The notes under the pieces: generated by a model
Database searches by the model: none
What the model saw: the letters and a program-made list of their open reading frames with translations, nothing else
What the model was told of the DNA's origin: nothing
Position numbers and translations under genes: made by a program
Shown: positions 1-64,000 of the stretch, one piece after another
How positions within the stretch are numbered: position 1 is the first letter of the stretch
Layout: the number at the start of each line of letters is the position of its first letter
Origin: Mytilus trossulus
Lineage: Eukaryota
Direction of reading: 5' to 3'
DNA: 64,000 nucleotides
NCBI RefSeq assembly: GCF_036588685.1
Contig: NC_086381.1
Coordinates: 13,640,001-13,704,000, forward strand

Positions 1-130
1 TTCGTGGAGCACTTGGAAGACCCAGCAATATACCGTTGTTTGTAAGGACACTTATGTAGTTTAGGTATCCAATACAGTGATGGAAGATCCAGTTCTTCAT
101 CTTTGGTTGAAATACTATAGACAACATAAG
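1..130 (-). mobile_element. Penelope-like retroelement (PLE) reverse transcriptase fragment
   Basis: Minus strand reads SISTKDEELDLPSLYWIPKLHKCPYKQRYIAGSSKCST, matching the PKxHK...R(P/Y)I RT motif of PLEs. Bases 1-65 also match 19778-19842. Confidence 0.8.
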
Positions 131-401
131 GGTTATTAATGATGGTTTTGACATTAAAAAAACAAGTATCAACAACATGAACAAGCAAAAACGTTCAACT
201 TGTTTTGATTAGATTACAAATCAGGCGAATTGCTTTTTGTTTTCTCACAGTTTCTCTGTTCGTAGTTTTTATGTCAACTATACATAAACCATGTAATAAA
301 GTTGTATATTTCAGCACGTCTTATAAGTCAGTTGAAGAGAATCTTTCATACATGTACATGAATAGGCCGTCCAAGATGTTTTGTTTTAGAATAAATTGAA
401 T

Positions 402-590
402 AAAAGTGAATAAAAGTGAGAATGGAAATGGGGAATGTGGCAAAGAGACAACAACTCGACCACAGATAAAACAACAGCAGAAGGTCACCAATAGGTCTTC
501 AATTGAGCGAGAAATTGCCGCACGCGGAGGCGTCCTTCAGCTGGCCCCTAAACAAATATATACTAGTTCAGTGATAATAAACGCCATATT
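402..590 (+). repeat. Interspersed repeat (GAGAATGGAAATGGGGAATGTG family)
   Basis: Related copies at ~43966-44133 (+) and ~33785-33857 (-). Absent from the paralogous position near 23960. Confidence 0.7.
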
Positions 591-1040
591 TATAAGTATT
601 CATATTTTGGTCGTTTTTAGTTTTTGGTTCTGTTGGTATTTGATGTTTGCTCTATAATCTGAGTCAATTCGTTAAACCATTAGTTATATCATCTCCGCTA
701 TATATTTGGGATATAATATGCAGATCTATGCAGTTGTTTTAAGCTGGGGAAAATCCCAATTTTCTAATTTTTTTTCTTAATACAAGAAAATATGTCAAGA
801 CTGAATATTGTCAATACTTTATATGAAAACAATATATAAATTCAATTTGAAAAGTGACGATTTATGAATGACTTTCTTTTTATTATTTCCATCATTTTAT
901 ATACTTTGTAGCCTCCAACTATAGACGATCCGTAATTAAAACATTTAGTGTAAAACATCGTAGGTGTATGTTCAATTTTCTTTATCTGTTTTACCCTATA
1001 TTGCTTTAAATAAGTAATTTCTGATGAATAGTAACAAACT

Positions 1041-1218
1041 GTTGAAGAGTATTGAGGACCAAAAATTCCAAAATGTTTTGCCTATTGCAGCTTTATTCAT
1101 TAGGTAGAAAACTGTAGTATTTAGAATATTGCAAAGTTTCAATGACAGTCATTTCATTATTGCGGCTATATCAATGATAATATATGTCACCACACAAGTG
1201 TTGACTTCTGAGCTAGTC
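1041..1218 (-). mobile_element. Retrozyme internal fragment (no ribozyme)
   Basis: GTTGAAGAGTATTGAGGACCAAAAATTCC...GTGTTGACTTCTGAGCTAG matches the body of the copies at 17047-17488 and 37286-37749. Confidence 0.7.
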
Positions 1219-2455
1219 ACTGACAACCTTTCGAACTATAGACGATTTGTAACTATAACACAACTGATAGAGAGTTAAACGTTGTAGGTGTAAGTTAAAT
1301 CACTAATTTTCTTTAATTTGGTTTCTTTATCTGTTTTACCTTATTTAGCTTTAATTAGGCAATTTCTGATGAATAGTTACAAAAAGTCAATACATTCTGA
1401 TCTCTCTGATGTTATAATACGACATGATCGCAAACTGGTTTATGCAAATTAATACAGAATGGCCTTATAGAAACCCAGAATGGCTTTTCTCATAATTGAT
1501 TCTAAATATATACCACGTCAATTCTAAAACGCGCTCATCTTTAAAATTGATTAATTATTGTTGCTAATTTCATTTGTGCATTGAAGAGTTGCGATTTAAG
1601 TATGTTATGCTATTGCAGTGACTATTTAATAACAACTTATCACTTAATGATCTGAGAATGCCGGCCATATGTCTTTGAATGGCATAATAGGTTTCTTTTC
1701 TTTTCAAAATGAACAATGGAAGAGAGATAGGTGAAGTAGATATTCTTAAACTGACCCCGATTTGAGAGACAATAAGATAATTAAAGATTAGTAAAATACT
1801 ATTTTAACTCATTCGAGTTTGGGAAATTAAAAACAAAAAGTCTCTATTATGAATAGACGATTATCAATGGTTAAGATTGATACAATGTTGGCAAGGTTGA
1901 TGAAAAAAACTGATTCCATTTAACTCTACCATGGCGTTGTCAGTTTATTTTAGATTTATGAGCTTGGCTGTCTTTTTGGTATCCCTCTTTTCCACACATC
2001 CTGATCGCAAACGGTTAATTATTCTTTTCCTGTAATTCTTCCTTACATATATGAAACTTCTTTGTCAAGGGGTAAAAATAATAATAAAAATTAACCTCTA
2101 CCAAATCAACAGCTCATTGTCCTTTACCTTTGATTGCAATGTCATGGGTTGCTGTCACAAAATGTTTACCCCATATTTCCATGTCATGAACAATTCAGTC
2201 ATGACATTAACGAAAAAAGGTGAACCAAATGATAAAATCGTCCGAAATGTTTCGAAAAGATATGACTGCACCTTTACCATGAAGATCCCCTTTATCAAAC
2301 AAATTGCTTCTTTGTAAGCAATAACTATTTATTAATGATACACTACACTTAGTTTGTAACTAGAAGGTATTTACTTCATATGCAGGTTCTTGCTGCAATC
2401 TTGATTATAAACTAAAAAAGGTAATTCACAATTTCTTTGTCATTAAATTTATATA

Positions 2456-2780
2456 CCCGAGGGTATCACAAGCCCAGTAGTCAGCACTTGTTGTGCTGAC
2501 ATGAACTATCATTGATATGGTTATATTTAAAAATTAACTGTTTACAAAATTTGGAATTGTTTGAAATACTAAGGCTTTTCTACCTCAGTCATATATTACC
2601 TTAGCTGTATTTGGCAACACTTTTAGGAACTTTGATCCTCAATGCTCTTCAACTTCGTATTTAATTTGGCCTTTTGAACTTTTTTGGATTCGAGCGTCAC
2701 TGATGAGTCTTTTGTAGACGAAACGCTCGTCTGGCGTATATAAAGGAATTGGTCCTGGTTTCTACCATGAGTTCATTTAG
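2456..2780 (+). mobile_element. Retrozyme-like element, 5' truncated, with hammerhead ribozyme
   Basis: Reverse complement of the 17047-17488 family. Absent at the paralogous site ~25850. Confidence 0.85.
2694..2737 (+). ncRNA. Type I hammerhead ribozyme
   Basis: GCGTCA CTGATGA GTCT-TTTGT-AGAC GAAAC GCTC GTC^TGGCGT: intact catalytic core, stem II and stem I, with a minimal stem III. Confidence 0.85.
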
Positions 2781-3987
2781 TCATTCACCTTTTTAAAATA
2801 CCAAGTGTCATGAATTTGTGAAGCAGACTGTTTCTATGTTATCTTTTATTTCAAGTTCAGTTTGATAGATGTACTAACCAATTATCTAAATATCAATATA
2901 TCGTTATATTTTTGTTGCTAATGGGCAAATAATCCGTTCTATATATTTTCTATATTTATGAATGATAAGTTAGCTAAATACGTCATCTACTACTCAACGA
3001 CAGTTCTTGATTTTAATAGACTAGTGGCTATTATAAGTTATATCAAATACATTTAATGGTGAATGTTACCAAATACTAAAATCTTCTAGTCATCTGGTCG
3101 GTACTGTTACCTAAGTTAGCTATCATTTTTTCCTTTGGAAGGATCCTCGAATTGTATTTAAATATATTTTCAAATGTTTAAAACAACATAGAAAATTCAC
3201 AATGATGCTTTTAATTTCCCTCATATATGAACATTGATGGTGACATTTTATCAAAATAACAAACGCATGTGACATTTTCATTTAGCGTCAGAGTCATGTT
3301 TGGTCAATGCGCAATTTTAATGTCTTGTTGAATGACTTTAACCAGCTCATTACTCTAAAAAAAAAATTTGATTGATCAAAAATTAATCTCAAAAATTGTA
3401 CAAGCAGGTGTAAACAAACTTCAAAATACAGTTTTGTAGATTCTTCAGAGTGGGACAACTGTATGAAAGAAGAATTTTTTTTGAAAAATAGATTGCCAAA
3501 TGTAACTAATTAGATCGATATTTAACACACACTGTACGTGGCAGAGTATATATACACCCATAAAAACTAAAAAGACACATAGCACATATCTAAGAGTACT
3601 CATATTTACTGACAGCTAGGTTAGTTTAAATCGAATAGCTACTAATAAAATAAGCATGTGTCTAGGATTAACAGTAGCGGATTCAGGGAGGGGGGTCCGG
3701 GGATCTCATTCCCTGTTTTGACGATCAATACTTTAAACTGGGGACATATGGTTGAAGCATTATCTCTCTCTTACCCATCAGTTAGACCCTCCTTTTAAAA
3801 TGACTGGCTTTAGCTATTTGTCCCTGACTAATAATCGTGCCTTCATTAACCATATGGATAGACATCATTAAAGTATGTTAACGAGAGAAATACTGTATGC
3901 ATATCACAGACAAGCAGGAAGTCATCATCATCTCCCAATAATGGTCAGGAGTGGTAGACGACTGTAGCTATTGAAGTATTAGATATC

Positions 3988-4153
3988 TTGATGTTAAATG
4001 TACTGTGCTCTATTCATTTTGTAAACAAATATTGATGTTAAATGTACTGTGCTCTATTCATTTTTAAACACATATTGACGTTAAATGTACTGTGCTCTAT
4101 ACACGACAAAACAAATATTGATGTTTAATATACAGTGCTCAATACATTCATAA
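3988..4153 (+). repeat. ~43-bp tandem repeat, 4 copies
   Basis: GATGTTAAATGTACTGTGCTCTAT-like units start at 3990, 4034, 4077 and 4120. Confidence 0.9.
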
Positions 4154-4164
4154 AAGAGAAAATA

Positions 4165-5005
4165 ACTTACAGATAAACAATAGTACACACAACACAACAT
4201 AGAAAGAAAAAAGACAGAACAACATCCGAAACAGATACACCACTTGGAACTATTGGTTTAAAAGCTTCTCTTTCAGTGAAACCATGATAGAAAATACAAA
4301 CCCCGGAATATCGTATCAACTTAGAAATATATGCTCTAAATGGAGGCTCTGATGGAATGATGCTACATCGAAATGAAAAGTTAACAACTGGGAAGCTGCA
4401 ATCATCTTTATAGTCGTAAAGCTTTGATGTCAGTAGACCTTCTTCGTAAATTTATAGATGTAAGTATAAGCGATCATTCAAATTTTGAATTACGCTAAAA
4501 TATTCGTTCAATACAGAACATACCTATCTCAGCACCAATATCCCCCCCGCCCCCCCAAACAATGTCAAAATGTTATATTTATGTTTTCAATTTTGGATTA
4601 AATTGTGCATATTCCTTTTGAAAGGGCTAATTGGTTCCTATAGTTATAAACATCAGAATTTTGTTCTGAACGAATGCACAGTAACTGATGTTTTCTAAAG
4701 TTTAGGACAAATTGTGTTATCGAAGGAGACGGCTAAATGTAGAACGAATACATTAATGACATACATATATATAGAGAGAAGAGTGATAACAACGATAGGT
4801 TTCCTGCTGACTTATCCTATAATTGTTACTGACGCAGACATACTAATAGATTGATTCAATAATGTTCTGCAAGAATTAACGGCTTGAATTGGTTTGTTGC
4901 GTTCATCGTCTTATTTGTGTCTGATAAACTTACATGTACTGAATAAATTCTGTAAAATAAAGCATGATTAGGCATTCACTTAGATTGGTTAAATAAAGAC
5001 ACTGA
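4165..5005 (+). repeat. Segmental duplication (paralog of 47385-47465 plus ~48140-49600), containing a minus-strand PLE RT C-terminal fragment at ~4240-4490
   Basis: Near-identical to 48143-48643 and 49364-49600. The minus strand encodes a decayed RLYLHL..KLYDYKDDCSFPVVNFSF..YISKLIRYS, typical of the PLE RT C-terminal region. Confidence 0.85.
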
Positions 5006-5339
5006 CTAATATATATATATAGCAATATAATATTTCCCATGCACAGAAAGTAACCAACAGTTATTTTTATTTTGTCATTTGATTAGGGACTTTCTACTGT
5101 AAATTTTCCTCGGAGTTCAGTATTTTTTGTGATTTTGTCTTTTGTTTGTATTTTGACAATAATATAATACACTAAATTTCGCTTTTCTAAACATATTCTA
5201 TGGAAACAATGACAATTGATGAAATGCAACTACATGTACATTTTGTAATAAATTTGTCTATTCCGAAACAAGATAATAATGACATCGTGATCCAAATAAT
5301 TTTTAAAATATAACAAAATAATTTCTGGTGATATTATAG

Positions 5340-8308
5340 TAGGCGAGTGACTTATTTCAAAAATACGCTTAGTTAACGACTTTAATGCACCCACCTAACA
5401 CACAGCTGTATTATATATCATTCGAAAGCTGATAATATGTACTGTCTCTTTTGGCCGGTCGTAAAAAAATCGTACGGTGCATTTTTTGTTAAATCAAGGT
5501 CAAAGGTCATGCAAAAAACATTCCAATTTTTGCGATTATTAAATAAAACGCTATTTTCTAATTCTTGTACCCTAAAATTTTTCAAAAGATCATATGAACT
5601 TTATGAAACATGATGAATAATTTCCAAATCAAACAAAAAAAAAATATTCGATGCGCAAAATTTCACGAAAATTGAAATTTATCACAAATCCGTAAAAAAA
5701 AGAAAAATTATTCAAAAAGCAAAATATAGCTTCGGGAATCGATATTTTTATGCTAAAAAATAGATAAATATATATATTTCAGGTCAAGAAACTTTGTTTT
5801 GTAATTTTAAGATGTAATTCTTAACTTTTGTTCATGGAACAGCCTTCTATTGAAGTGTTTGCAGTTGCCCAAAAATCTACCATCTTCAAATAGCGATCAT
5901 TTTGTTAATCTATGTTAAAATAGCACATCGCTAATTGTGAATATCAGGAAGGAGAATGAGATTTCATAATAAAACAAGGGATATTTAAAGTTAGAACATA
6001 ATATATGCGAGGAAATTGAGGTTAAACTGATTTTAACTAATTCAAACTTTTTTTTCTTTTTGTAATTATGTTAAAATGCAAACATGACTTTGCGACTATA
6101 TCGTATGCAACATTGAAATAAATAACCTTGGTTAGAAACACTTGGTTGTCTAGAGCGGGATGTAAACGAACTGAATAGAATGCGGTTGTTTCTTATTTAG
6201 TTTAAAATCGTGTTATATTAAATCATATTAATGTTTAAAAGTTTAATCTCTTTAATTATTTGAATAAAAGATGATTTGATATTTTTGCACATAAGCTTTC
6301 AAAATACAAAAGCATGTCATTGTGCATGTAAAACATTATAAGCAGTGTATAATAACAAAATGAAAAAAGTTAAATACCCTTCCTGACCTTATAAGATCAT
6401 TTGCTATTTTTGGAGTGATCGTTTTCATGGTATGCTGTGTTTTATGGGCTGTTGTTCGTCTCTTGGACTTTATTTTTTTTGTTCATAGGTTTAATTTGCT
6501 TTATTTGATTCATGGTTTTAGATGTTGTTTGTTTCTTTGGTATTTGTTTTACTTAACAGACATTAAATTGCAGTAATGAAAATCGGCCAAAAATCACTTC
6601 AAAGTAAAGTGAAGAAGATGAACTCAATAAGACAAATATACGCGAAAATACTAAGTAACTTAATTTGCTCACGGTGATATATAATAGAACCAAATCGTTG
6701 TCATGATACATTTAGCTACACTGATCTATTATTTTAAAAGATTTTACTTCTTGAAAAGTGACGAAATATACCATAGGGACATCAAACTCGTAATTAAAAA
6801 CAAACTGACAAAGCCGGGCAACAAACGAACAAGACAAGCAACAGTATACAAAACACAACATATAAAGCTACAGATTGAGTAACACAAAGCCCCCAAAATA
6901 TTTTGAGTGAATGCAGGGGCTCCAAAAGGGTAGGCAGAATATGTTCCACATGTGACAACCGTATTAGTTTAAACATATTCATTAATAGTGGATTGGGAAA
7001 CAAGTTTTGCCACTTAAATTAATCTCTTTCCACTTTGCGTGTGCAAGTGCTGCCTTGTAGCGGCATTAGTCTGCCACTTTTCGAAATCAACAAACGTGTG
7101 TTAAACGTACAAGAGATATGGCTCTTTTTTTACGCGGGTCAGCCATTTATCGTCCACTTCCGACGGACTTTCATTGTTTCCCTAAGACCATACTCACAAA
7201 TGGTGTCTAGGAAGAGCCGAAAATTCAGTCCCTGAAATTTTCATCATGGAACGGAAATCGAACCAGGAACCTTTGTGTTAGTAGCTCGATACCCTCACCA
7301 CTACACCACTGCTCTCTTTACCCGTCTTGTAGCTCATGCATTACCTAACTCGGTGCCAAGCCTTATTTGGTTGGTGACATTCACGGCAGAGATGACGGCA
7401 ATTTGGTGACATCGATGGAACTTTGAAATTTCAATTTTCATCAATCTATTATTATTCATTTTGGTCTAAATTTTCAATTCACATAAAATAAATAAAAAGG
7501 TCTTTTTTACTACATCAATATTTATAATGAAGCTACAAATCAAACAATTAGAAAGGTCAAACTATGTTTATTTCAGACTGGTAGTTATAATGCAGATTGC
7601 AATCTCTTAGTTTCAACCCCTTTATTTCAAGCAATCATTAATAAGATGATTCGCGCATATTTTTTTTTACTCTAAATCTTTCAAATTCTTAAGAATTTGT
7701 TTATTAAATCTTATATTGACCACATACAATGTTTGAATAGGAAGAAATGCTGAAAAGCAGAGTTTTTGCAGATGGCGGTATTTTGGGCAACTGTATGAGT
7801 TGTTATGATTTGCTGTTTGATAAGATGTAAGCATAATTTTAGGAAATTTTATGATGTAAAAAACTTCTTTGATAGTCATTACAGGGTTTTACTTAGTTTA
7901 AAGTGAGTTGCAGTTGCACCAGAAAGAAAAAATTGTGTTTTCACACATTTTGTTAACTTTTACTCGAATTTCAGGAAACATGTGCTCTCTGTCAAAAACC
8001 CGCTTTAAATATTAAAAAATGCATTTGAATAATGACTGGTAATCTCTCTGCTAAAAGTTTAAATTGTTTCCATATGTGAATTTAGTATATAAAAGTCATA
8101 TAATGCAATCAGGCTGGCATCTTCGGAAATATGCACTTATTCGTCCTTGGCCTTTGATCTCGATTTGACGGAAATTGCACCGTACGATTTTTTTACGACC
8201 GGGGAAAACAGATAGTACAGATGTGTAGCTTTAAAATGATATATAATTTAGCTGTGTGTTAGGTAGGTGCATTAAAAATTTAATTTGATGGTTTAAGTCA
8301 CTCGCCTA
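5340..8308. mobile_element. Non-autonomous TIR DNA transposon (~2.97 kb), possibly Academ-like
   Basis: Termini TAGGCGAGTGACTTA...TAAGTCACTCGCCTA with imperfect TIRs of ~170 bp (5340-5510 vs 8148-8308). Flanked by TAG at 5337-5339 and 8309-8311. No transposase ORF seen. Confidence 0.85.
6982..7316 (-). mobile_element. tRNA-derived SINE
   Basis: Minus-strand head GAGAGCAGTGGTGTAGTGGTGAG (A box) ... GGTTCGATTTCC (B box), followed by a ~250-bp body. It interrupts a PLE-tail repeat (6752-6960 plus 7321-7430). Confidence 0.8.
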
Positions 8309-8990
8309 TAGAGAGGAGGGCTTATGCATTGACACACTGAAGTATTAAAAATACATTTAACGCAACTATAGGTAGTACGGATATAGAACAGCAGCGAATT
8401 TATTTGCAGGCAGTAAAACATTTGATACAGAACATAGTTATAATAAGATTTTGTAGGAGAAATAAATTTGCAAACACATCAGCTCCTAAGCTGTTGATAT
8501 CGCTTAATCCGAGGGTCTACTTGTGTTTTTTTTTTAAAAGAGAAATGAATTTGCATTATGATTATTTGAAGGTGTTCATAAGTAGCCTAGTACAACCAAG
8601 CATTTCCAACTCATTTATTTTGGACCTTGATCTGTGGTGTTTGGTAGATGATAATCTAATTGACAATCATACCTCATCACCTTGATTTTCTTTAACCTAA
8701 GATGAGCAAATTAAAAGTCCTTTTTTGGCCTCTTAAATCTAAATAGATCATGAAAGTTTCAATCCAGTGACAACTGTTCCAGGAATAGCCAGAGGAACAA
8801 CATGTTATTGAAATGCGATACTCTACTTGTATTAAACCTGGTCATCTATATTTTCAACTTTTTTCTCTGTCTCAAATTTCATAGAATAAAAACGCAAACT
8901 TTACATGCTATGTTATCATGCATATATACAGCTGTTCCATGATATATATCACACCAGAATATTTCAGCCGTTATATTTCTAACAGACATA

Positions 8991-10533
8991 ATGATTCCTT
9001 TGATAGCCATCTTTTATGTGGTAACTATAGCAGGCGCGACGAGTTCGTGCCAAACAGAAGACGGTAAGTTATTAAACTTTTTAGTCTAGATTATTACCAT
9101 AAATAATATATAAAGCAGGTACTACTAGAATCAAGCTATCAATATACTTTTTTGAATGAGGCTGAGAAAATGGGAAAGGGTGAGGTTCTACCGAGGTTCT
9201 ACCGAGCCTTTCCCCAGTTTTGTGCCGGGTACAAAAAGAATATCTTTTTTTGACATTGACCTAATATTGTTTTTATACTGCAACTTAAATTAATACATTG
9301 ATAGCTTTTTTAATTGTAAATTCATTTTAAAATGGCATGGTGAAATTGACATTGCACAAAATATAGCTGTGTTACTATATTTAGAAAATAATCACAATGA
9401 TTTTTTGTAAGAAGTTTTATAAGAATATGTAATATAATTTAATTTTAACAGTAGACATTTTTGAAGACAATACATCCGTTACATTTTAGTACAATTAAAC
9501 AAATGCGACACATGGAAGTTGTAATTTGTAAGTTGAAAGTTAGTTGCGGTATAAAGTCTATGCATTCATATTCCCTTTTCCTCTATCGCTCTGCATAGAT
9601 AGTCCTTGTGCAGTCGAATAAGTTTGACCTTGTATTGCTGTCTGCACCCGGAATCGCCAACCCTGTCGTAATGTTTGAACCAAGTTTGATACGTTTGACC
9701 TAAAATTATTATCGTCTCTTCCAATTTAATAAGGGAAAATTGTTTCTGTAATGAGAAATAATAAAATGTAATTCAATACGAATCATCATCTGGATTTCAT
9801 AATATAAGCTGCTCGACATTATTTCAATTTTTTCAAAACCTTTTTGAATGTGTTTATTCTACTTCATTAGTTCTGCCATTTTTATAGACGACAGTTGTGA
9901 ATGAAAAACAAATAATTTTAGGATTTAGTTATCTTACTACACATACACGTGCTTGCATTTATTTTCATATCAACGTCTTCAGTGACGAAAGTGCATTCCC
10001 TGAGAAATATTATGCAGTATTTAATTCATTTCATTTAAAAAATATCATAATAAAACACTTATAAAATAATTTCAGGTCAGTATGATGTCACTGTAAACTT
10101 CCGTGGTAAAAATGGTCAAGAAACACCCAAATCAACAGTAATTGCATTTTACGCCTATATATCAAAACCGATACCAAACCCGTCGAGTGGTCGACGACTG
10201 ATATTTGATGTGCCCACGACAAACCAGGGTAATGGATATAACAGCAATACTGGTGTTTTTACCTGTCCAAAGACAGGCACTTACGTTTTTGTGTTGGTTG
10301 TTAGATTGTACTCTGCGTATCATTCAATACAGTTAATGATTAATAATTCTGTGAATGGAACCTCCTTTCATAACGCCCAAAACGATGACAACACTTCCAG
10401 TAGTACTGTTGTTGTGAATGTGTCGAAGGGCGATACTGTTTACGTTCGTACCCATTCTAAATACAAAGGAGTTGGTAATATACACACTAATACATATGGT
10501 AGAACAACATTTTCTGGATGGCTACTGAACTAA
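8991..10533 (+). CDS. Secreted globular-head C1q domain-containing protein (sghC1q), 176 aa; exons 8991-9063 and 10076-10533
   Basis: Exon 1 is the signal peptide MIPLIAIFYVVTIAGATSSCQTED, then a phase-1 GTAAGT...TTCAG intron. Exon 2 has gC1q motifs AFYAY, LIFD, N.GNGYN..TGVFTCP..GTYVF, GDTVYV and TFSGWLL. AATAAA at 10547-10552. Confidence 0.93.
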
Positions 10534-13516
10534 TCAGTTTGATTTGAATAAATGTATACTATCAATCCGTGTTATGTTTGTTACAATGTTTTCTTCGCGA
10601 AAACAATAGCTTGCCTAGAATTGATTTATTGTTTTGACAATAGATATCAACGCGTTCGAGGTTTTTTCGAACTAAATATGATAGGTTCTTTTATAAAGAA
10701 TTGCTAAATAACTTATATGCATGTTTCACAATTTGTTTAATTTAAACCCAACCCCTTAACCGCACCCATACCAATGTTCATGCTTGCATGATCGTCCTTT
10801 AAAATGAATCGACGATTAATAAGGACCTTTTAGGCCAAAATACGAGGTAGCCCTCTTCTGTCAATTTGTTTTTGTTGTTTTGTTTTTAAAATTTGGCGTT
10901 TATCCTTTCAATTGATAATAAGGAGTACGTTGATGGGTTTAATCAGAATGGACCTTCAGTTTGAGAAGTTAAATATTTAGATCAAATTGCCCTTTCCACT
11001 ATATAAATGAATTTCACACGAAGAACAGACATATTGCCTTGGAATAGTCAACCTGGGGGTAATGCTATTAATTGTTTCGCCTGCTAGTCTTTGTTAAACA
11101 ATCATTTTCCACAAGCATGAGTAAAGTTTGAAACTGTTCTATTCTAAAATTAAATGTCACATACATGTACCATTTCACTGCATACAAAGAAATAATCACC
11201 AGCGATTGAAAACCAAAAATGTTTTAAACTTTTAAACAGCGGTATACTGCTACTATTGCCTTTATTCATTCACTTTCTTTTGCTGTTTTCAAGATTAAGC
11301 AACCAGCTAGTATTTGGATTAAGCATATATTCCAATTGATTATCTGGAAAAACATATTGGGTGTTTAAATTATTACAAACTACAAGTCTTTAATCAATAT
11401 TCATTTTACAAAATGAAAAGAAATTGGATTGATCGTCCAGAACTTTGTATCTATTACAAGTTTTTTGTGTGTGGCATGACATTTTGTTATATCTTCCAGT
11501 TACAAAACCTATGAGATTGATCACTTTTTTTTAATTTTGCATACACGTTTTCTTATATCAAGATTTCGCTATGCCAACTAATACTTTAAATTCGTTTTGA
11601 TTTACATGTAGTTTTATATGTATACACATTAGAAGTTTATTATTTTTTATCAAGTGGAGATAATTTAATTTCATATGTATATCAAAAATTCAATCAAGAA
11701 TTCATTTTATAGTACTAATCCCGTAAAATCTTACAGACTCTATAGTTAGAGTCATAAGAAACCCCAAATTAGAAAAAAATGCATGTGTTTTTTTTATAAC
11801 TATAAATGGATAGTATTTATTATAAAACTTAAGTTATGTACATATACTTTTTTCTGAAGAAAATTCTTTAATTTGTTCATAAGAAGTTTACTTTACTTTT
11901 CAAATAAAGTAAATTGCATCCTTCCAAGAAGCAATTCGCCGATATATTTTCCGTATGCAAAGTGACCTCAGCGTGAACCTCTCGTAAAAATCTGATGATC
12001 GCAATACGCATGGATCTGTCCTTAAAATAAACTATTATCTGATTGTACATACTAAACACGTGCCTAATTTCCACGTTTAATTGTTGATTGTTTATTATAA
12101 GGTGACAATCGTTTAACTTCAGCTTCAAAACACGAACTTTTTAATAACCTGCCATTTTTTCACAACAACACTGTCCGATTGAAAAAATATTTGACGAAAT
12201 TTATGCGAAAACATGATAAAATCTTGCACAGAAGTCTAAGTTTGCATTGGTTCAAGAATTGGATAAACATTGTTTTTCACCGGTCAGTCGTTTCTATGTA
12301 CCATTTTGCTGTTTGTATGTTAAACGATTTTAATGAACAAAATACTGGAAATAATATTTAAACACGTTATTACATCCTACATATTTCTACAGACGTGATA
12401 TAATAAATAATTCGTAAAAAGAAATAATGATCTTTGGTCTGATGATCTGATAATTTTAATCACTTTCAGATCTTTTAATAAAACTGCCGATTTCAATTGA
12501 ATGATATAATGAAACCTGGAAGGATTGCTATTTTGGACCAGAATACAATTACCTTACCAGGGCACATAACTTTGACTCAGAGGTGATCAGTCTTAGCTCT
12601 TACTCCTTCCTTACTGTCACATGCATAAAAGAGGATCAACTAATACCTGATGGACAGTCAAACTCAGAGATCGAAATTAAACTGACAACGCCATGGCTAA
12701 AAAACACAAACAGACAAATAATATTACACAAGACACAACGTAGAAAACAAAAGAATAAACAACACGAACCCCACAAAAAATTGGGGGGATTTCAGATGCT
12801 AACATGCAACGATGACATTTAAAAGTCATTGGTTTGCTTTGACCTATGACATTCTGCACCCCAGACAAGCACTTCAGCGATACATCCGAACTTGTTTAAT
12901 TGTAATAAAATATGACGGATGTTTTTTTTTACTAAAATACCCACTGTCATTATTAAGGTGCCCTAAACATAACACTACATTTGATATGTTACCAGAACAA
13001 GAACTAATCAAATTGTAATTACATAGTATTTATAATGATACAATGCTAGGGTACCTGACGAGGATTTACGGCCTTGGTAAAAAACGACCTAAATGATATC
13101 CGAAACACCAGATGCAGCTTAATCATTTTTACATCACTGGAAATCGAAGACTTCTACTTGATTACCAAACATCATTATAATATTGTAACCTCAGCTTATA
13201 ACAGACGTACACATTTCTAACAGTAATTATTTACATAAAAGGTCAAATCAGGCTTCGATGAAAATAACTAGAAAATAAATGTATAGTTTACGCAATATAT
13301 TTATAAAAAAGTCTCTACAGGAACAATATATAATTCACTCATTGACATAGGTACTAATATGTTTTGCTGGGATTGGTAATGTACACGAATATTAATAAAT
13401 TGTATTACATGTTTTTATAAAATTTCTAACAAAAATCATCACTGATCAAAAGTATTACCCGTCTGAACATAAATAAGCAAAGATTTTATCAGTGTATTTT
13501 GTATTTTATTTTGTAG

Positions 13517-14800
13517 AATAAAGAGTATGTGATAAAAGATAATAAATGCACAATACTGAACCGCACAACATCTGTTGAATTAGCCTGTATACCAAGTAAG
13601 TAGATTACTGGTAATCAAAAATATCGTTGACGTAATTAAGATTATTTACATTCAGATATTGTGATAACAAACTTCTACAACACTATTCACTTCCCCCATC
13701 CGAGGTTTTCAGAATGAGTAAAGTAAAAAGAGTCAACAGTAGTATAGCGATGTTCAATAGTCGTGAGCATGTGTTACTGGTACATAAATCTAATGTTCGC
13801 GACAGACCAAAATTTGGCTTTCTTATATATAAAAATTAGAGATCATTAAACGAAACGGGTATACACCTTTAGACCATATATCATTATAAAATCAAATGTA
13901 TGTTGACCTTCTTCAGTATTATTTCAGTGGGATATAAGATACTGTCAAGGTCATATATTGGCACTGGAATGACACAACTCAATGCAACACTTTACAAGTA
14001 TACGGATATAACAGGAACAAGGTTTTTCTTTAAAGTTGTTGATGATGGTTGTATTCCTTTGATGACAGATACAACTAGTCCGAACTGGCTCGGAGGTAGA
14101 GACATTACACAATTTTTAGATACTTTTAACAATTCATTTATAAGTTAATGAACGAGTAAATACTTTGTTCACAAAACCAGTACATGTGTTGCAGAGTAAT
14201 ATATCCTGTAACATTTTTTTTAAACAAAATAACTGTTGATGTTTACATTTCGTACAACAAAAGCAAATGAGTAATACAGCTGTTCATGACTGCAAATCCG
14301 TTGTTTTATTCAATGACAATTGGAAACGCTGTTTTAATAACAATCGGATTTACATATTATATATGATGGGTTCTAATGAGATAGACTGTAATAGGGTATG
14401 ATGAAAAATGTATTTGAAGAATTCAATGAAATCCGAAATCTTAAATAAATAGCTTAAAAAGTCAAAAAGATTTGCCTGACATGCTTTCATTTTATTTTAC
14501 AGAGGGAAGTAAGAAGACAACAGTAACTTACATGGGAATCAGCAAAGGAATACACAACCCAACTGTATTCAACATACCACCTATTTGTGTGAGTATTTCA
14601 GTTATGATAAATATATCTAATGGCCGAAATTGACATGTTACGTTGTTAGCTTTTGTACTGATTTTTTTTCTTAATCCCTATGTCAGATTTCAAGGAAGAT
14701 TTTGTATTTATGTTATTTTAAATTTTTTGTACGATACTCATCAGTTCAAATAGTTTATTCGACTGACATGTTTTATTTTCTATTTCAGATGAAATTATAG
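13517..14800 (+). CDS. Ependymin-related protein, 3' exons 13517-13595, 13928-14095, 14503-14588, 14789-14800 (5' part apparently decayed; possible pseudogene)
   Basis: Four AG/GT-bounded exons splice in frame to NKEYVIKDNKCTILNRTTSVELACIP-MGYKILSRSYIGTG...VVDDGCIPLM...-EGSKKTTVTYMGISKGIHNPTVFNIPPIC-MKL*. The C..CIP..CIP..GI.(N/D)P.VF.IP..C pattern is the ependymin signature. AATAAA at 14858-14863. Confidence 0.85.
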
Positions 14801-15319
14801 ACATGAATGGATACTGTATAATGACGAATTTCGAAGAATTAGGACGTATTTATCTTCAATAAAATCTGTAAAATATCATTGTTATATTTTGAAACATTCT
14901 TGTCATCTTGATCATATGAATATGATCAAAAAGTAAAATCACAAAAATAATGAATTCCGAGGAAAATTATAAGCGGAAAGTTCCTTATCAAATGGAAAAA
15001 TCAATTGATAAAACATGACACACTATGTTAAATTGTCAAAATAGAGGTACACTAGTCATCACTGTGTCACGATCTCAATTAGAACAAAAACAAACAAATA
15101 TTCATGAAAGAAGCACAAAAACAACATTCATTGCTAACTTAAAAATGTTTTTTAAATCATTAAAGTTGATGCAGCAATACACCAATAAGACCCTAACCAA
15201 TTGACACAATTATGAAACATCAATAGAGATCAATCTGTATTTAAAAAATAGGTGAGAAAAACCAAGGGGAGATAATGAAATTAAAGCCATAAGACAAACG
15301 AAGACAGACTTAATATATA

Positions 15320-16555
15320 TGTGTATATCTGAATAATGTGAATATTTGTTTTACAAGACATTATTTTATTTGAGTCTCACCTCGTATAAAACATTTACAT
15401 AATACTACAATTTCCAATATAAAACAAGAGCCACTCTAAAAAGAGTTACGAGAGACTATAAAAAATGGTATATACATTTACATATATATATACATACTTA
15501 AAACATAAAACAAATTAAAAGTATACAAATGTTAAGAATAACATAAAACAAATTTAAAGTATACAAATGTTAAGAATATAATAAACATTTTCTTTTCAGT
15601 AAAATATCATAGCAGATTTTGGCAGTATAAAAGTAAACATTTTCATCACTAAATAAAAATACAAATTTATCGTCATCTGACATACTTTTAAAATCATGAC
15701 AAAAAGAATCAGCATGACTAAACAACACAGCACGAAAATCTGCATTTAGTGGACATTTCAAAATTACATGTTTCTCATCTTAAATGGTATCATTACAACT
15801 AAAACATATTCTTTCATTAATAGGTAAGTTCTGATACCGGCATACTTTCCTACACCCATAAAAAATCTCATCGCTCTGTTTTTAACTGCATTTATGTAAG
15901 AGCATTCTCTTGTTCCCCATATTGAAGCACCATAATCGATGACTGACCATACAAGGTGTGTCAAAAAGCTTTGTATAAGTAAGTAGAGTAAAAAAAAACA
16001 CCATTTGATTTACATTTTGCGATTAATAACACAAGAGCTCTACTTGCCGACTTGGCAATAGCTTTTGCCATTAAATCAGAATTTAAAAATTCTGTAAGAT
16101 GTAAACCAAGGTAAGTATATTGTATTGTAATTTCAATATTATCTTTAACCAACATAAATGTTTAAATAGACCTTGGTAAAGAAGGTGGTCTAAAATGAAT
16201 AATCTTAGATTTACTCAAATTAACATTAATATCATTTTTATGACACCACATATGTAAAACATTTAAGAGCATCTGTAAGTCTGATTCATTTTCAGCAAGT
16301 AAACCAATATCATCAGCATAGAGCAAAAACATATTTTTCTCTTCCTCTATCGGAATACCAACATTTAAACTGTTAACCTCATTAACTAAATTATTAATAA
16401 AAATATTGAATAAAATGGCGATAACACACACCCTTGTTTTAAACCACATTGAACATCAAACCATTGAGTTAAATTCCCATTAACTTTAACACATGACTGT
16501 ACTTTATGATATAAAGATTTTAAAGCATTCAACATTTTACTACTAATTTACATCA
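15320..16555 (-). mobile_element. Decayed, 5'-truncated LINE (CR1/L2-group-like) RT and 3' end
   Basis: Frameshifted fragments GLKQGC..ILFNIFIN, LLYADD, VNLSKSKIIHFR, YTYLGL, VIDYGASIWG and a C-terminal KCP remnant. Confidence 0.88.
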
Positions 16556-17046
16556 ATTAAAAAACAACAATGGAACAAATAAAATACATTGTACAATGTA
16601 AACGAGAAACAACATATGGAGGTCAATATATTCTCGGCATTCAACAATAGACAGGTTGCTCTTCTATGTGACAATCCCTAATATAGACTAAATAGCCTAG
16701 AAGTTATACTATGATTGTTTTTTACAAAGACTACCAGTGATTTGTAACCAGCAAGTTCTTTAAAGAACAAAATTCTAAGATACAGCTGAGGACAACTGTA
16801 ATAAATTACGAATTAAACATCACAATAAACACGAACAAGGGTTAAAGTAGTTTTGGAGTTCAAATTTGCTAGAGCAAATAATAGCTATTAATACGTATAC
16901 GGTGAAAGGAAAATGAGCAATAAATAGCAGTTCTTTTTGCGAATACCATATTAATTCGACGTAATTATTTTCTTCATATATGTACGCTCAAGCATATACT
17001 GGTACATAGTTGGTATATAATTTTATATTGTTCGCGTACGCTAAAT

Positions 17047-17488
17047 AAATAAACTCATCATCGATACCAGGACTAAAATTTTACACTTACGCCAAACGCG
17101 CATTGCGTTTACAAAAGACTCATCAGTGACGCTCGAATGAAAAAATGTTAAAAATGCCAAATAAATTACGAAGTTGAAGAGCATTGAGGACCAAAAATTC
17201 CTAAATTTTTTGCAAAATACATACAGCTAAGGTAATCTATTTCAGAGTTTGAAAATCCTTAGTATTTCAAAAATTCAAAGTTTTGTAATCAGTTTTAAAA
17301 TTTATTACTATGAACATGTCAATGTTAACTCAACACAGAAGTGCTGACTACTGGGCTGGTGATACCCTCGGGGAAATAAATCTCCACCAGCAGTGGCATC
17401 GACCCAGTGGTTGAACATAAACTAATCATAGATACCAATACTCAAATTTTACACTGACACCAGACGCGCGATTCGTCTACTAAAGACT
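17047..17488 (-). mobile_element. Retrozyme-like element, ~1.2 units of ~370 nt, hammerhead core mutated
   Basis: Direct repeat AAACTCATCATCGATACCAGG / AAACTAATCATAGATACCAAT at ~17051 and ~17419. The HHR at 17089-17133 has GAAA changed to GCAA. Confidence 0.85.
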
Positions 17489-18875
17489 AACGCATTGCAA
17501 ATTACACGATTACGTGGTTTGCATTCATTTAGGGAAAGTAAATCATACAAACAGCTGTTAACCCGGTTATAGGCTTCTCTGCACCAACAATCTTTAGGGT
17601 TACAATCAAATTATTTCAATATAATTTTAATGCACATATACGTATTTCAACAATAAAAGAGGGACGAAAGATACCAGAGGGACAATCAAATTCATAAATC
17701 GAAATTAAACTGACAACGTTAACGCCATGGCTAAAAATGAAAAGGACAGACAATTCTTATATGACGTGCTTCTTTAGCTTTGTAAAGAAACCATACTTTA
17801 TTATCCAATGAAATTAGTTTGCACATGCGTATATCGACTACGGCAGAAAAATGAATTTCGTCAAATTGGTATGCATTTAATGTATTTCCTTAAATTAAAA
17901 CACTTTCAAACACTAAAATGATACACATTTTGTTACTAATACTTTTACAATGACAACAATGTGTTACAATTCGTAATTGACAAATTTGACCAAGGCACCG
18001 CAACGTTCATGTTGGCTGTTCTAACTTCAAAACCCCTCTCTCTGAAAAAACATGTTTCATCTCTCCTGTTAGAAATGCATGTCATTGTGTATAGTAATTT
18101 CATTGAAACATATGTTCCGACGATAATATATAAAATAAAGTATAGGTTATTATTACTGTTGTACTGAAATGAAAACACTGTGTCATACTTCTGATAAAAT
18201 GGATTGACCCTAGCAGGGAATCGAACCCCATTCTCCCATAAAAAAAATTACCAATATACCACCAAGGTTTCCCATCCATTTTATAAATGCAATAAGATTG
18301 TCACCCAGTGTTAATTTTAATCATCATGTAATACAGCATTAAAAATCGTCAGATGCACAAAGGCGTGCCCTTTGTTCGACTTTACAAGGTGTAACCACCG
18401 CAAGTATAAATGGATCTCTGTCAAAGGGCTCCTCCTGCCAAGTCTCGAATGTCAGCACAACTTAATCAAGGAATCCTCTATCAGCTATGAACATATTTAC
18501 CAATGCTACAATATTAACCGGCGGAATATTTACGATAAATTTAGTAAATAAAGACCTACCCGATTCTCCTTGTCCGTCCACCGCCATTGACAACTGACTT
18601 TAAAATGTGCGTGTAGGAAATTGACCTCAAAGGAAAAGACTGTTGTAATAAAACTTGTCTGCTATATTGTGACACAAATATTGTTTTAGTTAATAAATTC
18701 ATTTGTTAATTTCTGTTTCAATTTTGAATTTTAGAAATACAACTTTGCGAAATTAAACTGATTTGAACTAGTTGGATAAAAATCAACAGGAATGTTGATG
18801 GAAGAGCCTACACAAATACTGTTAACTTATACACAGCGAAACATAGAAATTGTCGTAATTGTCCTAATCAGAATA

Positions 18876-19036
18876 GAAATTATTGATACCAGCTATACTT
18901 TATTGTAGTTTTCACATGGGTAGGCATCATATTCGTGTTATTTTAGCCCTCGCTATCGCTCTGGCAAAAATAATCACGACTATAATGCCTACCCATGTTA
19001 AAACTACAATAAAGTTTAGCTGGCATCAATTATTTC
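18876..19036. repeat. ~160-bp foldback (hairpin) element
   Basis: GAAATTATTGATACCAGCTATACTTTATTGTAGTTTT...AAAACTACAATAAAGTTTAGCTGGCATCAATTATTTC is inverted around CCTCGCTATCGCTCT. Confidence 0.85.
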
Positions 19037-19039
19037 GAA

Positions 19040-19842
19040 AACAATACAACACATGAAACAACATAGAAAACTACAGAATAAACAACACGAACCCCACTAA
19101 AAACTAGGGGTGGCCACAGGTGATTCGGAAGGGTAAGCAGATCCTGGTCCACAATTGGCACACATCGTGTTGCTTATGAGATAAAAAAAATCCGGTAAAA
19201 AGTCTTATTTGGTAGGTCACATTTATGACAGGGAAAGGGGATTTAAGTTACGACGTAAGGAACAAATCCGATATCATTTGTGAAACGGTTGTTCCATAAC
19301 GGTCAACCAAGTCGTGATGGCGTCCGTAAAATTTACGCAGAGATGATTTCAACTTTACCATTTGGAACTCTTGATTAGATAGCTTCCCTGTGTGTGAAGC
19401 AAGAAACCAAGCATCTTGATAATGTCAGTTTCAGAGAACTTTTTGTTTGAATCAGACTGATCCTTACCAAAGTAGGATTTATCCCTTCCTAAGACAAGAT
19501 ATTTGTATCTTCGTTGGCCATTATGTTTTATGAAACAAAACAATACCAACTCTTTCAACTTGTCCTTTAGTTTTGAATGTGCAATACTTGTATAAAGTGT
19601 AGAAATATCAAATGGTTTAATAATATTACAAGATGAAAGAGAGTTAGATTGTATGTACTCTAAAAGAGTCTTAAAATTTTTAAATATCCACATCTAATTC
19701 CCGCCATCTCGAGAATAGGCAGTTTCAAAATTACTTTGATTGCTGATCAAATAGATGTTATTAATTTAGAAAAAGGTTTCGTGGAGCACTTGGAAGACCC
19801 AGCAATATACCATTGTTTGTAATGACACTTATTCAGCTTAGG
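19040..19842 (-). mobile_element. Penelope-like retroelement, internally deleted: RT core, ORF C-terminus and 3' UTR
   Basis: YIAGSSKCSTKP; FDISTLYTSIAH (RT motif FD..TLYT.IPH); C-terminal LKSSLRKFYGRHHDLVDRYGTTVSQMISDLFLTS*; then a non-coding tail found in many short copies (e.g. 6752-6960, 12625-12800, 47346-47490, 50470-50630, 61680-61890). Confidence 0.85.
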
Positions 19843-20587
19843 TTAATGTCACTTCAGTGATATGCTCGAGATCAAAATTAAAAACAAATCTTAAACGCGG
19901 TACAAATGTTAAAGAGCAGATAAAACCAAAAAAAAAATAAACGTAAAATGGCATTAGGTGGCATATAAAAATTACCCCCTATGTTTTAGTACATGTATTA
20001 GCATAAATGCATGGTTTTCTTATTTTCACAAAAACTTTGATGTACGAAATACTACTAAAATCCGTAAAATATTATGAAATATTACCAATTTTCTATGGCC
20101 TGTATATATAATATGCAGTTTCAGTTTTATCAAACACGGTAATGTTTAAGTCGAATCCTCCATTTCGAATTGTACTTTTAAAAAATAAAAAAAACACAAT
20201 TGCATAGAAGAACTAAATACTAGATTATGGTCTAGATTAATCAGTTTTTAAAAATTCTACAGATTTCTATTTGCAAAAAACTTCGACAAGATGAGTGTAC
20301 GTTAAAAAAATTGTTGGTAACTTCTAGTATGTAAGGATGTCTTGCTAAAGACTTTTTTTTTATATTCAGGTACTATAAACGTTTATTCCATATTGGTAAA
20401 ATATTAGTAGGTTTTTCTATATGAATGGGATTTTGAAAAAATAAGGATATTCACCTGCGGAAAAAGGATATTCACCGCGCAAAACGTCGCGTGCTTTAAC
20501 GTGTATAATTTTGGTAAAAAAAACGTTTGATGTACAATTGGTTTTGGTCAATAACTTCCAATACATTAATTTGTCTCGGAATATGGA

Positions 20588-20745
20588 ATAACACATTTAC
20601 TGTCTTTTGTTTTGGTAAATATGTGGTTTAATTGACTTTTGAAAAACTGATATTCACTTTGGCCGTTGGCCTCGGTGAATATCAGTTTTTAAAAAGTCAA
20701 TAAAAACCTAAATTTACCTCTTCAAAAGACAGTAACTGTATAATA
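20588..20745. repeat. ~155-bp foldback element
   Basis: TTACTGTCTTTTG...TTGACTTTTGAAAAACTGATATTCAC / GTGAATATCAGTTTTTAAAAAGTCAA...CAAAAGACAGTAA. Confidence 0.8.
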
Positions 20746-21135
20746 TACTTCACAATAAGTAAACAAATAACTGTTATAGTTAAGTAAATGCAGAATCTCA
20801 TGAAATATTTTGTATATTTGGTCAAAAGTACATGTTTAATTATATAACAGTAGACCAGTTGTTATATTACATATTCACAAATTGGTATTACTAGATTTAA
20901 CTTGACTGGGAGGGGTTAACAAAATCGCTTAGTTAAGACCAGTCTATCTATAGACATGAGTTTTTTTTTAATAAACTCATCAATGAATTATTATTATAAC
21001 GGAAATCATCCTTATCACACACATCTTCAAATAGACTATCCTTATGCAAATTAAAACATAAGCTCCGCCCGATCAGTTAAAATAACATTGGTAATACTAG
21101 TTATCATTTTCACTATTCTAATTTTCTGAATAAAG

Positions 21136-21943
21136 GGAAAACAGCACTTTGTAAGGAATTGAAGATGTGATACAGAACCCCTTACGGACTCTATCTCCTC
21201 CCTGGTGTGTAGATAAATTGCCTATCTAACTCTAAGTTCTCTGTGTGAGCTTGTGTTTATAGTTATTTGTTATAACATGGAACGGTATCATCAATGTTTT
21301 CCAAAATATCTACAGTAATAGACGAAATGAAATCAATAAAATCATTATGCAATAAAAGTATTACAATTTACACCCATATTGATTTATTATTGTTTGCTTA
21401 ACGACAGGTTCATACTATTTCATGAATATTCAGGAGGAAGAAGTGACCAATCTATCCACCGGATGACGGACATTTAGACTGAATACCGCTAAAGGAAAGA
21501 TAACCCAATGTTTATTACTCGACCTTGTGTATCAGCAGTTAGGCGCAATATCAATCAACGTTACTTTGAAAACGCAATACAAGGAATCATACAAAAAAAC
21601 AAGAAGTACAAACAAACTTAGGGTAGAAAAGAAAATTATAATTAAACATGATTAATAGTCAACCAAATATTACAAATAAAACAAAATACTGAACAACTAG
21701 AAAAAATGGGGAAACATTTGTTTAAATGATAAACTATAAAAGCGTGCGTGACAATTATTTTTAATTTCGTTATTTAAGGTGACGCCAAAGCGGTAAAACA
21801 ATGCTATATTGGTGCTGGTTCGTCAAAAATAAAGTCTACATTAAACAGCTATCCAGATGGCTTTCAAACTGCTTATATATCTGTAGCTAATGATGTGTAT
21901 TTACTTATAACGTATAAAGCATTTGGACCAAATGTGAATGAAG
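21136..21943 (+). pseudogene. Second ependymin-related paralog, pseudogene (exon remnants 21136-~21212 and 21779-21943)
   Basis: GKQHFVRN*RCDTEPLTDSI/PPWCV aligns Cys-for-Cys with exon 13517-13595, with one stop and one frameshift. The phase 1-1 exon DAKAVKQCYIGAGSSKIKSTLNSYPDGFQTAYISVANDVYLLITYKAFGPNVNE (165 nt) parallels the 168-nt exon 13928-14095. Confidence 0.75.
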
Positions 21944-23183
21944 GTATTTATAAAGGTCAGACAGTTGAAATAACTATTAGTCGTTTTCTAAATGATTGTC
22001 TGACAAAGCTAAAACATAATTGATCTTTTAAACAATTTCAATATTTTTGACTAAACATAAACGCAGAAATAAAAATAATCAAATTTAAATTATTTGTTTC
22101 TTATTAAAAAAGGTGTTAGTACAAGAAAACACAGTGAATGTACAATGTATGAAGAGCATATATTTCAAGAATGAGATCATACGTTTTAGTAGCATAATTC
22201 TCCACACAAGTAAAATGGATTAGCCTATAAAAAAATCAATGGGATTGTTCAGTAATATGTCGGTAATAATGATTAATTTCTCTTTGAAGAAACGTAATTT
22301 CTGTAGATGGAAATTCTCGTATTGTATGCAAAACTCAATATACACAGAGCATACGTATTACTTTTAAAACTTTAAATTACTAAGAGCATAGCTCAAAAGA
22401 TATGTTTCCTCACAGATGTCGATTAGAACAGAGACATATATTAGTCTATGGTGAGAACAGATGATTCTTCTTGTAATTCTGTCACTAAATCTAAAATACC
22501 AAAAACCTAAATGTTTAACATTTATTGACATTTAATATTTCATATTGACATTTTCTTTATGATAATGATATTACTATTGATAAATATGGTATGAAATTGA
22601 TCCGAAATATATATTTCATAGAGTATTTTGTGATAGAATTACAAAATAAGGTTACAAGGGAATAACGATCAAATGCATAAATATGTTCAAAATTGTGTAT
22701 GTTTTCAGCACCTCAGCATATTCTTTATAATTATATGTCTTCATTCTCAACTTTGTGCGTTAAATATAGCATTTTGTGTAGGTGAAGCAATATTGATAGT
22801 CGATTATTTAATCAGAGATTAAGAATAAAGCAATCCCTTCAAGTTGTGTGAGTTTCGCTATGTTTATATTTATCAAACGAACTGTTATATATCAAGTGTT
22901 TTTTTTTATATTTACGAAATTAGATGACATTTAAATATCTATGCAATAACGAGATCATATATACATAACATTGACATTTTCAACTAAATAGAACACGCAA
23001 TTAAATTTGTACATACATCTCTTCTCCATTTACCATTTCATTTGCCTTAAAAATAGAAATAAAAAGTATTACCAGATCTCCGTGTTTGCAAATATTTTTT
23101 TTAAAATCCCTAACAAGAATTTAAGATTTTACCTTAGGCTAAATTAATGCGTGCATATCATTCTACAAGTTATGCATTTTAGT

Positions 23184-23587
23184 AAATAAACCCATCATAG
23201 ATACCAGAAATTATCTACGCCAGATGTGCGCTTCGACTACCGTGATGTTGAATCAAAAAGTTTAAAGAACAATAAAGTACGCAGTTGAAGAGTAATGAGA
23301 ACCAAAAATTCCAAAATGTTTTGCCAATTGTATTCCTTGGGTAGAACATAAGTATTTTAAAATGTTCATGGTTTGTAGACAGTCAATTCATTATTGCAGC
23401 TATACCAATGCTAATATATATCACCTTAGAATTATTGACTACTGGGTTGGTGATACCCTTTGAGAGCAGACATATACCAGCAGTAGCATCAAACAAGTGA
23501 TTATAGATCATAGATCATAGATCATAGATACCAGGCTTACCATTTTGTACGTCAGACACACATTTCGTTTACAAACGACTCGTCAGC
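23184..23587 (-). mobile_element. Degenerate retrozyme-like element (~1.1 units)
   Basis: Same family as 17047-17488, with both hammerhead positions degraded. Confidence 0.75.
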
Positions 23588-24028
23588 ACAAAAAAGGATT
23601 TGTCGCGTCAATAAATCATATAACAACAATTGTCGCAAAACGTGGCGATTCATTTTTTTTTAATTTCAACTATCAGTAGTTCAGAATTCTTCTCCGTCTG
23701 TTAAGACAAGAAGGGTGTTATTGGTGGTAAATATGATAGCAAAACTGTCAATTTTCAACAAGCATAAACTTTGTTTCGATTCCATTAAAACATCATGCTC
23801 ATTGCATTTTGTCACAGTTTCTCTATTTGATTTTTTAAAACCATATAAACACCACTTATCAAAGTACTGGTATATATTTCAGCACATCTAATAACTCAGT
23901 AAAAGAGAATCTTTTATACATGTACATTAAAAAGGCCTTCCCAGTTGTTTTTTGTTCATATTATTAAAGAATTATTATGTTTGCATTTTTAAATTCGTTT
24001 TACCAATAGTTATATTATCTCCGCCATA

Positions 24029-24233
24029 TGCTGTTAACAAACTTATTTTCGCGAATCTATAGTTAGCGTTTATTCCTTTCTAGTACACTTAATGTTGCGA
24101 TTTTCTAACTTACTTGATGTAGTTTGATTAAGGAAGATCCTAAGTTTTTATAGATTTTGACGACGATTTATTTTTTTTATACTCGCAAAATTCGCGAAAA
24201 TTTAATGCTTGCGAAAAAAAGTTGGTTTACAGT
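24029..24233. mobile_element. Short MITE with (TA)CTGTAAAC-type termini
   Basis: TGCTGTTAACAAACTTATTTTCGCGA ... TTGCGAAAAAAAGTTGGTTTACAGTA. Absent from the paralogous site near 700. Confidence 0.65.
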
Positions 24234-24774
24234 AGTTTGGACAGTTGTTCTAAGTTATAAAACCCCTAGTTTCTATTTTTTTCTTGGACTGGAAAAAGGA
24301 CTCCAAAAGTATTGTAAACCTTTTATATAACAACATAATATAAGTTCAAAGTGAATAGTGGAGGTTTATCAATGACTTTTTTTTATTTCCAACATTTATA
24401 TACTTTGTAGCATAGAACTATGGACGAGCCGTACGTATAACCCTTAGAATAAAAACGTTGTAGGCGTAAAATAAATACCCATAATTCTTTAAATTGGTTT
24501 CTTTATCTGTTTTACCCTATGTAGCTTTAATTAGGCAATTTCGGATGAATAGCTACAGACAGTCAGAATGTATTCTGATCTCTCGGATGTTATAATACGA
24601 CATGATCGCAAACTGGTATATGCAAATTAATACAGAATGGCGTTGTAAAAAGCAGAATGGGTTTTCTCATAATTGATTCTTATTATATACAACGTTAATG
24701 CTAAAGGCACCAATCTGTAAAAATGACTTATTGTTGTTGCTATATTCAATTTTGCCTTGAAGAGTTGTCAAAAT

Positions 24775-25018
24775 CATAAATTAACTGTATACAAAACTTT
24801 TGAATTTTGTAAATACTAAGACTTTTGTAACGGTCAGGAAGAGATTACCTTTAGTTAGCTTTATTAGGCAAAACTTTAAGGAATGTTGGTCCTCAATGCT
24901 TTTCAACACCGTACATTTTTTGCCTATTTTGGATTCGAGCGTCACTGATGAGTCTTTTGTATACGAAACGCGCGTCTGGCGTCAAAACAAAATGAAAGCC
25001 TTGTATCTATGATGAGTT
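24775..25018 (+). mobile_element. Retrozyme-like element, 5' truncated, with hammerhead at 24939-24982
   Basis: GCGTCA CTGATGA GTCTTTTGTATAC GAAAC GCGC GTC^TGGCGT. Absent from the paralogous site near 1590. Confidence 0.85.
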
Positions 25019-27049
25019 TCTTGTTTCATTTTCTGCTATTGTAGTAAATATTTAATAAAAAAAATATCAATCGACTGCTCACCTAATGATATGGGGAAGC
25101 CGGACATATGTTTTTGAATGACATAATAGGTTTCTTTTCTTTTGAATATGAACAAATTGTAAAGCAGATATTCGTAAATTGACTTCCGATATGAGGGAGA
25201 ATAAGATAATTAAAGATTAGTAAACCCCTTGTTTAGCTCATTGGTATTTGAGGAAATTAGAATCAATAGTTCTCTATTAAAATTTGACGATTATCAATGG
25301 TTTAGATTGATACAATATGGACAAGCGTTGATGACAAAAAAAACATTATACCGATCATCTCTCCCACACAACCTGATCACAAACGGTTTACCAATCGTTT
25401 CCTCCAGTTCTTCCTTGCATCTAAGAAGCTTCTTAGCCAATGATAAGAGTAAAATATAAAAAATAAGTAACCTTTACCAAATTAGCAGCTATTGTCATTT
25501 ACTTTTGGTTGCAATGTCATTGGGTGCTGTCACACAATGTGTATTCCATATTGTCATGTCAAAAAAAGTTTGGTCATGTCATCAACGCAAAAAATGGTGA
25601 CTAAATGATCATGATAATATCATTAGAAATGTTGCGAAGAGATATGACTGCAACTTTACAATTAATAACTCTTTTTTTTTTAAATCTTCTTTGTATCAAT
25701 GATTTCTTAATAAAAAAAAATCTAACTAGAAGGTATGTACTTCATATGCAGGTGCTTGCTCGGATCTTTTAATTATTAACTAAAAAGGGAAATTCAAAAT
25801 GGAATCTTAATTATTCATTTAAAATTCGCAATTTCTTTGTCATTAAATTAAGTCCTTCACCTTTTTAAATTTGTAATTTTCATCAAAATATAAAGCAGAC
25901 TGTTTCTATGGTATCTTTTATTTTAAGTTCAATTATATAGATGTGTTAACCAATTATCTAAATATCATTATATGGTTATATTTTTGTTGCTAATGGGCAA
26001 ATAATCCTTTCTATATATTTTAAAAATCTATGAATAATAAGTTAGCTGCTATTCAACAAATATTCTTGATTTTAATAGAATAGTGACTATTATGACTTAT
26101 ATATAATACAATTAATGGGGAAGGTTACCAAATGCTAAAATCTTCTAGTCATCTGGTCGGTACTGCTACCTAAGTTAGTTATCATTTTTTCCTTTGGAAG
26201 GATCCTCGAATAGTATTTAAACATACTTTCAAATGTTTAAAACAACATAGAAAACTGACAATGATGTTTTTCCTTTCCCTCATATATGTACATTGATGGT
26301 GACATTTTATCAAAATAACAAACGCATGTGACGTCATTTTCATTTAGCGTCAGTGTCATGTTTGGTCAATACGCAATTTTAATGTCTTGTTGAATGACTT
26401 TAACGAGCTCATTACTTTAAAAAAAAAAATTAGATTGGTCAAAAATTAATCTAAAAAGTTTGTACAAGCAGGTGTAAACAAACTTCAAAATACAGTTTGT
26501 AGATTCTTCAGAGTGGGACAACTGTATAAAAAAAGAAAAATTTTGGAAAATAGATTGCCAAATGTACCTAATTAGAGCGATATTGAACAGACACTAAACG
26601 TGGAAGAGTAGATATACACCCATAAAAACTAAAAAGACACAAAACACATATCTTAGAGTACTCATAGTTACTGACAGCTAGATTCGTTTAAATCTAATAA
26701 CTACTAATAAAATAAGCATGTGTCTAGGACTAACAGTAGCGGATTCAGGGAGGGGAGGTGTCCGGGGATTTAATTCCATTTTTTGACAATCAATGCTTTA
26801 AACTGAGGACATATGGTTGAAGCATTATCTTTCTCTTATCCATCAGTTAGACCCTCCTTTTAAAATGACTAGCTTTAGCTATCTGTCCCTGACTCATAAT
26901 CGTGCCTTGATTAACCATATGAATAGGCATCATTAAAGTATTCTAACGAGAGAAATACTTTATGCATATCACAGACAAGCAGGAAGTCATCATCATCTCC
27001 AAATAATTCCAGGAGTCGTAGACGACTGTAGCTATTTAAGTCTTAGATA

Positions 27050-27305
27050 TATTGATGTTAAATGTACTGTGCTCTATACATTTTATAAACAAATATTGAT
27101 GTTAAATGTACTGTGCTCTATTCATTTATTAACACATATTGATGTTAAATGTACTGTGCTCTATACACGAAAAAACAAATATTGATGTTAAATATACTGT
27201 GCTCTATACATTCATAAACAATTATGAATGGTAGATGTACTGTGCTCTATACATTCATAAACAAATATGCTGGTAGATGTACTGTGATCTTTACATTTAT
27301 AAACA
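27050..27305 (+). repeat. ~43-bp tandem repeat, 6 copies
   Basis: Same unit as 3988-4153, starting at 27054, 27098, 27141 and 27184, plus two diverged copies. Confidence 0.9.
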
Positions 27306-28966
27306 AGCTTATCATTAGAAAACTTTCTCTTCCCTCTCTGGTTATCAAGAGGGGATACATGTTTTCCTGTCACTAAGTATGGTTTCCTGCTGAACGTGAT
27401 GTGATCCCGGAAGTGTATTGTATATACAAAATGTAAGGCTAAACTAAGAAATCATTCTTTAACATGTTTAATACTTAGCCTTGACAGTACGTACGTTGAG
27501 AAATTATACATAACAAAATTGGAATGAATAGATTGTTTTGAACATGTCCAGTAATATTAACGTATCAAAATTTTAAATGTCTCTGGCAGAATTATGTTAC
27601 ACTATTGGTGAATCTAAGACAAAACAATAATATGTTTGCTTAAACGGAAAAAGAAAATTACCTTTAAAACGGTAATGCTGACTACCTTTAGAGATTTCTG
27701 TTAACAATAAAAGGTGACAGTTTCATTACTTAACACGCACCTTATCAATTAACATTGAGATATTTTTACTTACTTATGACATAGAAAACATTTCTAATGA
27801 AACAATTACAATTCTTTACTTTGTCACGATATGTAAACATTATTATAGAAAGAAAGAGGAGTTTTCGAGATAAAACTAGTACTAAGTAGGAGATATGACT
27901 ATATCCACAACATTCAAGGTATTACTAAATGGATTAGGTGTCGTCTACTTGTACGATTCTTATACGCTTTTGAATAACTTCGAGAGCCATCGAATAGAGA
28001 TACATTTTATTAAAAGTGCGCGTTAATTGCATTTTATCTAGAAGCCTGGTGATGTTGTTCTTGTTTACCTCTACTAGCCATGATAAACATGAAACGAAAC
28101 GAAACAAAACAAATGCAAAATGTCCACGTGAAGTTAGCCAAAAAAAGACATTATAACATTTGCCAATGTATGTCTCTCTCGTTAAGCCTGCTATTAACTT
28201 TTTTTTTAAATCTTTAGTAGAGTGATCTTTATATATACATGTATATAATCTCTCGCCCACTTGTAAAATTCATTACAGCTTAGATTTTCCATATATGAAA
28301 GCCGATGTAACTTTTACTTTGAATTCAATCACACGAGAGAAAAAGTAATATCCTTTGCCTAAGATCAATAGTCGGTCATATCTATTTCGCGTGAAAACAG
28401 TACAGGCAATCAATACATCGGCGGAACTGCTTCCCTGAGGAAACTATAGAACTCTTTTACACAGATTTACCACCATTATCAATAGTCTGATAGAAACCAA
28501 ACGTAAAAACTGTAAATCGGTAGGACTAAAAACTTATTTAAAATTGTACAATTCACTCTGGAAATTTTTACTTATTCAAATGGATTTTGACGACATTGGA
28601 AAGTAGATTTCAGAATTAGATAGTAAGTAATTAACATGGGAAATACGAAGATCAATGGGTTAAGAAAACGATCAAGTAATTGAATTATAGGAAAATGAGA
28701 AATATTGATTCACTACTCTTCCTTCAATAAATGTGAAATAGTTAAATGTGCTTTGTTTACACTTGCTCTTAATTAGCAACACGTTATAAATGTCAACCGA
28801 TATCCATATTGAACAGCACTTGGAAATTGTTCATCAAACGATCAATGTAAAGGCCGTGTCGGAGACTGAAATAAACGTTGTTACCTATATTCAAGGTTAG
28901 AAATTGGAGATAAAAAAAATCCCAACAAATGTTTCTTTTTGGAATATAGTGGCTCATAATATAATC

Positions 28967-29779
28967 ATGAGTATCCCAAGGAAAACTTCTATTGACAGAC
29001 GTGGAGTAAAATCTTTATTTATAAAAACTGTGCCGAAAATAATTCTTGATGGTTCCGAAACTGATGGAATTGGCTCTCAAATGCCGCATTCCCGATCAGC
29101 AGGTGAACTAGCTATGTGCCTTGATTTTCCACCAGAAAGTAGTTTATCCCGACAATACCAATCAAGCAGTGGTCTCAGTATGGAATCAAGAAATCAAATT
29201 GATATATATTGCTCACCACGAATGCACCGAAAAACTTTCAATATTAACAATGGTTACCAAGACGAGGACTTTTCTTGGTTGGATACTACCGATCCATCAA
29301 ATTCACAAAATGCTCTTGGTGTAGGGAGCAGGTTAGGCAGTGCCCTTTCATTAACAAGTGAGTATACTTCTAGAAGTATTGGACTGATTTCAAACGATTC
29401 ATCGTCTGACAGTACACAATTCACTGACAAAATTGAACAAATAAAACAAAAACAAAGTCTTTTACGCCGCTATTTATCAAATCCCGAAAAACCTGCAGAA
29501 GACAGGGAAAATACGGTTCAAAGAAGCACACAATCAGTCAACAATCTTCACAACAAAACAGAACATTTTGAGGAATCTATAAGTGACGATAGCATGGCCG
29601 ACCCTGTTCCAACTTCCGGTTCGGACAGTATACCAAATGAAGCGAGTGAATTAAGGCGCCAGAGATACGAAAATGCTTCAGATAGTAATTCTCATCTGGT
29701 AACTATGATAACTGATGATATACACGTAAAAGAAGGTAGGATAAGACAATGGTTAACTTCAATAGGAAACCAAGAGTAG
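28967..29779 (+). CDS. Uncharacterised 270-aa Ser/Asp-rich, probably disordered protein (single coding exon)
   Basis: Longest non-repetitive ORF in the window. First ATG at 28967 (ATCATGA). Composition is protein-like, but no domain is recognised. Confidence 0.8.
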   Translation: MSIPRKTSIDRRGVKSLFIKTVPKIILDGSETDGIGSQMPHSRSAGELAMCLDFPPESSLSRQYQSSSGLSMESRNQIDIYCSPRMHRKTFNINNGYQDEDFSWLDTTDPSNSQNALGVGSRLGSALSLTSEYTSRSIGLISNDSSSDSTQFTDKIEQIKQKQSLLRRYLSNPEKPAEDRENTVQRSTQSVNNLHNKTEHFEESISDDSMADPVPTSGSDSIPNEASELRRQRYENASDSNSHLVTMITDDIHVKEGRIRQWLTSIGNQE

Positions 29780-30662
29780 AACAAAAATGGTCGACAAGGC
29801 AATCATGTGATCCTTCCGGTGGCTTCGGCTTTCCATGGTATAGCAATCAATGATATTTGAATTGTTTGAGATACTGTAATAATTAAACGTTGATTTGTAA
29901 AGCTTTTCTTCTTTAATTTACTAAATAATCTATTGCATCACATCGTTTTATCTAAACTCTCAGTGTAGACTACCTTTATCGATCAGGCCTGGTACTTCAG
30001 TTTTGTTTAAATTTTCAAAATCAATACACAAAGTCGATATAGGTATTCATTGAGAAAATTCTTTTAAACATAACGATAGAAATACACTTATTGGTTCAAA
30101 CCTGGAACATGAGTCATAGCAGTATTTTTCATCATCAAGAACAACTTTAGATATTTTAAATACAAACAAGGAAACACTATATCTTCATCATCGATATCCT
30201 TAAAAGACCAACAACTTATTGTATATCGATGTAAGCAACATCTGTTCCTAATCATATGGTCTTATCTCATCATTATTAGCAAATCAAATATTTGTTCAAC
30301 TGAATTTTAAATATTCGACAATCGGTAAATTTGGAAATAAATTTGATTAATGTCGCTTATGATGGTAGATTATACTATACATTTGATGTGTATGAACATA
30401 CACGAGTTGTTTCCTTAGTTGTTATTGGCTTTATAGTAGCTGTCAGTAACTGAGATTCCTCTCTGATCTGTACAAAGTGTATTTTTTGTAGGGATGTATA
30501 ATTACCCTGCCATGTAATGTCTATGTTTTTCTCCTTTGTATCAATCTGATACATTCAGCCATTTTCAACTGATGTTCCTATGTTGTGCTGTTAAACCTTT
30601 TTCGAAGATGAATGAAGGGTTCGCATCCCACTAACATGTTAAATGCTGCCTCATTCTGTATG

Positions 30663-31080
30663 AAGTTATCAAATGTACCAGGATTATAAATTAATACGCC
30701 AGACGCGCGTTTCGTCTTCATAAGACTCATCAGTAACGCCCCGATCAAAATAGTTATAGTTTCAAAAAATAAAAAATTGCAGAGCATTGAGGACTCACAA
30801 TTACAAAAAGTTGTGCCAAAATATGGCTAAGGTAATCTATTCCTGGGATAAGAAAATCCTTAGGTTTTCGAAAAAGTCAAAGTTTTGTAGCAAGAAATTT
30901 ATTAAAATGACCATATAATTGATATTCATATCATCACCGAAGTGCTGACTACTGGGCTAGTGATACCCTCAGGGACGAAACGTTCATCAGCACTAGCATA
31001 GACCCAGTGGTGTTAATAGTTATCAAAGGTACCAGGATTATAATTTAATACGCCAGACTCGCGTTTCGTCTACAAAAACA
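30663..31080 (-). mobile_element. Retrozyme-like element, ~1.15 units of 354 nt, intact hammerhead at 30696-30739, 8-bp TSD
   Basis: Minus strand GCGTTA CTGATGA GTCTT-ATG-AAGAC GAAAC GCGC GTC^TGGCGT. TCTGTATG at 30655-30662 and 31081-31088. Inserted inside another repeat (~30540-31400). Confidence 0.88.
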
Positions 31081-31761
31081 TCTGTATGTGCTTGTCCCCA
31101 AGTTATGAGCTTGTATTTTAGTGGTTTCGTTTTTTGCTGTATATCATATTTGTGTTCGATCGTGTATTTGTTTTTTTACAAAAATCAGGCCGTTAGCTTT
31201 TTCGTTTAAATTGTTTTACGTTTCTTATGTCGGGGGTATTCATATATAGCAAATTTACAGATCAACCATTGTTGGGTTGATGTTTAGACGAGTTGTATCT
31301 ATATATATATATATATATTGGTTTTGTTCTTGTTGAAGAGCGTACAGTTACTAATAGGTGTTAACTTATTCGTCATGTATTTGTTTGTTGGGAGCTGTCT
31401 AAATGCAATCTTTTTATTTATACATTGAAGACTCCGTGTAAGCTGAATATGCATTGACAACCTTTATTGAATAATGAAGTAGAAATGGTTGTTTTTACTA
31501 ATAGGATAAACTATCTACTTGTCATACACAGTAATTTCTTCAGACAGAAAACAATATTTTGATATCCTTTTTTGTCAAAAATGATTTGTATGTAAGTGTT
31601 TTAATAAGACCGACATCAAAGTCTATTACAGATTCAAATCTGTATCCATAAACATTAAACTATTAAGAGTGGAAATTATACTTTAAGTATTCTAGGAAGT
31701 AAAAATTGGCTAACCAGTATTTGCTATATCATATATTGCGAGATGTAATAAATGGTTTCAA

Positions 31762-32464
31762 ACTTTACAAAAATCTTCTACTCTGAAACTACTGGGCCAA
31801 ATTATTCCAAACTTGGCCACAATCATCATTGGGGTATCTAGTTAAAAAAATGTGTCCTGTGACCTAGCCATCCAACCAAGATGGCCGCCACTACTAAAAA
31901 TAGAACATAGGGGTAAAATGCAGTTTTTGGCTTATAACTAAAAAACCAAACCATTTAAAGCAATCTGACATGTAGTAAAATTGATTATCAGGTCAATATC
32001 TATCTGCCTTGAAAATTTCAGATGAATCGGACAACCCGTTGTTGGGTTGCTGCCCCTGAATTGGTAATTTTAAGGATTTTTTTCTGTTTTTGGTTATTAT
32101 CTTGAATATTATTATAGATAGAGATAAACTGTAAACAGCAATAATGTTCAACAAAGTAGGATTTACAAATAAGTCAACATGAATAAAATGGTCAATTGAT
32201 CCCCTAAGGAGTTATTGTCCTTTATAGCCAATTTGTATTTTCATAAAATTTTTGAATTTTTACTAACATTTTCCACAGAAACTACTGAGCCAAGTTCATT
32301 AAAGATAGAGATAATTGTAAGCAGCAAGAATGTTCAGTAAAGTAAGATGTACAAACACATCACCATCCCAAAAACACAATTTTGTCATGAATCTATCTGC
32401 TTCTTTTGTTTAATATTCACATAGACCAAGGTGAGCGACACAGGCTCTTTAGAGCCTCTAGTTT
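31762..32464 (+). mobile_element. Helentron-associated (HINE-like) element, 5' truncated, one core unit
   Basis: Same ~500-bp core and the same 3' end (CAAGGTGAGCGACACAGGCTCTTTAGAGCCTCTAGTT) as 57933-59717. Confidence 0.8.
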
Positions 32465-34247
32465 ATTTTACATTTTTATTTTTTCGTGGTAGCATTATTG
32501 ATTGTAGATAAAATATATATTATTTAAGAGAGTGGAAGAATACCAAATCCATATCGTTTGGTAACTCCTGTTGACATTTTGAGGTCAAAGCAATTTATTT
32601 CTCTGCTGATGCGAAGTTTTAAGACATCTTGCTGTCTGACTAGAATCCGAATAATTATAGTCGTTATATTTCAGGAAGACAGTATGTTTCAACCTAGTTA
32701 AAATGGAACTAGTTGTTATATGCACTGTTTGACTTTACCATACAAATATACTGTATCAGTTAAAACTTCATACATTTGAATTTCCTCAAATCTTAAGATA
32801 GATATTTCAAATAGAGTATCAAATTCAAATCAAATGTCATTATAAGGGACTTTACCTTAAAGTACTGTCATTATCAGGGGTCCATAGATAGGAACAGTTT
32901 GCAAAACTGCACAAAACTTAAATACAATTGAACTTCGCAGTATATAATCTTGTGCTGAATACGTTAAACTGTTTATTTGTCATCTATTTTCAAGGGGGAA
33001 AATTAAAAACATTGAAACAAGCGATTGATTTATTTACTTTCAGATTGTATTTTAATCTTTGGCATTTAACAGCAACTTAAATGTTGACGATACAAAACTA
33101 TGACACTGATTTTTTTTTTAATCGAAATATGTATCGAACAAAAATTTCAATCATCTAGATCTATCGCTTTTTTTTTATATAGGAAAACCAACTTAAACAT
33201 GTTATTTCAAACAAATGAATTCACGTAGGAAAAACAGAAGAAAGTGTGATAAAGTATGAATAGGTTCTTTATTTATTAGTTTTAATTAAGTTTTACTGGT
33301 TGAAATAGCAGTATCCATTACTAGTTTCACTTGTATCTATCTGTAGAGCCTTGTCAAAAGGTGCAATATACCGGGCTTCTATCATTTCTATCAGGCATAG
33401 TTTACCTTAAATATATTGACTACTATTTTATATCCTTTTTGGTCAAATATCTCATAAACTGTTTTGGTCATTGTTTTCTTTCAAAAGTTTTGCGTTGAGC
33501 GCTACTGATGACGGTAAATCTAGAAAGCGCTATGTACGAATTAGATTAATACAGTGGGATATTCTTTATTTGCTTTATAAACATATAGTATAGGCAAAAC
33601 TGTGCATAACCATAGGCTTTCTGAAACTCATGAGGTTTCGACTGGACTGTTCATTTAAACATAAACTTGAGATAAAATATGTATTAACAAAAGTACCGAA
33701 CTCCAATGTAAATTGAAAAAGGTGGAAGTCCATAAAACCCGTCGAATTAAACGCTCAACTATATCAACCATAAAGAAAATAAACCTCTGCTGTTGTCTGC
33801 TCTATGGTCGGGTTGTTGTCTTTTTGACACATTCAACATTTCCATTCTCAATTTTATTTAAACAATTAAAAAAATTGATTAATTTTTGTTTGATTCAGTT
33901 GAAAATATTCTATATAGATATATTTAGGATGAAGGACAAATAAGAAATTAATAAAATAGGTAGGTTCTAAAAAATAAAATCGGGAATTACGAGATAGTAC
34001 ATTTTGAACGCCATTTAAAGGCTTGGCTTTTAAGGTTGGGCAGACATTTAAGATTTTCCTCGTAACAGACATAGAGATTCCTCGGATAATTGAAAAAATT
34101 GAAGGGTAGCGGCTTTAATCGAGAGTGTGCGTATTTATATATCCAGAATAAACAAAGGAACTGCAAGGATTTTAATAACAAAGATGATCATATATCTTTA
34201 CTCCAGTCAACCATCGTTCAAACAAAGAAAGCCAATGTGCCGATATA

Positions 34248-34797
34248 TACCATCTTCGCTAGTCAATGGTAAAGATCCACTCCCGTTCACTTTACCCTTG
34301 GCGGATTGAGATAAAATTTCGGAGACACAAGGTAAGGATTTTTATTGGTTGCAGTAAAACCTCGCTGCATCCAATCAAAAAGCGCATATAACATGATCAC
34401 GTGTAAATGTAGAAAGTGTTTGTAAACAAATACCACGTGTTTATTGCGCAACAAGTCTTTACATCACTAAACATACGACTATATATTTAGTGACAAATTG
34501 AATGGTTTTAATCAACTAATAGAAGTTCCTGTGTATGTTTCATGCACAAAAACATGAATGTCAACGTGTATTATCGTTTCCGGCTTTATCAAGTGTGTAC
34601 AATCTAGACGCTACCGTGTTTTGACCTCCAAATTAAAGAGTTCAAGTGCTACCATTGGTAAAAAATGATGTATTCGGAATAGCGTGACTTTAATCTTCCG
34701 ATAGATGGCGCAACATTGATACCACAAATGAAAGCTCAATCTGCCAAAGGTGAAGAGAATGGGAGTGGATCGTAACCCTTGGCTAGCGAAGATGATA
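34248..34797. mobile_element. MITE, ~550 bp with ~63-bp TIRs and TA ends
   Basis: TACCATCTTCGCTAGTCAATGGTAAAGATCCACTCCC...GGATTGAG matches the reverse complement of CTCAATCTGCC...GGGAGTGGATCGTAACCCTTGGCTAGCGAAGATGATA. Confidence 0.85.
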
Positions 34798-35995
34798 AAT
34801 ACGAACAAAAAAAATCAGAGAGCAACCTATGAAAACCACTTGATTCCAGTTTCATGGTTTTGATAAGTCACATAAAGGATGTGGCGTTGTCAAACTGTTT
34901 TAGCCCTCAAACACTTACTTACCAATAATAGTGGCGAAACAATACTTGACAAAATGTTGCAATGATATATGAATTATGTTACGTTAAAAGAAAATAGGAA
35001 ACATTAAAAATGTATGACAATTCCAATGTCTGTGGTTTCCAATTAAGGTATTTATATTTAATTGGTTTCTCCCAATTTTTTCGTTGAATCAAAGTTTCAT
35101 TAATACACGTACCACATACAATAATTTTTTGAATGTTTATGTCTCTTATTAGATCTGACGTAATTTTGTATCAATCCATAGCAGAACGGAAACATTGGTC
35201 TGTGTCTGATCAAAAAAGACCAGACAGCTGTCTTTCTATACACTATTTATCGATAGTTCCGAAGAATTTGAAAAAAAAAAAAATGTACTACAATACTATT
35301 TATTCGTAGTGACGCATTTCTTTGACTTTGGAATTAACTTTTTCATACGGAACGGACAAGAAATAATCATGAAGGATAAAAAACATGAATTGAGACATGA
35401 TAAATCATAAACAAATAGCTTAACGTTTCTCGTTGTGACGTATATTCAGTTATAGTTGAATGTCTGATATATTTTATTGGACATTTATAGTCATTATAAC
35501 CCATCTAGATTCCAGATAGTAATTTAATTATTTCACATTATTCATTCTTTTGTTTTGGAGGTTGATCACTGATTTAATTCGTTACGCTTTTCGAGAAGCT
35601 ATTGATTTTTGAAGTTGAATCAGGAATGGATGCTTCCTCTCACTGATATTCTGATACACCTATAGAGATAATTAATGAAACGATAATGTATCAAGTTTTA
35701 ATTGTAATTCTATATACTGCTGTATTACGTTACATTTAACCTTAATCTTGTTTTGTTTATAGATTATTAAAAAAGCACCCCTTAAAAGTTATACCACTTG
35801 TAGGACCACTGAACATTTGTGACGTCATCTTAACATAAGATAATGAATTAAAAACTGTCAATGTTTTGAAAGAAAAGCAATTGACAATCATTTGTTGACT
35901 GGCAACCCATAAAACAGTTATGCAGTTTTAAAACGTTGCCAATATATTCGAAATGAAGGCATGATTAAATCTTGAACGAGTTTTAGATGTGTTAA

Positions 35996-36724
35996 GGTTT
36001 ATGTACCCTTCTGTAGCCATTTTTGTACGAATTTTTCAAACCTCAATTGTATCAAAACTAAAGATATAATGAATAATAATTTAGTACATATTCCAAGGGG
36101 AAACTTGATGCAAAGCATTATTTTTTACTGTTTCATTGCATTTGAAAGAAAAAGAGGACTTTGTGGCAAATAAATCAAGATTTTTATAGAAAATCCACAG
36201 CCTTTAATACAGAGATTTTTGTTACAAAATTTGAAACATAAATTACTCACTTGATTTTCTATGATGTGCTAGTGTTTATTTTTTACCAAAAGTTCTAAGT
36301 AACCTGTAAATTCCAAAACACCTTGTGCTGAGTCACTAAAGTCGAGCGCACCCTAAAAGGTGTACTTGATTTTGGCCATATTTATACTTGTCTTAACCAA
36401 TAACTACATTTATAAACTTGTTTCAAGGAAATCAATGCTAGCACTGCATGCACTAATCCTATATCTATCAGTCATCAAATTGCCACATAGGAGAGTACAA
36501 GGATAAAGGCTGTGGATTTTCTATAAAAATCTTGATTTATTTGCCACAAAATCCTCTTTTTCTGTTAAATGCAATGGAACAGTAAAACATAATGCTTTGC
36601 ATCAAGTTTCCCCTTGGAATATGTACAAAATGGTCTGTCTCTATCATTAATTATATCTGTAGTTTTGTTATAATTGAAGCTTGAAAAGTTCGTACAAAAA
36701 TGGCTACAGAAGGGTACATAAACC
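35996..36724. mobile_element. Non-autonomous TTAA-specific DNA transposon (Kolobok-like), ~210-bp TIRs
   Basis: TTAA-GGTTTATGTACCCTTCTGTAGCCATTTTTGTACGAA ... TTCGTACAAAAATGGCTACAGAAGGGTACATAAACC-TTAA. Purine termini plus a TTAA TSD fit Kolobok better than piggyBac. Confidence 0.88.
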
Positions 36725-36779
36725 TTAAAAGAGAACTTACTTTGAAATATTTCGCGGATGACAGAGTGTATTAGGATTT

Positions 36780-37011
36780 TATAATAAAACTTTGAAATTT
36801 TGAAAGACTAAGGATTATCTCATCCCAGGCATAGATTACTTTAGCCGTATTTGGCACACCATTTTGGAATTTTTGGGTCCTCAATGCTCTTCAACTTTGT
36901 ACTTGTTTGGCATTATTGCTATTTTGATCTGAGCGTCACATATGAGTCTTATGTAGACAAAGCGCGCGTCTGGCGTATTAAATCATAACCTGGGTACCGT
37001 TGATAACTAAT
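36780..37011 (+). mobile_element. Retrozyme-like element, truncated, hammerhead core inactivated
   Basis: GAGCGTCACATATGAGTCTTATGTAGACAAAGCGCGCGTCTGGCGT: both CTGATGA and GAAAC are mutated. Confidence 0.8.
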
Positions 37012-37319
37012 TATCCTACTGTAAAACAAATAAGAGGTATAGTTAGCTGCTTTTACCAGGTTTAACTCGTCATTATCTACAATTTCATTTTTTTAAATAC
37101 CTTGTATCATTTCCACTAAAGCATTAATATTCGACTACGTCTATTCTTATATATTTCATTTTATTACAATACGAACTCTATTTTGATTATTTTATCTAGG
37201 TGTACACCCGATAGTGATTTATGAAGGTGTTAGGGTCATAAAATATCAGAGTTAATAAGAAAGCAGATGAAATATAAAACTACAGATAGTTATCAAATGT
37301 ACCTGGATTACAATTTAAT

Positions 37320-37363
37320 ACGCCAGACACGCGTTTCGTCTACATAAGACTCATCAGTGACGC
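37320..37363 (-). ncRNA. Type I hammerhead ribozyme
   Basis: GCGTCA CTGATGA GTCT-TATGT-AGAC GAAAC GCGT GTC^TGGCGT. Confidence 0.85.
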
Positions 37364-37676
37364 TCAGATCAAAACAATTAAAAAGCCAAACAAATACAAA
37401 GTTGAAGAGCATTGAGGACCCAAAAATTCCAAAAAGTTGTGCCAAATACGGCTAAGGTAATCTACTCCTGGGCGTAAGAAAATCCTTAGATTTTCGAAAA
37501 ATTCAAAGTTTTGTAAACAGAAAATTTATAAAAATGACCATATAATTGATATTCATGTCAACACCGACGTGCTAACTACTGGGCTAGTGATACCCTCGGG
37601 GACGAAACGTCCACCAGCAGTGGTATCGACCCAGTGGTGTAAATAGTTATAAAAGGTACCAGGATTATAATTTAAT

Positions 37677-37720
37677 ATGCCAGACGCGCGTTTCGTCTAC
37701 ATAAGACTCATCAGTGATGC
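37677..37720 (-). ncRNA. Type I hammerhead ribozyme, core intact, stem I weakened
   Basis: GCATCA CTGATGA GTCT-TATGT-AGAC GAAAC GCGC GTC^TGGCAT. Two CpG-type transitions create stem I mismatches. Confidence 0.75.
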
Positions 37721-40408
37721 TCAAATCAAAACAATTAAAAAGCCAAACAGTCAGACAACATCTTTAAATAAAAGTAATAGAGGGGCGAAATATACTAAAG
37801 GGACAGTCAAACTCATAGATTGAAAATAAACTGACAACGCCATGGCTAAAAATAAAAATACAAATGATTAGCTTTATTAACAACAAAAAGTACTGGCTCA
37901 TATGTGTTTTTTTTATGACAATGCTGTTTCTCTTTAATGTCTAGAACATATTTTTGAGAAATCCGAATTTACAGTCCCTTGTTTAACAAATTTCTCACTT
38001 CCAATCAACCTTATCAAAAAACACAGACTTCAGTTCTTTAGTTTTTTGCCGAAAATTATTCTTAAATTCTTTTATATTTTGATGTTTTAAACATGGGACA
38101 TAATTCGAATGATAACATGTCCCAATGAATATTATTGCTTACCAAATATGTACATTCACGGTATCATATAGTCTGTCAAAACCTATATTTGCATTGCACT
38201 ATTTCATGTTTTTGCCAACTACTAATAACGTCTTTACTTTGAATTCATAGGATGTTGGATATGAACTGAATAATATTTCAATCATGGGTGCATGATTTTT
38301 ATATAAGTGGTTATTAACTTTTAGATCTAAGCTTTGTTTTTTCTATGTTTTGGTTAGTTTGTTATTTATGTTTTGTATTTTACTGTCATTATTTAATGTA
38401 GATTTTGCCCCACAAAAGTTGAAAATACCTTAATTTGAACGATTGCAAAATCGCCCAACACATACGCTTACGACTGCATACATGTTAAGCTTTATTTACC
38501 TTACTTTTTGGTTTAAGTTATTTTACATTTGATATCTTTATGGAAGTGGTAGATTCATGGCGACACATGTCGCTAACAGGAGTTGTAAGTAAGATTCAAA
38601 GTTATTTTTTAAGTTTTGTTTGAGTTGGAATAATTATTGATTTGATATAACAATGATTTATAAAACTGGTTGATAACTGATAGCATATTGGTGTAATGTG
38701 AAAAGTGTAAACTTTATCGCAACTGATGTACGATACTATTTGTACTAAACTTGAATAAACATGGTTTCATTCAGCTACATTTTAACATCACCCAAGCTAC
38801 CAGGAACACTGTAAAATATTCATAGAAAGAACAGTCTTTATTACAGCTCGTTATTATCTCAGATTTCATATGGTTATAATCAATTCTGTTGTCACGTTGT
38901 GGATTTGGAAATAGTGAAGATGTATCTATAGGTTAAATAGGTTAACGTGGGATAATAATTCGTCCAGTAATTGAGCGATTATAATTAAAGGCACTTTAGT
39001 TAAAACACCAACAGTTCTTTTTACATCTCATGTGTATAATAGAAAACGTGTTTAATCAGTGGATGTTATTGATAAGTTCCCATTATATAGCCTTCGATTG
39101 AATGGTTTTATGTTCTACCTCCATCATGTCAAAGACATGCTAGCTAATAGGCAGGATTCATAACAGAGGTGTAGCCCTCTGTCCAAATTATTGATTTGTT
39201 CCTCTAGTTTCGTTTTTTTGGTTTTTGGATTTTCATACTTATGTAAATTTTCTATATACTTAAAAGACTAAGTAAATATTGCATTGATAGTTTGAAGTAC
39301 GGCTTGGCTCTTTTTATGTTTCGTCCAACTACTGGCTTAATACGAATGTTTAATGAACAATTAATTTACAAAAATGGCGCATCAATGATACTTCATGTCA
39401 GCAAATGAGTATTAATTGCAAGAATGGTGATACTCCAGAAACTAGAGCGTCGACAAAGTTGTTTTAAAACTCATTTAACATAACAGACTTATGAATACAT
39501 GCGCAAGATGTGCATTTTATCTACACAAGACTTAGAAGCAAACGGCAAAAAGCAATTAGGAAGTTGAAGAGCACTTAAAACAAAACGTCCAATACAATTG
39601 TTTAAGAGTTTTTTGGCTAAGTGTACATGAATAAAAAGATGCTAAATTCCAAACTAGTGTTTAAAGTATAATAAATGTTATGGATTTGAGTAACTTTCTT
39701 CCGCAAGAAGTGTTATCTCAAACGTTTAAATGTGTTTTAAATCTAGTCTGCCTATCGTTTTATCACGTGTTAATAGTTGCGTGGAAAAAATATGTTTCAT
39801 TTCATTTCCTATGGGAGATTTATCAATCCATATAGACCTAGGTGGAAAGATTTAAAACCAATTAAAATCTACCGTTTATGGAAATACACTTAATGTTCTC
39901 TTTATTCAAATCTTCTGACACAAAATCGTTTTTATCTTTTCAAAAGTCAAATAATTAATCTCTTCTTGATATATTTTCAAATAAAGGAGAATGCAAGACA
40001 ATCAATCTTTTCATAAAACAATATTACAATTCATCGTCCAAATTTGTAGCACACAATATGATATTCTTAATATAGCAAATATCAATTATAAAGGTACATT
40101 TGCATACATCATATTACAGCAAAACTTAACAGCAGACAGTCTTGTCAAATCTAAACGACTGCTTATTTTGAGAAAACAAATGATAAAGAGAGATTTTAAA
40201 ATTGTATGTTTAGTAAAAGAGGGACGGAAGATACCAAATGGACAGTCCAAAATGTTCAATCAATTAAAATAGTTTGTGCCTCGGTGGTTTTGTAAGGACA
40301 TGTAAAAGCACTATGTTGACCCTTTAATGTCCTTTTTTTTTTGGTAATTTTGTTGTGTTGTTTGGTTGAATCTCAACATCTCTTAACTTTAATTTGAGAG
40401 ATTTTAAT

Positions 40409-40680
40409 TTAAGTGGTACTTTACACTACAGGGAGATAACTCTGTCAAGTCAGTTAAACTTTTAGTTGCGTTGTTTTGTAAAAGGAATATTAAGCTTCTC
40501 AATGATCAAAATTGGTGTAAAACTGCTATTTAAGCAGTGTATATTTGGACAAAACGCGTACGGTTAGTTAAAAAACAAATTATAGTTTTGTTAAAGGGTC
40601 AAAGTAATTACTTTGACAACATTTTATGAAAATTAAACGAGCCAAATTAATTTAAGTGAAAGTGTTGGGTACCACCTTAA
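40409..40680. mobile_element. Short TTAA-flanked MITE
   Basis: Imperfect TIR: TTAAGTGGTACTTTACACT ... AGTGTTGGGTACCACCTTAA. Confidence 0.6.
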
Positions 40681-41650
40681 ATGAATATTTATTGAGATGC
40701 AGATTAGATACCAATGAGTCAACAACAATAAGACAAAAATAATTAAAAGTATACCGTGTCTTTTGCTCAGGAAAACGAATGAACCATGAATCACACATTA
40801 TATTACTGTAAACTGGAGTTGTATTTTACCCCAGAACGAAGAAATCTTTGTTTTAAACGTCACTGTATTAACCGAACAATCCGTGTTCATTATGAAAAAT
40901 AAATATTTAACATGAAAATAAATTTAAAGGATACATCAGATGCGATGAAGTGGTCAACTGTTTTACAACAATTGATATCAAATAATAAGTCATTGATCAA
41001 AATATTCATTTCAAAATTACATTTTTTTTAAGTTATCAGGAAACTTAATAAAAAACAGGAAATATTTAAATCCGTTTTTCTCCTTATTTTTAAAAAAAAT
41101 TTATATGATGCCAATAGAGAGAAGTAACTATATAAGAAAGGCAAAAATATTGTGTTTAATGTGCATTGTTCATGATATTACAATAATGCTAAAAAAAAAA
41201 TCAAAACAACCAGTCTATCAAGTTTTGTATGCTTTTTCTACTGCTTTGTGTGTAGATTAAGACGTCTTCTAGAGTAACTTTGAACATGTTCCCTGATACT
41301 TAATGATACATGTTAATCCAAAATATACTACATGCAACACCTGCAAACGTTAAATGAAGTAAAAACAAATGATGCCTACCAAGAAATTACATCATTTGGT
41401 ATTTCCAACTATTTTATTATTAAACCAGCTTCAATTTCAGGAATACAGACCATTAGAATATCCCTTAGACATTTTTGGAATTTAACTTAAGAATGGACAA
41501 TAGAATACATGGCTTGACGTAGTATAATTGTAAAAAAAAGACTTGAGAAATAAACGTATTAACCAGCAGTTCATAAATCCACAAATACCATTCAAAAGAA
41601 AACAGGTATATTTCAGTGCATTAATATAGAGAAAAAATCAAATTAAACTG

Positions 41651-42125
41651 AACAAGTGAAACTGCGAGCTACTGCTCACTGATGATACCCCCGCCGCAAG
41701 TGGATAATATTATTAGTGTACAAATATACAAGTGTTCGGTAAACAGAAAGTTGTCGAGTGATGAATCGGAAAACGCATCACACGGTATAGCTGACTTATA
41801 TAAATCCTGAAACCAAATTTCAGAAATCCTTGTATTGTAGTTCCTGAGAAAAATGAGACGAAAAATTTCAACTTGGCTATCATGTGTAAATCATACTAGT
41901 GTTCGGTAAACAGGAAGTTGTCAAGTGATCAATCTGAAAACGCATCACACGGTATAGCTGACTTAGATAAACCCTGAAACCAAATTTCAGAAATCCTTGT
42001 ATTTAAGTTCCTGAGAAAAATGTGACGAAAAATTTTCATGGGACGGACGAACTGACTGACGGACTGACGGACGGACAGACAGAGGTAAAACAGTATACCC
42101 CCTTTTTTAAAGCGGGGGTATAAAA
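41651..42125 (-). mobile_element. Helentron-associated (HINE/DINE-1-like) element with ~1.8 core repeats of 167 bp
   Basis: Minus strand: TTTTATACCCCCGC subTIR with a nearby inverted repeat GGGGGTATAC, a (GTCC/GTCA)n microsatellite, cores at 41731 and 41898, 3' subTIR GCGGGGGTATC, hairpin GTGAGCAGTAGCTCGC and a CTTGTT end. Confidence 0.85.
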
Positions 42126-42224
42126 CTCGTGAACGAGTAGTGAACGAAAATTAGAAGAACACATAGCAGACAAAATTCTCATAAAATGTAAGAAAACACA
42201 TCTTTGACTTGCGAGAAGTTCTTT

Positions 42225-43200
42225 TCGTGGAAGATCACAGAAGGCTTATTATTATGAATTATGTTCGGACCATACAGCAAGGTTGATATGAGCCTTAGCG
42301 TTGACTTGAAATATTTTTCTTTCTCGAGGTAGGTCATAGACTGTATGCTAATACGTATTCTGAATTAAACCGTTCGGACCGTACATCAATAACAATATGA
42401 CCCTTAACGCCATTAACACCAACTTGTGATATTTTCCTTCTACTGGTACGTAGTTCATAAATAGTCAGAATTATGAATTTAACAGTTCGGACCTTACATC
42501 AAGATTTATATGACTCTAACCGTTGACTTACGAGGTTTTCTGTATCGTAGTAGTTTAAAGACAGTCTATTATCAGGTTATATCTTTTGTCTATATTAAAG
42601 AAAAATAATAATATGTGTTAACCGCATTATATTAACTGCTTTGTAAAGAAATAAAGTATTGTAAAGTTACTATGAAATTAAATAACCATCCCCAAGGAAC
42701 TTACCAAAGAAGAAATCATGAATTTTAATAGGTTTGTTTTCTTGAAATTTTAACTTGGACGATACACTGGATCTTCATTCATTTTATTCGATACAACAAT
42801 CAGATCTTACAGCAGATCAAGATCATCCTTAGGTTAACTTGTGAGGTATCGTCTATCGTGATAACTCATTGCATAGAAAGTTGAACGGTTCAGACCACAC
42901 AGGATTATTAAGACAGTTATTTTCGTCAACTTGTAATTTAGTCTTTATCATGCAATTTCATAGAATGAATTTAACAGGTCAGTACTTACAGCAAGATTTA
43001 AACAATCCTTAACGTTGATTTCAATGCGGTATGGTTTTCCGTTGTAGTTCATATAAAGACTCTAATGAGGACTTTAATAGTTCTGAAGTTAAGGCGGTAT
43101 TAAGACAGTCATGACATTTCAAAAATACGTACTATTAGGTTTTGAACATCTCAAACATTTTGGCAAGATAAGTATGGCTTTCAGCATTTAACTTTTCGTT
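42225..43200 (+). repeat. Old degenerate tandem array, ~90-113-bp units
   Basis: GTTCGGACC(A/G/T)TACA(G/T)CAA-like motif at ~42263, 42372, 42485, 42799, 42888, 42977 and 43080. Confidence 0.7.
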
Positions 43201-45242
43201 CGAGGTTTTATTTCTTTAACACTGATCGATAACTTCGACATATATATTTGAAAGAACATTATATGAGCAACCCAATAAATGCACATTAAACTGATGAATG
43301 ATCCTTCCAAATCATAACATTCTTGAGGCTTGGGAAGGCTTTTACATAATTAAGAAAAATAGCCTAGGATTGTATAACATCAAATACAGTTTAAAGTAAG
43401 AACAACATAAAAAGTTAAACGAAAAATGGTATCAGCGGCTCTGCTTTGGAGAGTAATATCAGGGTATTCAGATATCGTTCGCTCTAAAAATTTATGACTC
43501 CAACTATGAGTGTCAAACACAGGTCGGCGTATGTTTTTAGAAGGACAGGAAAGTAAATATATCTCGAATATCGTTGTAATGGGCCTTTAAGAAAATATAC
43601 ATGCCTTCTCTCATCCATTAATGTACGAGCCATGTCAACCAAAAATACATATGTATTTCCAGATTTGTTTTAATTCTTCTGGTTAACCGCCGATTCTATA
43701 TCGAATTTTCTGTAGACTCGAAACTATTAAAGAAAATCTATTAAAATTATGCAACTAATTAAGTTCGTCGAACAAAATAAAGGAAACAATTGTGAATATT
43801 ACACAGCTGAGTGGTTGTCCTGTTTAGTACACGTAATGTTAGTGTAGGGGATCACAAAATGCACATAATTTGGATATGTATATTTGACTAAAAGTTCAAG
43901 TTTATTGATACATGAGAAATAGTATCAAAACTTTACAAGTATATTCTAAAGAGTCATGTAAGATATGAGAATGGAAATGAAGAATGTGTCAAGAAGACAA
44001 CAACCTGAGCCATAGAGCAGAAAAGGCCACCAATGGGTCTTCAATGCATCGAGAACCTCCCACACCCGGAAATGGCCACAAAACAAATACATACACTAGT
44101 TCAGTGATAATGGACGTCGTACTAAACTCCGAATTATAGTAAAGTCTTTTTCTGCAGCTTCAAATTACATTCTGTGGGTAGGCAGAAACTCTCATTTAAC
44201 GTAGACTTTTCGTTATATTTAATCTATCTTTAATAAAGATAAGAAGATAAGGATAACATTGATTTTAGTATAACTATTCTGAGGCACGTTCTGGTATATA
44301 TGATTCAATTGTAAACTTTCCTTGATATATCTATTTATAATGGTATCAGTCCCTGGAGACTTATTGCATAGCTATAATCATGTCAATATCAGCGTGATGG
44401 ACAATGACTTCCATTTTCCTGTTGGGATCATTTTATTGTTGGTACAATTTCTTTTAGTACAGAAAATTCCCTGAAAAAATCTAGATTTTCTCTGCTTAAT
44501 TTCTTCTAAATTAAATACCTGCTACATATAAAAATAAGAAGATTGGGTACGATTGCTAATGAGACAACTTATTACCAAAGACCAAAACGACAAGGTTGTA
44601 AATATAAATTCAATAATTACAATAAGTTTCTGAAGATATTTATCCACTGCAGACATTTATTCTCTTTATAAATCAAAGCGCAATGCTTGTCGAGTTTTTT
44701 TAAATAATTAAAATGTAACTGTTGCGAGTGGGGAAATATCGTAAAACACTACCTTTAGTTATAAAATTTGTTTCGCTTATGATGTTAACACATTAAATAG
44801 GTAACTGTTGACGGCTCCCAACAACCCCCACATATTGTACCGTATAGTACAAGTTAACCAACTACATTCTTTATGCAAAAACTAAATACGTGAGAGAAAA
44901 CATACAATAGATAGAAACTCAAATTAACTGAATAGCACGCTCCAAACTTTGGAAAAGAACATACAGGACGTGGCGTTGTTACACATGGTGTTAAAACTCC
45001 AGTTTATATGGTGTTAATATTTTTTTCTTATGTGCATCTTGATTATAAACATATATGCATGTTGTTTTTCATGCATGCGATTTCTGACATGAAAACAAAA
45101 CTTTATAAATTGCATGTGTCCGCGGCACTTTCCTGGATTTACCTTAATCAAGGACTGTCAGATTTGATAGATAGGGATATGGAAGAACTGAAATAGTTGA
45201 AGAGCTAATGACCCAAAGAGGTCTTACAAATAGTCAAATCTA

Positions 45243-46950
45243 TCTAAGGTCAACTGCCTGAGGTAGGTTGAACAGCGGTATACTACTGTTGCCTTTATTT
45301 AAACCTTAGTTTCATAATAATTCAATATATTTTTAAACTGAACCATGTAGAATTTACATCCCGTTTTGCTAATGATACACTGAAAAGGTTCCTAATGAAG
45401 CTTATTAAAAAAACATGTGATGTTTTCTCAGTAGTTATACACTAAGGCCAATCTAATTTATCGTTGTTTTAACTCGTCAATACATTGAGAATAGACAAAT
45501 TAAGGTACATATGTACAAACAAGTACTCAAGGAATCAAACAAACTAATGATAAACTTATTTTAATGATATTGATTGGGTTTATCTTTCTCTTTTATAAAT
45601 TGTAACTGAAATAATTCCAATCTTAGAAAAAAGAACTAATCATAATGCAGAGCAGATGTAATGCACACTGCCCGTTTTTTCTTTTTTCACGTCACCAAAT
45701 TTTAACTATTAAGGTTTGCAAGAAAAAACAACACAGTGCACAAATAATCCGATAGAAGCACCTTAAATTTACACCAATATACCAAACGACTTCCGAAATG
45801 TTCATTTAATTCTCTGGTAAGCTCAATTTAACATTCAGTGTCTTCTCGAGGTCGTATTTATACATGAAAGCATGCAAAACAGAACGGACAAAAGAGGGTT
45901 GGTAAATTCATCAATTGCATTAAAAAAAACAATTGTTAAGTTTTTATTTTCAGATAAAACCAAAGCTTGAAAGATTTTATTTATAAACACTGAGCAGTAG
46001 AATACATTTATTGTGGATCGAATAATAAAAAAATGTTCAATTTGCAAATAAATCAGGTGATTAAATTGTTTTAGTAAATTACTGATCTATTTGGATGTTT
46101 TACATTTTGATACTTTCTTTGTTGAACATGTGTATTGCATCTGAATTACGTCAGAACACTGAACAACTTGAACTTTGAAATAATGTCCTTTACACCTTTA
46201 AGCTAGATTCAAGCCAGAAGCCATTTTGAAAGCAGACCAACTGTTATATTGAAAGACAGATAGAAATTTGATGGAAGATTACATCATTTGATCACCAAGA
46301 ACCCTTAAACAGTTGTTACTAATACGTCTTAGCATCGATTAAATGGCTACGTTCACTGTGTAATGCTATTCTTGAGACGTCTAAATGACATAAAAGAAAA
46401 TCAATTCTTCCGTATTGAACTAACTACGGAGACAATTTTATTATATAAATTGAATGATTTTGTACCATTAAAGTTGGTAAATAGCATCACAACAACTTTC
46501 CAATAAGTCTCCATTCCAAAGTAATGATGCATAAGCCAAATGCATTATTTCAATGTTTTACTCAGATACATAGAACATATATGTGGAATATAGAGACAAC
46601 TATATATGATCTGGAAGCTTATCTTTTGTTGCATTATGTTGTCCTCTAGATGTCCTTATGGTTTTTGGTGGGTTGTTTTTTTTGTTTGTGTTTGGTCGCT
46701 GCAACTTACGAATTTCATATTTTACTTTCTAAATAATATATGACAACAAATAGAAAGGACTGATACTTCTTCTATTTTATTCTATGATTGTTTATGAAAC
46801 TGTATTTAAAACCACGAAGATTTCTCTGCAATGTATACTAAAAACCTACTACATCATAATAAGATAAAATAAAATCGCTGCTATTTTAAATTCACTATTA
46901 TTCTTTTATTTCTTGATTCTAAGACTGTTATTGATTTTTGAAGACGAAAA
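45243..46950 (+). repeat. Source of a local duplication, recopied with deletions at 47570-48067
   Basis: 45243-45700 matches 47570-47988, 46690-46714 matches 48000-48024, and 46912-46950 matches 48025-48067. Confidence 0.8.
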
Positions 46951-48099
46951 TGCCTTCAGCTTCTGTAATATGTATAACTCAAAAAGAGTGGTATGAACCT
47001 TGAGGTATATATGGCTTCATTCAGCAAATACTGTATACAGTTTTGCTGCTTTGCGCTTATGACACATAATGGCTTTATTCCAAAAATCAATTAAGAACTG
47101 TCGCCTTTATTTACCAGAATATTTTTAACTGACCTAAATTGTTTAATAATTTAGTTTAAAAAACAGTTTGTTCAAAATAATATCTCCACAAAATCCTGTG
47201 ACTTGCAGAGTTTTTCCCCTTCAGTTGTGATAAATGTTAACAAATTTGTATGGATTACATCAACTTTGATCAGTCATATTTAATTCTCTCTTTTTGTTCA
47301 TTAAACATAGCTTAACATTATCATTATAACCTTTCTACTGCTTTCGAAAATAAACTCATAACACAATGGCTGAAAAGGAAACGACTAACAAATAAACAAT
47401 AGTTCACACAACACAACAGAGAAAAAAGACAGAACAACACCCGCTATCGTCTGTGAAACAGATATTTCATAACCGTTATCATTTGGGAGGTTTGACGTGC
47501 CATGAAACCAGGTTCAACTAATATTGTTTTGCTTTAAATGACATATACCAAAAATAACCCAAACCATATAAGGTCAACTTTGCCTGAGGTACTGTAAACC
47601 GTAGTTTCATAATAGTGTTATAAATTTATAAATTGACCCATGTATAATTTGCATCCCTTTTTGCTAATGAAAAGCTAAGGTTCCTAATGAAGCTTATTCA
47701 AGAAACATGTGATGTTTATTCAGTAGTTATAAACTAAGGCGAACGTTGCTGATCGATGTTTAAATTCGTAAATAGATTGAGAATAAACAAATTAAGGTAC
47801 ATATGTAACAAACAAGTACTGAGGGTATCATACAAACGAATGGTAAACTAGTTGTAATGATATAAACGGGTTTATCTCTCTCTTATAAATTGTAACGCAA
47901 ATAAATCCAATCTTAGGAAAAATAACCAATCCTTATTCAAATCAGATGTAAAGCACACAGCTCGTTTTTCTTCTTTACATGACCAAATGAATGTTTTCTG
48001 TTCGGTCGCTGCAACTTACGATTCTTATGATTCTAAGAATTTTATTGATTTTTGTAAAAGACGAAAAAAGACGAAAAAATCCTGGGGATGGCGTTCCTT

Positions 48100-48352
48100 A
48101 AATTAATGATGGGATGATTTAAATTTCACCACTAGTAACTCTTTGTTTAAAAGCTTCTCTTTCAGTGAAATCATGATAGAAAATACCAACCCCGGAATAT
48201 TGTATCAACTTAGAAATATATGCTCTGATGGAATGATGCTACATAGAAATGAAAAGTTAACAACTGGGAAGCTGCAATCATCTCTATAGTTGTAAAGCTT
48301 TGATGTCAGAGGACCCTCATTGTAAATTTCTAGATGTAAGTATAAGCGATCA
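48100..48352 (-). mobile_element. PLE RT C-terminal fragment (3' tail displaced to 47346-47490)
   Basis: ORF 48205-48414 contains RLYLHLEIYNEGPLTSKLYNYRDDCSFPVVNFSFLCSIIPS. Confidence 0.8.
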
Positions 48353-48607
48353 TTCAAATTTTGCATTACGCTAAAATATTCGTGCAATACAGAACATACC
48401 TCTCTCAGCACCAATATCCCCCCCTCCCCCCAAACAATGTCAAAATGTTATATTTATGTTTTCAATTTTGAATTAAATTGTGCATATTCCTTTTGAAAGG
48501 GCTAATTGGTTCCTATAGTTATAAACATCAGTATTTTGTTCTGAGCTAATACACAGTAACTGATGTTTCAAAAGATTAGGACAAATTGTGTTTTCGAAGG
48601 AGACATC

Positions 48608-49363
48608 TAAATGTAGGACAGATACATTAATGACATACATATATAAATGTAGGACGGGTACATTAATGACATACATATATAAATGTAGGACGGATACATT
48701 AATGACATACATATATAAATGTAGGACGGGTACATTAATGACATACATATATAAATGAAGGACGGATACATTAATGACATACATATATAAATGTAGGACG
48801 GATACATTAATGACATACATATATAAATGTAGGACGGATACATTAATGACATACATATATAAATGTAGGACGGATACATTAATGACATACATATATAAAT
48901 GTAGGACGGGTACATTAATGACATACATATATAAATGTAGGACGGATACATTAATGACATACATATATAAATGTAGGACGGATACATTAATGACATACAT
49001 ATATAAATGTAGGACGGATACATTAATGACATACATATATAAATGTAGGACGGATACATTAATGACATACATATATAAATGTAGGACGGATACATTAATG
49101 ACATACATATATAAATGTAGGACGGATACATTAATGACATACATATATAAATGTAGGACGGATACATTAATGACATACATATATAAATGTAGGACGGATA
49201 CATTAATGACATACATATATAAATGTAGGACGGATACATTAATGACATACATATATAAATGTAGGACGGATACATTATTGACATAAATATAGAAATGTAG
49301 GACGGATATATTAATGACATACATATATAAATGTAGGACGGATACATTAATGACATACATACA
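48608..49363 (+). repeat. Minisatellite, 21 x 36 bp
   Basis: Unit TAAATGTAGGACGGATACATTAATGACATACATATA. First unit at 48608, last at 49328. Confidence 0.97.
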
Positions 49364-51167
49364 TATAGAGAGAAGACTGATAACAACGATAGGTTTCCTG
49401 CTGACTTATCCTATAATTGTTACTGACGCAGACATACTAATAGATTGATTCAATAATGTTCGGCAAGAATTAACGGCTTGAATTGGTTTGTTGCGTCCAT
49501 CGTCTTATTTGTGTCTGATAAACTTACATGTACTGAATAATTTCTGTAAAATAAAGCATGAATAGGCATTCACTTATATTGATTTGATAAAGACATTGAC
49601 TTACTTATACATATATTATTCTGATATACAAGAACTGTTTGTGAAATCATTAAACAAATAAAGAGGATGCTTTACATCAAAAACAAATTAATTTTCCTAT
49701 GAAGGAACAGATTTTTTGATGACATGAAATTATCTGCTTTACAAGATGTATTATATCAACTGCCTATTTAATTGTCCAGCTGTCAGACACATGGCTTTTT
49801 CTGTTATTTTAGGCCCTGCTTGGAAATTTTCCTGACAGTTTGATATCAGGAAAACGGTTGTGAACGGATTGAGTATCTGGTTTCTCAATGTAATCCATTT
49901 ATTTTTATGCCATGTCAATCTGTTGAAATGTTTTTGAAGAGCGCTTGGGGTCCTTAATGCATTTAAAATTTGTTTGATATGGTATTAAATTTAAAGTACC
50001 AACTTTCAAAGTAATTAAATTTCGCACGCGACGCACAATCAGAACTACTAGACCTTGAACACCAAACTAAAGTAACAAAACATGATAGAGATACAAAATA
50101 CATACTAATTTTCACCTTACCACATCTTTATTACATTTGTAAATTAGTTGACCACGAAAATTTACAAAATCAAATTTAAAATCTACGCCCACGATTACAC
50201 GGACGTCTTCTAGTATTCGAAAAAAATAGAGATGAGAACTACATTATTCAAATAAGGCGATTAAAGGCATTGGAGGGAAATTTAAGTTTTGGTTTGAAAT
50301 TAAATCTTAAAAGATGTTAAAGAATGCTAATTCCAAAGGAAGATATTGAAGATTCAGATTCCATATAAAAACTAGAAAAGCAAAACAACATGATCTACTG
50401 GTAAAAATAAGATGCTACTTATAACCCTACATTGTTAACAAAAGTCTCATGTTTTAACATTTCTTTCTAACGCATTGGGTGCAACATGTAGAGAAGAATA
50501 TGCTTACCCTGTCGTGGCATTTGATATCAACTCGGGTTTTTGTTGAGTTTGTGTTGCTCATCCTTTAGTTTTATATCTTGTGTGTGTTGTGCTATTATGT
50601 AATCGTTGCAATTGTTTTTCGGCCATTATGTTAAAAAGTTAAGTTTAGATACTGATGACGTTTTACAAAGGCTGAGTGACCGCCTCAAGCTTTTCAATAT
50701 CGTATGAATTGAAAATAATAGAATATCGTAGCTACGATATATTAATGTATTCAAGCAGTGTTGTATTACATGATCTTAAAATGTTTTGACGCGGTACTAA
50801 AGGCTTGTAATGAGTTTTATGATGATGATAATTACGCTGTCAGTAAGGGGATCCTTATAAATATTTGAATTAATTTTTCTTTCCTTTATTAAGGTTGGCT
50901 GTTGTTTAACTGAACACAATTGAATTATGCAACGATAATGCATTGGCTGCCATCTCAATATTTCCCTCTTCTTCCAGACAACGTATTATGATCAAAAGTT
51001 GTGATGACAGTTTAATCGATACCAATATGTCATCATTGATGAGATATTAAATATATAAATATTATGAGATAATGGGCATAATAGACACGACACAAATATA
51101 AATTAAGTTTAATAGCTCATATGCAAACTAAACAGAAAGCAAAAAAATCATTAATTCTCTGAGAGTT

Positions 51168-51243
51168 ACATATGAGTTTTATGTGGACGAAGTGTGCGTC
51201 TGACGCATAAAATTTTGAGCCTGGTACCTTTGGTTACTATTTA
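51168..51243 (+). mobile_element. Retrozyme 3' remnant with degraded hammerhead
   Basis: CATATGAGTTTTATGTGGACGAAGTGTGCGTCTGACGCAT...GGTACCTTTGGTTACTATTT. Confidence 0.65.
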
Positions 51244-53747
51244 CGTCATTACCTTATATAATAATCTTAGGTCGTTTGAGAAAATATCAACCTAAAGTTA
51301 TATAACGTTCAACATCAATATCAAATAGTAATCTGAAACCATTAAAAGAACCCATTGTGATAGCCTTAACATTTAGATATCTATTTAAAGGTTTTTGACA
51401 GTTTTTGTATTACGAATTGTTAAAAGTGACATTATACCAAAACAACAAAAGATACTGAATAAAAGAAATGTGCCATTTTGTACACATATCAAAAAGAAAC
51501 TTCGTTTTAAGCAATATCATTTATTGTTTCATTGCATTTTTGATAGTAAACATTGTAAATGAGGATTTTATGTCAAGTAAACCCAGACTTAAATACAAAT
51601 TACAAATTTTAAAATTTTAAAACCAAGGATATATAAATACTTGAATATTTGAGAAAAGGTGTGCTTCTTATAAAAGAGTTTATAGAAAAACAGCCAAATC
51701 TACATTTGTTAATTCTACCGCATCTTATTCAATTCCAAGCAATGAACCAACAACAAAATGATTTCTCGAAAAATGTGATGTAATACTTTCGACTAAATGT
51801 TCGTAAATTTTGAAATGTGTTGAGGTCATTGATTCTTAACTGAAATAATTGTTCTGTGATTACTTTTTTTCTTTTTATAGTGGCAATAAGCCTTCTATGG
51901 TACATTGTAGGAGTCAACAATCACAAGTGTTCAATACTTTATAATTATCTGAACAAGGTCTATCTTTTGTATTGTAATTTTCAAATATCAAGAGGATTAT
52001 TTAATCAAAGTAGGATGTTCATTTTTATTGTTTAGTGGTAAATAAATAATGAATAACATGTGCTAGGATTAGCTGTATTTACATATTCCATAAACGCCAA
52101 CTATAATGAATGATAAGTTCAGGATGTTCACCACTATAACTTGTCCAGGTACTGCATTGGCCAGTAACTGCTACTGTCATTAATTTCCTGTATTTCTAAT
52201 AAATCTTAAGAATATGTCTGTAATAAGGCATAAATGAAATGGTTATTACATTCCAGACTGTATCGGGTTTCTTTATTTCCTCTGTTTGACCTGTGGTTTC
52301 CAGAACATCTAAAGATACATCTAAATGCTTATAATGTGATTGTCCAGGAAATAGTTACAATTTACTCAAAAATCTTGATAACGTTATATGAATGGATTGA
52401 TCGTTAACTGTTTAGTTTTACCCAATCACAAGTGACGCTTGTTGTTATTCATTCGTTTGATGGGATTGAGCATTTGATTATGCCATTTGCTATGAGACTT
52501 CCGGTTTTGAATTTTTCCCCGAGTTCTGTATTTTTGTGACTTTAATTTTTATCCACATGTTCTTTAGTTATTTATAATAAGGAGTGTTGGTAGTATGTGG
52601 GATTTAAAATAGCCTGAATCTGTTTTGTCTTGCTTCAGCAGATTAGCAAGAGACGAATCTAACAACGCTTCTTTTATAGTTCATGCGATTCCCTATTATT
52701 TTGTTTGTAGACCTGATGTATTTGCGATATCTGCATATAACATTGGTAAAAAAAAAATGCTGAACGTATTGCATGAACACCAAAAAAGCGACTCCGGGTG
52801 CAACGACATGCTTAGCTGACTATACGCGGTATGGGCTTTGCTCATTGTTAAAGGCCGTACGGTGACCTATAATTGTTAATGTTTGTTGTTTGTGTCATTT
52901 TGGTCTTTTTATATTAGCATGTTCTTTTTGATAATTTTCGTTTGTTTAGCTTTGTTAATGTTTATAATTTAAATTTTAATAGTCAAATAAATGAATTACA
53001 TGAGATGGTAATTGTGACGTAGTACCTTGTCTTACGTTATTTTGAGATTTTATATTGCCGGTTATTTTCACTATAATATTATTTTGTTTGCTTTAATCCG
53101 AGACTGACTGAACAAATCTACCTAGGTTTTATGTAACTTACTTACGCTGGCCACATTTATTCAAAACAAATTCGGTTTCACTATATGCAAAGTTTAATTG
53201 AATGCTGAATAATTCAAGGTACATTTGAGATAGTCTGAAAGCCGCTTTTTAGACACCAAATTTAACCAATTTGCAATGTTTTACTGGTATACATATTATA
53301 TTGTGTAAAAAATATCTTCAAAGAGTTAACTTAAATGCTGGTCAAATTACTTAACACATATTTTTAATACAAATAAATGAATCCATGATAAAAATGATTG
53401 TTGACAGAGTAATCAATAACTAGTTAGATATAAACATCACGTGATAAATTGTTGAAAGATACTTCCCATATTATGTTTCCAGAAATGATGTAGAATAATG
53501 ATTGAACATTTAGTGCAAGTATTTATATATCCCCGTATTCAAATTATTGTTAGTAACAATACGCAAATAATTAGTGAAAGTAATGTCACACCTCGAAAAA
53601 ACTGTTTACACACATTTTGTTCATTGCTAACATTGACAATATTAAACTATAATTGCATGGTACAATATCATAGAATAACACATGCTAGTAACTAGTTACT
53701 TTCTGTTAGAAATATTTGGTTACTTTACAATAATGTGTCTTATACAA

Positions 53748-53950
53748 AAGAAAATGTGGTATGATTGCCAGTGAGACAACTGTCCACAAAAGATCAAAAT
53801 GACACATACATTAACAACTATAGGTCACCGTTCGGCCTTCAACAATGAGCAAAGCCCACACCACATAGTCAGCTATAAAAGGCCCCGACATGACAATATA
53901 AAACAATTCAAACGAGAAAACTAACGGCCTTATTTATAAAAAAAATAATG
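53748..53950 (+). repeat. Interspersed repeat (ATGTGGTATGATTGCCAATGAGACAAC family)
   Basis: Longer copy at 57232-57622; inverted copies at ~52812-52910 and ~31085-31400. Confidence 0.8.
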
Positions 53951-56862
53951 AAAAAAATGATAACCGTGTAGATAACCTGTTTCAAATACAAGTACTGTAG
54001 ACTAGATGTATGTCTTTTTATACCGTTACGTGTGTACTGTGTTATTCCGTATGAGTTCCGTTAATCGAAGCTGAACGTGTGGAGGATTGCGAAATAATAG
54101 ATAGTTTAACTTTTAAAGTTAAACTAGGCCAAAGTCAGCGAGTTCCTCAATTGTTGCTTTAAGTTATATCTTAAATGCGACGTCCCGACTTTTGATATGT
54201 ATCAAACATAAGTTATTAGATACTTAGAATACAATTGTATAACGATGGGAAATATTTCATATCTTGATTATCTCCCATTTACCACAAACAATCGCAGCTG
54301 TAAAATACCTCAAATGTTACGAAGCGTGCTTATTCCATATATTTTTATTACTTATTGGTCTCCATTATTGTGAAGACATTAAAATTAATGGTTTTACATA
54401 GAAGACAAGACATAAACTATACAAGTTAACGGAAAAGACAATAGGAAGAAGTTAAATCACAAAAATATCAAACTCCGAGGGAAAAAGATCAAAATGAAAA
54501 ATCCCTTATCAAATTACAAAATCAAAAGCTTAAATACATCAAATAAATGGACATAAACTGGCATATTTCTGACTTGGTACAGACATTTTTTTTAGTAGAA
54601 AATGATGGATTAAGACTGGTTTTATAGCTAGCAAACCTCTTACTTATATGACAGTCGCATTGAATTCCATTTCATCGACAACAATGTCTTAACTAAACAA
54701 ACAGACATAACTACTCTACTAATGACTTCACGGTTCAAGCTATCCAAATATACTACCTTTACCTACACACTCTGTGCATTCTATCTTAACAGTATTCAAC
54801 ACCAGCATCTTAGCCGATTATGTGTTATTAGTTTTGCTCAACAAACATTCACAACTTATGAAATATTACGACATTGGCTAAAAATAAAACTCTAATCAGG
54901 CTTTTTCATAACATGCCAACTAGAAATTGTTTTGTCTAAATGAAGGATTTTCTTACAGTGTAATTCAGAAAATGTACTTTATATTTTTCAACTAGACTTT
55001 TTATGTAACTATCTATCGTAAACAATTACATTTCAAATGAATTTAACACAGGCTTTCAACGATCATTTATTTATTTATATTAACTTTTATATTAAATGCT
55101 GAATTTTGTGTCATACTTAAATGCTTTAAGTGTAAGTCGTCCGTTTCATGACAGTACACATTCTGTTTATTGTTTAGCATAGTACAAAATGGCTTTTTTG
55201 TCGTCAACTAGCAGGATATAGAATTGATTACTCTTCAACATTTTAAATAATGATAACCTGATTTAAAGTAGTGATTTATCATATGCGAGGTTTTTTTTTG
55301 TATGTATGAGAATAAGAGTAATCAAGGATTTTACTTAACTGCGTATTAAGTTTAATTTTCATATCAAAAAGTATATATTTTACAAAGTTTATAATCTACC
55401 TTTGCCACTACATCGTCAATTATATCATTTTAAAAATCAACTGTACAAACCTCTTTAAAATAACAACATAATATCAAATTTCAATTTCTAAAGTAGGCTA
55501 AGTTTAGTCGTATTATCAAAACACTAATAAGGACTCTTTTCGGAATCAATTGCGTCGTCAATTAATTTCCTATCTATGATTTGGACTGTTCTTTCGGTAT
55601 CTTTCGCCCCTCTTTTGCAACATTGTTTGCATCAAATCCAGGGTTATGGACTTTTACAGCAATCTAATCAGACATATTAAAGTTATAAAACTAAATAGAG
55701 TTGTTAGACGATATAATGTTGTTTGATGTTTTTACGCGTTGTCGGCTTACCAGATATAACCCGATGATTGTCATATGACATGAGGCCAAAGTAGCATATT
55801 TAGGTCTCAGACCACTAATTCGCCTACTCTTTCCAGAATGTTGAAAGTACTAGGTGCTCTTCCCTGATAAGTGCTTTTGATGTCAATGTTTAATAAGTTC
55901 TATCTAATAAGACTTTAAACAGTAGTTGGAAAATATTTGATGAAAATGAAGTGTTCGCCTTTTTTTTAACTTCCAAATTGGGTTACATGTATATATTTTA
56001 CTAGCAATCTTTATGTGTTAATTTTGTTTAGTCACTGACTTTTCTATGTTTTGTTTAAAAGATGGTGGTTTGTTTGTGTGTCGTTTTTTTTCCTGGTTTT
56101 TTTAAAACAATTTATCGTTTCACCAGTGTATTTGATGACAGCATTGTTAGATAGAACCATGTTATGGTACATACATTGACCATATAAGATCACACCGTAA
56201 ACTCAGGATGAATGGTCGACCTTACACAGTCTCGATGGTGTAATTTAGAGAGAATAGACATGCGTATTCAAATTATAGGAATGTGTCTATTTTTAAGGAA
56301 TTTTCATTTATTCATCAAATGTTTAATCAATTAATCACACCAACAGAACTGATTCTCTTATTAACTTTAAGAATATAAAAATAAATAGAAATAGAATATC
56401 TACCAGACATGAGTTCTTTATAGGAATATTATGGTTGTTATCCGTTTGTTGGATGTGTTTTAATTTTGACATTTGTTGATGGACTTTCCGCTTTTAATTT
56501 TCATAGGAGTTCAGTATTTTCGTGGTTTTACTATTTTCTGAAGTTAATCTCGTTGAGATTTTTCTCATTAACGTTTACACAACTTTCTGCGTCGTATATT
56601 TGTAGTACAGGTGAGCATAGTAAATATGCAAATAAATCATATGGGTATCTTTAAATGGTTATAACAGGACTTCCGCATTTAAACAAATGCAGATTGAAAG
56701 AACGCAGATGTACATGTTGTATTAACTCATCACTCTGATACACAAATAATATCGTCAACATTTGGACTACGTACTATGGGTAATTAAAATATCTACTATT
56801 ATAGAATTTTCCAATTTAATTCATTAATCTTATTAATTTTTCAACAGAATTCAATTTTGTGT

Positions 56863-56999
56863 NNNNNNNNNNNNNNNNNNNNNNNNNNNNNNNNNNNNNN
56901 NNNNNNNNNNNNNNNNNNNNNNNNNNNNNNNNNNNNNNNNNNNNNNNNNNNNNNNNNNNNNNNNNNNNNNNNNNNNNNNNNNNNNNNNNNNNNNNNNNN
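56863..56999. other. Assembly gap (137 N)
   Basis: Run of N. Confidence 1.
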
Positions 57000-57231
57000 T
57001 TATTATAATCATTATTATTATTAATATTAATATATTTCTTTTTATGTATTATTATTGTTATCACAATGAATACTTATTTCTTTAAATGTATTGGAGAGCC
57101 TCTTGCCATTTTCGAGGCAGGTTTTTTTGTTTAATTTAAAGAGCCAATTGTTACATATTCGTCAACATAATGAATATCTTTATGATAAACAATGCATCGC
57201 TAACGACTAAATTTGGTGTATATATGAAAAA

Positions 57232-57622
57232 TGAGATGTGGTTTGGTTGCCAATGAGATAACTGTCCACAAGAGACCAAAAATAACACAGACATTTACAA
57301 CTATAGGTCACCGTACGGCCTTCAACAATGAGCAAAGCCCATACCGCATAGTCACCTATAAAAGGCCCCAATAAGACAATGTAAAAGAATTCAAACGAGA
57401 AATCTAACGGCCTTATTTATATAAATAAAGGAAGCAAAACAAATATGTAAGCAAACGACAACCACTGAATAACAGGCTCCTGACTTGGGACAGGCACATA
57501 CTTAAATAATGTGGCGGGGTTAAACATGTAAGGGGGATCCCAACCCTCCTCCTAACCTGGGACAGTGATATCACAATACAACATAAGAACGAACTATAAA
57601 AATCAGTTGAAAAAGGTTTAAC
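57232..57622 (+). repeat. Interspersed repeat, same family as 53748-53950
   Basis: Shared CTATAGGTCACCGTACGGCCTTCAACAATGAGCAAAGCCC...TAACGGCCTTATTT. Confidence 0.8.
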
Positions 57623-57932
57623 ATGTCTATCTATACATGAATAGAAATGTAATATTAGTTAAAAGTTTGGAAGTAATAAAAACTGTATTCTTTCATAGAT
57701 GGAGTGTAAACTATATTAATTTTTGATTTTGATAATGTTCATATGACAAACAAGAATTAACATTGTATGCGATCATCATGCAATTTCGGTAAAAGTTTAC
57801 TTAAATAATATATGCAACAGTTTAATGCCTAGAGGGGCAAGAAATATCGATTATTTACTGAATTTGAAATGAACCATAGCCTTGGACAATTTTTCAAATC
57901 GTACACCAGCTTTATTTCATTCCAAATTATAA

Positions 57933-59717
57933 TTTTTAGCTCACCTGGACCAAAGGGCCAAGTGAGCTTTTCTCATCACTTTGCGTCCGTCGTTGTCCGT
58001 CGTCGTCGTCGTCCGTCGTCGTTAACTTTTACAAAAATCTTCTCCTCTGAGACCACTGGGCCAAATTAAACAAACTTGGCCACAATCATCATTAGGGTAT
58101 CTAGTTTAAAAAACCAACCAAGATGACCACAATGGCTAAAAATAGAACATAGGGGTAAAATGCAGTTTTTGGCTTATAACTCAAAAACCAAAGCATTTAG
58201 ACCAAATCTGACACGGGGGTTAAAATGTTTATCAGGTCAAGATCTATCTGCCCTGAAAATTTCAGATGAATCGAATAACCCGTTGTTGGGTTGCTGCCCC
58301 TGATTTGGTAATTTTAAGGAAATTTTGCTGTTTTTGGTTATTATCTTGAATACTATTATAGATAGAGAAGAACAGTAAACAGCAATAATGTTCAGCAAAG
58401 TAAGATTTATAAATAAGTCAACACGACCGACATTGTCAGTTGACCCCTTTAGGAGTTATTGCCCTTTATAGTCAATCTGTAACCATTTTTCGTAAATCTT
58501 AGTAATCTTTTACAAAAATCTTCTCCTCTGAAACGACTGGGCCAAATTAAACCAAACTTGGCCACAATTATCATTAGGGTATTTAGTTTAAAAATTGTGT
58601 CCAGTGACCCGGTCAACCAAACCAAGATGGCCACCATGGCTAAAAATAGAACATAGGGGTAAAATACGGTTTTTGGCTTATAACTCAAAAACCAAAGCAT
58701 TTAGACCAAATCTGACATGGGGGTTAAAATGTTTATCAGGTCAAGATCTATCTGCCCTGAAAATTTCAGATGAATCGAACAACCCGTTGTTGGGTTGCTG
58801 CCCCTGATTTGGTAATTTTAAGGAAATTTTGCTGTTTTTGGTTATTATCTTGAATACTATTATAGATAGAGAAGAACAATAAACAGCAATAATGTTCAGC
58901 ATAGTAAGATTTATTAATAAGTCAACACGACCGACATTGTCAGTTGACCTCTTTAGGAGTTATTGCCCTTTATAGTCAATCTGTAACCATTTTTCGTAAA
59001 TCTTAGTAATCTTTTACAAAAATCTTCTCCTCTGAAACGACTGGGCCAAATTAAACCAAACTTGGCCACAATTATCATTAGGGTATTTAGTTTAAAAATT
59101 GTGTCCAGTGACCCGGTCAACCAAACCAAGATGGCCACCATGGCTAAAAATAGAACATAGGGGTAAAATACGGTTTTTGGCTTATAACTCAAAAACCAAA
59201 GCATTTAGAGCAAATCTGACATGGGGGTTAAATTGGTTATCAGGTCAAGATCTATCTGCCCTGTTAATTTCAGATTAATCGGTCAACCTGTTGTTGGGTT
59301 GCTGCCTCTGAATTGGTAATTTTAAGGAAATTTTGCTGTTTTTGGTTAATTTTGAATAATTTTATAGATGGAGATAAACAGTAAACAGCAATAATGTTCA
59401 GCAAAGTAAGGTTTACAAATAAGTCAACACGACCAATATGGTCAGTAGACACGTTTAGGAGTTATTGTCCTTTATAGTCATTTTTTACATTTTTTCATAA
59501 ATTTTTGTCGATTTTAGAAAATATTTTTCACTGTAATTACTGGGCCAAGTTCATTATAGATAGAGATAATTGTAGCAACAAGCATGTTCAGTAAAGTAAA
59601 ATCTTCAAACACATCACCATAATCAAAACCTGATTTTGTTAGGAATTTATCTGTGCCCATTGTTTAATATGCACATAGACCAAGGTGAGCGACACAGGCT
59701 CTTGAGAGCCTCTAAGT
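57933..59717 (+). mobile_element. Full-length Helentron-associated (HINE-like) element with three ~500-bp tandem core repeats
   Basis: 5' TTAGCTCACCTG with inverted repeat CAAGTGAGCTT, a (GTC)n microsatellite, cores starting at 58026, 58507 and 59011 (partial at ~59515), 3' subTIR AGGTGAGC and hairpin GGCTCTTGAGAGCC. Confidence 0.88.
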
Positions 59718-60226
59718 AATTCATATAAAAATTTCAAAATGCGACTGTAAATTATTGTGATTATCACCTGTCGTATTTTTCGCAATAGTTTCTGATTTTT
59801 CAGTACTTTTCCCCAAGAATAACAGGAAATTGCATGACCTTGTGCTAGCAAACCCTAATTCGGGTCCCTTTTTAGGGAACCGTATCCGTGTGTGTGACTT
59901 TGTATCATAGTCGTGGTCATTCTTATATTTATCACAATTTTGTCGACATTTTTTTTTTGTTATTCCTTTTTATTTTCATGTACAGTTATTCTTAGTATAT
60001 CACATCTTCAAAGGTATAATACCAATTCTTGCCCTCTGTCTTTGACTTTATTCTGCAGAGTTTTGTTTTAGTGATCTTTTACATTATTATCTTCTAAACT
60101 CTCAACAATATCCTGTGATATTGCTGCTTATAAGAATGAATTGAACTTAATGAATTACATCCTAGAGTGGTCAGCTTAATCAACTCAATTTGTTTGTTTT
60201 CAAATACATAACATGTTGTTTTTCAG

Positions 60227-63200
60227 CCCAGCTTAATACCGGCAACGAGATTTTAGTAGATGTTGATGAACTACAACGGCAATACAAAATCACTACCGGT
60301 GTCAATGAATGCTTTTCTAAAGAATTCCAAACATGGAAGGTAAGGGAAACTTATATCGAGGTTTGCAAAAATACGTAAAACAGTTTGTCTTTCCTATCTG
60401 TCAATACCTTTCGTATCTTTGAATCAATATCATTCGGAGCATTTGAGTAAAAACCGAATAATAATTCCCTATTTTGTTAATCGAAAGTTTACATTTACTG
60501 TAAAAACATTAATTTTCGGGGAGTTAAAAGTTCGTGGTATTGTCTCTATATAAGATTTCATGGGGATTTAATTTCGTGATTTCAAATGAATGGAAGTGAT
60601 ATTATATGAACATTTCATTTTCGTAGGGGGTTAGATTTCTTGGATACATTTTCTCCACGAAATAAACGAAATTAAATCCTCCACGAAAATTTCTGCTTTT
60701 ACAGTTTATAAACTTGTATAATAGACTCCTACCGTAAGTTCGTTTACATATTTTGTCTATATCTCCTTATAAACCTATACATCCTTCAGCCCATTTACAT
60801 TTGTGATTTTACTTTTCAGTGATTAAATTTCATATTATAATTTTCCCTGTTATATTCATATTTCTACAGTTAGAGCATAAGTTCTAACATTTACAAATAG
60901 TTGTTCTAATCTAGTTTTGCACTAACTTCACTTTTTTGTAAATTTCTTGAACCGTAATAGATCAGTATTATTTATCATCATTAAATGAATACAAAGCCTA
61001 TAGTTAAATACATAGAACAGTCTTTAATACAAGACCATACTTTGAAATTTGGGAAATGGAGAGTGATGCAAAAAAATCCGACAGCTTATGTGTCATCTAA
61101 CTAAAACACGTATTCCTATCAATACCCATAAACCCTTGTCCCTATCTAATTTTACTTTTTTTCTTTCGTCATTCAACATATGCATAATATATATAATGAA
61201 GATATGATTGCTAATGAGACAACTCTCCACAAGAGGCCAAAACACACAGAAATTAACAACTATATATATTTTATGTAAGCAGCACTTTCACAAGCAACAA
61301 AACTATAAACTCAAAAGGACATACACAACAGCACGGTGCAGTATACCTATACCTGGAGAATTTCTGTTTCCGTCAATAGATTCTTTTTCTATTACTACGT
61401 CAAACCCATCTAACAACAGTTTTACAATATTGGTAAAAATAAATGTATCTGAAAAGAGATTTGTATTGTATGAACACAATCAACATTGAGTAAATAAAAA
61501 CATCCTGAAACGAAAGGACTACATTTGATATTGAAATAAATTTATTGTTGCTAAAAAGCATTTTAGACTTTTCACAAAAATTCCTACCATAAAAAATATT
61601 CGTAAGTCATAAAAATTTCAGCATAACTAACGATCGATTTTAATCGTAAGATATTTTTGTGAAAAGAGTTATTGGTGAGTGTAACATGTGAAACAGGGTC
61701 TGCTTACCCTTCAGAATCACCTGAGATCCCCATCGTTTTCTTTTTTTTTTCTTTTTTTTTTGGGAGGGGGAGGGTATTATTGTTCAGTCTTTAGTATTTT
61801 GTGGTGTGTTTTGTTAGCTGTTGTATGTATTTTATCTTTTTTCGTTGTTTTCGGCTTAAAAGTTTGAATATCCCTTCGGTATATCCCGTTTGTGTTGCTC
61901 CCGAGTCATTCATAAGTCATTTATATAATAACAGTTTTAAGTCATAATAAATAAAAGTCTGAAGTTCACTTCGGAAACAAACTACTTTTCTAGTACCGTT
62001 ATGAAATAAACTTATGTTTTCCAGATTTTTATAATCTAACAATTTTACTCTCATAACGCACACACAAGCCGAATGATCAGTGGTTAAATATGCCATTCAA
62101 ATCCGATTGTAGGTGTTTTTTACGCCACTTTCAATACCCTTGGCTATATCATGGCAGTCAGCTTTTCTTGCTGGTCGGAGTGAATAGAGAGAACCTACAA
62201 CCTTTTTGTTTAAATTGCTGTTATGTTCAATAAAGATCAGAGTTGAAAGCACCTACCACGTGCGAGGATCGAACTCGTTCAATATTGTCAATCTATTAAT
62301 ACTTGAGACAACCATATTAAATTAAAGGATTATTTATCCCGCAACAAACACTGATAGAACATGAATTGTCTAGTAGTATCATCCAGAATCATAGTCAATG
62401 ATGACTGAATTGTTTTTCTTTTAGATGAAACAAAAGAATAAAGCTAACCCTGACTATTTGTGTCTAGCAGTTTTTGCAGTTTTCTTTTTTTTCCCGTTTG
62501 GAATGTGTGCCACATACTATGCAAACAGTGTAAGTATTTTATAAATTTTAAACAAATCTCAAATTGTAATGATGTAAAATTGTAGTTCATAAACCGAATA
62601 ATCAGTATTATTTGAATAGAGCATATGTTTTTTTGCACGCATGTTTCGAAATATTGAAACATATATGTGATTTATTTTGCATTTTAAGGCTTTTTTTAAA
62701 TTTAAGTTAAAAGACGCTCCATCACGACGTCAATGAACACAAAACCATCAAAAAGAGGAAAATTCCTGTTTTTTAGGTTTTTCAGTGTAAATTCACATTA
62801 TTATAAGACATGTTACGGTACTTATCTATCACAAATTCATGTATTTGATTTTGATGTAATATTTGTTATTCTCTTAGGATTTTGTCTAATGCTTAGTCCG
62901 TTCCTGTTTGTGTGTGTTATATTTTAATGTTGTGGCGTTGTTCTCCTCTCATATTTAATGCGTTTCCCTCAGTTGATGTTTGTTTCCCCGATTTTGTTTT
63001 TTGTCCATGGATTTATGAGTTTTGAACAGTGGTATCCTACTGTTGCCTTTATTTGATAGGGCAAGAGTATAAGCAATATAAACGTTTATTAAAAATAAAC
63101 CAAATATTTACAGGCAAACAAAAGCAGGCAATGTGGAAATTATGAAGAAGCCAGGGAGAAGAATCATACGGCTATTGGTTTGATTATTGCAGCTTATAGT

Positions 63201-63248
63201 TTTGGAGTTATTGGTGCCTTCATAATAGGAGCGATGCATCTTACATAA
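60227..63248 (+). CDS. CD225/dispanin (IFITM/PRRT-like) membrane protein; exons 60227-60339, 62425-62529, 63114-63248; 5' end unresolved
   Basis: Spliced product ...EFQTWK-MKQKNKANPDYLCLAVFAVFFFFPFGMCATYYANS-ANKSRQCGNYEEAREKNHTAIGLIIAAYSFGVIGAFIIGAMHLT* matches the CD225 pattern P.DYL.LA......P.G..A...........G.Y..A......A plus a TM helix. Splice sites are canonical. AATAAA at 63247-63252. Confidence 0.88.
60496..60705. mobile_element. Short MITE in CD225 intron
   Basis: TACTGTAAAAACATTAATTTTCGGGG ... CCACGAAAATTTCTGCTTTTACAGT, with internal TTTCGTGG-like subrepeats. Confidence 0.65.
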
Positions 63249-64000
63249 TAAAAACCATCTTGTGGAGAAAACATCAAATTATATTATATTATAATTTTGA
63301 TTTTTGTTTTAAATACTTCAGTTTATATTCATAAACATATAATCGTAGATAAAGTTTGTTTTGCTTATTATCTATAGTGGAGCATCAAAATTTAATTATT
63401 GTTTTTCAAATATGGAACTGTATACTTGCTTTTTTTTAAATCCAGGTGAGCGCTTCAGACGTATGAAATTTTGACCCTGTTGTTTTCATTCTTTAGTTAT
63501 AACACATCGTAATATTCAGTTTTATTTATTTTGCTAATTTTTAATTCTCAATCACTTATATGTAATTTTATGACACACGAAATTTTACTCAATTTGATCT
63601 AGAAATGATTGATTTTTTTTGATTTTTTTTAATAAAATAAATCCTTTTTTGCACATTTCTCTGCTGTTTACAACTTACTCGACTCACAGCATTCAGTCGA
63701 GTATCCCTGTAAATTAGTTACTGTTTAACCAGGGAGATTATACAGTAAAAATATTAGCTATTTATTATGATTAGTTATACAATAATAATATATAAATACA
63801 TTGATTTTGTCAATTTGTTTGAAATGATTGATTGACGACTCTTTTTTTTACAAAATCTCGTCAAATAACACTTATGTTCACGTGGTTGAGGATAGCACAC
63901 TCTATAAGTATCAGATTTTATATTGTCGCGAGCATGTGTTCCATGCTGGCAAGCTACACACAGAAGTGTTTTGAAAGCGTGTGATTTGTGATTCCTACAT

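Follow-up and report, generated by a model that had tools for sequence, protein, structure and literature searches.

The closest described system is the non-LTR retrozyme of the mussel Mytilus galloprovincialis, whose RNA was shown to self-cleave and to accumulate as abundant circles (Cervera and de la Pena 2020, PMC7229834). The model offered there runs from circular RNA to multimeric cDNA to tandem genomic copies and names Penelope-like elements as likely helpers. The same retrozyme appears in the accessible part of the PMC4918200 supplement as a label only (375 nt), and a 2020 review (PMC7761336) states in its accessible sections that retrozyme repeats show no motif indicating a helper. Li, Clavereau, and Pollet (2026, bioRxiv 10.64898/2026.07.22.740005) reported that retrozymes share sequence with Penelope-like ends and proposed that they hijack that machinery; as far as the available text goes, this is a vertebrate survey with Xenopus pLTR homology that includes no molluscs, end mapping, or start signal and treats Naiad in coral only. 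Thus, the literature already covers the element, the circle model, and, for vertebrates, a link to Penelope. The present findings bear on how animal retrozymes re-enter the genome and on how Penelope-like elements start copying and come to form partial tandems.

The window (the whole 64,000-nucleotide stretch of Mytilus trossulus DNA analyzed here) contains eight listed copies of such an element (Table 1). The repeat unit is 355 bp long and low in GC, carries a type I hammerhead, and occurs both dispersed and in tandem. According to the available text of PMC7229834, the M. galloprovincialis retrozyme likewise combines a type I hammerhead with 350- to 390-bp low-GC repeats, thousands of copies, and tandem arrays, a likeness of size, ribozyme type, and arrangement. 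The hammerheads surface by E value only (RF00163, 0.0007 to 0.008, below the gathering score); at the gathering score, Rfam gave no match. The ribozyme core is present in 10,054 exact copies at unit spacing in the genome (1.3 Gb, 14 large contigs), and retrozyme copies range from fragments to arrays of more than 70 units, with arrays on all large contigs. A second family (L328 to L387) has units of 349 to 351 bp that are ∼70% identical to the first, a CUGAAGA-type hammerhead cut after AUC, and the same Naiad-shared element. A poly(A)-type SINE was rejected; the copies have no tail. An LTR-type element was considered unlikely; the terminal redundancy varies in length among copies, unlike that of an LTR.

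The copy at 30664..31077 is a worn, dead copy of this known, very abundant, mussel-type non-coding hammerhead retrozyme. It contains one complete hammerhead only, with cleavage predicted between 30702 and 30701 on the minus strand, and is therefore unable to release unit-length RNA; no frame of at least 120 aa was found across it, and its 63-nt element has decayed (fold z score of −1.2 versus −4.3 in a young copy). Four window copies had been said to exceed one unit, and they do (442, 403, 414, and 464 bp, or 1.14 to 1.31 × 355). In the copy at 30664..31077, the terminal redundancy and 30664-30723 disagree at 5 of 60 sites and have a single variant in common, one frequent within the subfamily, so that this overlap is uninformative about the template. 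In the younger copy at 37286..37749, a rare variant (present in 2 of 165 inserts) is common to both overlapping segments. This copy and the one at 36786..37011 lie tail to tail on opposite strands with 275 bp between them, and at 39345-39601 there is a distant relative (60%) of the unit that spans the junction.

TABLE 1 Features mapped in the window (ends of retrozyme copies are given relative to the cleavage site)
Feature	Position	Strand	Remarks
Retrozyme copy	30664..31077	−	414 bp = 1.17 units; 89% identity to young family consensus; end (30663) at +39
Type I hammerhead motif, CUGAUGA...GAAAC, 2-bp helix III	30696..30739	−	RF00163 E 0.0019, 30.3 bits, below gathering score of 34
Tail, cleavage site to fixed 3' end	30663..30701	−	38-39 nt; by inference the first stretch copied by RT
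63-nt Naiad-shared element (predicted bulged stem-loop)	30949..31011	−	Decayed in this copy; the retrozyme element is 87% identical to the 5' end of the young Naiad family
Terminal redundancy, 60 nt, half a hammerhead, 5' end of copy	31018..31077	−	Compared with 30664-30723
Direct repeat TCTGTATG, left	30655..30662	+	
Direct repeat TCTGTATG, right	31081..31088	+	
Retrozyme copy, younger	37286..37749	−	1.31 units (464 bp), 95% identity; end at +40
Retrozyme copy, older subfamily	17047..17488	−	>1 unit (442 bp); end at +48
Retrozyme copy, older subfamily, decayed	23184..23586	−	>1 unit (403 bp); end at +39
Retrozyme copy, older subfamily, 5'-truncated	2456..2780	+	End at +49
Retrozyme copy, older subfamily, 5'-truncated	24767..25018	+	End at +42
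Retrozyme copy, 5'-truncated	36786..37011	+	End at +41
Retrozyme 3' fragment, short	51158..51243	+	End at +43
Naiad copy, young, 5'-truncated: 5' part (boundary approximate)	1..113	−	Extends past left edge of window

The original prediction held that copies with an intact end stop at one point ∼40 nt downstream of the ribozyme cleavage site. The eight listed ends do lie in the same homologous ATTT(A) tract, but the distance is looser than was claimed, from +39 to +49, because tail length differs between subfamilies. Mapping of 3' breakpoints genome-wide bore out that the ends cluster at a fixed internal point and are neither random nor at the cleavage site: 45 of 54 copies with at least 90% identity, unselected for their end, stop at +36 to +47 (12 of 355 positions), and 0 of 54 stop at the cleavage site ±3. 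The clustering is looser in older copies (28 of 73 at 80 to 90% identity and 14 of 64 below 80%), in part an effect of early termination of their alignment to the young consensus. Among exact matches genome-wide, 3,753 break right after ATT versus 5,751 that read on, the former being an upper bound that includes internal array variants (at least 11 of the first 100 listed); at the cleavage site, 13 matches (9 places) break versus 10,054 that read through. Loci selected by their 3' end were taken from the first listed places (contigs 1 to 4), a non-random draw. In four public DNA runs, 281 to 779 contigs have unrelated loose ends at window position 31014/31015, and among the rows listed the fixed end is also found in runs X1 and X7, the latter labelled as another organism; an empty allele of the window locus was not seen among the matches listed from the four runs.

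An RT frame at the left edge of the window led to a young family (the L091 family) as candidate partner; the copy at the edge is 1,468 bp long and 99.5% identical to a full-length copy. The family has intact 995-aa frames, a 3,370-bp tandem period, and partial tandems and is both abundant and young (57,215 candidates; 116 scored at 97 to 100%). Its protein carries, in one frame, GIY-YIG (residues 130 to 167, E 0.033) N-terminal to RVT_1 (640 to 849, E 0.0002), both below curated cut-offs, as well as the DKA motif (PADKA near residue 555), and a hammerhead pattern was not found in the 3,370-bp unit. On sequence, this family is classed as a Naiad (Penelope-like) by published criteria, namely, GIY-YIG, DKA, no canonical hammerhead, 3.4 to 4.4 kb, and partial tandems. 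The retrozyme resembles published Naiads (Craig et al. 2021, PMC8557442) in its 5' truncation, partial tandems, and fixed 3' end without poly(A); unlike the retrozyme, Naiads encode a protein and lack a hammerhead.

The sole match between the retrozyme and the one Naiad family compared is 63 nt at 87%, between the Naiad 5' end and retrozyme unit positions 7 to 69. Naiad copies end at −4 to −1 from this element in 30 of 36 cases, the main retrozyme family ends at −3 to −1, and in the second family 18 of 23 termini (two duplicate pairs among them; one further locus is a read-through) lie at +33/+34, which is −3/−2 from the element. With a shorter tail and the same offset in the second family, the 3' end follows the 63-nt element, not the ribozyme, across three families; an end set by distance from the ribozyme was rejected, and the ∼40-nt distance proved incidental. 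Relative to the 3' end, the retrozyme carries the cis signal of its candidate helper in the same position, and from these sequences it is likely that the Naiad enzyme starts retrozyme copying at a fixed point before the shared element. Compared with the 2026 preprint, the homology here is limited to the 63-nt element and the donor is ribozyme-free.

The 63-nt element folds better than shuffles (z scores of −4.3 and −3.1). A core, CTGCTGGTGGA...CCCC(G/A)AGG, opens 11 published Naiad consensus sequences (molluscs, hemichordates, and others), in which complementarity of the outer stem is kept with different letters, as judged by eye; this points to RNA structure more than to a DNA promoter. Within the Mytilus trossulus genome, only 2 pairs of the shared stem have changes on both sides. 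The predicted fold suggests that the element acts as RNA. The consensus sequences of PMC8557442 carry this 5' element, which the available text does not describe, and the tie to retrozymes there is a general remark only. In the Naiad and in the two retrozyme families alike, the ACCA that opens the element is preceded by a TGGT at a distance of 21 to 25 nt (68 of 107 distinct junctions). The two motifs map to window 30680-30686 and 31008-31011 (minus strand) and to L091:2295-2330 and could pair across the start site, a weakly predicted interaction (pair probability of 0.1 to 0.5).

The 5' ends had been described as variable, and they are: 157 of 177 copies pass the cleavage site and 51 of 177 exceed one unit, with a stop rate of ∼20 to 30% per 100 nt and no step at the unit boundary. 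Indel calls numbered 2 in 3,848 bases at the cleavage site and 1 in 2,386 at the start site versus 238 in 84,879 elsewhere. The seamless junction at the cleavage site and the large number of copies running past it therefore indicate a template continuous across that site. With only ∼41 nt between the cleavage site and the start, which lies 3' of it, a linear monomer produced by self-cleavage would yield at most ∼41 nt unless the enzyme jumps; circularization would turn the remainder of the unit into template.

Divergence between units is 1.4% within inserts versus 4.1% between them. It had been proposed that the overlapping segments of longer copies be compared for private variants, and units within an insert do share them: a rare variant is present in every round in 15 of 26 inserts of at least 3 units, and these 26 inserts carry 25 distinct haplotypes. 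One haplotype is kept in 58 of 60 multi-unit inserts, and 2 of 60 switch; the haplotype tests used 165 of 400 inserts, with those below 93% identity or above 4.5 kb left out. This variant pattern is what repeated copying of one monomer gives. Because rare variants are common to all units and both junctions are seamless, one circular template is favored over mixed multimers or jumping. The best explanation, which we regard as probable, is that the Naiad enzyme uses circular monomer RNA as its template, and in the data available from PMC7229834 mussel retrozyme RNA is present mainly as circles. A freshly made homogeneous array would likewise yield a uniform multimer, however, and more than one unit is by itself no proof of a ribozyme-made circle, because hammerhead-free Naiads also form partial tandems, evidently without a ribozyme circle. 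In these Naiad tandems, the junctions are exact and head to tail, and the overlapping ends share variants in 3 of 6 loci; variants common to the 5' pseudo-LTR and the 3' UTR occur in L091:2286-9070, L093, L094, and L095. Either homogeneous multimers suffice or Naiads own another way to a continuous template, and the Naiad may use circular or end-joined RNA.

These Naiad tandems also suit an explanation that keeps the Naiad enzyme and the internal start but takes as template a multimer transcribed through tandem arrays and left uncleaved, with the ribozyme circle as a side product. Long arrays are present as sources, cleavage by the mussel ribozyme is slow (kobs of about 0.1 per min, PMC7229834), and uncleaved RNA is the main substrate of Poseidon_Ac, the one purified Penelope-like enzyme, which needs no homology with the cut DNA (PMC11167929), as far as the accessible parts of these reports go. 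Fixation of new rare variants in every round, each insert with nearly its own haplotype, would nevertheless need a one-unit bottleneck; the variant pattern is star-like, and linear RNA makes up less than 5 to 25% of mussel retrozyme RNA in the available portion of PMC7229834. We consider a multimeric template possible but unlikely.

That a linear monomer could not give more than one unit, as was also argued, left out two routes, template jumping and insertion into an older copy; both were tested and are rare. In the first, unit-length linear RNA (the product of self-cleavage, or a molecule that extends from the stem-loop to the U-tract) would be copied by an enzyme that jumps from the 5' end to the 3' end of the same or another molecule. 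The element stands at the very start of the published Naiad consensus sequences, which makes an RNA 5' end there plausible, and locus L009 switches haplotype around the cleavage site, between unit positions 301 and 325. Inserts of 30 to 41 nt are in excess (11 versus 37 in the 42- to 141-nt range, P = 0.011, tested on 30 to 41 nt only, as the 27- to 29-nt bin is inflated by the search pattern), and cleaved linear RNA may be the source of this surplus of inserts up to 41 nt. Against jumping, the two candidate jump points show a lower indel frequency than the remaining sequence, exact matches that begin at the cleavage site number only 7, and the retention of one haplotype in nearly all multi-unit inserts excludes frequent switching between molecules, though not exact jumps within one molecule; we judge this route very unlikely. 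A pile-up of 5' ends between the start and the cleavage site in multi-unit copies was considered and rejected (11 of 47 versus 7.5 expected, P = 0.12); six of seven 5' ends at position 318 had been selected for that position.

The second route belongs to an explanation in which insertions reach about one unit at most and longer arrays arise later at the DNA level, by slippage, unequal exchange, or re-insertion into an older copy, as proposed in the available text of bioRxiv 10.64898/2026.07.22.740005. Locus L009 resembles an old array to which a young copy of 1.1 units has been joined. In some arrays, variants are shared between units (13 in L309, 6 in L106, and 6 in L247), and in an array of more than 70 units near a contig end (G000:C1:269288-307904) internal variants recur at a spacing of 1 to 11 units, a satellite-like growth; DNA-level growth therefore occurs and adds to array length. 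In 11 arrays of at least 5 units, however, 129 of 160 variants are single-unit and 31 are shared, where stepwise duplication predicts 66 single-unit variants; within-array divergence is flat with length (rho of −0.09, P = 0.5, n = 58), and lengths fall off smoothly across the unit boundary. DNA-level growth explains the longest arrays, not the class of 1 to 10 units, and as a general account it is highly improbable. One 10-unit array has no internal difference at all. A five-unit array with a 341-bp period (G000:C6:26967611-26969009), in which the sequence switches right after the cleavage site in each unit, is possibly a circle ligated after a loss of ∼14 nt.

The copy at 30664..31077 sits in a (TATG)n tract within an older repeat, and the original prediction assigned it an 8-bp target duplication. 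The two copies of TCTGTATG are in place, but most empty paralogs (7 of 8) point to a 4-bp duplication carrying one substitution, and 1 of 8 points to 8 bp; the true target duplication is 4 or 8 bp. A duplication of at least 7 bp was not found at the seven other listed window copies. In the genome sample, duplications were enriched, as predicted (at least 6 bp in 26 of 191 versus 7.6 in shuffled pairs; at least 8 bp in 8 of 191 versus 1.1; anchored at the 3' end and at least 5 bp, 34 versus 6.3), but they were a minority. Empty sites were reconstructed for 32 of the 191 inserts, those that had landed in other repeats (159 had no paralog among the sampled loci; self-matches of short inserts were excluded), and comprised 13 duplications (2 to 13 bp), 5 blunt joins, and 14 deletions (1 to 15 bp). 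With 13 of 32 sites duplicated, 14 of 32 deleted, and no poly(A) or repeat tail, the signature differs from that of a classical LINE or SINE.

At these near-blunt sites, a target TT lies right at the junction in 22 of 32 cases (background, 13%) and matches the U-tract of the retrozyme RNA, which suggests priming by 2 to 3 base pairs with a loosely placed second cut. Anchored duplications of 4 to 6 bp occur in 7 of 27 Naiad insertions versus 2.6 in controls, a small sample, and in 56 of 191 retrozyme insertions versus 23.9. Targeting of (TA)n, described for Naiads in the available text of PMC8557442, was not seen here. In the M. galloprovincialis retrozyme, TSDs are likewise given as "when present" in the accessible text of PMC7229834, which, unlike the present analysis, gives no fixed 3' end, start signal, target preference, or named helper family. 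Target-primed RT from a fixed internal site on a circle or multimer had been the central proposal; its fixed, internal start away from the cleavage site and its continuous template held up, but target duplications are not the rule.

Under the circle explanation, the Naiad protein would bind the predicted 63-nt stem-loop, and a nicked, T-rich target would likely serve as primer on the U-tract immediately 5' of the stem-loop. The circular monomer RNA would then be copied for anything from part of a round to many rounds, with copying stopping at a roughly even 20 to 30% per 100 nt, and resolution of the second strand would leave a blunt join or else a small duplication or deletion. That the enzyme is the Naiad's and the template a circle is what we infer from the shared element and the variant pattern. 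Poseidon_Ac (Frangieh et al. 2024, PMC11167929) is similar in that, in the data available, RT begins within the RNA at a point 3' of the hammerhead cut, depends on RNA lying 3' of that point, and matches genomic ends; its AT-rich (ATT) cuts on both strands are a further likeness. It is, however, an autonomous element of a different clade, with two start sites in an AC-rich loop ∼85 to 92 nt away from the cut and no homology to the cut DNA, whereas here a non-coding element has a single start zone on a U-tract that matches the target TT. The fixed end, the Naiad signal, and the target rule were not found in the literature searched, a result to which the supplements of PMC7229834 (Fig. S4, S5, and S9) and of the 2026 preprint may be relevant.

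A broader reading can be put forward only tentatively. A ribozyme-made circle would have captured the conserved RNA start signal that opens Naiads (corals, molluscs, and hemichordates) and placed it ∼35 to 50 nt past its own cut, leaving the circle as the only full template, and the Naiad RT would carry out T-tract-primed, rolling-circle reverse transcription in the germ line. The ribozyme-free Naiads with the same geometry suggest that Naiads themselves may transpose via circular or end-joined RNA, which, if true, would explain the Penelope pseudo-LTRs. The data point to a candidate helper family whose young frames are intact, define the 63-nt element, place the start site within a few bases, and show a target preference; with these, the reaction can be set up in a tube to compare circle with linear RNA. 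An RT that is processive and initiates at a portable signal on circular RNA would also be a useful tool.

Nested insertions were seen at L082, L396, L234, and L198, with Naiads in retrozyme copies and retrozymes in a Naiad 3' UTR and in the second retrozyme family, and copies lie in or beside telomere-like (CCCTAA)n repeats at L019:971-2582, L046, and L047. Elsewhere in the window, a 159-aa frame at 10054-10533 resembles a C1q-type domain exon, and a 36-bp minisatellite of 21 copies at 48608-49365 is open in three frames.
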